Positions 1-64,000 of a DNA stretch of 64,000 nucleotides are shown here, in pieces. Location of the stretch: the IMG/VR virus record IMGVR_UViG_3300006925_000007, positions 1-64,000 of that record; one strand, written 5' to 3'. The stretch's first letter is position 1. Every line of letters begins with the position of its first letter. Source of the DNA: a virus. A program made the position numbers and the translations under genes. Under the pieces are notes generated by a model that ran no database searches, was not told where the DNA came from, and saw only the letters and a program-made list of their open reading frames with translations.

Positions 1-6
1 GTTATA

Positions 7-777
7 TTACGCTGTAACGAACTTTGATGCAGTTTGTGTATAATTAAATTGTAATTCAGTAGTTAATGCTGTCTTAAATTTTAGTGTAAAGGTTCCTGAT
101 CCGTCATTTGTTACAGAAAATTCTACATCAGTTAATTGAGAATCTCCGATAAATTTGTCTTCTATGTTTGAAGAAGAATTTCCATTAACTAGAATACTTA
201 ATGTTCCTTTACGCATATGTGTTGCATTAAACAATGCATAATCAATGCTAATATCATTTACAACGGCACTAGAAAAATTAATACCTGTTGTTTCAACTTG
301 GCCGCCAGTGTTAGTAAATTTAATAGTATTTCTTTTAACTCTGTCGTCAGTTGGTGAGCTTGTTATTTCTTTATTGTAATGTAATACAAATGTGTCGCCA
401 CCTGCAACCGCTCCACCTAGTCCATGAGCAAATGTGTAAATTGGCGGGTTGTTACCTTCTCCATCAGGATCGCTTACTGTTACGTCATTTGCTGGAACTG
501 TAGTTGTTGAGTTGTCTGAGGCTTTGGTTACAACAATTGAATAGTCTGCTAGATTACTTAAATATAACGGAGTGGAAACTCCACCAATCGGAACTGCAAA
601 TGATACACTTGCATTAGTAGTAGTTGAGCTTTCTACAACACCAGTAACAGGTGTTTGTCCTAGAAAAAGTCTTTGCTCATCTTCTGCAAGGTAAAATTCG
701 CCTGCTGCCAAAGAGCTTGGAATGTCCCCTATGTTCTGTTTTCTAATAATAATCTGCGATATTTTTGTTGTTGCCAT
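7..777 (-). CDS. Virion structural protein with Mtd_N-like N-terminus
   Basis: N-terminal ISQIIIRK...LAAGEFYLAEDEQRLFLG resembles phage fibre/baseplate anchoring modules; T/S/G-rich; late motif at 805-811. Confidence 0.55.
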   Translation of the reverse strand: MATTKISQIIIRKQNIGDIPSSLAAGEFYLAEDEQRLFLGQTPVTGVVESSTTTNASVSFAVPIGGVSTPLYLSNLADYSIVVTKASDNSTTTVPANDVTVSDPDGEGNNPPIYTFAHGLGGAVAGGDTFVLHYNKEITSSPTDDRVKRNTIKFTNTGGQVETTGINFSSAVVNDISIDYALFNATHMRKGTLSILVNGNSSSNIEDKFIGDSQLTDVEFSVTNDGSGTFTLKFKTALTTELQFNYTQTASKFVTA

Positions 778-807
778 TATCTTATCCTCGTTTTCTATAT
801 ACTGTAT

Positions 808-1503
808 TTATGATGACATGCCATAAAACTTCTCTAATCTTTTAGCCCACTGTGTTGACCAATAAGGAAATTCTGTTTCATCTGATTCAAACAATTGCCA
901 TTGGCAATCACCACTACACATAAAGATAGCAATGTTTTGAATCTTTGTTTCAAACATTTCATTGTGTGCTAATGCGTATGCGGCTCCTTGTAAAAAGTAG
1001 TCGTCAATCCATTCACGCTTTTTGGGTTTGTTAGTTTGCTTAAAATCCATAATAGTTGGTTTGCCTTTATACATACCAACTAAATCTGTTGTTCCTGCAT
1101 ATAAATTTGCCGCACATAACATAACTTCTGTGCCCCATATTGCATCAATATCTTTATCGATATTATCTACAACAACCTGTGCCATTGCTTTAGCCTGTCT
1201 ATGAATAATATTGTTACCTGGATTGTAAGTTTCATATTCGCCTAATGCCCAGTGTTCCAGGATATTATGCATTACTGTGCCTCTATTGGCAGCAGTTGTT
1301 GTTATACGTTGTGCTTCTTCTGTTCCAACACGTTTACGCCAGTTAGCTAATGCTTGTCGTTTTTCTGCTGGTTGTGTAGCACTTAAAATTGTTGTGACAC
1401 TTGGAACTGGATCGCCGTATGGATTCTCATACATGCGTTTGCCGTCAGCTTGTGTTTGACGGGTAAGTTCTTTGTAGTCATAGAGTTTGATTAATTCAGC
1501 CAT
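808..1503 (-). CDS. PD-(D/E)XK exonuclease (Cas4/MGME1-like)
   Basis: PSVTTIL, RGTVMH, YAGTTDLVG, IMDFKQT and YFLQGAAYA motifs. Confidence 0.85.
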   Translation of the reverse strand: MAELIKLYDYKELTRQTQADGKRMYENPYGDPVPSVTTILSATQPAEKRQALANWRKRVGTEEAQRITTTAANRGTVMHNILEHWALGEYETYNPGNNIIHRQAKAMAQVVVDNIDKDIDAIWGTEVMLCAANLYAGTTDLVGMYKGKPTIMDFKQTNKPKKREWIDDYFLQGAAYALAHNEMFETKIQNIAIFMCSGDCQWQLFESDETEFPYWSTQWAKRLEKFYGMSS

Positions 1504-1509
1504 GCTTAT

Positions 1510-1538
1510 ATGTTACACTAAAAACGTTAAGTTGTCAA
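1510..1538 (-). promoter_or_regulatory. Sigma70 promoter, leaderless geometry (exonuclease)
   Basis: TTGACA-17-TAACAT-6nt-ATG. Confidence 0.7.
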
Positions 1539-2203
1539 TCTTTTCTTAGTAGCCAACTACCAGGAATTTCACTCCAATGTAAAACTTCTTCAAAGTTATA
1601 ACCAGAAGGATGACAGTTATTGATTATCCAATTCCATTGTTCTATATTAATTTCTAAACAAGTTGATTGTATTTTATGTTGCATGTATTCAGTAGCTTTT
1701 TGCTTATTTGCAAATGAATAGTTAATAACCATCATACTCAGGAAGTGAAATAATTCTGCTACAATGTAAAATGCTGTATGCTTGTTACCTTGTAATGCAT
1801 CATCCCAATCAATTAACACAGGCTTGTCTTTGTATAGCATAATGTTAAGATTAGTCATATCAACATTACATAATGGAAATACTTTTAAATTTGTATCTAT
1901 CCAAATATCTATTAATGAGTAAACGTCTGCTTCTACATCATAGTTATAGTTTGCGTTTTCTAATTTGTGCATATCCATGTAAATATATTGGTCATTACAA
2001 TAAACGTTTTTGAAATACTTAAAACCTAATGATTTGTTAATTATATCAGCATTTTTGCTTATTTCTTCTGTTGTAAATTTAGCAGAAGTTCCATTTGGAA
2101 TAATTTTGTGGATATGGGTATCACAATCATATACCCACCTTGGCAATATGAAGCTGTTACTAGTAGAATGATTGGATTTACTTTGATGTATGATTAACTT
2201 CAT
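1535..2203 (-). CDS. Putative kinase-like (APH/protein kinase fold) protein
   Basis: Catalytic-loop-like DMTNLNIML followed by PVLIDWD (DFG-equivalent). Confidence 0.45.
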   Translation of the reverse strand: MKLIIHQSKSNHSTSNSFILPRWVYDCDTHIHKIIPNGTSAKFTTEEISKNADIINKSLGFKYFKNVYCNDQYIYMDMHKLENANYNYDVEADVYSLIDIWIDTNLKVFPLCNVDMTNLNIMLYKDKPVLIDWDDALQGNKHTAFYIVAELFHFLSMMVINYSFANKQKATEYMQHKIQSTCLEINIEQWNWIINNCHPSGYNFEEVLHWSEIPGSWLLRKD

Positions 2204-3048
2204 TAGGATAACGCATCAATAACTTTTTTGTTAGCTAAAATATAGTTATTAAGTAATTCTGAATTTCCTTTAGAAGTCAAATGATTATCAGATGCTGATA
2301 CTTGTATTCCAATGCTGGCCAGATAATTATCAAAATGAACATCATCATGTTCGTTTGTTTGGTAGTTATATTTTTCTCTAAAATATTCCATCACACTAAA
2401 ATCCCATGTATTAGAAGTATGGTGAATAACATTGCGTTGGCCACCATCTTCGTTAATTTCTTGGGTTTGATGGGATCTATAATCCCAATCAATTAGAAAT
2501 AAGTTATCAAAATTATATAAGTTATGTGCATTTCTATACCATTCTATTTCGTATAATCTTCGTAATTCACTACCTGATAAATTTATCTTCCAAAAATGCT
2601 CCAGTTTATTTAAATTTATTACTGATTGTTGTGGATTCTGAGAGTTATACACACGACCTGGCAAAGGAGAGCCGTCTTCATACTTTGGGGAATCATTAAC
2701 GGTTCCCCAAAAAAATTCATAAGATGGACGGACTTCTTGCCAGTTTGGTTCTTGGTATCGAATTGCATATTCCCAAACTGGTTCTTCGTGTGCTATCTGA
2801 GCCATAAATGCCCAACGACCTTGATATGTTCTATTCATGAATACAATATCAGCACCCCACTTTTTGGCATCCAGTAAGGCCCATTGAAATTGTTCTATTC
2901 CTTGTCCGCCTTTAGAATAATTTCTATATTCATGATGTGGATATGTTTTATATAACTGATAAGTCCAGTTAGATTTACATTGTGTTGGTTGATCGTGGCC
3001 AGCAAAATGACTACACCCGATGATTGCTATCTTCTTGGATGTAGTCAT
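2203..3048 (-). CDS. SGNH/GDSL hydrolase-like protein
   Basis: Block I IAIIGCSH, block II NYSKGGQG, block V DNHLTSKGN. Confidence 0.6.
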   Translation of the reverse strand: MTTSKKIAIIGCSHFAGHDQPTQCKSNWTYQLYKTYPHHEYRNYSKGGQGIEQFQWALLDAKKWGADIVFMNRTYQGRWAFMAQIAHEEPVWEYAIRYQEPNWQEVRPSYEFFWGTVNDSPKYEDGSPLPGRVYNSQNPQQSVINLNKLEHFWKINLSGSELRRLYEIEWYRNAHNLYNFDNLFLIDWDYRSHQTQEINEDGGQRNVIHHTSNTWDFSVMEYFREKYNYQTNEHDDVHFDNYLASIGIQVSASDNHLTSKGNSELLNNYILANKKVIDALS

Positions 3049-3057
3049 TTGTAATTA

Positions 3058-3762
3058 TTAAATTGTATAATGAGCTGGGTCGCCTCTATCTGAGAGATCT
3101 GGTGGTTCGTATACATGATTAACAGAATGTGGATGTTTTCTCATTTCTTTTTCTGCTTCCGGGCTCCATTCATGTGTTGGATATCCAACACCTACTAATA
3201 GTGCAGCATAATCAAAGTCATCTCTGCCTGACCATTCTTTGATCATTTCTGTAATTGGATGTGGATCAAAACATACACAATTTCCTGTGTGTAATCCTAG
3301 TCTGTTAGCTTCAAATGTTAACATTCCCATTGCAGAGCCTACTGCAAATTGAGTATTCATCTGTTCCTCTTCTTCTATATCAAATGCTGTTGGATCCCAA
3401 TGTTCTTCGTCTGGATAATCCGGTGTTGGTGTATCTAATCCAGCAAATACAAATAACACAGGTGCTAATACTTGAGCATTACCTATAAATGTTGTTTGTG
3501 TCCCATCTTTGTTCTTTTTTGGCCAAGCCTTTAACGCTGCTTCTTCATCTGGGCGTGCTGTGTGCTTCCAAATTTTATCCATTTTATCTGGATCTGTAAT
3601 TGTATAGATGTCAAAATACCTGCGGCCTTGTTTAAATGGGCCGCCCATTGCCACCTGTGCTAAATGGTCAATTAGTGCTGATTCTACTGGAGTATCTGCA
3701 TAATTTCTTGCACATATTTTTGATCTGTTTACTGCATCAATTGATGCCTGTAAGTCTTCCAT
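3058..3762 (-). CDS. Nitroreductase family protein
   Basis: RSKICARNY, GPFKQGR, GNAQVLAP, ANRLGLHTG and LLVGVGYP match the nitroreductase fold pattern. Confidence 0.7.
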   Translation of the reverse strand: MEDLQASIDAVNRSKICARNYADTPVESALIDHLAQVAMGGPFKQGRRYFDIYTITDPDKMDKIWKHTARPDEEAALKAWPKKNKDGTQTTFIGNAQVLAPVLFVFAGLDTPTPDYPDEEHWDPTAFDIEEEEQMNTQFAVGSAMGMLTFEANRLGLHTGNCVCFDPHPITEMIKEWSGRDDFDYAALLVGVGYPTHEWSPEAEKEMRKHPHSVNHVYEPPDLSDRGDPAHYTI

Positions 3763-3828
3763 TTTATTTCCCCTTATATTTAAGCAACCACGCAGGTCGT
3801 AATAATATCTACGGTGATAATATTTTTT

Positions 3829-4125
3829 TTATATATCTTCTCTAGTGTGTTCACTGCGAGAAGAACCACTTTTGTCATATTCGTTTATGTTAGCCATAGC
3901 TGCTAAAAATTCATCAGCTGTTGCTGAGTCAACGAAAATAGTTGTCAGTGTATATGATCCATCTTCGGTATTCTCATTAGATTGTTGTTGAGATGTAATT
4001 TTGCCTTCTGCTACAAATTGTTCGTGTATAGCTGCGGCTTCTTCTGATAATACTTTATCTTCACCTAATCCGGTTGCACTATCTAATAATGCTGGTGAAA
4101 CTTTTACTGTCATTTTATGTGCCAT
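3829..4125 (-). CDS. Hypothetical protein
   Basis: 98-aa ORF with AGGAG SD, co-oriented with neighbours. Confidence 0.6.
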   Translation of the reverse strand: MAHKMTVKVSPALLDSATGLGEDKVLSEEAAAIHEQFVAEGKITSQQQSNENTEDGSYTLTTIFVDSATADEFLAAMANINEYDKSGSSRSEHTREDI

Positions 4126-4142
4126 TGTTTATGCTCCTTTAA

Positions 4143-4760
4143 TTACCAATATATATGCCACTTGAATGTTTTTCCTGTAGCTGAGTTAGTTAATCTTTCT
4201 AATTTATAACCCAAGTTATTAAAATATTTAATAACTGAATTCATTTGATTTTCCAAAGCTCTATCTGTGATAGTGCCTTGCCATGATGTGAAATAAGTAG
4301 TGCTATCGGGTGTAGGAGGGACATATATGCCATCTGTAAAACCTAATGCTGTATTTGCCGTGCCTGATCCTATTTCGTATGACCATGTTGTAGATGCAGG
4401 TAAAGTTATATTTAAAACTAAATAACCTGCGTCTTTGCTTGCTGTTACATTTGTAACACCAGCATCATTTATATCTGCTATAACAGAATTTAAATTTGTT
4501 CCGGAAGTTCCTAATGTAATTGTGCTTCCATTAATAATAAAGGTGTCGCCTGCTGAAATTGTAGGATTATTTACTGTGCCAATTTTAATTGTGGCTGGTG
4601 TGGATTCTGTCATTGTAGTTCCATCGGATACATATGTATCGTAATCACCTGCAACACTTTTTGTAACTACGGCTCGCATGATTGCTGTGCATTCATCGAA
4701 TACAATCATATCTTGTGAACTTTTTGCTCTTGCCTGTGCTGCGTTTAATCCTATGTTCAT
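4143..4760 (-). CDS. Putative virion structural protein
   Basis: Internal GDTFIINGSTITL...DINDAGVTNVTAS...GTANTALG insertion of the kind seen in flagellin/sheath/baseplate proteins. Confidence 0.5.
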   Translation of the reverse strand: MNIGLNAAQARAKSSQDMIVFDECTAIMRAVVTKSVAGDYDTYVSDGTTMTESTPATIKIGTVNNPTISAGDTFIINGSTITLGTSGTNLNSVIADINDAGVTNVTASKDAGYLVLNITLPASTTWSYEIGSGTANTALGFTDGIYVPPTPDSTTYFTSWQGTITDRALENQMNSVIKYFNNLGYKLERLTNSATGKTFKWHIYW

Positions 4761-5056
4761 TTGCTCATCTCTTTATCTACTTTTTTCTTAGCCAGTTTTG
4801 CAACTGTCTTGTCTTGTTTTTCTGGATCAGGTGCATCAACATCGCCGTCGTGATTAAAGAAAACTACGTTATCTTTTATAGTATTTACAATGGGGATACT
4901 ATCAAGTAGTTCACGTAGTTCTTGTCCATCGACATGCATGTTTTGTGCATCTAATGTTTTTTCTAATGTTTCTAACGATACTGATGTGGCTTCTTCCGCT
5001 GTCATTACTGACAACATATCTATTAGAGTATGCCTTATTAAATCGTTATACCTCAT
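4757..5056 (-). CDS. Hypothetical protein
   Basis: 99-aa ORF with ATGA overlap to the downstream gene. Confidence 0.6.
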   Translation of the reverse strand: MRYNDLIRHTLIDMLSVMTAEEATSVSLETLEKTLDAQNMHVDGQELRELLDSIPIVNTIKDNVVFFNHDGDVDAPDPEKQDKTVAKLAKKKVDKEMSK

Positions 5057-5059
5057 TTT

Positions 5060-5821
5060 TTACTTCTTTAACTGTGCAAACGCTTGCTTAAGAATACTTG
5101 GAGAAACTTTGCCTTCGGCTTGTGCTTCTTTAATTGTGCGAACTGCTGCCAAGTATGCATCTTCTTTCATCTCACGTCCGTCCATGTCGGAATCGGCATC
5201 CATTGCATCTGCTCCACCAAATTCGTCATCCATTGGTGCATCTAATGGTGCGTCAAGACCTGCTTCCATGTCACCTTCTGGTTCTACAGGCATATCCATG
5301 TCTGATGTTTCTGGTGCCATACCTTGTGCTGTTAATACTGCATTTCCAACTTGCTCGTTTGCAGACTTAACTGCCTCTAGAGCTGAGCCAATAGCTGCTT
5401 CGGCACTTGAATTAAATGCATCTGCTTCTGCTGTTCCAACTTGTTCTTTCATAGCATTATGAATACTCATTAGGTCCTCAACTTGCATACTTGCTAAGTT
5501 TTCGGCCATCTTTTGTAAGTCATCTGCCATTTGTTTTGCTGCTAGTAGGACTTCGGCTTGATCTAAATCAGCCGATTCTTCTAGCTTCTTTTTTTCTATT
5601 GCCATATCCATTCCTTCCGCAATTAGTAGTAGCTTTTGAAAATCTTTGTTACTAACGTCTTGGCCGTTTTCTCGAAGATCTGTAATTTTTCTTTGTGTAG
5701 ACTCTTGTATTGCTTCTAACTTAGAGCTAGGTGCATTAAAGTCTAACTTTAGACTAAAAACATCATCAAGCACACGCTTGAGTGTTGTTAGTTTGTTTTC
5801 TTTTAATTGTTGTAATTCCAT
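5060..5821 (-). CDS. Acidic helical protein, putative prohead core/scaffold-like
   Basis: Coiled-coil, D/E/M-rich, LKE/LEE sites; late motif at 5860-5866. Confidence 0.45.
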   Translation of the reverse strand: MELQQLKENKLTTLKRVLDDVFSLKLDFNAPSSKLEAIQESTQRKITDLRENGQDVSNKDFQKLLLIAEGMDMAIEKKKLEESADLDQAEVLLAAKQMADDLQKMAENLASMQVEDLMSIHNAMKEQVGTAEADAFNSSAEAAIGSALEAVKSANEQVGNAVLTAQGMAPETSDMDMPVEPEGDMEAGLDAPLDAPMDDEFGGADAMDADSDMDGREMKEDAYLAAVRTIKEAQAEGKVSPSILKQAFAQLKK

Positions 5822-5868
5822 TTTAGAACCCCATTTTTCTGATTAATATACTTATATTGTATTTATGC

Positions 5869-6489
5869 TTAGAGCAGTGATTTGATCTGTTTTTTGCAAT
5901 TTGACATCTTTTGTATTGCATTTCCTTGCTTGGCTATATATACATCTGTCTTATAACTTTCAGTTAAAGTCATTGACTTTTGTTTATACATAGCTGCTTC
6001 TGTTAAATATCCAGCATAACGCTCATCTAACTTTGCAATTTGATCTACTTTGTATTGTTGTTGTGTTTTGTTAAACATCAAATGTTTAACGATTCCCATA
6101 GCACTTTCAAATAATGCTACGTCTTCGTATAACATATTACCTTCTGCATCTTTAACATTATAGTATTTCTTTTTAACCCCATCAATTACATATTTTTGCA
6201 CTATCTCAACATTATAATTACCATTAATAGTAATATTGTCATTTTCTTTAAGTGCAACTGCTGTTAACATAGAAGATTCTGTATCTTTTTGTGTAATTGT
6301 TTTCTTTGTAGCGTTGGTGGTTGCTTCATCTAATTTTTGTAATATTTCATACATGGCTTTTGCATCAGATGAAACATTTCCAGGTGCTACTGATTTGTCA
6401 GTAACTACTGGTGTTGATTTTTGTTCTGTTGCGTTTGCTAATTTATTTAATATGTCTTGCATTCCTTGGACATCGTCAGATGATGGCAT
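5869..6489 (-). CDS. Hypothetical protein
   Basis: 206-aa ORF with TAATG coupling to the upstream gene. Confidence 0.6.
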   Translation of the reverse strand: MPSSDDVQGMQDILNKLANATEQKSTPVVTDKSVAPGNVSSDAKAMYEILQKLDEATTNATKKTITQKDTESSMLTAVALKENDNITINGNYNVEIVQKYVIDGVKKKYYNVKDAEGNMLYEDVALFESAMGIVKHLMFNKTQQQYKVDQIAKLDERYAGYLTEAAMYKQKSMTLTESYKTDVYIAKQGNAIQKMSNCKKQIKSLL

Positions 6490-6698
6490 TATATACTCCT
6501 CGCTTGTTTGTAGTAGACTTTTTTGCCTTCTACTTGTTTGTTAACTAAATTCTTATTTACTAGACTTTGCATAAGATATACATCACGTTCAGAAAGGTCG
6601 TCTTTACATACTCTTTCTTCCATCATGCATTCATATACTTTGTTTTCTAATTTGTTTACAAATGTCGGGATTCCGCCTGGGCCTAATATAGATCTCAT
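6489..6698 (-). CDS. Small hypothetical protein (possible winged helix)
   Basis: 69 aa, coupled on both sides; LMQSLVNKNLVNK...KKVYY. Confidence 0.5.
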   Translation of the reverse strand: MRSILGPGGIPTFVNKLENKVYECMMEERVCKDDLSERDVYLMQSLVNKNLVNKQVEGKKVYYKQARSI

Positions 6699-7564
6699 TA
6701 ACGTCTCCCGTATGCGAGTTGCTTTAATCTTTCAATTTCAGCTGCATTTTGATTTGATAATTCTGCGTTTGCGTTTGACTGTGCTGCATTTTGTCCACGT
6801 TCGACATCATCTGGATCTGCTCCAACTGATCTTGCTGCGCCTTGTCCTGTTGCTTGTTTATTACCGCCTGCTACTGTGCGTTGAACATTTGATGCAGATC
6901 TTTGTTGATCTTGTTGATTGTTTGTAAAGTCACGCTGGTTATTGTCGTTTTTTGTTGTTTGTGCTTTAATTGTCGAAGCTGATGCTTGTTGTGTTCCTAC
7001 TGTTCCATATGCTTCTTCTACATCAGTGTCTATTGCTTCTACTTTTGCTAATACTTTTATTTGATCTGGTGTCATTGTTTTTGATCTTTCTAAGTCATCA
7101 CCAGATAATTTATGTTGGTATGGACCGCGTCCGGCTGCAATATCTTCTTGTTCTAATTCGTTGTATAGGTTATCGCCTAAATCTTCGTTGTTTTTGTAAA
7201 TGCTAAAATGATCGTTGCCAATAAAAACATCATCATCACCAATTTGAACATCAAGCTCGTCACTACCATTTTTCTCATGATAGTAATCTTCAATCTTGTC
7301 AAGTAATCCGTGCATTGTATAATCTGCTAGTTCACCGTCATCTGTGTCTGTTGTATACACATCATTTGCTTCTTCTGTTACTGAAGCATTAATATTTAAT
7401 AATTCTAATACTGCGTTTTTATCATTCACTTTTAGACTATCCATTAAATTAAGTGTTTGACTGAAATTTAATTCTCTTAGCGAAGTTGATAATAGATCTT
7501 GTTCTATTTTAATATTATTATCTGTTAAAAATTCTTGAACTTTATTTATTAATGAATCTGCCAT
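6698..7564 (-). CDS. Hypothetical protein, putative internal head protein
   Basis: Acidic, Q/N-rich C-terminus ending EIERLKQLAYG; VTE/VEE sites. Confidence 0.5.
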   Translation of the reverse strand: MADSLINKVQEFLTDNNIKIEQDLLSTSLRELNFSQTLNLMDSLKVNDKNAVLELLNINASVTEEANDVYTTDTDDGELADYTMHGLLDKIEDYYHEKNGSDELDVQIGDDDVFIGNDHFSIYKNNEDLGDNLYNELEQEDIAAGRGPYQHKLSGDDLERSKTMTPDQIKVLAKVEAIDTDVEEAYGTVGTQQASASTIKAQTTKNDNNQRDFTNNQQDQQRSASNVQRTVAGGNKQATGQGAARSVGADPDDVERGQNAAQSNANAELSNQNAAEIERLKQLAYGRR

Positions 7565-7565
7565 G

Positions 7566-7853
7566 TTATCTTCTCGCTTTATTTAATTGTCTCACAATTC
7601 TACTTTGTGGACTTATTCTTTTTGTTCTTTGTGCTTTTTTCATCATACGTGAACCTTTTGACATTCTCGTTTTTTTAAGCACGAATCTCTTTTTTAAATC
7701 TATAGGTTTGCTACATTGAGCTGGAGAGGCTACAACACGACCTTTTCTTGGTCCTACTGTGCATCTAAACTTAGTAGTAACTGCTTTACCTCGTCTGGCA
7801 TATACTACTTTAGCTTCTGTAACAACGTTACTATATGACTCATTTAATATCAT
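7566..7853 (-). CDS. Small basic protein
   Basis: 95 aa, very K/R-rich after an MILNE...VTE leader. Confidence 0.55.
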   Translation of the reverse strand: MILNESYSNVVTEAKVVYARRGKAVTTKFRCTVGPRKGRVVASPAQCSKPIDLKKRFVLKKTRMSKGSRMMKKAQRTKRISPQSRIVRQLNKARR

Positions 7854-7858
7854 TACTA

Positions 7859-8146
7859 TTATCCTGGTGGTATAAACCCTTGCATTCCCTGAAGGTTCAG
7901 CAATAATAATACTATAGTAGATAGTAATCCTGCAATAACTGTTGCGGCGGCTCCAAGAACTAATTTGTTCCCTGAAACTTTATCTGCTGTAGCCTTGTCG
8001 GCTAACTTCTGAACAGAGTCCACAAGGTCATCGACCTTATTTTCTAATCTTGTAAATTTTTCTTCCAAAACGCGATACCTCTCTGCACATAAATCTACGT
8101 GTGCTTCTAAGTTTTCACGCTCAAGTCTTGACTGTTGCATTGCCAT
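7859..8146 (-). CDS. Coiled-coil membrane protein (XhlA/holin-like)
   Basis: Heptad coiled coil followed by one hydrophobic C-terminal helix LVLGAAATVIAGLLSTIVLLLL. Confidence 0.5.
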   Translation of the reverse strand: MAMQQSRLERENLEAHVDLCAERYRVLEEKFTRLENKVDDLVDSVQKLADKATADKVSGNKLVLGAAATVIAGLLSTIVLLLLNLQGMQGFIPPG

Positions 8147-8221
8147 TTATCTGTTCATCCTGTTTGCAGTCTATTAAAGAGCTGTGTTTCTTTTATATAC
8201 TGTCGTAGTATATACTACTAT

Positions 8222-8689
8222 TTATATGTTTTCACTAAATTTGAAGTAGGTATTTAACTTATCTTCATTATCAGTATTTATAATATCTCCATCTATTGTT
8301 ACTGTTTCATCTAAATTATCATGTATAGGAACAAAGTTAAAATCTTCTAGCAATAATGCGGTTTCAATATCATCTTTTTTCCATGCACCGTCTGTTTCTG
8401 ATACAAATTTTAGTATCCAAACAGTCTGTGATCCAGTAAAATCATTACCAAAGTTATGAGTTGACATGCTTTGTGATTCTAGTTTAACAACACTACTTAT
8501 AATTGGTTGTGTTCTTAATCCAATTACTTGCATAAATGTATTCAAATTTTGACTTTGATAAAACTTTTTTGCATTTATTTTAGGACTAGATACATTTGAA
8601 TCGGTTACATCTATTAACGTATAAATTGAATAGAAAGATGTATTACGACCAATGACTTCTGTGGGTCGCTGATTACTTTTTGTATACAT
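8222..8689 (-). CDS. Hypothetical protein
   Basis: 155-aa ORF in an operon-like run. Confidence 0.6.
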   Translation of the reverse strand: MYTKSNQRPTEVIGRNTSFYSIYTLIDVTDSNVSSPKINAKKFYQSQNLNTFMQVIGLRTQPIISSVVKLESQSMSTHNFGNDFTGSQTVWILKFVSETDGAWKKDDIETALLLEDFNFVPIHDNLDETVTIDGDIINTDNEDKLNTYFKFSENI

Positions 8690-8692
8690 GTC

Positions 8693-9421
8693 TTATAATT
8701 CTGTAGCTTTACCGGCAGCGTATCCAACGGCAAATGCTGCGGCACCTCTTGCGATACGTTTAGCAATTTTCTTAGTTATTCCACTACCTGCAATCAAGGC
8801 ATTATTTTTTGCAAATCGTTTAAACAACGGATACATGTCGCTACGTAAAGCATTTGCTCTATAATGTCTATCAAGTTGTGATCCTACTAGTGTGCGTTGT
8901 GCTGTAGTTAAGCCGCCCCAATTCTGTGCTAACCTTCTGGCTGCTTTTAATTTTGGATCAGTAATTGCAAGATCTTTTTCTAATCTAAAAAAGAAAGTTT
9001 GAGCTTCACCTTGTGTTACTTGTCCTGTTTGCATTCTTCTTAAAAATGCTTTAGTTTTAGTAGGATTAAAGTTGACTTTATTCATTAATAGTGCATCTTT
9101 TTCATTCTTAAACATTCCTTCTGGTTTGCTTAATGTAAACAATGTTTGATATAAGTCTGTTCCTCCTGGGCTAGGTTGTGAAAAGCTCCCTCTAGAAATT
9201 GTTGCTTTTGCATATTTACTAGCAGTAGGTGCCGCATCGTAATCTTGACTCATTGTGTATAAACTTAACATACTAACAAAAGCATGATTGGTAATACTAC
9301 GAGCTCCTTCACTTGAAATCTGCGATCTCGATTTATACATACGTGCTTCGCCAAGCGATTGCATAAATGAAAGTTCTTTTCCGTTATTTTCTTCTGAATA
9401 TTGTTTTACTATATCACTCAT
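8693..9421 (-). CDS. Hypothetical protein
   Basis: 242-aa basic ORF. Confidence 0.6.
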   Translation of the reverse strand: MSDIVKQYSEENNGKELSFMQSLGEARMYKSRSQISSEGARSITNHAFVSMLSLYTMSQDYDAAPTASKYAKATISRGSFSQPSPGGTDLYQTLFTLSKPEGMFKNEKDALLMNKVNFNPTKTKAFLRRMQTGQVTQGEAQTFFFRLEKDLAITDPKLKAARRLAQNWGGLTTAQRTLVGSQLDRHYRANALRSDMYPLFKRFAKNNALIAGSGITKKIAKRIARGAAAFAVGYAAGKATEL

Positions 9422-9441
9422 TATATATTCTCTTTATACAT

Positions 9442-10557
9442 CTAGTTATTCTTTTCCATATTAGCGGCTGTAAAGCCTGCTCTATTTACTAGTTTGACAT
9501 CTTTGCCAATTACATAACCTTCGCCGCCTTTTTGTCCGGCTGTTGTTGCTTCAATATCAGCTGGGTTGGCATCTAGTTGTGCAATAATATTATCTTTAAT
9601 AGGTCCTATACTACGTATAAATGCAAATACGGCGTCTAATCCTTTTTGGTGCTGTTTTAAGTATTCTACAAGTCTACCTTGTTTTGCCTTACTTACTTTA
9701 GAACCATCTGCGGTTAACCAATTAACAAAATGTTTACTACCAATACTATTTACCGATCTAGTTTTTGCTAGGTTATTCATATACATGTATAAAATGTCTG
9801 GGAAGTTTTTCATTTTTAAATCTGCTGGTGGAGCCAATACTGCATCAATATCATTTCCTGCTGATGTAATAAAGTTTTCAAGTTCACTTAACTTAGCACT
9901 TTCAATATCAGGAACGTCTGTAATTGATACTGGAGGCATTGCTAACAACGGCCCTTCTTGGAATCTAGTAGTATCTACTTTACTTTTATTTCCTTCTAAA
10001 TCAATGTGTGCATGTAATACAACACCAACACTACTGTTAGAAATTTTCTTGCCAATGTCACTTGCTGGATCAACTGTATACTTTGTTGTGTTTGGCATAA
10101 ATGATAATCTATCTTCTTCCATTCCTGGCGTATCAAACCAAAGTAAATCACCATGAACATAACCTCTAAAATCTTCTGGAGTTGCTTGTTCAAATGCAGG
10201 CCAAACTTTTTTCATTTGTCCAATAAAGTCTCCATACCCTTGTGGGTTTTTAGCATAACCTGGACGGTTCTTTAACATGGCTTCCATTTCGTCTGGTGAT
10301 TTTGATCTACCATTATAACCTTTTGCACCAAATCCACTTTTATCTGTAAGAACAAATTCACCATTCTCATTGCGACCAAATATAACCGCTGGTGAGCCGT
10401 CCCATTTGATAGTTGTATCACTTGGGTTACTTTCTAAACTGTGTAATGATGAGATTGCTTTTTGGGCGCCTACTTTGCCGTCCCATATAATTAAATCTTC
10501 TAAGTGTTGGATTCTGGCGCCACTGGCCTTTTCCATTATAATTTGATTAATTTTCAT
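9442..10557 (-). CDS. RNA-ligase-like protein (DUF6267-type)
   Basis: RIQHLEDL, motif I TIKWDGSP, GDLLW, motif IV GGEGYVI, motif V VKLVNR. Confidence 0.65.
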   Translation of the reverse strand: MKINQIIMEKASGARIQHLEDLIIWDGKVGAQKAISSLHSLESNPSDTTIKWDGSPAVIFGRNENGEFVLTDKSGFGAKGYNGRSKSPDEMEAMLKNRPGYAKNPQGYGDFIGQMKKVWPAFEQATPEDFRGYVHGDLLWFDTPGMEEDRLSFMPNTTKYTVDPASDIGKKISNSSVGVVLHAHIDLEGNKSKVDTTRFQEGPLLAMPPVSITDVPDIESAKLSELENFITSAGNDIDAVLAPPADLKMKNFPDILYMYMNNLAKTRSVNSIGSKHFVNWLTADGSKVSKAKQGRLVEYLKQHQKGLDAVFAFIRSIGPIKDNIIAQLDANPADIEATTAGQKGGEGYVIGKDVKLVNRAGFTAANMEKNN

Positions 10558-11494
10558 TTGGTGTATCCTCTAATTCTGATGGGATACCCATTGATTGAAT
10601 TTGTCTATTATCTTTAAATGCATCTACTACTTTAGTATAAACATCGCTTGGATAGTTTTTCTTGATCGTTGCTAATAGTGTTTCAAAACTATATAAATCT
10701 TCTGGACCATCTAACCCAAGTGCTTTTGCAATTTCTTGTGTATTTGTAATTGGTCCTTTTAATACTGTATCAATTCTTGCTTTTGTATACCCTTCGCCAT
10801 TTGCTTTGGGCTTAGGTTTACGTGATATCCAATTTAATCCGTCTGACGGGCTCCATAACCAACGTTGTTGTTCTACAGAGCGTCCATCTTCAATCTTTTC
10901 ATCTGATTCCTTTGACTGATATATAGCAGCCATTGTTGCTAACATAATATTACGAAATGTGCCTTTATATTGACTTGATCTGCCACCTTCTTTGTCAAAG
11001 CCTTTTTCGTGTGGGCTATGATAGTATGTTTTCATCCAATCTGGGTCGCCAGGCATGAAGTCAATTTGGACTTTACCTGTTCTATTTAATCCTGGCTTGG
11101 TATTTGTTGCATCGTATCCAACAATATCAACTGATGTCATAAACACACTTGATTTTTTAATATCTTGTATTAACGGCGATGCTTCTAATTTTGCTGCAAA
11201 GTCTTTTAATTGCTCTGGCTTTATATTAATAGCAACATCAATATCGCCACTAAATTCTTTTTTACCAACAGAACCTAAAACATTTGCTTTTAATGGAACA
11301 CCCAATGACTTTTCTAATGCATCTATTGTGGCATCAATTTCAGTATGATGAATTGCACCGACACCATTCATTGCACCGCCTTCAGATAGCTTTTTTACAT
11401 TAACTTTATATAAATTGTCAGGCTGAACCTTTCGGTGCTTTCTGTTATTGCGGTCTTTACGCTTTTTAGTGCCGACAATATCATTTATTTTCAT
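10547..11494 (-). CDS. Pol-beta superfamily nucleotidyltransferase
   Basis: LGSVGKKEFSGDIDVAI (GS...DxD) plus third Asp in VQIDFM. Confidence 0.7.
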   Translation of the reverse strand: MKINDIVGTKKRKDRNNRKHRKVQPDNLYKVNVKKLSEGGAMNGVGAIHHTEIDATIDALEKSLGVPLKANVLGSVGKKEFSGDIDVAINIKPEQLKDFAAKLEASPLIQDIKKSSVFMTSVDIVGYDATNTKPGLNRTGKVQIDFMPGDPDWMKTYYHSPHEKGFDKEGGRSSQYKGTFRNIMLATMAAIYQSKESDEKIEDGRSVEQQRWLWSPSDGLNWISRKPKPKANGEGYTKARIDTVLKGPITNTQEIAKALGLDGPEDLYSFETLLATIKKNYPSDVYTKVVDAFKDNRQIQSMGIPSELEDTPNEN

Positions 11495-11754
11495 TTTTTA
11501 TTCCTTAAATTCTTAATACCTCTATTAAAACGTTCAGGATCTCTATTTTTAATACTAAGCATTATTCTTTTTTGGATATCTTGAGCTTCTTCTTCACTGT
11601 AATTTGAATCTACCATTTCTAATACATTCATAATCGCACTGATGGCATTGGTGCCGCGTGATTCTAATATATTAATTCTATCTTTTGTGGGTGATAGATT
11701 GTTAATTTCTTCTAATAAACTGCGTGTTCTTTTTTTCATCAGCTCAAACTCCAA
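11491..11754 (-). CDS. Hypothetical protein
   Basis: 87-aa helical ORF downstream of late motif 11768-11774; start may be the internal ATG. Confidence 0.55.
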   Translation of the reverse strand: MEFELMKKRTRSLLEEINNLSPTKDRINILESRGTNAISAIMNVLEMVDSNYSEEEAQDIQKRIMLSIKNRDPERFNRGIKNLRNKK

Positions 11755-11785
11755 CTGTTATTACTTGTATTTATCTACTTTATGG

Positions 11786-13183
11786 TTATTTGTTGACTTT
11801 TTTCAACATACTACGCAATCTGTCAGTAGCATCAGTATCTTCAATAATACTTTCTTCTGCAATAGTTTTTTCTTGATGTGTTACATTTGTATTTCTTTTT
11901 ATTTTATCTAGCATTGCACTAGGTTGATGCATTGTTGTTCCTTCTTCATCTTCTGGTAAATCTGTTATACGTAGACCTGCAATATCAAATGCTAAGTCTA
12001 CTTTTTGCCCAACTCCGGCACTACTACGTGTTTTCATAAATTGAATTTGATAGCGTCCACGTTCACGCATTGCTGTGCTTGTAAAAATACCAATTACGTT
12101 GTCAGCTGTTTGAATTTTACTAATACCACCAGCAATATGAGAGTGATCAAACTCTACTTCTTCTACTGCTGCCCTGTTTAACTGAGATGCTGTTGCAAAT
12201 AGTAAGTCTTGTTCTACTGCAAAGTTACGCAATTCTTCAGATACAAATTTATCTTTAATAAACAAGTCGCTTGGTGGCACTTTACGTTGTGCTGGCATCA
12301 TTAAGTCTAAATAATCAAGTAATACTGCATCTAATTTAACGTTATTCTTTACTTCAAACTCTTTCATATAACTATTTACATCATTTATTGTAATACCATT
12401 TGGCATTTGCACAATTTGTAGGTTACCTGCTTTTTTACTAATTGCTCCAACTTTTAATCCAACGTCTTCTGCATTTTTAAATACTTCTTTTGTGTTATAT
12501 CCTGTAAGCATACTATCTAATCGCATACTACATAGTTCTTCACTAAGTTCCAAACTAATATATAATACATTCTTTCCATCTAACGCCCAATTTAATGCTA
12601 AATTTTGCAAGAACAAACTTTTACCACCACCTGATGGTGCAGCAAATATATTTAATTCACCTCTATTAAATCCACCATATAGTTTTTTATCAATTTCAGT
12701 CCAACCTGTGCTTGTTCCACCTCGTTGGTTACGAACACGTTCAATACGTTCCATTGGGTTTTCCCAATAATCTGTTCCCATGTGTTTAGCAAGTCCGATG
12801 CCTACTGCATCTTTAATCATTCTTTCTACTGCACCAAACTCACCTTGTTCAAGTAAATCAGTTGAATCTAATATTGCACTTTCTAATGCTTTGTGTTTAC
12901 AAAAAGTTTCGAACTCGTTTATAAACCAATCGTGATGTCTAGGATCAATATCTTTTAAACTTTGTAATTCCAAACCAGTTGTTGCTACAATCTGCTCATG
13001 TGTTGGTAATGCACCATATTCGTTTGCATGGTCTTGAATGAACTCTACTGTTTTACGTAATTCTCTTGCAAAAAATTCTGAATTACATATTCCATTTACA
13101 CGAACAAATAAATCTTGATCATGTGCCATAAACTCTACAAATAATTTTTGTAGTTCTAGTGTGTATTCTTTTTGTTCACTCAT
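11786..13183 (-). CDS. gp41: Replicative DnaB-like helicase (T4 gp41-like)
   Basis: Walker A APSGGGKS, YISLELSE, LDYLDLM, TASQLNR, KTRSSAG. Confidence 0.93.
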   Translation of the reverse strand: MSEQKEYTLELQKLFVEFMAHDQDLFVRVNGICNSEFFARELRKTVEFIQDHANEYGALPTHEQIVATTGLELQSLKDIDPRHHDWFINEFETFCKHKALESAILDSTDLLEQGEFGAVERMIKDAVGIGLAKHMGTDYWENPMERIERVRNQRGGTSTGWTEIDKKLYGGFNRGELNIFAAPSGGGKSLFLQNLALNWALDGKNVLYISLELSEELCSMRLDSMLTGYNTKEVFKNAEDVGLKVGAISKKAGNLQIVQMPNGITINDVNSYMKEFEVKNNVKLDAVLLDYLDLMMPAQRKVPPSDLFIKDKFVSEELRNFAVEQDLLFATASQLNRAAVEEVEFDHSHIAGGISKIQTADNVIGIFTSTAMRERGRYQIQFMKTRSSAGVGQKVDLAFDIAGLRITDLPEDEEGTTMHQPSAMLDKIKRNTNVTHQEKTIAEESIIEDTDATDRLRSMLKKVNK

Positions 13184-14187
13184 TTACAATAATTCCTTCC
13201 TAAAACTTGTATTTTTGTTGGGTTACTTACTGCACTATTTAATATACTACGCACTGTAAATAATCTACCGTATTTTGTTAAGGCATCGCCGGCATCATTG
13301 CAATCATCCCATTCGGGAAATGCAACACTCCAGCCATACTTAACTGCTGCGTTGACCATTTGCATGCCTGCCTTATCGGCATCAGGTAACACAACAATAT
13401 GTTTGTTTAAACTTAAAATAACGTCTGCTTGTTCATCGCTAATAGTATTAGTGCCTGCACTGATCCCATCTGTTATTATAGCATCTAATGGGCCTTCTGT
13501 CAATATAACAATTTCTTTGTCAGCATGCTGTCTATCTAATCCATACACAAAATTTTTAGGTGGTTGTTGATTAAAATATTTTGGCATTTTATCTGGTGGG
13601 TTACCTATCCACCTTGCTGTATATCCTACAACATTACCTTTATAATAAAATGGAACTACAAAACGCTTAAACATTCTTGCTGGCAATTTAGCAGGGCTAT
13701 ACATCAGTCTAGGATCTGTTATATCAAGTCCTCTATCTGTTAGATATGTTACTGCTTCTGTCCAGTCAGGTGTTGGTGTATGTTCCATAAAAGGTTTAGC
13801 ATCTTGTGGCAATGCTACTGTAGGCCAATCAATTACTAATTTCTTTCTACGTTCTTGCACCATTAATGATTGTGCAATATCTTGTTCACGTAACAACTCT
13901 AGTTGTAATCGTTGCACTTGTGTAGGATCTGCACCAAATTGCACTAATAATTTTTTTAATCTATCATTAATTTTATTACCAGGTGAGAAACCTGTCTTGT
14001 AATGACAATTAAAACAATGATACTGAAACTTATCATCTTCAAAATGAAAACCACCTCTTCCACGTGTATCTGGTCTTGATTGTCCATTTGTTACACACAT
14101 CGGACAATTACCAGAATGCCAGCCACTTGGACTTTGTTTCCAGTTAACCGGAACCAGATTTCTAACGTAGTCGATCATTAAGCTCAT
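13180..14187 (-). CDS. gp61: DNA primase (T4 gp61-like)
   Basis: Zn ribbon CPMC...HCFNC; TOPRIM EGPLDA and PDADKAG. Confidence 0.9.
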   Translation of the reverse strand: MSLMIDYVRNLVPVNWKQSPSGWHSGNCPMCVTNGQSRPDTRGRGGFHFEDDKFQYHCFNCHYKTGFSPGNKINDRLKKLLVQFGADPTQVQRLQLELLREQDIAQSLMVQERRKKLVIDWPTVALPQDAKPFMEHTPTPDWTEAVTYLTDRGLDITDPRLMYSPAKLPARMFKRFVVPFYYKGNVVGYTARWIGNPPDKMPKYFNQQPPKNFVYGLDRQHADKEIVILTEGPLDAIITDGISAGTNTISDEQADVILSLNKHIVVLPDADKAGMQMVNAAVKYGWSVAFPEWDDCNDAGDALTKYGRLFTVRSILNSAVSNPTKIQVLGRNYCK

Positions 14188-14193
14188 GTGTAT

Positions 14194-14222
14194 ATACTAC
14201 ACTCTTATGATGACTTTGTCAA
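14194..14222 (-). promoter_or_regulatory. Sigma70 promoter, leaderless geometry (primase)
   Basis: TTGACA-17-TAGTAT-6nt-ATG. Confidence 0.75.
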
Positions 14223-15018
14223 GTGTTCCTTGTGTTTGTGTGAATTTTGCTCTAATATATTTTATATTAGTTCTAAATGTCCATGGATCAATACCAGTTT
14301 GATTGACATATGGATAGTGTTCTTCGGTATAAGTTCCTAATATAATATTAAACCAGTCGCTTTCTTCAGGGTTTTCTTCTAATGCACCCTGTATGTAAAA
14401 GTCACCTGTATAGTTAGTGGCATATATTGCCAATGTAACCATTCCATTAACTTTGTTTTTTGCACCAGGACCTGGTAAATGGCTACTGTAATAGAATCCA
14501 TCTCTTAATACAAATGTATCAGTGGATGCTGATAACAGTGGTATGCTTTGTGCTTGATCACTTACTTCAACTGTATAGTTTGGTCTTAGATTTTGATCAA
14601 CAAATAATGGAAGATTTAAACCTTGGGAATTTACATAGGTAAATACAAGATCAAGGAAACCTGTTTGAACTGCACTCGTTTCACCTGATGTTAAAATCAG
14701 TTTAACTTTGCCTTCATCATAGTCAACAATTTGACATTTCTTTGATAATAATTTTACTTGGGTCTCTCTATTAACTACATTAGCAGTTAATGTTGTTCCA
14801 TGTAGTTGAATTGGTTTACGATCAGTGTTTTTTACGTAAAAAATAAACTCATTATCTAAACCGCTAAATAACTTTAAGAACCTGTAATTAACAGGAGAGT
14901 TTATAGTAGTTCCAGTTGACGAAGCATAGTTACCTAGTCCTGCTTTATTACCTGAGGCATCAACGGCGTATAAGTCGCCTGTTTGATTAATATTATAAGT
15001 AGTTGCATAATTTGACAT
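14197..15018 (-). CDS. Putative virion structural protein
   Basis: Beta-rich (BppU/Ig-like pattern); late motif at 15038-15044; AGGAG SD. Confidence 0.5.
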   Translation of the reverse strand: MSNYATTYNINQTGDLYAVDASGNKAGLGNYASSTGTTINSPVNYRFLKLFSGLDNEFIFYVKNTDRKPIQLHGTTLTANVVNRETQVKLLSKKCQIVDYDEGKVKLILTSGETSAVQTGFLDLVFTYVNSQGLNLPLFVDQNLRPNYTVEVSDQAQSIPLLSASTDTFVLRDGFYYSSHLPGPGAKNKVNGMVTLAIYATNYTGDFYIQGALEENPEESDWFNIILGTYTEEHYPYVNQTGIDPWTFRTNIKYIRAKFTQTQGTLDKVIIRV

Positions 15019-15084
15019 TCATATTCTCCTGTGTATGTATTTATGCAAAAACCAAAGAAAAATTTTAAAATAAATACACATACA

Positions 15085-15456
15085 ATGATTAAAAAATATC
15101 AAACATTACTTGAAGAATTTCCGTTTTTAACTGTCATAGAATATGCAGGAAACGAATACCTTGGAATTATGCAAAACATAGATAATCAAATAGCTACTAT
15201 GTATGTGTATGATAGACTAAGCACCAATGAAGAAAGACAAAAGTTTTTAGAACTAGGCGAAGAATGGTGGTGGGAAACTAATAGAAAATTACCTATTAAT
15301 ATTGCATTGCTAAACAGATGGCCGTTTAGTTATACTAGTCAAAGTTTTAATATAAAACAAATGGAAGTGATTGCAGGACCTGAAGTAAGATTAAGTGACA
15401 GTATTACCAAAAGAATTAAAAGACGTAATATCAGTCTTTTAAAGAAAAACCCATAA
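15085..15456 (+). CDS. Hypothetical protein
   Basis: ORF 15031-15456, probable start ATG 15085, 8 nt after ATAAATA (15070-15076); WWWETNR motif. Confidence 0.65.
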   Translation: MIKKYQTLLEEFPFLTVIEYAGNEYLGIMQNIDNQIATMYVYDRLSTNEERQKFLELGEEWWWETNRKLPINIALLNRWPFSYTSQSFNIKQMEVIAGPEVRLSDSITKRIKRRNISLLKKNP

Positions 15457-16015
15457 CTAACATATTAAGTTGTAATACAATAGCCATTGCATAACTTATT
15501 GCGTGTGCTTTCTTAAAATAATATGTTCCATTTACTGGCTTGTCCCAAACTGTAGCAAACACTGTATCCCAATCTTTTCCTAGCAACCCACGTTTAGCCG
15601 GTCTAATAATTGCCAGCACGGCTGCAAGTTGTTCAACGCTTGTTGGTTTCATTTTGCTTACAATATTATAGTGTGCATGTATATGAAATAATTTTTCAAC
15701 AACTTCTTTATGTTCAAGTAAATCCCACATTGGTTTCATTGCAAGTAATTTTTCTAATTGGTCATAACTTTCAACATCTTTGTAAACACTTACATTTAAC
15801 ACATCTAATTTAAAATAGCCTTTTGCTTCTGCTTCTTTATGATCAATGGTGCTTAACCCTGTAAACGGATCACTTGGCATTTCATGGAAATAAACTCCGG
15901 TATTGTGTTTTTTACGTCTACCATTATCATTAATCATTGCAGGTGTATGTTTTATTAGGTCTAATAACTTAGTTCTATCTGCTACGTCAATATCAATGTC
16001 TGTGTTTACTATCAT
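15431..16015 (-). CDS. dnaE: Minimal DNA polymerase III alpha (DnaE) catalytic-core protein
   Basis: TDIDID, KHNTGVYF, GYFKLDVL, LAIIRP and YYFKKAHAISYA match C-family motifs; start at 16015 from ATGA overlap. Confidence 0.8.
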   Translation of the reverse strand: MIVNTDIDIDVADRTKLLDLIKHTPAMINDNGRRKKHNTGVYFHEMPSDPFTGLSTIDHKEAEAKGYFKLDVLNVSVYKDVESYDQLEKLLAMKPMWDLLEHKEVVEKLFHIHAHYNIVSKMKPTSVEQLAAVLAIIRPAKRGLLGKDWDTVFATVWDKPVNGTYYFKKAHAISYAMAIVLQLNMLVMGFSLKD

Positions 16016-16692
16016 AAGTGTGCTTCTTCCATAATACCTTCTACCCATTTAAAATCTTCGGCATGTGTTTTCATAACACGTTGCCAATGATATGGATCTA
16101 TATAATCTGTTACCATTTGTATTTGTTCGGTTGAGAGCTTCTCTAATAGCCTTTGTGCTTGCGAACTTGAATACATTACCCATGGACTAATCTTACCACT
16201 ACAGATGTGAAATACTGCAAGATTTGGCGCTACTAGACGGAAGTATTCGTTCCATTCATGCTTAGTTTCTTTAGCCCATTCATGCATAAACAATATAGTT
16301 CTTTCTATGGCTCTATCTGCACTTTCTGTTTTTAATCTTGTTTTAATCCAAGCACTAAAATTTCTATCGCTTGTCCATCTATCAATTCTTACTTGGTTTT
16401 TTAATAACCAACGTGTATATTCTTCAACATCATCTACACGTAATTCTATACAATATTTTGCATACTTTACAAATGCAGTATAATACTGACTTGATGCAAA
16501 GTCATCAAATGATTTAGCACTTTTTGAATTTGTCCCTATACGATAAAACAATTGATATGATCTAAATGCAAGTTGCACATCTTTATCTTCTTTAGCCATG
16601 TATCTACGTTTACGTTCGCACATATGCACAGACAAAGTGCTTTCACGCTTAAATACTTTATTACAATATTCGCATTTAAAAACTTGCGTCAT
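16012..16692 (-). CDS. Zn-finger protein
   Basis: N-terminal FKCEYCNKVFKRESTLSVHMC (C2H2/C2HC-like). Confidence 0.65.
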   Translation of the reverse strand: MTQVFKCEYCNKVFKRESTLSVHMCERKRRYMAKEDKDVQLAFRSYQLFYRIGTNSKSAKSFDDFASSQYYTAFVKYAKYCIELRVDDVEEYTRWLLKNQVRIDRWTSDRNFSAWIKTRLKTESADRAIERTILFMHEWAKETKHEWNEYFRLVAPNLAVFHICSGKISPWVMYSSSQAQRLLEKLSTEQIQMVTDYIDPYHWQRVMKTHAEDFKWVEGIMEEAHL

Positions 16693-17147
16693 TTAAGTTT
16701 ACCAATTAGATCTTTTATTTCTTTATCCTTTAATCCATATTCACGTAGCAATATTTTAATTTCATCTTTGCTACTGCTTAACATAATATCAATTTCATCA
16801 TCATTTAGATGTGAATAATTTTCTACAAACCAATTCTGTAATTTATTTTTCTTGCCTGCTTTACCTGGTGCTATCCAAGGATGGAATACCGTAGAACCTA
16901 TTCCAACTAATTGTAGCAATTGGTATTGCAACTGCGGGTGTTTTCTTATTGTGTTAAAATGCACATTAACTGCTTCGTTAGTCCATTCTAAATAATGTTC
17001 AGCATTCTTGCCGCTTGCATTACTTGTATAACGCATCAATAACCATAAGCCAAGTTTCTTTTTCTCATCATCTGTGAGGCTGTCATACCACGCTCTATCT
17101 TTAGCGTCAATAGATCTCATTTCTTCTTTAATGTTTAGCTTACTCAT
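16689..17147 (-). CDS. Clamp loader small subunit-like (T4 gp62-like)
   Basis: NEAVN...HPQLQYQLL...FHPWI pattern resembles gp62; replication context. Confidence 0.5.
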   Translation of the reverse strand: MSKLNIKEEMRSIDAKDRAWYDSLTDDEKKKLGLWLLMRYTSNASGKNAEHYLEWTNEAVNVHFNTIRKHPQLQYQLLQLVGIGSTVFHPWIAPGKAGKKNKLQNWFVENYSHLNDDEIDIMLSSSKDEIKILLREYGLKDKEIKDLIGKLK

Positions 17148-17153
17148 GTTGTT

Positions 17154-17182
17154 ACTATACTACCAAAGTTGTTCAATGTCAA
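17154..17182 (-). promoter_or_regulatory. Sigma70 promoter, leaderless geometry (gp62-like)
   Basis: TTGACA-17-TATAGT-6nt-ATG. Confidence 0.75.
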
Positions 17183-17660
17183 GAACTTCAGGTAATTTAT
17201 TTGCATCTTTGACAAATAATACACAAGGCGAATTTGGTTTGTCGCTAATTGGAACACATAATAAGTGTCCATATTTTAGTTTAGGTGCATACCATTTAAC
17301 ATCACTGTATATGTTTACAATTGATACATCTATGTATTGGGCACTAAATCCTGTAATTGGATTAAATGCAAATGCTGTAAATCCTCTATCGTTTAGACTC
17401 ATAAGACTCATTACTTCTGGATCGCCTACTTCTGAATCACATATAACCATATGCCAATCAAGTGGCATACTGATTGTAGTGTTTCCAATTTGTAAAATTG
17501 CCGCAGGTGCATAGAAGCTTTCTAAAAACACCAAGGGAATAAAATAATAATCTACATTTAATGGATTTGTATAATCTAAAATACCATATCTTAAATCATC
17601 AATAGTTTCTGGTATTTCGTCTAGATCATACGTCTCGTTTTCTACGGTTAATATTTTCAT
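17160..17660 (-). CDS. Hypothetical protein
   Basis: 166-aa ORF directly downstream of uvsW. Confidence 0.6.
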   Translation of the reverse strand: MKILTVENETYDLDEIPETIDDLRYGILDYTNPLNVDYYFIPLVFLESFYAPAAILQIGNTTISMPLDWHMVICDSEVGDPEVMSLMSLNDRGFTAFAFNPITGFSAQYIDVSIVNIYSDVKWYAPKLKYGHLLCVPISDKPNSPCVLFVKDANKLPEVLDIEQLW

Positions 17661-17671
17661 TTATTTCTCTC

Positions 17672-19126
17672 TTAACGCCAATCAGTCTTTTCAATAGTAA
17701 AAGGATAATTGGCTTCTTTATAAAATTTCTTACGTTCAGTAAGATGCTTTTTGCTAAACTTGGCTGTGCTAGTCACATCCCAAATTTGCACAAAATCTTT
17801 GTCTTCGGCTTTACGCACTCCACGTCCTATTGATTGGATAACTCTAACAAACGACTTCCCAGGTTCAAGAAGTATAAGGTTAAATATACGTGGAATATTA
17901 ATACCAACGGCAGCCACACCATAGGTTGCGACAGTGATGCTATTAGTTGCTTCATTAATTTCATCATATGCGTCCTTTCTGTCAGTGACTTTCATAGCCC
18001 CTTTAACAAAAGTAACACCTGGTATATTTTCTGCAATTATCTCTCCTGCTTTAATTCTATCTACTAACACAAGTGTATTACCAGATTCAGCAACTGTTGA
18101 AATAAATTTGCTAAGATACTGCATACGTTCTTTATCTGTTGTTAAGTAAGTTAGCTCACTTTGATAATTGTTATATACCGCTGTTTCTTTTAGTTGAACT
18201 ACGTTAACGTGACAGTTACTTAGAACTCCCATGTCTTGTAATTCGCTTGCACTTAGTTTGTTTGTAACTTCACCTAAACATGCCTGCAAACTTGCTTTGG
18301 CATGATCTTCTTTTGGTATAGTTCCTGTTAATCCCCAACGTAATGGAATGTGTGCAAATTCCTTAGTAAGCATATCTTTTAAGACGTCTGCTTTTGCTTG
18401 GTGAACCTCGTCTACAATAACACAAACAGCTCCATCTGTAAACTCTCTTAAACTCATATCGTCTAGACCATCTCTGAATCTTTTCCTGATACTATTTAAA
18501 CTCTGCCATGTGCATATTGTATGGGTGCGTCCTATGTCTTTTTTGTCGCCGAAGTAAACTCCGACGTCAAGTCCTAAATTCTCATAATCATCAAATGTCT
18601 GTCTCACTAAATCTTTGTTTGGGACAATAACAATTGACCTTCCATACTTTTCCACTCGTTCAGATAGAGCTGCTGTGACTAGTGTCTTACCAGCACCAGT
18701 GGCAATTTCTTGCAAGCATTGTGGCGTAGTAAGATATTTATTTACGATAGTAATTTGATAATCTCTAAGCACAACTGGCTGTCCTGCAATAGGATGCTTT
18801 TCTGGCCAAGTCTTGTGTGCAAATGTAGATTCGTCTACTGCTGAAAAATCAAATGCTTCGTTAGTTTCTCGTTTATCATCTACAGTAATAGAATAACCAT
18901 TATCCATAATAATAGGTAAAACCCTATCAAGTAAATTAACATATGTTACACCGCCCACACTAAAGAAGCTTACACATCCATCCCATCTACCTAACTTGTA
19001 TGCTGGCACATGAAATGCATACGGCATAAAGAACTTTAGTTCTTTCTCGCATTTTTTACGGGTGTTCAAATCGAGTCCTTCGACTTTACAATTTACTTCG
19101 TCTTTGATTACTATATTACAATTCAT
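17672..19126 (-). CDS. uvsW: UvsW-like SF2 DNA helicase
   Basis: LRDYQ, ATGAGKT, VDEVH, GLTGT, QSIGRGVR; start moved to ATG 19126 by promoter geometry. Confidence 0.92.
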   Translation of the reverse strand: MNCNIVIKDEVNCKVEGLDLNTRKKCEKELKFFMPYAFHVPAYKLGRWDGCVSFFSVGGVTYVNLLDRVLPIIMDNGYSITVDDKRETNEAFDFSAVDESTFAHKTWPEKHPIAGQPVVLRDYQITIVNKYLTTPQCLQEIATGAGKTLVTAALSERVEKYGRSIVIVPNKDLVRQTFDDYENLGLDVGVYFGDKKDIGRTHTICTWQSLNSIRKRFRDGLDDMSLREFTDGAVCVIVDEVHQAKADVLKDMLTKEFAHIPLRWGLTGTIPKEDHAKASLQACLGEVTNKLSASELQDMGVLSNCHVNVVQLKETAVYNNYQSELTYLTTDKERMQYLSKFISTVAESGNTLVLVDRIKAGEIIAENIPGVTFVKGAMKVTDRKDAYDEINEATNSITVATYGVAAVGINIPRIFNLILLEPGKSFVRVIQSIGRGVRKAEDKDFVQIWDVTSTAKFSKKHLTERKKFYKEANYPFTIEKTDWR

Positions 19127-19132
19127 ACTACT

Positions 19133-19161
19133 ACTATACAACACTTAGAGCATTTTGTCAA
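19133..19161 (-). promoter_or_regulatory. Sigma70 promoter, leaderless geometry (uvsW)
   Basis: TTGACA-17-TATAGT-6nt-ATG. Confidence 0.75.
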
Positions 19162-19724
19162 TTGCTTTTGCTCCAAAATTCAATCAACTTACTATTTGTT
19201 TTATTATCAAAACATATTTGTTCTTTAAAATAATCAGATAATTCGCATTGTAACTGAACCCATGCGTTAATGTTATGTAACTTTAATAGTTCATAAGGAT
19301 CAATTGTAATATAATTTATATCTTCTATAGGTAAGTGGTCTTGGCCAAAAGTTCCTCCAGATAATTTTTTATGATATAATCTACGATGCCACTCAATACC
19401 CGCAGATGATCCAATACGAGAAAAAATAGTCATATGTTTATTCCATGGCTCTATTCTGTATTTAAAATAATTAGGGTCATTGGCGGTTAGGGTATGATCT
19501 CGTTGTATATTAATTAAATTAGTGGAAAAATTAATTCCAGTGTCTTTGAGCGGCACAGGTTCTGTATGAAAAAACCGGACTACATTTTGAAGGTCCCATT
19601 TATTGTTATCATTGATGCTAGTTTGAACTGGTGCAAATGCTGGATTTTGTCCTATCAACCATGATAAAAATTCTCCGCCATGTCCAGGTGAATACAATAT
19701 ACTTATTGCTTTATTTAATATCAT
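19158..19724 (-). CDS. Hypothetical protein, sulfotransferase-like P-loop
   Basis: N-terminal ILYSPGHGGEFLSWLI resembles a PAPS-binding loop. Confidence 0.4.
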   Translation of the reverse strand: MILNKAISILYSPGHGGEFLSWLIGQNPAFAPVQTSINDNNKWDLQNVVRFFHTEPVPLKDTGINFSTNLINIQRDHTLTANDPNYFKYRIEPWNKHMTIFSRIGSSAGIEWHRRLYHKKLSGGTFGQDHLPIEDINYITIDPYELLKLHNINAWVQLQCELSDYFKEQICFDNKTNSKLIEFWSKSN

Positions 19725-19728
19725 ATTA

Positions 19729-20061
19729 TTAATTTTCTAAGTAATGTTTTAGGAATAACAATGCAATCATTGTTACTGAGATTGAACTTAAAAGTGATAC
19801 CCAAAAGTTCCAGTGATTTAATGTAATGACAAATATTGGAAAGAACACTAAACTAACTAAAACAAAATATATTGTTTCTTGTGCTAGTTGTTGGAATACT
19901 TTAACATCAACTCCTGCGTAATACATAAAGACGATGCTGATAATACTACCTAATGGTATGCCAAGTATTAATGCACCGAGTGTAGGATTACCACGCTGAG
20001 CTGCCGTAACAACGCCTGCAACAATTAATCCGCCTATGATTGCTTTTATTACAAATTCCAT
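19729..20061 (-). CDS. Small four-TM membrane protein (GlpM/DUF3147-like)
   Basis: Four hydrophobic helices; KAIIGGLIV...LGALILGIPL. Confidence 0.6.
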   Translation of the reverse strand: MEFVIKAIIGGLIVAGVVTAAQRGNPTLGALILGIPLGSIISIVFMYYAGVDVKVFQQLAQETIYFVLVSLVFFPIFVITLNHWNFWVSLLSSISVTMIALLFLKHYLEN

Positions 20062-20078
20062 GTTAATATTTATGTCAT

Positions 20079-20108
20079 AAAAAAAGGCTTGTCGACCAAG
20101 CCTTTTTT
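20079..20108. terminator. Intrinsic terminator (bidirectional type)
   Basis: AAAAAAAGGCTTG-TCGAC-CAAGCCTTTTTT. Confidence 0.8.
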
Positions 20109-20127
20109 ATTATCTTATTTTATTTTA

Positions 20128-20991
20128 TTACAGTCGACGCATACATGTAACTTCTGCAACACGTTTCCACTTCTCGCCGCCCATTGCCTTCTTAAGGTCT
20201 GCAAGTTTGGTAACCATACGCAAACTAATTTCACGCATTATTTCTTTGTTATCTAACAAAAATGCCATAAGCTCATTTTGTTCCGCTGCACTAAACTGAT
20301 ATTCGTTAAGCATACCATCTGCAACAATCTGCTTACAACGTAATACTTTTTCACGCATTGTATCCATTGTAAGATCTAAGTAGTGACAACGTGACATGAT
20401 AGCATCTAAGTGATCTTTAATCTTACCACGCACCTTATCAAACTTAAGGTTAGTAATAAAGATAACACTACCTTTAAATTCAAAGCTATCTGGAATACCT
20501 TCTCGACGTAGCAATGCACTGTCTGTATTCCAGTTTAGTGTTCGCTTTTTACTTGAGTCAAGTGCCGCTTTAAGCAAGTTAAGACTTGTCTCATCATACA
20601 ACACTGTATCACAATCGTCTAGCACAAGAACACTATTACGATCTGCATTTTCAAACAAAACTTTATACAAACCAATTGCACTTGAGGCACCTTTGATAAC
20701 TTCAAAACGCATCTTGTTGCCTGCAAGTTTATCAAACAAACTGTTCTTTTCTAAAACAGCTTCTACACCAAATGACTTACCAACGCCTGGAGGTCCGGTA
20801 ACAACCATACCACGCACAACGCCATCAATTGACGCTTGTGTCATATCATCTAAGATACTAAAACGTTCACGCATACGTTCAATAATCTGATCATCGCTTT
20901 CATTTGGATTATCAACTGCATCATTTACAACTTCAATTAGTTTAGTTGCTTTCGAAGGACGCCCACGTTTTTTAGTAACTAACTTTTGCAT
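20128..20991 (-). CDS. AAA+ ATPase with N-terminal AT-hook-like motif
   Basis: Walker A GPPGVGKS, Walker B LVLDDCD, sensor ITN, arginine finger AIMSRC; N-terminal KKRGRPSK. Confidence 0.8.
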   Translation of the reverse strand: MQKLVTKKRGRPSKATKLIEVVNDAVDNPNESDDQIIERMRERFSILDDMTQASIDGVVRGMVVTGPPGVGKSFGVEAVLEKNSLFDKLAGNKMRFEVIKGASSAIGLYKVLFENADRNSVLVLDDCDTVLYDETSLNLLKAALDSSKKRTLNWNTDSALLRREGIPDSFEFKGSVIFITNLKFDKVRGKIKDHLDAIMSRCHYLDLTMDTMREKVLRCKQIVADGMLNEYQFSAAEQNELMAFLLDNKEIMREISLRMVTKLADLKKAMGGEKWKRVAEVTCMRRL

Positions 20992-21023
20992 TTAACAACT
21001 CCTATTTGTTAATTTATAATTAT

Positions 21024-21052
21024 ATATTACAGTAAGATGTCTTACTTGTCAA
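21024..21052 (-). promoter_or_regulatory. Sigma70-type promoter with palindromic spacer
   Basis: TTGACA-17-TAATAT; spacer AGTAAGA-CA-TCTTACT is a perfect inverted repeat. Confidence 0.8.
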
Positions 21053-21060
21053 CCTTTAAT

Positions 21061-21411
21061 TTACGCTACTTCTTTGAAACCAAAGTTAGCAACAACTTGT
21101 TTATTACCTGCTTCGTCTTCAATAATGTCGCCTACTGAACATGAATACATTGGAGCCAAACGCTCAATGTTTTCTTCTGGACCCATGTTACCTGTATGAA
21201 ATACACCATCAAGATTATCAGCAGTAATGTTTGATACATGTGTGTAATATCCACGTCTAAATGCATCACCGGCAACCATTCCTGTATCACTCTTACTAAG
21301 ACCCATGTCTAACTTTAAAGACTGCTTATGAACTGCATCATGCCCTTCTGCATTGATTAAGTCAATTTCAGCGTCTGTTAAGTGTATTTGGTATAGTTTA
21401 AATTGTGCCAT
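21061..21411 (-). CDS. Hypothetical protein (YodL-like)
   Basis: Start MAQFKLYQI at 21411 after AAGGAAGG; SCSVGDII...GF motif. Confidence 0.55.
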   Translation of the reverse strand: MAQFKLYQIHLTDAEIDLINAEGHDAVHKQSLKLDMGLSKSDTGMVAGDAFRRGYYTHVSNITADNLDGVFHTGNMGPEENIERLAPMYSCSVGDIIEDEAGNKQVVANFGFKEVA

Positions 21412-21444
21412 TTTACGTCCTTCCTTTATTGTTAATATACTTAT

Positions 21445-21473
21445 ATTATACAGCAAGATGTCTTGGTTGTCAA
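21445..21473 (-). promoter_or_regulatory. Sigma70-type promoter with palindromic spacer
   Basis: TTGACA-17-TATAAT; spacer contains CAAGA-CA-TCTTG. Confidence 0.85.
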
Positions 21474-21529
21474 CTAAATCAGCAAGAAAAAAACCCTTAT
21501 ATATCAAGGGTTTAAAACTTTTTTTGAAA

Positions 21530-22264
21530 TTATTTTACTAAAGTTAGCTTAACTCTGTTAAAAAGAGTCTCTTTTGCGTTACTATACTTGCTTAATTCCT
21601 GTTTATTAACAGTTCCACGTATAGTTATTGTTTTGCCTTCGATAATATCAGTTAGATCTGGCTGTTCTCTCCACCAAAACTTAACAATATCTCGGTTATC
21701 AGATACGCATGTAATCATGTAAACGTCACTTGACTGTATAAACTTAACATCTATTACATCTACTTCAATGTCATAGCGAGCGCCTTTTTTACCAACATAT
21801 TGGCTTATATGCTTTAGTTGAGACATTGTGTCGTTAAGTGCTTCACGCTTCTGGTCAATCTTTAAAGAATTTGGAACACTTGCAAGAATACTTACATGGA
21901 AATTATTAACATCATCAGAGGTTGCTCTTACTAGTCCACTTTCAAAGTTAGTAAGGCCACCGCCAAGTTTTTTCATCATTAATTTACCATTAATGCGTTC
22001 AATTTCTGCGGTTGCTTGATCTACGTATTTTTGATTAGGAATGTATTTTCCTTTAAAGTTTTTTACGGTTTGAATGATAACTGTTTTGTTATCTTTAATA
22101 TCAGTGTAGATTTGATTTCCATCTTCGTCTACTGTATTAGTAGGTTCTTTATAACCGTATCCGCTTTTAACAAAGCCTTGTGCGTCAAATACTTCAAATG
22201 AGATGGCTAATATTTCAGCCGGTGTATAATTGCTTATATCATTTTTTACTTGTGTTGCTGACAT
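21530..22264 (-). CDS. Hypothetical protein with C-terminal OB-fold-like segment
   Basis: SQYVGKKGAR...ITIRGTVNK...TLFNRVK; AGGAG SD. Confidence 0.6.
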   Translation of the reverse strand: MSATQVKNDISNYTPAEILAISFEVFDAQGFVKSGYGYKEPTNTVDEDGNQIYTDIKDNKTVIIQTVKNFKGKYIPNQKYVDQATAEIERINGKLMMKKLGGGLTNFESGLVRATSDDVNNFHVSILASVPNSLKIDQKREALNDTMSQLKHISQYVGKKGARYDIEVDVIDVKFIQSSDVYMITCVSDNRDIVKFWWREQPDLTDIIEGKTITIRGTVNKQELSKYSNAKETLFNRVKLTLVK

Positions 22265-22298
22265 AGTATTTCTCCTACTAATTAAACTTTATAATAAT

Positions 22299-22327
22299 AG
22301 TATACGGTAAGAAGTCTTACTTGTCAA
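22299..22327 (-). promoter_or_regulatory. Sigma70-type promoter with palindromic spacer
   Basis: TTGACA-17-TATACT; spacer contains GTAAGA-CT-TCTTAC. Confidence 0.85.
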
Positions 22328-22343
22328 CCTTTTTTTAGTCAAG

Positions 22344-22372
22344 AAAAAACCCAGTCCTAAAACTGGGTTTTT
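22344..22372 (-). terminator. Intrinsic terminator after the candidate ncRNA
   Basis: Minus strand AAAAACCCAGT-TTTAGG-ACTGGGTTTTTT. Confidence 0.8.
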
Positions 22373-22374
22373 AA

Positions 22375-22591
22375 ATAAGCAAAATAGGGAGGACTGGGGT
22401 GCACCTCCAAGTAGCACATCTAGATACCTTTTCTAACTACACTACCACCTACTCCTGCGTATCCGCAATGTGACTCCCTCCGTTTTCCGGGTAAAGCCTG
22501 GGTATAACCCCTGAGCAGTCAAGTTCGACGCCTAGGTAACGCCTCTTCCTTGCACTATAAACATTGAGCCGCTAAACTCTTTGTTGCTTAT
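22375..22591 (-). ncRNA. Candidate structured non-coding RNA, family unknown
   Basis: GC-rich ORF-free interval with own promoter (22598-22626) and terminator; 5' AUAAGCAA pairs with 3' UUGCUUAU; several internal hairpins. Confidence 0.7.
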
Positions 22592-22597
22592 GTATTT

Positions 22598-22626
22598 AAT
22601 ATAATACATCTTGACCGAAAAGTCAA
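22598..22626 (-). promoter_or_regulatory. Sigma70-type promoter of the candidate ncRNA
   Basis: TTGACT-17-TATATT; predicted +1 at 22591 is the first base of the terminal stem. Confidence 0.7.
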
Positions 22627-22645
22627 CCTTTTTTTTAAACTTTTT

Positions 22646-23350
22646 TTAAATTTTATATATGGTTTCTTTGTTACCTTTTGCAACTAAATTCCATGTTGTT
22701 TCTGTTGCTGTTCCTGTTATCTGCAAACAAGGTCTTTTAGTCCAACTACCATTCCATGTAACATGCGGCAGTGTGCTCCAATCCCATGCAAATATTGTTC
22801 CTGCTTTCCATTGTGTATACACAATGTTTCCAAATTGAAATATTTGTCCTGGTTCGTGATCTTCTAATGTAATTAAAAAACGTATCTTATCAGGATGCTG
22901 ATACTTAAACTCTGGGTTGTCAATAACTCTATCCTTGCGTGGGTTTCCGGGTAAGTTATCAATGTGCCACATTAACTGATCATTTGGATACTGATCGTTA
23001 AATTTACATGTTAGTTTCTCATCTGTGTTGAAACAAAACATGTCTGTAATCTTTGTAAACTGTGGAAACTCTCCTGGAAACTTATCGTAATTAACTTTAC
23101 GAAACATAGTTGTGTTTGGCTTTCCATATGGGTTGTCTGCATCTTCTACGACATGATCTTTGCTTTTAACATTAGCCGCATGCTCGTATCTTTGTTCGTT
23201 GTAGATTTGAGTTCGCACACCCTTGCTACGTGCATGTTCTATTTCTGCTTTCCAGTCGCCTGCTAATACGCCTGCGATCTTAACGTATTCGCCTTCTTTA
23301 TCTTCTTTAAATTTATCAAAGTGCCATGGTGTTTTAAAAGGTGAGGGCAT
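22646..23350 (-). CDS. 2OG-Fe(II) oxygenase-like protein
   Basis: WHID (HxD)...LPHVTWNG (distal His)...RPCLQITG (2OG-binding Arg); late motif at 23393-23399. Confidence 0.7.
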   Translation of the reverse strand: MPSPFKTPWHFDKFKEDKEGEYVKIAGVLAGDWKAEIEHARSKGVRTQIYNEQRYEHAANVKSKDHVVEDADNPYGKPNTTMFRKVNYDKFPGEFPQFTKITDMFCFNTDEKLTCKFNDQYPNDQLMWHIDNLPGNPRKDRVIDNPEFKYQHPDKIRFLITLEDHEPGQIFQFGNIVYTQWKAGTIFAWDWSTLPHVTWNGSWTKRPCLQITGTATETTWNLVAKGNKETIYKI

Positions 23351-23398
23351 TTATTACTCCTGAGTTTAGTAACACATCATTGTGCTCAGTATTATTTA

Positions 23399-23857
23399 TC
23401 AGAGTGATATATCTTCTAATCCTGCGGCACGTAGTTTAACTACATTATTAATTTGAAAGCCTTTGGCTTCAAGTGCCTTAATTATACCTATATATTTGTT
23501 TCGTATTAGACTAAAATCATTGATTAGATATTGTAAGTCTACTACGTCTTGTTCACCGTCTACATATTTTTCTGCATCACGACTACTTAATGCTTTGTTG
23601 TAATTTTCTAAAAACTTACGAAATGTTCTACTACGTAGTTTACGCATTTCTGTATTTAAATGTTCTAATATTGCTTCTACTTCTTGTAATTGATTAAATC
23701 TGTGTTCAACAATACCTGGCATTTCTCTACTGTGTTTTTCTAACACACCTTTCATACCACACTCAAACCTGGCGGCATCAATTTCACGTTCATAGAAAGA
23801 GATAGCCGAAACTATCTCTGCCATGTTCTGCGAAACTTTACGATACCAGTTACTCAT
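23399..23857 (-). CDS. uvsY: Recombination mediator UvsY-like
   Basis: Helical; YNKALSSRDAEKYVDGE...KGFQINNVVKLR; near uvsX. Confidence 0.75.
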   Translation of the reverse strand: MSNWYRKVSQNMAEIVSAISFYEREIDAARFECGMKGVLEKHSREMPGIVEHRFNQLQEVEAILEHLNTEMRKLRSRTFRKFLENYNKALSSRDAEKYVDGEQDVVDLQYLINDFSLIRNKYIGIIKALEAKGFQINNVVKLRAAGLEDISL

Positions 23858-24123
23858 TAATCTTCATCTTCCCAATATTCTTCTGCATATTCTTCGTCAG
23901 AGTCGTGGTCATCATTGACTTCAAAGTGATCTGCAAGTGCTTGGTCTAAATGTTCATCGTGATCACCTATTTCAACCGCATGTCTTGTTAGATCTACGCC
24001 GTAATCATCTAAAGTAAAGATATAGTCTTCTGCAAACTTTTCTTTATTTTTGTCTGGTATATGTGCTATTGCTTTATCGAAAATTTGTAAGAATAACTCT
24101 AAATCGTTATCACTCAGATTCAT
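23857..24123 (-). CDS. Acidic hypothetical protein
   Basis: Start at ATG 24123 after GGAGG; D/E-rich C-terminus. Confidence 0.6.
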   Translation of the reverse strand: MNLSDNDLELFLQIFDKAIAHIPDKNKEKFAEDYIFTLDDYGVDLTRHAVEIGDHDEHLDQALADHFEVNDDHDSDEEYAEEYWEDED

Positions 24124-25207
24124 TAATAACCTCCTGGTTAGGTTGTTCGCCATCGCTATCTTTTATGTGATCTGGTTGCATATCCCATTCATTCATAACA
24201 AGATCCAAGCAATTATCTTTGTTAGCATTCCAAGGTTTGCGGAACATTTTAATTACTTCACCTGTTACCGGGCTAATATATTCTAAACTGTTACCACTTT
24301 TCTTAAGAACATCTTTTGCTTCAAAGAATTCAACTAGTCCACTGTATGGACTCATACCTGTTTCGTATGGAATTTCTACTTGCACACTTTCAAATGGTTT
24401 TGCATAACGTGTTTTCATTACCTTACACGCTGCTCTAATACCAAATACTTGTGATGTTTTATTGCCTTCTGCATCTACTTTTAGTTTAAGTTTACGCATT
24501 GCGATAACAATACTACTTGCATAGATAAAGCCTTGACCACCTGAGATCTTATCATCTGGATCAAACATATCTTGTGATGCATATGTATGGTTTGTGCATA
24601 ACATACCAACATTAAACTCACCAAACATATTAACTGTGTTACGAACTAATGAAGTTAGTGCTTTAGGCTTACGACCCATATCACCTTTCATATCACCTTT
24701 TTGAAACTGATCAACATCAGTAGGTGTTAGTAACATACCTAAACTATCTACAACAAATAATACTTTAGGACGTTCTTCCTTTTCTTTATCTGTATATTCT
24801 GCTTTATAATCTTTCATAAAGTCACTCACTGTGCGAGCAACATCATCAATCATACTCATGTTTAGTTTTAGTAGTTTATCTTCAGCAGTATCTACGTCAA
24901 GTGCATGTAGCCATTTCTCATCTAGTGCGTTTTCACTATCAATAAGAACTACAAATATACCTTGATCTTGTGCTGCCTTAACTACATTACCTGCTGCAAT
25001 GTAACTTTTGCCTGCACCTGATTCTCCTGCAAGAACAGTTACTTTACCTAAAGGAATACCTTTCACAAAGTCGTTACTGATTAATTTGTTTAGTGTGTAG
25101 TTGCCTGTTGAGATCCATGTGTCTGGATCATTAAACCCGACACTTAGTCCGGGCACCGCTTTAGTAATACTTTTACGGAATTTGCTTACGTCAAAAGGTT
25201 TTGCCAT
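24110..25207 (-). CDS. uvsX: RecA-like recombinase UvsX
   Basis: GESGAGKS, IDSENALD, VVDSLGML, NHTY, SGGQGFIYASS, KTRY. Confidence 0.93.
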   Translation of the reverse strand: MAKPFDVSKFRKSITKAVPGLSVGFNDPDTWISTGNYTLNKLISNDFVKGIPLGKVTVLAGESGAGKSYIAAGNVVKAAQDQGIFVVLIDSENALDEKWLHALDVDTAEDKLLKLNMSMIDDVARTVSDFMKDYKAEYTDKEKEERPKVLFVVDSLGMLLTPTDVDQFQKGDMKGDMGRKPKALTSLVRNTVNMFGEFNVGMLCTNHTYASQDMFDPDDKISGGQGFIYASSIVIAMRKLKLKVDAEGNKTSQVFGIRAACKVMKTRYAKPFESVQVEIPYETGMSPYSGLVEFFEAKDVLKKSGNSLEYISPVTGEVIKMFRKPWNANKDNCLDLVMNEWDMQPDHIKDSDGEQPNQEVINESE

Positions 25208-25226
25208 TTATATCTCCAATCTAAGA

Positions 25227-25258
25227 AACTTGGACATGCTTATGCATGCCCAAGTTTT
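25227..25258 (-). terminator. Stem-loop between gp32 and uvsX (terminator or processing site)
   Basis: AAACTTGGACATGC-TTAT-GCATGCCCAAGTTT inverted repeat. Confidence 0.5.
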
Positions 25259-25263
25259 GTTAT

Positions 25264-26271
25264 TTACTTACGATTACGAATCGCTGCTAGAATGTCTTCT
25301 GCACTCGGTGCCGCCTGACCTGTTGTTGCATCTGCTGGTGCAGGTGCTGGTGCTGGTGGAGGTGTTACTGGTGCCGCTTCTGCAACTGGTGCCGCTGGTG
25401 CTGTTTCAACTGCTGGTGCAGGTGCTACAGGTGCCGCAACTTGTTCCGCTGGTGCAGGTGTAACTTTAGGTGCACTTGTTGGTGCGTCTACACCGTATGG
25501 ACGATAAAACGTTCCAAAGCGGTCTACATCATAAAGTTCACCATTTACACTTGCTTCAAACATTTCAAAGATAGCGTTTAAGTGATCTGCATCTGGCTTC
25601 TTAGGTAAGAAGTCATTTAGATTATGCAATCCATTTGCTGCAATTCCATCACGCTCTGTTTGATCTAAACTACGTGAACGTCTGCTCCAATTAGATGTGC
25701 TATAATCAGCATATCCACCTTTACTAGACTTGACTACTTTAAAGTCAGTTCCTGCTTCATAGTCTGTAGGAATCTCTTCAAACTCTGGATCCATTAGTGC
25801 TGCACTAATGATTTTATAAATTTGAGGTGAGATAACAAACCTACGAATAGGATTCTCTGGTGTGTTGTCTTCTGGTGAATCGTTTTGTGTAACAAAACCT
25901 TGAAAAATATAAGAACGCTTTTTCCAATACTTACGAGCAGTATCTTCTAAAGCTGGATCTTTAAACCAAGGACGAATTTCTGCGTGAACAGGACATTGCT
26001 CGCCCCACATTTCAACACAAGGAACTTGAACCATTACTGGTTTGTTCTCGTCTTGTCCTTTGACTCCTGGAAAGCTCAAACGGATCATTTGACGTTCTTT
26101 CCAAAAGAACGTATTTGATTCATCTGCGTCTGGTAGGAATCTTAGTGTTGCACTTGAACCTTCTGCGATGTTCCAATGTGCAAAGATGGCGTTGTCGCCG
26201 CCTTGTGCCCCGCCTTTGGGGCCTTTTTCCTGTGCTTGTAGTTTTGCACGGATTTCTGCTAATGTTGCCAT
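25264..26271 (-). CDS. gp32: Single-stranded DNA-binding protein (T4 gp32-like)
   Basis: LRFLPD, C..C Zn ligands, RKYWKKRSY, GTDFKVVK, YADYSTS; P/A-rich linker; EDILAAIRNR tail. Confidence 0.88.
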   Translation of the reverse strand: MATLAEIRAKLQAQEKGPKGGAQGGDNAIFAHWNIAEGSSATLRFLPDADESNTFFWKERQMIRLSFPGVKGQDENKPVMVQVPCVEMWGEQCPVHAEIRPWFKDPALEDTARKYWKKRSYIFQGFVTQNDSPEDNTPENPIRRFVISPQIYKIISAALMDPEFEEIPTDYEAGTDFKVVKSSKGGYADYSTSNWSRRSRSLDQTERDGIAANGLHNLNDFLPKKPDADHLNAIFEMFEASVNGELYDVDRFGTFYRPYGVDAPTSAPKVTPAPAEQVAAPVAPAPAVETAPAAPVAEAAPVTPPPAPAPAPADATTGQAAPSAEDILAAIRNRK

Positions 26272-26367
26272 AGTATTTCTCCTTTGTTAGCCTATGATAG
26301 CCTTTATTAGTTTTATAAAGTATACAATTCACTTGCATACAGTTGTTTTGCCTTTGTTAGCCTATAC

Positions 26368-26396
26368 AGTATACTACTTTAAGTGCTTACTGTCAA
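26368..26396 (-). promoter_or_regulatory. Sigma70-type promoter of gp32
   Basis: TTGACA-17-TATACT. Confidence 0.8.
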
Positions 26397-26413
26397 GCAC
26401 TATTTCCTATTTT

Positions 26414-27694
26414 TTAGGAAATTCTTTTACGAAGTTCTGCAATTACAGAATCTGTAATAGATTCTTCTTTTGTTACAGCTACTTCCATTTTTGTTGCTGA
26501 TCCCTTTTTATACAAGAAGTTAGCAATTTTTGCCGCTAACATTGTATTATTAGTTTTCATATCATGAACATCATTACTCATTTGTGTTAACACATTAAAT
26601 AATTCATCATTCTTAGTTGTCATACCAATATAAGATAACATCGCACTTAACTTAGCAAGTGGGCCCATTCCGCCGCTCCATTTTACTGGATCTTCGTTGT
26701 TAGGGTTATCTGGATCGTTTGCGTCAATATGTAATTTAAGATCATCTCCGGATTTGATTATAGCCATTGTGTCATTTAATAGTTTATCATGCATAGTATC
26801 TTTACCCTCACGTTCGTTAAAAATGCGAGATACCGTAGAAAGGACTTCATTCATGTCTACAGTCTCAAATGTATTATACAAGAACTTATCGGATATGTCA
26901 ACCGAGTTTTCTTCGGTTTCTACTATTTCTTTTGTTTGATAACTATTATAGCCTCTTAATGTTTGGAGACTTCTTACTGTTTCTTTAATGCTTTTTAATT
27001 GCGATTTGATAGTTTCAACTACGTTAGCATTGCCTTCGTTAACTAATTTGTTTTTTCTTACGTGTGTAAGGAACTGTGCCATTTCTGTTGCTTCTTTACA
27101 CATATTCATAATGCCTGTGCCTTTAGCATCTTCAAATGTTCCACCATGGTTAACATGCATGGCCATAGCTTTAGCACCTGCCATATATTTGTATGGGAAT
27201 CTTGTTTGTTCTTTATTTGCATTTTCAACAAATAAACTATGTATGTTTCTGCTTCTCGCTCCACGCTTTTCTTCATTAACACCTTTGCTGTGTCTAATGA
27301 TTAATCTTGCGTTTTCTAATTGTATGTAGCTTGTTTTTACGCTACCAAATGCTTTACTAAATCCTTCTGTCACGCTTTGATGTGAGAAGTCTTTTGGTTC
27401 TATGTTTTTATCAAATCTTTTCACTGTATATTCACCCATTTGTTTATGCACTGCACTCTTAAAACTATTTAACAGTGGCTTATTTGTGTCAATGTCAAAA
27501 CCTGATCCTATTTGAACCAATAATTCTAACTTGTTATCTTCTGAACGTAATGAAACCATCATATCATGTTCGTTGACATAAAATCTTGTTGCTTCTTCTG
27601 AATTTAATGTTTTTTCTCCAGAATCAGTAAATAACACCACATCGTAATTGGCGCCTTTTATAATATTAAATATTTCTTGTGCAACTGTATTCAT
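26414..27694 (-). CDS. Hypothetical late protein
   Basis: 426 aa; late motif at 27712-27718; RSRNIHSLFVEN...RFPY...AMAMHVNHGG. Confidence 0.6.
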   Translation of the reverse strand: MNTVAQEIFNIIKGANYDVVLFTDSGEKTLNSEEATRFYVNEHDMMVSLRSEDNKLELLVQIGSGFDIDTNKPLLNSFKSAVHKQMGEYTVKRFDKNIEPKDFSHQSVTEGFSKAFGSVKTSYIQLENARLIIRHSKGVNEEKRGARSRNIHSLFVENANKEQTRFPYKYMAGAKAMAMHVNHGGTFEDAKGTGIMNMCKEATEMAQFLTHVRKNKLVNEGNANVVETIKSQLKSIKETVRSLQTLRGYNSYQTKEIVETEENSVDISDKFLYNTFETVDMNEVLSTVSRIFNEREGKDTMHDKLLNDTMAIIKSGDDLKLHIDANDPDNPNNEDPVKWSGGMGPLAKLSAMLSYIGMTTKNDELFNVLTQMSNDVHDMKTNNTMLAAKIANFLYKKGSATKMEVAVTKEESITDSVIAELRKRIS

Positions 27695-27732
27695 TGTGTT
27701 CCTCTTTATACTATTTATGCCAAAACGTAAAA

Positions 27733-29295
27733 TTATAACATACTAAAAGGCATAGGCTGCATAAAATCGTCATCATCGTCATCTACTAGGTATTCAAATG
27801 CTGATTCTTCATAGTTAACAATTTCTTGTGCCATTCGCACTATTAATATAAGTGCCATAACCAAGTCATCGTGTTCGCCGTCTTTTGCTGAATAACTATT
27901 ACCACGTGCAATAAAGACTTTGAGTTCGCCCAATAAGTTTTGACTTGCTATTTCTAGTTTATCTGTTTCTATCCAATGTTTTAGTTTACTACATGCTGTA
28001 AGTTTACTTTTATGTGTTGTAGTAAATCCTTTTCTAAACCTACGTGCATTACCGTGCCGTTTTGTTTCACTAATGAATGTGCCTGGAAAAAATTCTTCAC
28101 CTGTTTCTGCAATTACAACTAAAGCCGCTTCACCTAGTGTGTTATTCTCTACACTATAATACTGTTCTGCTTCACCATCTGTTTCAGTTTCTATATACAT
28201 TAATATTTCACGTAGTATTTTAATCTGACCTTGAACAGTAGTTTTATTGTGTTGCCATTCTGCTACTTGTTTCATTCCTGGCATTTCGTATACCTGTATT
28301 GCAGCAGAGTCGCCACCTGTTCCCAAACTTGGGTCCAATGATGACATGTATATTTTGTCTTTGCGTATTGGTCTATACCAACGCACCTGTCCCATTTTAG
28401 CATATGGTTGTTTTGCTTCCATTAATGATAGTTTGATACTGTCAATAAGTGTCTCGTCAAACGCAATAAACTCATTTAAGTGTTCACGTCTAAAACGTTC
28501 TTCGCCAATTTTGTTGCGTTCTTCTTCTGCCCATTCTTCATCTCTTTCTGGGTGATATTTCCAATCAGCGTTAAAGGATTTGAATCCATTTAATCCCAAT
28601 CCATTTTCTGTGTCGTTACCAAATTCATCTTGTGCTTTAGCAGCCTCTCTATAAATTTGTGCAAATTGGTCATCATCCTGATTTGGTGTGCTTGTAATAA
28701 TACATTTACCACCAGTTGATAATGTAGGTGATAGTGCTGTCCAAAATTCTTTGGCTATGTTAGGACGCACAAATGCAAATTCGTCTAAGTATGCTAATGA
28801 TATACTCAAACCACGTCCAGTATTTTCTGTTGTTGACTGTGCAATAATACGTGACCCATTATCAAATTCTAAACTACCTTTATTGTAACTTGTTACACCT
28901 GCACGTATAAAGTCTGGAAGTGTTTCGTATGCAAAACGTATACGTTGCATAATTTCACTTGCACCTGAATATTTGTGTGCTGCAATAAGAATCGTTTGAT
29001 CAGGAACAAACATAGCATACCATAATAGATATCCTGCTGCCGCTGTTGATTTACCCATTTGCCTACTTACCAATGCAATACTGTATCTGTTGTTGTGATA
29101 ACAGTCTACAAGTTCTTTTTGATAATCAAATAAGTCAAATTTTACACGACCTTTAGTTGGATGTTGAATCCAACAATGGTTTATCAAGAAGTATTTTGGA
29201 TCTTCAGCACACTTGGCTAATTCCAATAAATCTTCTTCTGTAAACTTTTCTTTTTGATACGGAGTTTTGGTTAATTTTGTATCTGCTGTGCTCAT
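27733..29295 (-). CDS. gp17: Terminase large subunit
   Basis: SRQMGKS, LDEFAF, ITSTPN, LDPSLGTGGD, HDDLVMA. Confidence 0.95.
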   Translation of the reverse strand: MSTADTKLTKTPYQKEKFTEEDLLELAKCAEDPKYFLINHCWIQHPTKGRVKFDLFDYQKELVDCYHNNRYSIALVSRQMGKSTAAAGYLLWYAMFVPDQTILIAAHKYSGASEIMQRIRFAYETLPDFIRAGVTSYNKGSLEFDNGSRIIAQSTTENTGRGLSISLAYLDEFAFVRPNIAKEFWTALSPTLSTGGKCIITSTPNQDDDQFAQIYREAAKAQDEFGNDTENGLGLNGFKSFNADWKYHPERDEEWAEEERNKIGEERFRREHLNEFIAFDETLIDSIKLSLMEAKQPYAKMGQVRWYRPIRKDKIYMSSLDPSLGTGGDSAAIQVYEMPGMKQVAEWQHNKTTVQGQIKILREILMYIETETDGEAEQYYSVENNTLGEAALVVIAETGEEFFPGTFISETKRHGNARRFRKGFTTTHKSKLTACSKLKHWIETDKLEIASQNLLGELKVFIARGNSYSAKDGEHDDLVMALILIVRMAQEIVNYEESAFEYLVDDDDDDFMQPMPFSML

Positions 29296-29376
29296 AATAC
29301 TATTTAGTCAATAAAAACGGCGTAGTTAATTAAAACTACACCGCTCTGTTATTCACCTGGGAGGAAACGTGAACTT

Positions 29377-30204
29377 TTATTTTTCTTTTTTTGCTTTGTA
29401 GGCTTCTTTAAGATCTTCTACTGTATGTTCTTTGATTCCTACTTTCATGCTTTCTGCATCTAAGTATCTTTTTAAACTTAGATTAACGCTTTGTGCAAAG
29501 TTTTCATATGGTTCACCATGTTCTGTAGCTTCTTCTTCAGCTGCACCTTCTGGTGTGTTTGCCCATTCGTCTAATTTTGTTTTAATTTTTTCTTCTGATA
29601 AACCTGCGTTTTTCATCATGTTAACTAGTTGTGTAGTATCCATTGTTGGAGACTCTTCTAATTCTTCTTTATCGTCTTCAGCTACTGCTACTTCTTCAAG
29701 CTCTTCGGTTTCTTCTTCAACTTTGTCAGCTTCTTCTTCAAGCTCTTCGGTAGTTTCTTCTGTAGTTTCTTCTGTAGTTTCTTTTACTTCTTTATCTTTG
29801 GCTGCTTTTTTCATTGTTTCTTTTTCATCGCCATCGCCATCTAAGTCAGCAAAATCTGGTTTTGCTTTTGCTTCTGGAAGTTCTTCTGTTGATGGTTCAG
29901 TTGGTTCAACTGACTCTTCTGTTTCTTCATCACCCATTGGTAACTCATGATGACGTCTAAAGTCTGCTACAAAATCTTCAATTTGATCGCCACTTAAATA
30001 ACGAACTAAATCATCAAATACTGGTTGACAGTCACCTTCAAAATGCATATCAATTAAATCATAAATTGGTTCTGCAAATTCGCCAACTGCTTCTTGTGCC
30101 ACTGGCTTCATTTCTCTTTGTGTTGCTTCTGGAGCCGGGCTTGGTGTTTCTTCAACCTTTGCTTGGCTACCAGCAAGTTTTAATATTCTCTCTAATTCAC
30201 TCAT
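29377..30204 (-). CDS. Highly acidic protein, putative prohead core/internal protein
   Basis: MSELERILKLAG, DLDGDGD loop, ETTE tandem repeats. Confidence 0.5.
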   Translation of the reverse strand: MSELERILKLAGSQAKVEETPSPAPEATQREMKPVAQEAVGEFAEPIYDLIDMHFEGDCQPVFDDLVRYLSGDQIEDFVADFRRHHELPMGDEETEESVEPTEPSTEELPEAKAKPDFADLDGDGDEKETMKKAAKDKEVKETTEETTEETTEELEEEADKVEEETEELEEVAVAEDDKEELEESPTMDTTQLVNMMKNAGLSEEKIKTKLDEWANTPEGAAEEEATEHGEPYENFAQSVNLSLKRYLDAESMKVGIKEHTVEDLKEAYKAKKEK

Positions 30205-30652
30205 TGCCTTTTTCCTTTTCTTTACGTAACTTTAATAATTCTTTAATTAATGAAGCGTTATATTCATCACCTGATAAATCCTTTGCTGGAACTTCTTCTG
30301 GTTCAAAGTGTTCTTCTTTTTCATCAACGTCTGTTTCGCCATCGCCTTTTACTTTTAGCACACCATCTTTCAATCCTAACATGTTTCCAATTTCATTTTG
30401 AATTTGGCTTGCTGTTGCAATTCTGTCTGTTGAAAAATCATACATATATACTTCATACCCTTTGTGTTTAGGGAAGTCTCTTGGCGCACTTTGTAGTATA
30501 GTTTTCTTCTCACCACTAAGTCCTTTAGAGTCGTATTTCATTAAGTGGTTCTCTATGCGATCACATTGCTCATCAGTTAATTGATGAACGGTTTTAATAC
30601 AGAAATTCCAAGTTTTATCAGATTCTGTTAGATATTGTGTAAATGATTTCAT
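30197..30652 (-). CDS. Putative internal head protein
   Basis: N-terminus MKSFTQYLTE resembles the T4 capsid-targeting sequence; late motif at 30672-30678. Confidence 0.5.
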   Translation of the reverse strand: MKSFTQYLTESDKTWNFCIKTVHQLTDEQCDRIENHLMKYDSKGLSGEKKTILQSAPRDFPKHKGYEVYMYDFSTDRIATASQIQNEIGNMLGLKDGVLKVKGDGETDVDEKEEHFEPEEVPAKDLSGDEYNASLIKELLKLRKEKEKGNE

Positions 30653-30670
30653 AACGTCTTCTCCATAATA

Positions 30671-31219
30671 CTATTTATCATCATTCTTCATTTTAGTCAT
30701 GATTTCAGCTAACAATTCTGATCTGTCTCCAATGATACGACCAGTTGCTTCTTCTGTATCCTCATCTGTGCCTAATTTATCTTTTACATATGCATCTGTT
30801 TTCTTTTCTTCTTGCTGTATTCGTTGTTGACGCATTTGTAATTCAATCATTTTCATTTTTTTGTCCATTTTAGCCTGTTTGGCCTGTAATGCGGCCGCAA
30901 GCATTTTACTTGCACTATCAAATATTGGTGCAGCATGCCTATCTTCTACATTTCTACCTAAATCTACTAAATCATCAAATGTTGCCATAGCCTTTGATGC
31001 ATATGCATCCATTTCTCTGTCAAGCTCTTCCATTCCTGTTACCATTGGAAGTGCTGCGTCGGCACGCTCGGCAATGCTTAGATCATCTTTATATTTAACT
31101 ATTTCGTTTTGAGTTTCTTCAACTGTCGGTTCATCAGGTTCAACTACTGATTCTGGAAGATTTGGCATTAAATCTTCAATTTTTGGCAGATTAAATTCTT
31201 CTTCTAATTTTTTTGTCAT
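30671..31219 (-). CDS. Terminase small subunit-like protein
   Basis: Helical hairpin plus C-terminal IIGDRSELL as in gp16-like proteins; late motif at 31239-31245; near gp17. Confidence 0.5.
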   Translation of the reverse strand: MTKKLEEEFNLPKIEDLMPNLPESVVEPDEPTVEETQNEIVKYKDDLSIAERADAALPMVTGMEELDREMDAYASKAMATFDDLVDLGRNVEDRHAAPIFDSASKMLAAALQAKQAKMDKKMKMIELQMRQQRIQQEEKKTDAYVKDKLGTDEDTEEATGRIIGDRSELLAEIMTKMKNDDK

Positions 31220-31241
31220 GTTAACCTCATTATAGTAGTAT

Positions 31242-31973
31242 TTATGCTAGTTTTCCGAACGCCCATTTACGTTCTTTACACCACCAGCATTCGCCACAAT
31301 GTTTAGAAAAATCAAATGTGGCTTCTTCACAACTTCTGGTTAAAGGAAATAATGTATCAGTTAAGTTATATCTATCATATAGTTCTGCTACTATCATCTT
31401 GTCGTATTTTGCAAATGGCCTGTTAAATTTCCAAAGATCAGGTTCCATATAAAGTTCTTCAGTAGGAACTGCAACATCTGAATCTCTTTCTAAATCTCTA
31501 CCGTCTGCAATATTATGTAACTCTAACTGTTCAGCTGATGGATTTGCTGTAATACCCATGTATTGAACAGAATCTTTATTATGTAGACTTTGTGTTAGAC
31601 TTTCTATATCATCGCTATATGCTGTTTTATTAATATCTACTCCATTCTCGTCAGGTCCATCATTACTATTAGCAACAGGTAAACTTTCATTATGATAATG
31701 CTTATAGTCACCCAATGGATATATTTTATCTATAAACTTTACTACTTGGTTTGCAAATTCATACTGATATGGTTTAGTTGATCCTACTGTGCTTGAAATT
31801 TTAAAATTAAGTTCTGTATTATATTCATTTTTATACTTTGCTAAAAGGAACATAAGTATTGAACTATCTGCTCCTCCTGACATTTTTACAATTACATCTC
31901 TACTGCCAGGAATATATATGTTAACATCGCCTTGACTAGTAGGCTCTGTCATTGTTAAATATTCTTTGGTCAT
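31242..31973 (-). CDS. QueC-like PP-loop ATPase
   Basis: SGGADS PP-loop; TRSC...HCGECWWCKER Zn cluster. Confidence 0.75.
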   Translation of the reverse strand: MTKEYLTMTEPTSQGDVNIYIPGSRDVIVKMSGGADSSILMFLLAKYKNEYNTELNFKISSTVGSTKPYQYEFANQVVKFIDKIYPLGDYKHYHNESLPVANSNDGPDENGVDINKTAYSDDIESLTQSLHNKDSVQYMGITANPSAEQLELHNIADGRDLERDSDVAVPTEELYMEPDLWKFNRPFAKYDKMIVAELYDRYNLTDTLFPLTRSCEEATFDFSKHCGECWWCKERKWAFGKLA

Positions 31974-32530
31974 TTCTTCCTCACAATTTTGTATGCAGAA
32001 TGAGATTCTATGTGTTTTTTAGTAGAGTTCCCAATTGTTGGTATCTTATACTGATCCATATATGCACTACTTAGCAATGGGTTAAACTCTAACCAAATTT
32101 CACCATTTATTTTTACAAGGTCTAAAAGTTTCTCGACTAAGTTTGAATATTGTCTGTCTGTAGAAATTGGTCCACCTGACTCGCTGTGCATTGCATTTGC
32201 ATTTGCAATTATATAATCGTATTGTTCATCTTTTTTAAGTATATCAAAACTAGTGTCTAATCCTGTATATTCCCAAAATATTGGGGTTACATATGGCGAG
32301 AGCCCACAATCTATCACTTCATTTTGAGATGAATTTGTGGTAATAACTGTATTGCCTTGTTTTGTTAGATGATGACTTAAATGTCCAGATCCTGCTCCAA
32401 TTTCAAGTATAAAACTATGACTTTTTATGCCTATACATTGTATTATTTCGTTAGATTCAATTTCACGCTCTTTATAGTCTACATGCCAGTCCCATACGCC
32501 TATATTGATTTGTCCTAATTTTTTGGTCAT
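31970..32530 (-). CDS. Class I SAM-dependent methyltransferase
   Basis: ILEIGAGSG motif I, YDYIIA, LVKINGEI. Confidence 0.7.
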   Translation of the reverse strand: MTKKLGQINIGVWDWHVDYKEREIESNEIIQCIGIKSHSFILEIGAGSGHLSHHLTKQGNTVITTNSSQNEVIDCGLSPYVTPIFWEYTGLDTSFDILKKDEQYDYIIANANAMHSESGGPISTDRQYSNLVEKLLDLVKINGEIWLEFNPLLSSAYMDQYKIPTIGNSTKKHIESHSAYKIVRKK

Positions 32531-32973
32531 TTCTTTCTCTTCTTAGAACGAGTAGGTTTATTAAAAATTTGATGTTCGGTTATTACTCTAAAACCCATTC
32601 CTTGTTGTCTGCACCATGCTTTTGCTGATTCCCATTTAGCATGATTAACTACTGCTTGTGCTTTATCTATCTGTGTTTTGGCTTCGCCTAATGTTTGCTT
32701 TGCTGGTTTAATCTCTACCATTTCTGCATGGTTGCCGCCTTGTTTATCTTTATAAACCAAAAGCAAATCTGGAACATATGTTGATGCTTTACCTGTTAAT
32801 GGATTTCTGTATGGAATTCTATGTGTTTCACTGCCCCAACCTAAAACGGCTGGGTGGTTATCACACATACGAAATACTGCTAATTCCCATCCACTTCTGT
32901 AGCGTGGTGCTTTTTTACCTAAGTATTTACCTGGGTTAGAAATCTCATATATGCCACTCATATAGTTAGGCAT
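32527..32973 (-). CDS. gp4: Head completion nuclease (T4 gp4-like, TnsA fold)
   Basis: NPGKYLG, YRSGWE, WGSE, YVPD, VEIKP, KWESA, FRVITE. Confidence 0.88.
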   Translation of the reverse strand: MPNYMSGIYEISNPGKYLGKKAPRYRSGWELAVFRMCDNHPAVLGWGSETHRIPYRNPLTGKASTYVPDLLLVYKDKQGGNHAEMVEIKPAKQTLGEAKTQIDKAQAVVNHAKWESAKAWCRQQGMGFRVITEHQIFNKPTRSKKRKK

Positions 32974-32976
32974 AAG

Positions 32977-33552
32977 TTACTGTCCTGAGTTTGAAGATTT
33001 TATTTCGAAGCCTTCGTATACAAAAGTTAATCTGTATTGAACTAACTGGCTGTCTGAATAATCTAGAGTATCTGCTGATATATCTGTAATAAACGGATTG
33101 TAAACAGTTATAGTGTTTATATCTGTTTTACTACCTTGTCTGATGATATTTAATGTTGTAATGTAGTTACGACTTGCTTGTAATTTAAAACCTTTAGGAC
33201 CTGCAAGATGAAATACTTCATCTTGGTCATTCATTGGTCCTTCATAGTAATAGTTTGAATATTCTTTGAGGAAAGATTCAAGTGTTGCCGGGTCTCTTGT
33301 GTCATATGCAACAACAGTAATAGGAGTGTAATCATAAGTAGTTTGAACAACTTTTTTACGATTATAGGCATTCATTGTCATTGCAGACGAAGACCAGCCC
33401 GGCATTGTAATACTTGCTATCTTATCAAGCGGAACATCTCCATCTAGTGTAGTAAGACTGGCAGTAAAATTGAACTTACTTCTTGGTACACCTTTAACAA
33501 TCGAGGCCTTTTGACCTTGATTGTATTTGTCATACGCATAGTTCGTTCTCAT
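32977..33552 (-). CDS. Tail-tube-fold protein (gp19/gp54-like)
   Basis: YNRKKVVQT...YTPITV...LDYSDS...LTFVYE; follows the tube gene. Confidence 0.65.
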   Translation of the reverse strand: MRTNYAYDKYNQGQKASIVKGVPRSKFNFTASLTTLDGDVPLDKIASITMPGWSSSAMTMNAYNRKKVVQTTYDYTPITVVAYDTRDPATLESFLKEYSNYYYEGPMNDQDEVFHLAGPKGFKLQASRNYITTLNIIRQGSKTDINTITVYNPFITDISADTLDYSDSQLVQYRLTFVYEGFEIKSSNSGQ

Positions 33553-33599
33553 TTACTGTCCCTTCTTCACTAGAGCTAAATTAACTTAGCTCGGGTTTC

Positions 33600-34226
33600 T
33601 TAAGTAGTGGCTTTGCCTAGGGTATCAGTTTCTACGTTTGTGTCTGCCATGAGTGTATTAGAGGCGTTATCATAACGTATTGTTGCAGTAACCTGCACCA
33701 TATCAGATGTTCCATAGTTTAGATCACCATATTGAACATTTGACAAGTAGCACCCTACTAATTCCCATGAATCTATTACCGTTGGTTTAGCTTGTCCATC
33801 TAGAGTTTCAATTAACATTGTAAATTTGTATGGATTTCCGCCGCCTGCATCGGTTCCGGTTCCTGCTGCACTTGCCGTTGCCTTTATTGCTTGGCCACCT
33901 TGTGTGCTATGATCTAATTGTTCTCTAAGTTGGTTACCAATTTTTTTAATAACGTTAGAATTCATATCGTCACGCATTACCAATGATACTGGTTCCCATG
34001 TGTGCTTACCTGCAAGGTATGTTTTTGAGTTATAAGAATCTACTATAACTTCTTCATGTGTTATTGATGGGCGTCCTATACTGATAACGTTTTGCGTTAC
34101 TTCAGTGATGTTTGCAGCGTTGCCGCCTAAACCAGTAAACGATACACGAAACCTATATTGCAACTTAGGCATTAAAGTTGCATTAGCATTTTCTACCGGG
34201 ACTCCAAATTGTGTTGTTACAGCCAT
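33600..34226 (-). CDS. gp19: Tail tube protein
   Basis: PKLQYRFRV, YLAGKHTW, WELVGC, GDLNY, TIRYDNA; downstream of sheath. Confidence 0.85.
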   Translation of the reverse strand: MAVTTQFGVPVENANATLMPKLQYRFRVSFTGLGGNAANITEVTQNVISIGRPSITHEEVIVDSYNSKTYLAGKHTWEPVSLVMRDDMNSNVIKKIGNQLREQLDHSTQGGQAIKATASAAGTGTDAGGGNPYKFTMLIETLDGQAKPTVIDSWELVGCYLSNVQYGDLNYGTSDMVQVTATIRYDNASNTLMADTNVETDTLGKATT

Positions 34227-34380
34227 ATTGTTTTCTCCTTGTAAACTGTATAAGTTTTTCTTCTACTAGAAAAACTTAACGTTTTTCTATATATTGTATT
34301 TATCAGATTAGACAAAAAAAATAAAGGCTACTTTTAAAAAGTAGCCCTTATTCGTATCTTATTGTATGATATACAAAATA

Positions 34381-36738
34381 TTAGCTTAATTCGCCAGTAT
34401 TTACAATTCTAATTGGAATGTAAATAAACTCTGCTGACTTTGAAGGCTCAATTGCCACGTCAATCCAAAATTCGTTTGCATCAATTCTTGCTGGTGTGTT
34501 GTTTGATTCATCACATACTACTGCAAAGTCAAAAACACCTCTTGTTTCTAATATACCACTCATAAATCCATCAAATGTTGATTTAGCATTTCTGCGAGTC
34601 GCTTCATCGTTTGGTTCAAACAAGTAAGGTCTTGCAATAACTGAGAATCTTTCACGTAAGTATGCTGTTAAACGAGCAACATTAACACGATCTAATGCAC
34701 TAGCTGATGGGTGTAAAGTCTTTTGACCCCACACTACAACACCTTCTGCAGGAAATCTTGCAATTGGGTTCAGTCTAGCATTATACATTGTGTCTCTGTT
34801 TCCTTGTGTAAGTGAAACTGATGTAAATTCATTTTCAGAAGTTAAATATCCAACACTTGCTGCATTTTGAACTTGACCACGTGTTAAGCCTGCTGGTGCA
34901 AACCATTGGAAGCTCACGTTATCACTGTATGCATATGTGTATAATGCCATGTGTGATGCTGGAGCAACAACGTTGTCGCCAGTTGCTGGGTTAGTTGTTA
35001 ATGCATGTGGATAATAAACTGCACTATAAGTATTTTTAGTAGCTAATCCTGATTCACCGTTTGAGCTTACGCCTACTCCGTTAACCCAGTTAACTGCTTC
35101 TGTTGGAGTTACACGGAATGGAGCATCAATAATAACAAACGCTGTTTCATTGCGATTGCTGTTTAATGTTACCATTTCGTCAGTCATTTCTGGATATCCA
35201 GGTGCTGCAATTAAACTAAATGCTACTGTTTCTTGTTGTAATTCTGAACCTGATGCACTTGCTTGCATTGCCGCTACCACTACTGCTCTTTGGGCATGTC
35301 TACCAAATGAACCTGAACCATCAACTTGGTTAGAAGCATGGTTACGCCATTTCCAAGATGTTGTTAGTGATGAATTATACTTTCTAACTGTTCCGCCTGA
35401 ACGACACATGTTAATACCAGTTGTTCCAACTGGGTGTAACAATGGGTCTGGAGAACCTGCTAATAGAGTTGCTTCAAAGGCAGCTGCTGTTGTATCGTTG
35501 GCAGTAATATCACCAAACACAACACCTGCTGATGTTGTTTGGTCTGCGTTATCTTTCTTAACCCATGCAGCACCGTTTGAACGGTAAATTGCTGGATAGC
35601 CTGCTTCATCAGTGTCAACCCAATAGTCACCTAAGGCGCCTACTGCTGGCTCGCCTGTTGCGTATGAAACGTTAGTTACACGTTGCCATTTTTGTGTTCC
35701 ACTATCGCTTGCAACTTCATAAATTGCTAATTCGTTAATGTCACCATCATGCCAAACTGTTCCATCAACTGGCGTTCCGCCTGGTTGTGTGTTTTGTCCA
35801 ACTACTACTATATCAGCCCAAGCTGAGCCTGTGTATACTTGAACAGCAAGTTTATCTGTTTGGTGGTCTAACCATATATCACCTGCGGCTAATGTTCTGT
35901 CTTTAGCGCCTGTTCCGTTTTGCATTACATCAGCTGTTCCGTTTGGTGCTGAGTCTTGTGCATATGTTACTGCTTTTGCCACAAAAGAACCTGCTGCTGT
36001 TGTGTATTGTGAAACATTTAAGTTAACACCGCTACCTGGTGTAGTAGTTTTAACCCATAAGTCGCCTGCACTTGGTGAACTTGGTTCGCTGTAGTGTGGT
36101 GCAAAGTCATCAACTGCTGCTGTTGCCCATGCGCCACTGGCTTCTTTCCAATATTTAATTTCAGTATCAGCTGCACCTACGGCTACTTCTACTAAGTATC
36201 CACCTGTTACAACTGTTGAAGTTGGATTGCCTTGACCGTCTGTAATTTCTACTGTTGGTGTAACCGCTTCCCAACCTGCTGTTGTTGAGTATTTAAACAG
36301 CCCCCAGTTAGATGTGCTTGGGTTAAGCCAGTATGTGTTGTTTGCTGCAGGACCTGTTGGTGCTGAGCTTTGTGGACGTAATGATGTTAAATCAACATCT
36401 GCTCTAACAATATAAGCTGCCGAGCTTTGTCCTAAAAATGAATATGCGGCTAATAGTCCGTATTCGTTAGTTTCATCACCTTGTGCGACAGAGGCGCCTA
36501 CTTTATGGAAATCAACATTACCGAAGTTTTGTGTTAATTCACGTTGTGATGTTACTAATACAGGTTTGCCTGCTTTTGATTTAACAGTTTGTGCTGCTAT
36601 ATCTGTTGTGCCAGTTGGGTCAACCTTGTCTTGGCCTGTCGCAATGAATAACATTGGAACTGTGCCTGTGCCAGTTGGACCGTAAACTGATTCGTCTGTG
36701 ATTGTTACCTGAACTCCAGGTGAAACAAGATTTGCCAT
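34381..36738 (-). CDS. gp18: Contractile tail sheath protein
   Basis: LVSPGVQV, WFAPAGLTRG, WGQKTL, LDRVNVARL, FEPND, AEFIYIPI. Confidence 0.95.
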   Translation of the reverse strand: MANLVSPGVQVTITDESVYGPTGTGTVPMLFIATGQDKVDPTGTTDIAAQTVKSKAGKPVLVTSQRELTQNFGNVDFHKVGASVAQGDETNEYGLLAAYSFLGQSSAAYIVRADVDLTSLRPQSSAPTGPAANNTYWLNPSTSNWGLFKYSTTAGWEAVTPTVEITDGQGNPTSTVVTGGYLVEVAVGAADTEIKYWKEASGAWATAAVDDFAPHYSEPSSPSAGDLWVKTTTPGSGVNLNVSQYTTAAGSFVAKAVTYAQDSAPNGTADVMQNGTGAKDRTLAAGDIWLDHQTDKLAVQVYTGSAWADIVVVGQNTQPGGTPVDGTVWHDGDINELAIYEVASDSGTQKWQRVTNVSYATGEPAVGALGDYWVDTDEAGYPAIYRSNGAAWVKKDNADQTTSAGVVFGDITANDTTAAAFEATLLAGSPDPLLHPVGTTGINMCRSGGTVRKYNSSLTTSWKWRNHASNQVDGSGSFGRHAQRAVVVAAMQASASGSELQQETVAFSLIAAPGYPEMTDEMVTLNSNRNETAFVIIDAPFRVTPTEAVNWVNGVGVSSNGESGLATKNTYSAVYYPHALTTNPATGDNVVAPASHMALYTYAYSDNVSFQWFAPAGLTRGQVQNAASVGYLTSENEFTSVSLTQGNRDTMYNARLNPIARFPAEGVVVWGQKTLHPSASALDRVNVARLTAYLRERFSVIARPYLFEPNDEATRRNAKSTFDGFMSGILETRGVFDFAVVCDESNNTPARIDANEFWIDVAIEPSKSAEFIYIPIRIVNTGELS

Positions 36739-36781
36739 AATTTAGCTCCTTTATTAAAAACGTAGAATCGTTGTCTACTTG

Positions 36782-36788
36782 TATTTAT
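36782..36788 (-). promoter_or_regulatory. T4-late-like promoter ATAAATA (representative copy, tail sheath)
   Basis: Same heptamer upstream of genes at 805, 5860, 8219, 11768, 15038, 20067, 23393, 27712, 30672, 31239, 34297, 38282, 47277, 49693, 50483, 57833, 63279 (minus) and 15070, 41869 (plus). Confidence 0.8.
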
Positions 36789-36833
36789 GGTAGGTGCTGT
36801 AAAAAGGGGTGGTTACAGAGTTAAGTATATACT

Positions 36834-37451
36834 TTATAGCAGGTATTTTAGCGTTTGTTGACGTAAATCTTCCAATGTGCCGATATTGTTAATCTGTTTA
36901 TCAAATGTCCAACCTGCCCAACTCCATTCACTTGGATGAACGCTTGGGTATTGTGTTTCCATTATATGTGGTGCGTGTTCTATATTTGCCTTACAAGCTG
37001 ATCCCCACCATTCTGGTTCACCGTCTCGCCAAACAACTGCGGTAGTTCCACCGAAACGTTTTATTACGTTTAGTTCATTAAAGAATCTACAATCGCTTAT
37101 AACAACATTCTTTTCGGCCATTGCAATTTGACGTTCACATGCTGCAACCCATATATCTGGATGAAAATGTCTACGCATAACATCTGTGCCTACTTGCTGT
37201 AGTGCTAGTCTGGGTGTGAAGTTAGGAATACTTAAACGCTCTGCCCACCATTCATCAACAGTTTCTCTCCAAACTCTGCTTTCTGGTGTATTGCCTTCTA
37301 GTAGTATTCTATCCCATTGAAATATATTAGCACATGCATCTTTTAATACACCTGCAAAACTAATACGCTGAAACCCTTCTTCGATTAAGAATCCGGCCGC
37401 TGTATCTTTGCCGTGTCCAATAAGTCCACATATACCAATTACTTTTTTCAA
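36834..37451 (-). CDS. gp1: Deoxynucleoside monophosphate kinase (T4 gp1-like)
   Basis: GLIGHGKDT, SFAGVLKD, PRLALQQVGT, ISDCRFFNE, HPSE; TTG start with AGGAG. Confidence 0.88.
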   Translation of the reverse strand: MKKVIGICGLIGHGKDTAAGFLIEEGFQRISFAGVLKDACANIFQWDRILLEGNTPESRVWRETVDEWWAERLSIPNFTPRLALQQVGTDVMRRHFHPDIWVAACERQIAMAEKNVVISDCRFFNELNVIKRFGGTTAVVWRDGEPEWWGSACKANIEHAPHIMETQYPSVHPSEWSWAGWTFDKQINNIGTLEDLRQQTLKYLL

Positions 37452-37475
37452 TGAAATCTCCTATAACTTTTATAT

Positions 37476-37504
37476 ATTATAGTAGAATATTAATGATTTG
37501 TCAA
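37476..37504 (-). promoter_or_regulatory. Sigma70-type promoter of dNMP kinase
   Basis: TTGACA-17-TATAAT. Confidence 0.8.
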
Positions 37505-37507
37505 GTA

Positions 37508-38245
37508 TTATCCGATAACAAAACCTAAGCCGCTTTGTCCATCATTATATAATGTTAGCTCAGTTTCTAATTTGTCCATCTCTGCCATTGCATCAGTTCT
37601 AAGTTGATCTGCGTTCATTGTAGTTCCGCCTTGTGGTCCTGCAATCTGTGTAAATTTACCACGTGCTTCTGCTATCATAAGTTTTGCATGACACAACGAG
37701 TAATCTTTAAGCCAAGGACCAGCATATTGATCTGATATTAGTCCTTCATCTGTTCTATAGTTGTAACACCAAAGAACAGCATTATCGTTTGCTTTAAGTT
37801 TACGATGTATAATAAGTTTTTTATCTTGTGGGCGCCAAGTAAACATAAGCTCTGCTCCAAATAAGCGACCCATTGTTTCTCTGCTTTGTTGTAAGAAGTC
37901 AAATGTAGATAAACTACCTTTACGTGATGATCCTAGTAAGTATGTTTGCATGTATGCTGATTGAAATGGCTCAAAGTCATTACCTGAACCTGCACTTACA
38001 CCTGTTGTTCGTCTATAAATGTCACGCACTTCAATAACTTCATTTGGTAATGTGTATTCGCTTTGGTCTTCTAAAAGTTCTAATACAATAAAACTTTCTT
38101 CAACTGCATTTTCACTTCGTTGTCTGTATTTCTCTAGGCTTTTTTTAATGGCTAGTTCGTAATGTTCTGGATCAAGTTCAACATCGACCATTCCTCCGCC
38201 TAAACGAAGTTCAATTTCTTTTTGTAATTCTGCTTTTTTGCTCAT
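37508..38245 (-). CDS. gp13: Neck protein (T4 gp13-like)
   Basis: LRLGGGMVDVEL...WLKDYSL...RGKF...GPQGGTTMN. Confidence 0.85.
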   Translation of the reverse strand: MSKKAELQKEIELRLGGGMVDVELDPEHYELAIKKSLEKYRQRSENAVEESFIVLELLEDQSEYTLPNEVIEVRDIYRRTTGVSAGSGNDFEPFQSAYMQTYLLGSSRKGSLSTFDFLQQSRETMGRLFGAELMFTWRPQDKKLIIHRKLKANDNAVLWCYNYRTDEGLISDQYAGPWLKDYSLCHAKLMIAEARGKFTQIAGPQGGTTMNADQLRTDAMAEMDKLETELTLYNDGQSGLGFVIG

Positions 38246-38289
38246 GAATACATTCTCCTGGAAGTTCTTTTCCTTACTATGTATTTATC

Positions 38290-38901
38290 TTATTCACTAA
38301 ATAGATTTGTTGCAATTTTTACCATTTCTTCTGCATATTTTTTATCTACAGCATTGGTTGTTTTTAGTTTAGCAATATCTGGTATTTCCCTTGCTGATAA
38401 ATCTTCTAGAAATTCATAATTATCTTCATAAGGGTTTAAATATGTTATATCTAATTGATCCATGCTTACATGTGTTAATTCATCTACTACATTTCCTAAA
38501 AATGGATCTCTAATATCAAAGAACTTATACTTTTCAGTTTCAAATATAAAGAATTTTCTAAAAACAAAATCATCTTTTACAAAAGCACTTAGGTGTGGGA
38601 ACCTTCTAGTAATTTTTGAACTTTTATCTCCAAACAATGTGCCAGAAAATACATATATAATTTTCCATACGCCTATTTTTGTAAGTTCTTGCACTGCTAC
38701 GTCAAAATCAAGTCTATCTTCAAACATTATAATATTATTAAAACCGGCATGTTGAGCAGACTCAAGTGATACTAGCCCTAGCTTCTGATCTAAATCCATA
38801 TCAAGCGAATGAGTTTCTGTATTTTTACAATCTATAATTACACCAAACTTATCATCTTCACTTATGTTAAAAACTTCATAAGGATTAATATAAGTGAACA
38901 T
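38290..38901 (-). CDS. Hypothetical protein
   Basis: 203-aa ORF with TAATG coupling. Confidence 0.55.
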   Translation of the reverse strand: MFTYINPYEVFNISEDDKFGVIIDCKNTETHSLDMDLDQKLGLVSLESAQHAGFNNIIMFEDRLDFDVAVQELTKIGVWKIIYVFSGTLFGDKSSKITRRFPHLSAFVKDDFVFRKFFIFETEKYKFFDIRDPFLGNVVDELTHVSMDQLDITYLNPYEDNYEFLEDLSAREIPDIAKLKTTNAVDKKYAEEMVKIATNLFSE

Positions 38902-40205
38902 TAAAACACTGCCAATATTACTGTTTCGTTATTGAAGCGACCGTTAAGTTTTGTTTCTGTTGTTTTTAGTGTTTGAAACAACTTCTCTGTCTTAGACTTT
39001 GTAGTTTTTTTAATCATTGGTAAAAACTCATCTGTTTTACGAACTGTGCGTTGCACACTTTTTTCTTCGTTATAACCTTGAAGTGTTGTTCCTTTAACAC
39101 TTAGTCCTGATCCATCTCTACCTAGTTTCAATGGATCAACATTACTTGCATAATATAATCCAATTTTGCGATTTTTACAATTAAACACTAATGCAATATT
39201 GGCTCCAATAATCTTTTCAGGTGGAACACTTGCAATACCATAATTACTATCACTTAGTTTGTAATTAAGTTTTTTAACAAGTTGATCTGCTGACTTGAAT
39301 TTAGCCTTACGTGGCTTGCGTTGTGCTTTACTTTCTACAGAAATAATATCACATGCATCTACAATACGCTGATACATTTCTAATAGAGTTTTTGCTTGCT
39401 TGGCTGATAAATGATCGTATCCTTCTTTAAGTTGAGTATACATATCTTTCTCATGTTCGCTCATCTTCTTTAGTTTAGCACTAGTAGGAAAGTTAACCAA
39501 ATCATAAATTTCATCACGCTCGCCTTGATACCATGTTTTAATTAATCTTGCATGTCCGGCTTTACAATTTTCTCTCCGTAATATTTTTACTGGCTCAAAC
39601 TCCTTTAGTAATTGTGCATCATATTCAGATAGATACGTATCTACAAAATTTTCAATATCATTTGCCATTACAATACATGCTTCACGCATACGTTCTTGTA
39701 TGGTAGGTTGATATGTGTTTGCTTTTTCTTTTACAATTTCTTTCTTTGCAGCAAGGATTGGCTTACCTGCCTCTATTGCAGTATTAATTTGCTTTCGTAA
39801 AAACTCTGTTGCTGGTTTAAGATTGCCCATTGTTCCAGCCAATGATTCCCAATACTTATCTTCTTTTTCATTATAATCTGGCATACCTGCTGATAGTAAC
39901 TTGGCTGTAATTCCTGCTGTTACACTTAGCGAATGTCCTGGTGCGGCCTTAACTGCTTTTATATCTTCTTTAGAGAACTCTTCTCCTTGTTGTTTCATCC
40001 ATTCTTCAACTGCCGGATAAAGATCTACTGGCTTGTAGTTGTGATAATACCATTCACGGGCATGTTGAGCTTTGCGATGAAATTGTTCACCTGTAAGTTC
40101 TTCCCAACCTTCCCAAGTTGGAGCTTCAAGTTTTGCACCTCGCTTAATGTGTGGTGCTCTACGTGGCGCCTTTTTCTTTCGGGGCTTTAAGTTTGTCTTT
40201 GCCAT
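38901..40205 (-). CDS. Basic hypothetical protein
   Basis: 434 aa, K-rich; sigma70 promoter TTGACA-17-TATTAT at 40241-40269; AGGAG SD. Confidence 0.65.
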   Translation of the reverse strand: MAKTNLKPRKKKAPRRAPHIKRGAKLEAPTWEGWEELTGEQFHRKAQHAREWYYHNYKPVDLYPAVEEWMKQQGEEFSKEDIKAVKAAPGHSLSVTAGITAKLLSAGMPDYNEKEDKYWESLAGTMGNLKPATEFLRKQINTAIEAGKPILAAKKEIVKEKANTYQPTIQERMREACIVMANDIENFVDTYLSEYDAQLLKEFEPVKILRRENCKAGHARLIKTWYQGERDEIYDLVNFPTSAKLKKMSEHEKDMYTQLKEGYDHLSAKQAKTLLEMYQRIVDACDIISVESKAQRKPRKAKFKSADQLVKKLNYKLSDSNYGIASVPPEKIIGANIALVFNCKNRKIGLYYASNVDPLKLGRDGSGLSVKGTTLQGYNEEKSVQRTVRKTDEFLPMIKKTTKSKTEKLFQTLKTTETKLNGRFNNETVILAVF

Positions 40206-40278
40206 GTAGCTTCTCCTATAATGATGAAATTCTTAAAAGTATAATATTACAGTTTATTGGTTTTGTCAACCATTGCGG

Positions 40279-40710
40279 TTAACTACCGGTAACAAGTGCA
40301 AGCGATCCATCGTCTTGCATTTCAAAATCTTCAATGTAAATGTGCCAATCACCAACAGCTGCTTTAGCCTGTTGAAAACAACTTTCAGCGGCACGCCAAA
40401 GTTCGCCAACGGTACCATTTACAGCCATTGAGCTGAACTCAATCCAAGTAACTTCACTTTCTAGTGTATCTCCCATTGATTCAATACACTTGTATGTAAC
40501 TTTGCGTGGCTTGTTAGTAAAGATCTCAAAGTCCAACGGCATTGCAGTATCGCTCATTGACCAAACAGTTTGGTAACCTTGCTGTTCTTTAAGATCATTC
40601 CAATGTTCAATCTCAAGTGTCATATCATCCACGTCTTCAAATTTCACTCCTTCAAAGTGTAATATCATATCATCTACTGTATCGTCAAATTTTCCTAGTG
40701 CTTTAGACAT
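40279..40710 (-). CDS. Hypothetical protein
   Basis: 143 aa, acidic, under promoter 40742-40770. Confidence 0.6.
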   Translation of the reverse strand: MSKALGKFDDTVDDMILHFEGVKFEDVDDMTLEIEHWNDLKEQQGYQTVWSMSDTAMPLDFEIFTNKPRKVTYKCIESMGDTLESEVTWIEFSSMAVNGTVGELWRAAESCFQQAKAAVGDWHIYIEDFEMQDDGSLALVTGS

Positions 40711-40741
40711 TTTTCTTCCTTTTTACTTAATTTACTTATAC

Positions 40742-40770
40742 AGTATAAGATATCTTGGTGCATTTGTCAA
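40742..40770 (-). promoter_or_regulatory. Sigma70-type promoter with AAGATATCTT palindrome
   Basis: TTGACA-17-TATACT; palindrome at 40747-40756 abuts the -10. Confidence 0.8.
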
Positions 40771-40771
40771 G

Positions 40772-40801
40772 AAAAAACCCAAGAAAAGAATCTTGGGTTT
40801 T
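40772..40801 (-). terminator. Intrinsic terminator after the SbmA-like gene
   Basis: AAAAAACCCAAGA-AAAGAA-TCTTGGGTTTT. Confidence 0.7.
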
Positions 40802-40821
40802 CAATTAGTTACAATTTTTCT

Positions 40822-41793
40822 TTATTTTTCTTTGATTTGTCTTTCAAATTCTCTTAAACGTTTGAACACACTCATTAACTCAATAAGTGTTGGCCACGCT
40901 CTAAAGAGATATTGCATACTACCTTCAACACGTCCAAATGCACGAATAATCTGTTGCATTACACCTAGTGTTACAACGCCGGCTACAATAGCTGGTGCTA
41001 AGAACACATAAGCTGATAACACGTTTGCTTGTAAGTATGTAATACGTCCTACATTAAAATACAAATAACGCAAATAAGACTTAAAGTGAATACTACGAAC
41101 ATCTTGGAAAAGTTCGTTAATAGTTTTTGGTCTCACATTGCCATCATCTTCTGCGATAACAAGTATTTTTCTGTATGCCGCTTCTTTCTTCTGCAAATCA
41201 TATTCAACACCAACTAAGCGTAATATCCAACCTAGTGCTATTAAGAATAATGTTCCGCCTACTGACCAAACAATAGCACCTGTAACAAGTCCATATTGCC
41301 AATCACCAAAGAAGAAGATAGGAATACCTACTGATAGTCCTAATAGAATAGGAACGAACTGAACTAGAACCATAATTGATTCAATAAAACTTGTTCCTAA
41401 TCCTTCCATAATACGACTAAACTTAATAGTATCTTCTTGCACACGCTGAGCGGCGCCTTCGATAGTTCTAGCTTTGTCATATACACTATGATACCATTCA
41501 ACCATTGCTGTGCGCCATCTAAATAGATAGTGTGCTGTAAAGAAACTTACTACTACTGCGATACCTACATAGATAGCCGCCAAGTATAAGAAACTTGCTA
41601 AACTACCCCAATATTCACCTATGGTGATTGCATTGGGTGTTGCTAATGCCTTTTGAATCATATCATAAAATTGGCCGAACCATTCGTTAATCTTAACATC
41701 AATTTCGACTTGTACCCAAAGCGATGATAGGATTATTGCTGATCCTAGCCAGGACCATAAAGCCCATTTTTTTACTGTAAAAAATCTAAACAT
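40822..41793 (-). CDS. sbmA: SbmA/BacA-like peptide transporter
   Basis: INEWFGQFYDMIQKAL, HYLFRWRTAM, IEGAAQRVQEDT, QKKEAAYRK, WPTLIELMSVFKRL; multi-TM, no NBD. Confidence 0.85.
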   Translation of the reverse strand: MFRFFTVKKWALWSWLGSAIILSSLWVQVEIDVKINEWFGQFYDMIQKALATPNAITIGEYWGSLASFLYLAAIYVGIAVVVSFFTAHYLFRWRTAMVEWYHSVYDKARTIEGAAQRVQEDTIKFSRIMEGLGTSFIESIMVLVQFVPILLGLSVGIPIFFFGDWQYGLVTGAIVWSVGGTLFLIALGWILRLVGVEYDLQKKEAAYRKILVIAEDDGNVRPKTINELFQDVRSIHFKSYLRYLYFNVGRITYLQANVLSAYVFLAPAIVAGVVTLGVMQQIIRAFGRVEGSMQYLFRAWPTLIELMSVFKRLREFERQIKEK

Positions 41794-41897
41794 AATTTTT
41801 CCTCTTTATAATGCTAGTTAAGATTAACTACGCATATAACTATTTACCATCTTGGAAGTTCGCAAGTCATAAATACTGTATATAATAGGAAAACCAT

Positions 41898-42980
41898 ATG
41901 CCAAGATTAAGTTTATATAAACCATACAAAAGCAACGATTATAACTTCATGGATAGAAGTATTCTCGAACAATTTTCAATTGGTGGTGTCGCAATACATG
42001 TTCATAAGTATCTTGGACCGCAAGATGACCCGTCTAGTAACGATCCAAGTGAGCCTAACTATAGTAGTGGCACACAAAAAGATATGTTATCTGGTGAAGA
42101 ATTAAATCCAGAAGGTTTAGTTGATGAAACTAAAATCCAAGACTTACTGTTTATGGAAAACAGAGATCGTAAATACGATCCTGATATATTTGAACTACGT
42201 GGTGTATATAATGTAAGTGATAACGATTTTGATCTAACACAATTTGGTTTATTTTTAACAAATGATACACTGTTTATTACTTTTCATATAAACGATATGG
42301 TTCAAAAACTTGGCAGAAGATTAATGCCAGGCGATGTTTTAGAATTACCACACTTACGTGACGAATTACTATTAAGCACAGACAGAGATGCTGTTAACAA
42401 GTTTTATGTAGTGCAAGATGCAAGTAGAGGAAGTGAAGGATTTTCACAAACCTGGTATCCACACATTTGGCGTGTTAAGGTAGCACCATTAACAGATACA
42501 CAAGAATACGCAGATATACTTGGAACTGCTGGTGATCCAGATAGTCTTAAAAATAGCCTTAGTGCATACAAAACCGAACTTAATATTAGCAATGCAATTG
42601 TAGAGGCTGCAGAAGAAGCCAATCCAAATAACTTACCACTGGCAGAACATTTATTCGGAGTAGATGATCAAAAAGAAAGTGCATACGAACATGGTGAAGT
42701 TTTACAAACTGGTGATCAATTCCCACAACAACCAAACGATGGAGAATATTTCATAAGAAATGATTTCAATCCAAATAGATTGTTTGTGTTTAGAGGCAGC
42801 AGATGGCATAGGTTATATGATAACATTACAGACAAAACATGGTCTGATAAAACTTACAATGCAGGAGACTTTATTAACAATAATGCAACAACAGTTGTTG
42901 ATAATACAGAGGTCCCAGAACGTCAAGCATTATCTAAGGTGATGACACCAAAGAAAAAAGGACTAGATTCAGACTTTTAG
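41898..42980 (+). CDS. gp14: Neck/head closure protein (T4 gp14-like)
   Basis: QDLLFMENRDRKYD, FDLTQFGLFL, PGDVLELPH; late motif at 41869-41875. Confidence 0.7.
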   Translation: MPRLSLYKPYKSNDYNFMDRSILEQFSIGGVAIHVHKYLGPQDDPSSNDPSEPNYSSGTQKDMLSGEELNPEGLVDETKIQDLLFMENRDRKYDPDIFELRGVYNVSDNDFDLTQFGLFLTNDTLFITFHINDMVQKLGRRLMPGDVLELPHLRDELLLSTDRDAVNKFYVVQDASRGSEGFSQTWYPHIWRVKVAPLTDTQEYADILGTAGDPDSLKNSLSAYKTELNISNAIVEAAEEANPNNLPLAEHLFGVDDQKESAYEHGEVLQTGDQFPQQPNDGEYFIRNDFNPNRLFVFRGSRWHRLYDNITDKTWSDKTYNAGDFINNNATTVVDNTEVPERQALSKVMTPKKKGLDSDF

Positions 42981-42989
42981 GAATAAGCA

Positions 42990-44360
42990 ATGGCAGAGCA
43001 ACAATACTTTTACGACAAACAGATTAGAAGATACATTCAGCAGTTTATAAGACTGTTTAGTGGATTTAGTGTGCAAATGGGCAAGGATGATACTGGCTTA
43101 GCACAAATGCAATTAGTTCCTGTTCGTTATGGCGATATTAATCGTATGGCAGCACATATAACAAGAGAAAATTCAGAAAACATTGTTAATACTGTTCCTT
43201 TTATTAGTTGCTACGTAACTAACTTAGCTATGGCGCCAGAATTAAGAACATTTCCAGCTCATATTGATAAAGTTCAAGTAGCTGAAAAGAAATACAACAA
43301 TGTAACTGGCGAATATGGTAATGAGCCTGGCAACAGATATACAATCGAAAGACATAATCCTGTTACATATATGTTGTCAATGAATTGTGATATATGGACA
43401 TCAAATACTGAACAAAAATTACAACTAATGGAACAAATATTAGTGTTGTTTAATCCAACGTTAGATGTTAAAACATCTGCTAATCCATTTGACTGGAGTG
43501 CTTTAACTTATGTAGAAATGAAAAATACTACATGGAGTAGTAGAAGCGTAGGTAGTAGTATTGACGATATTATTGATGTTGCATCTATACAGTTTGACAT
43601 GCCAGTATTAATTAACCCACCTGCAAAAGTTAAACAACAAAAACTTATTCATACTATTATTAATCAACTATATAATCTGGATGATGCAGATTTAGATAAT
43701 TTTAGACAAAATACTCCATTTGATAGAACTTCAGTTGAATATACTGTCGTTACATTCGAAGATAGAAAAATTAAATACGAAGATGGTGAAATAACACTAC
43801 TTGCACTAGATGGCTCTAACTTAGATTCAAACGATGCTATCATTACATGGGAAAAAGATTTAAAACCTTTTGGAACATTACGTCCTGGTATTAGTCAAAT
43901 TAGATTAAGAAAAAATTCAGAACCAGGCAACGACGAAGATGATATAATTGGAAAACTATACGAACATCCAAATAACCCTGGAAAATTAAATGTTACAATT
44001 GACGAAACTACTTTGCCAACTAATACATTGAGTCCTATTAATGGAATAATAAACGGTATGATAAACTATCCAGGCGATGGAACTGTTCCTGCTCCAAATA
44101 CTGTAGGAATTAGATACTTATTAATGGATTCTATTCCTGTTAGTTCAAATTGGAATGGATTATCAACCGCTAACAAATATGATATTGTTGAGTTTGATGG
44201 AAGTGGATGGTCTATAGTATTTAATGCTAGTTCTAATATTTCGTCTACTCATTACTGTAATAATATATCAACTGGTGACCAGTTAGAATGGAAAAATGGT
44301 AATTGGGTTAATAGTTACGAAGCTGTATACAATGCAGGATTCTGGAGAATCTACTTATAA
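42990..44360 (+). CDS. gp15: Tail sheath terminator/completion protein (T4 gp15-like)
   Basis: YFYDKQIRRYIQQFIRLFS, VPVRYGD, QKLQLMEQILVLFNP. Confidence 0.8.
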   Translation: MAEQQYFYDKQIRRYIQQFIRLFSGFSVQMGKDDTGLAQMQLVPVRYGDINRMAAHITRENSENIVNTVPFISCYVTNLAMAPELRTFPAHIDKVQVAEKKYNNVTGEYGNEPGNRYTIERHNPVTYMLSMNCDIWTSNTEQKLQLMEQILVLFNPTLDVKTSANPFDWSALTYVEMKNTTWSSRSVGSSIDDIIDVASIQFDMPVLINPPAKVKQQKLIHTIINQLYNLDDADLDNFRQNTPFDRTSVEYTVVTFEDRKIKYEDGEITLLALDGSNLDSNDAIITWEKDLKPFGTLRPGISQIRLRKNSEPGNDEDDIIGKLYEHPNNPGKLNVTIDETTLPTNTLSPINGIINGMINYPGDGTVPAPNTVGIRYLLMDSIPVSSNWNGLSTANKYDIVEFDGSGWSIVFNASSNISSTHYCNNISTGDQLEWKNGNWVNSYEAVYNAGFWRIYL

Positions 44361-44782
44361 TGATAGAAGCAAGTGGCTGTATTTTTCTTAGCTCACATAC
44401 TGGAAGAATTTTATTACAACTTAGAAGCACTAATGTTACTCATTCTAAAACATGGGGATTTTTTGGTGGGAAAAGTGAAGAACAAGAACGTCCAGCAGAA
44501 ACACTAAGACGTGAGATAAAAGAAGAAGTAGGTATAATGCCTGAAATAGTAAAAATTATTCCTATAAGCAAATTTACAAGTGGGAATGGTAAATTTGTAT
44601 ACAACAGTTTTGTTGTAATAGTTGAAGAAGAATTTATTCCTATTCTCAACGGAGAAAGCAATGGATATGCTTGGGTTGATATAGGTCAATGGCCTAAGCC
44701 ATTACACCCAGGTGCAAAAATACAATGTAAGTCAAAAGATTTCTTAAAGAAAATAAAAACTATCTACGCAAATGTTAGTTAG
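44360..44782 (+). CDS. Nudix hydrolase
   Basis: Nudix box GGKSEEQERPAETLRREIKEEVG. Confidence 0.9.
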   Translation: MIEASGCIFLSSHTGRILLQLRSTNVTHSKTWGFFGGKSEEQERPAETLRREIKEEVGIMPEIVKIIPISKFTSGNGKFVYNSFVVIVEEEFIPILNGESNGYAWVDIGQWPKPLHPGAKIQCKSKDFLKKIKTIYANVS

Positions 44783-45875
44783 CACTAATACGTTTTTTCA
44801 TACTTTCAACAAACTGTTCACGTAACCATTCAAAATCATTAATTTTGTTTAGTGCATCTACATCATCTTTGTGTTGAATACCATATGCTTTGCCTTCATT
44901 TGCGCCTTTAATACAGTAACGTCCAAAACGTCCGCCATTATCATCTTCACACCATGTTTTTAAACGATCTTCAGTTTCTTTAACAGGAGAATTAGGGTTA
45001 ATTTGTGATGATAATTTTACACATTCACGGAATGCACTACGCCATGTTCTAAATGGATCTCTATTAAAACGTGTTATGTTTGAAACATCTCTAACTGGTT
45101 GATAAAATGCTGATCCTGTGCTGAAGTCTGGTAACACGTGTCCCATTTCAATAACTTGTTGTCTTGGAAATAATTTTATACCGCCAAATCCATATTCCAA
45201 ATCATTAATTGGGTTACGAGCAAACCATACATATGTTGTATTAGCTCTTTTTGCCATTGGTGGAATATAATCAAAACAAAAATCATTCATAATATCTGCA
45301 TCTGCATCAACAATATATACCATTTCTGATTTTGCTAGTTCTCCTGCTTTTTTATGAGCATTACCGATGCCTTCTACATTTTTAACATGTATTGCATCTG
45401 GAAAACGAACTTTTAGTTTTTGATAATTGTGGTCTGCTTCTGCTTCATGGAAACTGATCATAACAATATCAAAGTCTGCTTCGTGATAAGAGCCTATTAC
45501 TTTATTTTTTACTGCTCCGTGTATTACGCCACCTGTTGGAACTAGTTGAATGTCTCCCCAATTTACAGGACGTCCAGTTCTTTTAATTACCTTTGGAAAT
45601 TTGTGTATAACATTATGTCCTACATCACTTGGTTTATAGTGCCAAGGAAAATTAGGGTTTACTGTTGCTCCTTTAAGAACAACCCAAACCATATCTGATT
45701 TACCTGCATATTGTGATGCAAGTTCAGATAAAGAATCTGTATCAGTTGTTTTTTGATCTACGTAAATTATTGGATATGGAGTAAAAATAAATTTCTTTAA
45801 TCTATCCCAAGGTGTAATTACACTTTGTCCATTAAAACTAAGTAAATTATTATTTATTGAAGTTTTGCTAATCAT
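44775..45875 (-). CDS. Glycosyltransferase-like protein (GT-A fold)
   Basis: DIVMISFHE, GIGNAHK, YIVDADA (DxD), YGFGGIKL. Confidence 0.6.
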   Translation of the reverse strand: MISKTSINNNLLSFNGQSVITPWDRLKKFIFTPYPIIYVDQKTTDTDSLSELASQYAGKSDMVWVVLKGATVNPNFPWHYKPSDVGHNVIHKFPKVIKRTGRPVNWGDIQLVPTGGVIHGAVKNKVIGSYHEADFDIVMISFHEAEADHNYQKLKVRFPDAIHVKNVEGIGNAHKKAGELAKSEMVYIVDADADIMNDFCFDYIPPMAKRANTTYVWFARNPINDLEYGFGGIKLFPRQQVIEMGHVLPDFSTGSAFYQPVRDVSNITRFNRDPFRTWRSAFRECVKLSSQINPNSPVKETEDRLKTWCEDDNGGRFGRYCIKGANEGKAYGIQHKDDVDALNKINDFEWLREQFVESMKKRISAN

Positions 45876-46518
45876 AACAATCGCCTTTTATTGTGTATTC
45901 TTTTGTGCCTATATGTGCAACTCTATCACTTAACTGATTGTCAACATGTGAAATATATCCATGTGTTGACGCTTTTTTGCAAAAATATATATCTTCGCCC
46001 ATTAAGTTAGTATAGTCATCATTCCATTCAACGCTATAGTGAGGTTTAGGAATATTTTCATATACACATCTATTTACCAATAACAACCCACTGCCTAATG
46101 CAAATACTTCTTCGACACCGTTGCCGCTAAAGACTCTTTTATCAAGATTGGTTTCATTTTTAAATGCTACCGGTCTATGCGGTTTTACCCTAGTGCTATA
46201 ATTTGCTCCTACAATGTCTTTTTTATGTGATAGCAAAGAAAATAATGCATCTACTGGAAATTTCATATCACTGTCAACCCAAAATATATGTGTTGCTTGT
46301 GTTTCTAAAACTTCGTCAACTAGTTGTTGGCGTTGCATTGCTACTTCACTACCCATTACCATATGTAAGGAAACTTTTTGTCCTGCCTCACCACATTTTT
46401 TCATAAGCATAGCCAAGCTATAACTAAATGTAGATGTTACATGGTCCCTTACTGGAACACATATTGCAACATTTGAGATATAATTAGGTTTCTGTATAAA
46501 CTTGGGTATACTTACCAT
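45868..46518 (-). CDS. Glycosyltransferase family 2-like protein
   Basis: VAICVP, FWVDSDM (DxD), GEDIYFC, HIG. Confidence 0.75.
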   Translation of the reverse strand: MVSIPKFIQKPNYISNVAICVPVRDHVTSTFSYSLAMLMKKCGEAGQKVSLHMVMGSEVAMQRQQLVDEVLETQATHIFWVDSDMKFPVDALFSLLSHKKDIVGANYSTRVKPHRPVAFKNETNLDKRVFSGNGVEEVFALGSGLLLVNRCVYENIPKPHYSVEWNDDYTNLMGEDIYFCKKASTHGYISHVDNQLSDRVAHIGTKEYTIKGDCYD

Positions 46519-46523
46519 TTAAA

Positions 46524-46943
46524 TTAATCAGTAAGTTCTGAGCCAAGCTCTGCTTCAATTTCTTGCACTGAGTCATTTAATGATTTAGCAAGAGTTGTGG
46601 CTGATTTAACACATGATGCAAATGCATCATCTGATAGTGATGCCATATAATTCATATGCTCTGGTTGAACTTTACCAATTGTAAGAATATCAATTGCTGC
46701 CAAACGTGCAAGACGTGATATCCAATATTCTTCTTCTGTTGCTTCAATGCCGCTAATTAAAGCGTCAAATTCACCGTTTTTAGCAACAAAGTCAGTAGCC
46801 ACTGCTTCTAGTATTGCTAAGTCTGGATGTGACTGTGAACGTGCTTGCATTAGCTCATTTTGTAAATTTAATGCTTGACGTTCTATTGTTGGATGTGCTC
46901 CCAACAAAAATGTTTCTATTTCAAATCGTGTTCTTGAACTCAT
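46524..46943 (-). CDS. Hypothetical protein
   Basis: 139 aa; first gene after promoter 46985-47013. Confidence 0.6.
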   Translation of the reverse strand: MSSRTRFEIETFLLGAHPTIERQALNLQNELMQARSQSHPDLAILEAVATDFVAKNGEFDALISGIEATEEEYWISRLARLAAIDILTIGKVQPEHMNYMASLSDDAFASCVKSATTLAKSLNDSVQEIEAELGSELTD

Positions 46944-46984
46944 AGTTTTCTCCTGTATTGAGTATACTTGTATGTATTCGTTTA

Positions 46985-47013
46985 ATTATACAACATAAAG
47001 CATACACTGTCAA
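46985..47013 (-). promoter_or_regulatory. Consensus sigma70 promoter of the glycosyltransferase operon
   Basis: TTGACA-17-TATAAT. Confidence 0.8.
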
Positions 47014-47041
47014 GAGCGACTCGACAGTGTATAATCATAAT

Positions 47042-47224
47042 TTATGATGCGCCTGTTGAGTTAGGGTTTTGCCATCCGCCAAAAGTGGCCGATAACTTAA
47101 TGTTCGTTGTCACGTTAGGTGAGATGAACGTTCCTAATTGGTATAGTGAAACTGTTCCACTTAATCCAAAGTAGTCACGCACTGTGCTCATGCTAATTTG
47201 TGATCCGGTTGCTGGTAATGCCAT
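47042..47224 (-). CDS. Small tail-fibre-associated protein
   Basis: MALPATGSQISMSTVRDYFG N-terminus typical of small proteins downstream of S74 fibres; AGGAG SD; late motif at 47277-47283. Confidence 0.6.
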   Translation of the reverse strand: MALPATGSQISMSTVRDYFGLSGTVSLYQLGTFISPNVTTNIKLSATFGGWQNPNSTGAS

Positions 47225-47316
47225 TCTTGTTACTCCTCGAGTTTATTAACGTTAACAAACACTCGTTTGTTAGTATTATTTATCGTATTTAATATATTAG
47301 ATGTGTTAATGGTTAA

Positions 47317-57885: not shown

Positions 57886-59469
57886 TTAATTTGGTAAGTA
57901 TCTAAAGTCAACTACTGCGTTAGTGGATGGTGCAGTAGTAATGGTTAGCGTTGATCCGCTAATGCTGTATTCAGTTGGTGGTAGAATTAATCCGTCTACA
58001 ATAACCAATACACTGTGAACAGTATGTCCAGGTTGTATTAAGTAATCTGTAGTGGAGTTGTTTCCTGTATACTGACTACTAGTATATATCAAATTTAAGT
58101 GATGGTTTTCTATACTGTTATTGGCAGGTGATGACATTGTTGCATATGGATATCTATACTTGACATAAATGTTAAATCCAGAATCTGGTAACACATTAAA
58201 TGTTAGCGTAGTTCCACTTACAGAGTAGATGCTAGGTCGTTGTAAGACATCGTTAACATACACATCAATTTCTTCTTCTCCTGCTGGAGCATCAGTAAGT
58301 GTAAATGAGTAACCTATACCGTCTGCTGTAAATTCTTGTGATGCTGGAAGTGACGACTGTGTTAGTTGTCCGTCTACAAAACTAAATCCGCCATTACCAT
58401 CTGTTTGTAGTATTTGGCCGTTTGTTCCGTCACTGATACCTAAGTCAAGTATTCCACTTACATCACTAGCAATTGTTATGCCTTTTGATCCAGGTGTTGT
58501 AACTGGTGTAATAGTAATATTATTACCAGCACGAATATCAATTTCGTCAACAGCACTTGCAACAATATCAGTTGGTGTTAAATCACTTACCGTATCGTAT
58601 ATGTGCCACGTTTTAAACGTTGACTCAAGTGTAATTGTAACTGTGCCATCGCTGTTGTCTGTTAGTGCAAAACCACCATCAACATCAAATTTCAATCCTG
58701 TTACATCTGCTACACTTACGTTTGATGACGGGTCGTTAATTTCTTCAACTGTAAGTGCCAAATCGCTTCGTATAGCGGTGTTTACGTTAGCAAGCTCTGT
58801 TGATGTTGCGAACGTTCCATCAGCTGTTTGAAACGCATTTACGATCTCTGTAAGCGAGTCTAGTGCTGCAGGATCTGTGTTTGTAAGTATGCTTTGAACT
58901 TGAGATTGTAGTGTGCTAATATCAGCTGATATACTTGCTGATGCTACGCCAAACTGTCCGCTGTATGTAGCACCTGTAATATAAACACTTTTACCTGTAA
59001 ACGATTTACCATCTGGTAAGTTTTCACCAATAAAGTTTAATACACCTGATTGATAATCAAAGAACCATTCATCGTTATTACCACTACCAGTAGTAAAGAC
59101 TTTGTTGGACATTGTTTCAGCACCAGCAGAATCTCCGCTAGTGTGAATATAAACGTTTACAAGATATGTTGATCCAAATTCTGTTGGAATCCAGTCTGTT
59201 ATTCCTGTTTTCCATGTTCTGTTTGTTGACGCTGTAATATCAGCTGTAGTTTCAACTGCCGTTTGTAGCGTTACATAGCTATTAGAAGCAGAAGGTTTTA
59301 CACTTGGTATTTGTGCCGACTCTGCCCAAATCGTATCACCACGTATCAGTAGTGGACTTGGTAAACTTTCGTTGGCCGCTAATTTATTAAAGACTGTGTC
59401 AGTCTTAGTGGCACCGAATCCAACTTTCTTAAATAGATAGTCTAACTTTTGATTATCGGATATTGCCAT
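57886..59469 (-). CDS. Virion structural protein
   Basis: WFFDYQSGVL, shared TDPAALDSLTEIV module, two C-terminal beta repeats (VYVNDVLQ, VIVDGLIL). Confidence 0.65.
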   Translation of the reverse strand: MAISDNQKLDYLFKKVGFGATKTDTVFNKLAANESLPSPLLIRGDTIWAESAQIPSVKPSASNSYVTLQTAVETTADITASTNRTWKTGITDWIPTEFGSTYLVNVYIHTSGDSAGAETMSNKVFTTGSGNNDEWFFDYQSGVLNFIGENLPDGKSFTGKSVYITGATYSGQFGVASASISADISTLQSQVQSILTNTDPAALDSLTEIVNAFQTADGTFATSTELANVNTAIRSDLALTVEEINDPSSNVSVADVTGLKFDVDGGFALTDNSDGTVTITLESTFKTWHIYDTVSDLTPTDIVASAVDEIDIRAGNNITITPVTTPGSKGITIASDVSGILDLGISDGTNGQILQTDGNGGFSFVDGQLTQSSLPASQEFTADGIGYSFTLTDAPAGEEEIDVYVNDVLQRPSIYSVSGTTLTFNVLPDSGFNIYVKYRYPYATMSSPANNSIENHHLNLIYTSSQYTGNNSTTDYLIQPGHTVHSVLVIVDGLILPPTEYSISGSTLTITTAPSTNAVVDFRYLPN

Positions 59470-62400
59470 TAGTTAGCTTCTCCTATTGATAGACTGTTTA
59501 TTTGTTTGCCACTAGCAATTGCTATTCTAACCAACACAACATTGTTTGTTGCATTACTCATGTTTTCAGCACCTAGTGTCATTGTGTAGCTTGAGTTAAT
59601 GCTTGTGTTTGTTGGAACAACATCTGCACCTGTTAATGCACAGCCATCTGATCCGTTACCTCCGTTTCCAGTATCACTACCAGGAACACCTGCACCTGCA
59701 TATTGACTTGTGCATTCGATCCAACCATTTAATCCACTTGCAGTATCTATGCCAGTTCCAGGAGCTGCAATCCACATACCTGCAATGCCCGTAGAGTTAA
59801 TGCTAATGTCGAAGTTAGCAACAACTTGTCTACGGAATGCAAATGTAAAGTATTGTGTTCCTGTATCTGAACTTCTATCAGGACCAACTGGTAGGTAGCC
59901 TGTGCTATAATCTGCAGTGTCGTGTTTTAACACACCCCATCTTACAGTAGCTTCTTGACTTCCACTTACACTAATTGCACCAGTAAATGGTGTAGCAGTA
60001 TAATCAGTTGATCCGACAATAGTAGGAGTGTCCGTAGAATCCGCCACAAAGTCTGCAATACGAATTGCATTGTCTGTGACTACCCCATTACCTAAACTGG
60101 ATTCTACAGGTATGGACGACTCAATTATTCCAAATGGTGTCGCTGTATGCACTTGAACTTTCTCGGGAAGAGAAACAAAGTTTCCAGTGCCATTGACATT
60201 ATATGCTCTAACTTTCAAAGTTTCCACAGCCGCTATACTTGAATTAGTAATATCGATTGTTTGATCAGCAAATTGATAAGTTAAAGTGTTCGCTGTTGGA
60301 ATGCCAGCGTTTAGGTAAGGGGTATTCTCTAAATCTGAATAACTCTTATATTGAGTGCTAATAGTTGCGCCACTTGTGCTTTCTAAATTAGCACCATTAG
60401 ATATTTCAAACACATTATTTGTATCTCTATATGCCTGTCCAATCCAATTGTTTACTGTAACACCAGCCATTGTTAATTTTGGACTTCCTGTGTTATAGTA
60501 TGGTATGCCCGAAATATATCTATAGCTACCGGCAACATCTTCTGTAAGTGTTGCACTAGCTACATCAATAGTTGGGCTACTTGTTAGGTCGTCACAAACC
60601 ACTGTAACATAGTTTGTGTTGCCTGTTTCACTGTGTTCTATACGTTGGTCGTTAACACCAATTGTATATTCAGAAAATGGTTTAGAAATTTTTGAATCAA
60701 ATGTTTGATAAAAACCTGTAGGATAAGTTGAAGAACTTATACTATCGTTTGCATCTCTTTGATCACTAACAACAAGACTTCCAAAAGTGCCGTTTTCGTT
60801 TAAGGAAGTTGTAAAGTTTTGAGAACCATCGTCGACGCCATTGACAACTGATTTTACTGTTCCACTTAATCCATTATATGAATTTTGTGCAACACTAGTG
60901 TCAAGGTTTCCACTTGTGTATCGTCTTGCTGTAGTTGTTTCCAAACTTGCACCTGCTACTAATGGAGCTGATGCACTGTTTTCTGTGAACCCATGTGCCA
61001 GTTTAGGACTAAGTCCTTGTGCTGAGTCTGTTAGTGAAATTGTTTTGCTACTTAATCCGCTTGGTGCATTTGGAACTGCATTTACTTGAAAGGTTAAGTT
61101 AGCTGAATCTGTTTGTGCGGTTATATCCGGTGTTCCGCTTGCTGTAAAGTCTAATTGGTAGTTACCTGGTGTAACACCTGTAAAGTCATGTTGGACACTG
61201 TTTAGTCCTGCTTCATTATCATTAGCACTGCTATCGTTCCAATCATATTCATGATTGTCACCATTTTCACTTGTGTTACTTACAGTAACTAATGCTCTGT
61301 TTACGCCGTCATAATCTACGCCGTCATATACGTCATATTGATTATCGCCATTGCGATCTGAAACTGTATCTGCACTACCTGAGATGCTTGCTCTAACATC
61401 TGGCTCAACATGAATTGTAAAGTTTGAACTTGAGAAAGGACTGTTACTATGATCGTTTATAACTTGTAAGTTACCTGTAAAGTCTTGAGGTGTATTATTG
61501 CTTGAAAGTGTATACTTATGTGATATTGTTTGTCCTGTATCACCAGATTGATTACTTCCTGCGTTTACTGTTGTGATTGTTCCATCGCCAAACGCCCATC
61601 TATACGTTGTTCCAAACTGTGTGTGATTACCAATTGTATTTTCTGTATTGTTTGTAAATATTACAGTAAGACCGTTATTGGCTTCTTCGTTAATACCTGT
61701 AGTAAGATCAGAAGTTGTGTCGGGCGTGTGTTCATCATAAATTTTATATGAAGCATCGTCGTCAATTGGGAGTAATGATGGCGTAGCTGTGCTATGACTG
61801 TCTAATGTTAGTGTAACGGTTCTTTGCACTTCTGCTTCTGTGCTAAGAGCAAACGTGTGGGCTAAACGTCCTCCACCAACACCGCCTGCTACACTATCGC
61901 TATTAATAACTTCATCTGATGAGCCATCACCCCAATTCCATGTGTATTGAATTGTTGCTCCTGATGTGTTAGTTGTTGTATTTTCAAAATAGACAGTATC
62001 GCCATCATCCCAATATGTAATTGCGTTGCCACCTGTTGGTGCATCGTATACTACAAATGAAACTGCTGGGTCGCCTGTAAAAATGGCTATGTAGTCTTCT
62101 CTTATTTTTTGTGCTGAGCTACCTGCTCCTGTTCCTGTATTGTTAAACGCTGTTACGTCTACATCAAACGGAGATCCGCTATTAGAAGCATATGTATGTG
62201 TGGGAGTTGAATCTGTTGTGGCTGTGGTTGTATTTCCGTCACCCCAATCAATTGTATATCTGTTTGGATTACCTACTGAGCTAATAGTTAGTGTTGCTGT
62301 TAATCCTGCACCACCTGATGTTAAGTCAGAAACAAAGTCTACGGACTTAACATAAGAATCTGTTCTTATATTTTCAATGATTTCAAGTATGTCATCTGTG

Positions 62401-62603
62401 TCAGCGTCATTTCCGCTATCAACAGCCGTAAGTCTAGTTTCTAAAAATATTTTTGTGACAGCATCTTGATCATCAACAGGATCTACTACATCAACGATTC
62501 TGTTTGTTTGGGCACTAATATTGTTATTGCCCTCTGCATCAAGTTTTAAATCTTTATCACTTGTTGATATCTTTCCACTATTGTGGTTAATATTAATCGA
62601 CAT
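59469..62603 (-). CDS. PKD/Ig-like repeat virion protein
   Basis: YTIDWGDG, YTWNWGDG and YRWAFGDG PKD signatures; QYFTFAFRR C-terminal domain. Confidence 0.75.
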   Translation of the reverse strand: MSININHNSGKISTSDKDLKLDAEGNNNISAQTNRIVDVVDPVDDQDAVTKIFLETRLTAVDSGNDADTDDILEIIENIRTDSYVKSVDFVSDLTSGGAGLTATLTISSVGNPNRYTIDWGDGNTTTATTDSTPTHTYASNSGSPFDVDVTAFNNTGTGAGSSAQKIREDYIAIFTGDPAVSFVVYDAPTGGNAITYWDDGDTVYFENTTTNTSGATIQYTWNWGDGSSDEVINSDSVAGGVGGGRLAHTFALSTEAEVQRTVTLTLDSHSTATPSLLPIDDDASYKIYDEHTPDTTSDLTTGINEEANNGLTVIFTNNTENTIGNHTQFGTTYRWAFGDGTITTVNAGSNQSGDTGQTISHKYTLSSNNTPQDFTGNLQVINDHSNSPFSSSNFTIHVEPDVRASISGSADTVSDRNGDNQYDVYDGVDYDGVNRALVTVSNTSENGDNHEYDWNDSSANDNEAGLNSVQHDFTGVTPGNYQLDFTASGTPDITAQTDSANLTFQVNAVPNAPSGLSSKTISLTDSAQGLSPKLAHGFTENSASAPLVAGASLETTTARRYTSGNLDTSVAQNSYNGLSGTVKSVVNGVDDGSQNFTTSLNENGTFGSLVVSDQRDANDSISSSTYPTGFYQTFDSKISKPFSEYTIGVNDQRIEHSETGNTNYVTVVCDDLTSSPTIDVASATLTEDVAGSYRYISGIPYYNTGSPKLTMAGVTVNNWIGQAYRDTNNVFEISNGANLESTSGATISTQYKSYSDLENTPYLNAGIPTANTLTYQFADQTIDITNSSIAAVETLKVRAYNVNGTGNFVSLPEKVQVHTATPFGIIESSIPVESSLGNGVVTDNAIRIADFVADSTDTPTIVGSTDYTATPFTGAISVSGSQEATVRWGVLKHDTADYSTGYLPVGPDRSSDTGTQYFTFAFRRQVVANFDISINSTGIAGMWIAAPGTGIDTASGLNGWIECTSQYAGAGVPGSDTGNGGNGSDGCALTGADVVPTNTSINSSYTMTLGAENMSNATNNVVLVRIAIASGKQINSLSIGEAN

Positions 62604-62656
62604 ACTCTTCCCTTTTTCAACTTTACCATAATGGTTATGTTACTTACGCAACGATA

Positions 62657-63244
62657 TTAAACGTTTACGCTAGAACGGAAGTGCGAAACAATGTTCCAAC
62701 TGCCATTTACAAATACTAATGTTGCACTATCGCCTTTTGCTGTAAAAGTGATTGAAGTAAAACCTGCTCCATTTGTTGGAGTAACTGTAGCAGGACCTGA
62801 TGGGGTATCTGATACAGTAATAATTTTTTGTTGGCCTTCTGTGCCATCTGCTAAAACAAGAGCAACCGCAGTAGAACCATCAATTGCTGATAATGATGTG
62901 CTTGCTGTAATTTCTGTTGTTTCAGTTGTTGTGCTTACAATAACTGTTTGTATATTGAGTTGATCCCACATATTGGAACTACTACCAATATCGTGTGTTT
63001 TTGTAACGCTTGGCAGTAAGTCAGTTGATATGTTGCTGTTAAATGCTACAGATCCACTTGCGTTTCCTAGTGTTATAACATCACCAGATGAAACTATTGT
63101 GCCTCCAATATATAAACTTCCACCAACCCATGCGCCGCCTTCGACATGCAGAGCAGAGTCTGTGCTACTTAAAGCATTTAAATCAAGATCTTTAATACTT
63201 TTAATTACTAATTGATCGTTATCTGGTTTTATATATGATGCCAT
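62657..63244 (-). CDS. Virion structural/fibre-like protein
   Basis: ALHVEGGAWVGGSLYIGG, HDIGSSSNMW, LADGTEGQQKII; late motif at 63279-63285. Confidence 0.6.
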   Translation of the reverse strand: MASYIKPDNDQLVIKSIKDLDLNALSSTDSALHVEGGAWVGGSLYIGGTIVSSGDVITLGNASGSVAFNSNISTDLLPSVTKTHDIGSSSNMWDQLNIQTVIVSTTTETTEITASTSLSAIDGSTAVALVLADGTEGQQKIITVSDTPSGPATVTPTNGAGFTSITFTAKGDSATLVFVNGSWNIVSHFRSSVNV

Positions 63245-63314
63245 ACGTTATTCTTCCTTATGTTCTCTTTACAATATGTATTTATCCAAAAAAAGAATAT
63301 ATATATTTAGAATT

Positions 63315-63338
63315 AAAAAAGGGCCCGTTAAGGCCCTT
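63315..63338 (-). terminator. Intrinsic terminator after the porin gene
   Basis: Minus strand AAGGGCC-TTAAC-GGGCCCTTTTTT. Confidence 0.8.
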
Positions 63339-63365
63339 AATTATTGCAATAATTTTTAAATTAAT

Positions 63366-64000
63366 TTAAAATTTAAATGATGCACCGATTGCCGGTGTTA
63401 AACTTTCTGCATCTGTATCATACGATGCTTCTGCATAAAGATCAATTCCCTTGAATGAACTTTTAACTCCTGCACCAACGTGTTGAAGTTTATTATCTTC
63501 GTCGCCGTTAACAAACACTGAAATTACTCCAGCATTTGCATTTACTTCATATCCTAGCTTATCAGCAGAATATGTTGCTGTGCCACCCACTGACATGCTT
63601 GATGTAAGGTCAAGTGATGAACTTACGCCATAAGATTTTGCTTTAGTGTCAGTGTTATAATCAATTGCTGCACCCATTCCGATAACACCGACTTTAAAGT
63701 CGTATGCTGCCTGAACGTTATCAAGATCAGTTACGTCAGTTGATAAACTGTCAAAACCGGCCATTAATGAAAGACCACCTGCTTTAGCCATCACTGATTC
63801 GTTTACCGTAGGATTAGCAAGTGTAGTTGAACCTACTACTTCTAGTCCTGCTGATGGGAACAAGTCGCCTTGCTTACCTAGTGATACTGTTGCACCTGCA
63901 ACTGCTGTTCCGATCTGCCAATCACCTAATGCAATTGTGCCATCTGTAATTTTAAGATCAAACCCACCAAACGCTGGACCAGTTGAATCTAGGTCAAGGT
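63366..64000 (-). CDS. Outer-membrane porin-like beta-barrel (5' end outside window)
   Basis: Frame stays open to the window edge (LDLDSTGPAFGGFDL...WQIG...VSLGKQGDLF); amphipathic strands; C-terminal IGASFKF with terminal Phe. Confidence 0.7.
   Translation of the reverse strand, partial: LDLDSTGPAFGGFDLKITDGTIALGDWQIGTAVAGATVSLGKQGDLFPSAGLEVVGSTTLANPTVNESVMAKAGGLSLMAGFDSLSTDVTDLDNVQAAYDFKVGVIGMGAAIDYNTDTKAKSYGVSSSLDLTSSMSVGGTATYSADKLGYEVNANAGVISVFVNGDEDNKLQHVGAGVKSSFKGIDLYAEASYDTDAESLTPAIGASFKF

Follow-up and report, generated by a model that had tools for sequence, protein, structure and literature searches.

We propose that an uncultured marine myovirus carries a free-standing gene for an RNA of the manA family (RF01745) and that copies of this RNA join by loop-loop contacts into closed oligomers, a reading built on sequence comparison to which we assign a probability of roughly 60%. 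The gene lies in the 64,000-nucleotide stretch of DNA analyzed here (the window), taken from a 112-kb IMG/VR virus record (IMGVR_UViG_3300006925_000007) with an estimated completeness of 30%. Among the strongly supported parts of the reading are that transcription yields a discrete RNA of roughly 217 to 250 nt and that this RNA is itself what is made, not a leader for the gene after it.

The RNA gene occupies the gap between two minus-strand open reading frames (Table 1). A first-pass annotation of the window had described this interval as free of ORFs and richer in GC than its surroundings, and both descriptions hold. Between 22646 and 22264 the only ORFs on the minus strand are two that arise by chance (31 and 42 aa), neither of them credible, and the GC content of the RNA interval is 0.43 to 0.465, compared with about 0.31 to 0.36 on either side. 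Neighboring genes in the window encode a UvsX/RecA-like recombinase, a UvsY-like mediator, an AAA ATPase, and unknowns. The nearest relatives of the recombinase (62 to 67% at the amino acid level) belong to the jumbo phages of Proteobacteria Phosso, Atu_ph07, Vibrio 2.275.O, and GAP32, which suggests that the phage carrying the RNA is probably a large marine myovirus and not an obvious cyanophage.

Signals for both ends of a transcription unit were recognized. The sigma70-type promoter read by eye in the first pass was recovered by a consensus scan, and the predicted +1 of the RNA is A22591. The intrinsic terminator proposed at the other end is borne out by the fold, in which a 12-bp hairpin is followed by U's; the consensus terminator scan did not list the hairpin at 22370-22344, probably because A/U pairing draws the U-run into the stem. 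Weak Rfam matches obtained in the region in E-value mode were all terminator-type hairpins. The terminator stands outside the conserved fold, which P0 closes at 22375, the hairpin beginning at 22370. Farther 3' lies a promoter for the next gene, and at this position relatives have TTGAC or a T4-type late box, (G/T)ATAAATA. Judging from these signals, host RNA polymerase most likely starts at A22591 and stops at the 22370-22344 terminator.

Similar signals recur across the family. An upstream sigma70-type promoter (at least 9 of 12 matches) was found in 62 of 84 distinct homologues, and in most of the promoter-bearing copies the distance from the end of the -10 element to the RNA is constant to within a few bases. 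A terminator-like hairpin with a U-run was found by scan 3' of the RNA in 43 of the 84, in most cases about 20 to 40 nt past the RNA. The sequences of these terminators are unrelated to each other, and many of the copies that have one have a further promoter after it.

Fifteen RNA runs matched about the RNA's share of a 601-nt query. Three ocean studies each provided one 100%-identical metatranscriptome contig (X5, X9, and X10) that lies wholly inside the RNA, with the flanks uncovered. Because the data are assembled contigs and not reads, giving no exact ends, strand, or level and allowing for DNA carry-over, the missing flank coverage is a hint only. Two of the contigs, X5 and X9, stop inside the 5' arm of the terminator (at 22364 and 22363, respectively), a weak hint that the 3' end of the RNA may be trimmed. 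A fourth run yielded a variant (X13) whose substitutions, at 22489/22490 and 22480/22481, leave two P6 pairs intact. The RNA-only contigs in three studies, together with the RNA's own promoter and terminator, support the independent transcription claimed in the first pass.

Table 1. Positions of the RNA, its structural elements, transcription signals, flanking genes, and matching metatranscriptome contigs in the window
Feature	Position	Strand	Details
234-aa ORF	stop 22646	minus	flanks the RNA gene upstream
Sigma70-type promoter of the RNA	22598..22626	minus	TTGACT-17-TATATT; 10 of 12 matches to consensus
-35 element	22626-22621	minus	TTGACT; part of the RNA's promoter
-10 element	22603-22598	minus	TATATT; 17-nt spacer from the -35 element
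manA-family RNA, 217 nt	22375..22591	minus	helix numbers after Rfam and the cryo-EM preprint, plus the extra P0
P0 terminal stem	22591-22584 with 22382-22375	minus	AUAAGCAA/UUGCUUAU; extra to the manA core
P1 hairpin	22585-22560	minus	
P2 closing helix	22558-22555 with 22387-22384	minus	AUAG with CUAU
P3	22552-22549 with 22523-22520	minus	CAAG with CUUG; encloses internal loop GAAGA/GAA
P3b hairpin	22543-22527	minus	enclosed by P3
L3 segment	22534..22538	minus	UACCU; complementary to L8 AGGUA (22429-22425)
P4	22518-22513 with 22454-22449	minus	junction enclosing P5, P6, and P7
P5 hairpin	22511-22500	minus	
L5 loop	22503..22508	minus	GUUAUA; UAU pairs with L7 AUA (22462-22460)
P6 hairpin	22498-22472	minus	
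P7 hairpin	22467-22456	minus	
L7 tetraloop of P7	22460..22463	minus	GAUA; partner of L5
P8	22445-22411	minus	
L8 apical loop of P8	22425..22431	minus	AAAGGUA; partner of L3
P9	22408-22388	minus	
Intrinsic terminator	22344..22370	minus	AAAAACCCAGU-UUUA-GGACUGGGUUUUUU; 12-bp hairpin, then U-run in the fold
Next gene's own promoter	22299..22327	minus	TTGACA-17-TATACT; 11 of 12 matches; 3' of the terminator, outside the RNA
244-aa ORF	ATG 22264	minus	next gene after the RNA
Contig X5	22364-22587		begins 4 nt inside the predicted +1
Contig X9	22363-22555		
Contig X10	22379-22567		

The single-sequence fold from 22591 has an energy of -81 kcal/mol (z = -2.63 versus shuffles). Since this score is only modest when taken alone, the case for structure comes from covariation. 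We built a covariance model (R1) from the window's subgroup and an alignment (A4) of 94 copies, 85 of them distinct. In the refined structure of 61 pairs, 92.2% of A4 cells pair, compared with 67.9% in shuffled alignments, and 52 of the 61 pairs vary on both sides among the 94 sequences. The covariation score is 0.620 versus 0.185 for shuffles, none of 500 shuffles reaches the observed value, and control structures with partners slid by 1 to 3 columns score 0.07 to 0.11. A4 was fitted to the model, which favors structure in these figures; a MAFFT-based alignment of 43 sequences gives the same helices, RNAalifold returning 49 pairs from it, 30 with compensatory changes.

Covariation extends through the individual helices. 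The 8-bp terminal stem that had been noticed at the predicted +1 is P0, in which three pairs show two-sided change across the family. One pair of the closing helix P2 (xxUAG/CUAxx) occurs as AU 60 times and as GC 19 times. The outer helix of P8 is 83% paired, its inner pairs (331-355 and 332-354) being poorly aligned (46%). Five internal hairpins picked out by eye in the first pass are real and correspond to the covarying P5, P6 tip, P7, P8, and P9. Covariation among collected homologues was the check that had been suggested, and its presence supports the view of a strongly structured RNA gene that is neither coding nor a product of chance. We rejected a protein-coding reading: the short ORFs seen in some relatives are artifacts of the conserved RNA, and the substitutions are pair-preserving, not codon-like.

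One further interaction had been suggested, a pseudoknot or switch between the loop of P9 (CAGUC) and an upstream GACUG, which falls at the P3/P4 border. The two segments are complementary in the window and show no covariation in the family: all 500 shuffles of the 85 distinct sequences reach the observed value, single-sided changes break the pairing in 17 to 18 sequences, and the bases concerned belong to the covarying P3, P4, and P9. By eye, we noticed that the L9 base in A(G/A)UCC tends to change along with the base following P3 (A or G), purine with purine, which may reflect a non-Watson-Crick contact.

Homologues occur on more than 120 marine viral contigs and align with the window RNA along its whole length. 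Two independent pattern scans of IMG/VR returned at least 120 loci each, and among the loci listed at least 59 were true homologues by blastn and at least 66 by the covariance model; in the first of these scans, a 14-mer search of viral contigs, 59 of the 120 loci listed were true and about half were chance matches. A copy from another sample (L062) is identical to the window over the 283 bases compared. Among isolate phages, the sole nucleotide match was to Pelagibacter phage Mosig (72.6% over ~195 nt), where the copy, at 108156-108350 of MT647606, falls in an unannotated intergenic gap; a near-identity search of isolate phages gave an unrelated RecA-like match only.

The copies are found in three unrelated neighborhoods, always on the strand of their neighbors and with unrelated genes downstream. 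On most contigs, the RNA follows gp21-gp22-gp23 (gp23 being the major capsid gene); in the window and three relatives, it follows gp32-UvsX-UvsY; in Mosig and others, it precedes gp32. The window's gene neighborhood is shared by L003, L008, and L010. Three copies (L134, L185, and L168) adjoin tRNA genes within tRNA arrays, near a phage-encoded alpha-type tmRNA, and have no promoter of their own, as expected for a processed stable RNA. Some relatives (Mosig, L143, L146, and L174) have no terminator, and their RNA is followed immediately by a ribosome-binding site and start codon; the manA family is thus not uniformly free-standing, and leader-type copies exist.

By homology and architecture, the window RNA is a divergent member of manA (RF01745) and not a new class, which overturns its earlier description as belonging to an unknown family. 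An Rfam scan of the window at the gathering threshold matched no family, as the first-pass annotation had expected. The RF01745 model gave no match to the window copy at an E value of 10, on either 22250-22720 or the whole 112-kb record, and none to the identical copy L062 at an E value of 1. Relatives do score: the gathering cut-off of 55.2 bits is exceeded by L175 (75.6 bits), L163 (68.3), L143 (67.5), Mosig/L001 (64.0), L019 (61.9), L029 (57.5), L168 (56.4), and L154 (55.4). Twelve others (L152, L095, L058, L064, L024, L003, L008, L010, L078, L031, L125, and L142) fall below it with E values of 1e-8 to 1e-11, among them the same-synteny relatives L003, L008, and L010 (48.1, 46.8, and 46.5 bits; E about 1e-9). 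Most relatives with the free-standing layout score under the cut-off, and the window copy is missed altogether.

The link between the window and the catalogued family runs through these relatives. In alignments A2 to A4, the full length of the window RNA is matched by L019, L029, and L013, the last being the copy from Mosig. The RF01745 consensus structure maps one to one onto the helices found independently here, its first hairpin being P1 and its bracketed closing pairs P2, followed by P3, the P4 junction, P8, and P9. Bases shared with the consensus include GUG after P2, GAA in the P3 loop, GGU...A(A/G)UCC in P9, and CCU after P9, and the core blocks of the window copy (AUAGUGCAAGGAAGA, GAACUUG, and GGAGGU...AGUCCUCCCUA) are invariant or nearly so across the 94 sequences. 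Because relatives above the cut-off have the same helices and bases, the RNA belongs to manA even though it fails the catalogue's score test; as the Rfam model does not match the window copy, its membership rests on transitive homology and architecture. The lack of an Rfam match to the window copy at any threshold tried would fit a new RNA family unrelated to any catalogued, a reading that we consider highly improbable and that is refuted by full-length relatives reaching or exceeding the manA cut-off, by the common architecture and conserved bases, and by the model of the window's subgroup, R1, which finds the Rfam-positive copies L175, L143, L163, L154, and L168 at E values of 1e-10 to 1e-52.

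Other known RNAs were also compared. A tRNA or tmRNA, already discounted in the first pass, was rejected after ARAGORN found none. We dropped a group I intron, considered for the resemblance of AUAGUCC to an S element, given that Rfam shows nothing of the kind and that manA explains every helix. Minimal RNase P, SRP domain IV, and the lysine riboswitch were compared by eye and dropped likewise, with no Rfam match and with the helices explained by manA.

The manA motif was described by Weinberg et al. 2010 (PMC2864571) from 5' UTRs of cyanophage and marine genes. The window copy resembles it in the order of helices P1 to P9, the P2 closing helix, complementary L5 and L7 loops, its setting among marine T4-like phages, and the junction bases GUG, GAA, UAA/GAA, GGU...A(A/G)UCC, and CCUA. 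Besides escaping the Rfam model, the window copy differs in having the extra P0, which starts at the predicted transcript start, a shorter P3b loop, and L5/L7 letters GUUAUA/GAUA in place of the consensus GUGGUG/ACCA. It also does not lie in a 5' UTR, being bounded by a promoter and a terminator of its own, with a separate promoter serving the next gene, and its host phage is not an obvious cyanophage.

Three pairs of loops co-evolve. The loops were assessed by a per-sequence duplex calculation with permutation over distinct loop pairs (300 trials), a per-sequence test being used because subgroups sit one column apart in A4. The observed value was reached by 0 of 300 permuted sets for L5-L7, 0 of 300 for L8-L9, and 1 of 300 for L3-L8, figures that are descriptive given that relatedness among sequences inflates the test. 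Six of the seven other loop combinations were unremarkable (27 to 297 of 300); the seventh, L3-L5, was borderline (9 of 300), and these two loops also share complementary motifs.

The family consensus for L3:L8 is UACCA with UGGUA, and the window has a swapped pair (U with A, giving UACCU:AGGUA) in a duplex of 5 bp and -5.4 kcal/mol. L5:L7 occurs in the co-varying states GUGGUA:UACC, GUUGUA:GACA, GUUGCA:GGCA, GUUAUA:GAUA, and GUAGUG:AACUA; the GUUAUA:GAUA state is found in the window and, having arisen separately, in L125. The contact is weak in the window because only three A-U pairs are left (about 0 kcal/mol). In other subgroups, L8 is complementary to L9 (AUGGAA:UUCCAU, AGGAUU:AAUCCU, and AUGAUC:GAUCAU), and subgroups switch between L3-L8 and L8-L9 complementarity.

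The same loop pairs join manA protomers in vitro. Cryo-EM of manA RNAs showed pentamer-based decamers and a 60-subunit T=1 cage in vitro (Ren et al. 2026, bioRxiv 10.64898/2026.07.01.735769). One variant was held by intermolecular L5-L7' and L8-L9' kissing loops, and the other was held by L5-L7', L3-L8', and an L6 GNRA-receptor contact; the cages were seen only in vitro, with other members of the family, at ~3 mg/ml RNA and 10 mM Mg2+ (bioRxiv 10.64898/2026.07.01.735769). Different subgroups in our alignment favor one or the other of these interface networks. The two RNAs of that preprint, manA_A0F1 and manA_pho34_A767, belong to the same family as the window RNA, and their protomer-joining pairs L5-L7', L3-L8', and L8-L9' are those that co-evolve here (bioRxiv 10.64898/2026.07.01.735769). 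They differ in being of other sequence, shorter than 200 nt, without P0, and studied only in vitro. Compared with their networks, the window copy keeps L3-L8 (the 5-bp duplex) and the weak L5-L7, and its L6 is GAAAA, not a GNRA tetraloop as in the cryo-EM assemblies.

These observations suggest the following course of events. Host RNA polymerase most likely transcribes the RNA from its sigma70-type promoter, starting at A22591, to the terminator at 22370-22344; P0 closes the ends of the RNA, and the core folds into P1, P2, P3 with its conserved internal loop, the P4 junction carrying P5 to P7, P8, and P9. Copies would then kiss through L3 (UACCU) and L8 (AGGUA) and, more weakly, through L5 (UAU) and L7 (AUA), yielding closed oligomers. 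Such oligomers might resemble the pentamer-based decamers and 60-mer cage formed by related manA RNAs in vitro, and during infection they might serve as a scaffold, in sequestration, or as a decoy. Of the regulatory, decoy, and catalytic roles suggested in the first pass, catalysis finds no pointer in our results.

An alternative hypothesis is that the manA-family RNA is a monomer in which L5-L7 and L3-L8 are intramolecular pseudoknots, the compact fold binding a protein or small molecule in trans, as a decoy, sponge, or cofactor, with no oligomers formed. Covariation gives no distinction between intra- and intermolecular pairing, and the co-evolution of the loop pairs fits this hypothesis equally well. 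A possible pseudoknot was included in the manA drawing of Weinberg et al. 2010 (PMC2864571), the core junction bases (UAGUGCAAGGAA, AACUUG, and ARUCC..CCUA) hardly vary from one subgroup to another, as they would if they formed a binding pocket, and the L5-L7 contact of the window, with its three A-U pairs, is too weak to drive assembly alone. Nevertheless, we regard a monomer as unlikely: the kissing loops of the solved manA pentamers are intermolecular (L5-L7' with L8-L9' or with L3-L8'), and the switching of subgroups between L3-L8 and L8-L9 mirrors the two interface networks of the two cryo-EM variants.

More improbable still, in our judgment, is a cis-acting leader or riboswitch in which the fold senses a metabolite and controls read-through of the 22370-22344 terminator into the 244-aa gene. 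In both Rfam and Weinberg et al. 2010 (PMC2864571), manA is listed as a riboswitch candidate acting in cis from 5' UTRs, the order of promoter, structured RNA, terminator, and gene is the classic one for transcriptional control, and the ribosome-binding site that directly follows the RNA in Mosig, L143, L146, and L174 is what this hypothesis would predict. Among the readings considered, however, it is the least consistent with the layout. An 11/12 promoter stands between the terminator and the next gene, and relatives have a late-type or sigma70 promoter there; the genes that follow the RNA in the three syntenies show no relation to one another; the terminator lies clear of the fold and is unconserved in sequence; some copies sit between tRNA genes; and the RNA contigs end at the RNA. 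Neither a competing expression platform nor a coherent set of regulated genes was found at the window or across the three neighborhoods. The likeness to transcriptional riboswitches consists in a promoter and a conserved multi-helix fold followed by an intrinsic terminator; the window differs from them in the separation of fold and terminator, in the next gene's separate promoter, and in having no consistent class of downstream gene and no known ligand.

Returning to the preferred reading of a free-standing RNA that forms closed oligomers, its free-standing layout, the metatranscriptome contigs limited to the RNA, and the co-evolution of its loops point to selection on the RNA itself and probably on its self-pairing. 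We speculate, as a tentative and rather unlikely extension, that in infected cells the RNA, made early from its host-type promoter, assembles via L3-L8 and L5-L7 into closed, RNA-only shells, which would provide the phage with a compartment or sponge for retaining some host or phage factor. If true, this would be the first natural function of an RNA cage, and the filing of manA among gene switches would be mistaken.

Since 2010, manA has counted as an orphan riboswitch candidate, and the cages of the 2026 preprint were obtained in vitro, without evidence of natural relevance. The window copy and its ~120 relatives indicate that a large part of the family consists of separate RNA genes transcribed early and that this layout extends to phages that are not obviously cyanophages, in some of them among tRNA genes. 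Experiments on a phage that can be cultured, such as Pelagibacter phage Mosig on HTCC1062, can thereby address the role of manA; for its part, the seed alignment of RF01745 should be broadened and its present type, "Cis-reg," probably changed.

The large phage- and prophage-associated RNAs offer one more comparison. They are unrelated to the window RNA in sequence and fold, exceed it several-fold in length (~500 to 800 nt), and gave no Rfam match in the window. Like the RNA proposed here, they are independently transcribed, highly structured, and form homo-oligomers in vitro through loop-loop contacts, and on account of these shared properties they are a possible functional analogue.

A marine jumbo phage, about 350 kb in size, is the probable source of the window. 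The 112-kb record to which it belongs was rated 30% complete, and the window encodes a RecA/UvsX-like recombinase (24110-25207, minus strand) with 62 to 67% identity to the recombinases of the jumbo phages Sinorhizobium Phosso, Agrobacterium Atu_ph07, Vibrio 2.275.O, and Cronobacter GAP32.

The gene for the manA-like RNA seems to be swapped as a cassette among otherwise similar genomes. In the metatranscriptome run X13, a 2,128-nt contig from a related phage matched both flanks of window positions 22334-22586, while the 251-nt RNA stretch between them was replaced by 257 different letters.

Other structured RNAs lie close to the manA-like RNA in related viral contigs. Several relatives carry a glutamine riboswitch aptamer (RF01739), scoring above the cut-off, 150 to 300 nt 5′ of the manA-like gene and on the same strand; in those relatives, the two form a small structured-RNA island 3′ of the capsid gene. 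This aptamer is absent from the window. The “freshwater-2” motif (RF02980) was repeatedly found 3′ of the manA-like RNA, at most about 150 nt away in most of the loci listed. In several relatives, a phage-encoded S-adenosylmethionine decarboxylase has the major capsid gene on one side and the manA-like RNA on the other. Marine phage contigs L185, L170, and L134 encode permuted tmRNAs of the alpha-proteobacterial type (100 to 127 bits); these three and L168 also carry arrays of many tRNAs, and in such tRNA-array contigs tRNA genes immediately adjoin the manA-like RNA.

Features near manA-like RNAs in related viral contigs (L-numbers), with placement relative to that RNA
Feature	Location	Remarks
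Permuted tmRNA	L185:6652-7022	
Permuted tmRNA	L170:9048-9410	
Permuted tmRNA	L134:1468-1849	
tRNA	L134:6043-6113	immediately adjacent to manA-like RNA gene (5811-6042)
S-adenosylmethionine decarboxylase	L104:7661-8032	PF02675, E 5e-13
S-adenosylmethionine decarboxylase, cluster c13	also L095, L121, L072, L077, L085	
RF01739	L019:1573-1622	same strand, upstream
RF01739	L152:742-791	same strand, upstream
RF01739	L095:5601-5648	same strand, upstream
RF01739	L139:2092-2139	same strand, upstream
RF01739	L140:512-558	same strand, upstream
RF02980	L152:114-183	downstream
RF02980	L139:1589-1671	downstream
RF02980	L140:10-94	downstream
RF02980	L193:1422-1505	downstream
RF02980	L031:954-1040	downstream, ~500 nt further on
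RF02980	L024:5920-5997	downstream, overlaps start of next ORF

Within the RNA itself, window positions 22519 and 22394 (columns 142 and 390 of A4, the 94-copy alignment) correspond to a junction base following helix P3 and a base in L9, the apical loop of P9. Judged by eye only, the post-P3 base (UUG[A/G]C) and the L9 base (A[G/A]UCC) tend to vary in concert, purine with purine, GGC being the usual companion of AAUCC. This covariation may reflect a non-Watson-Crick tertiary contact.
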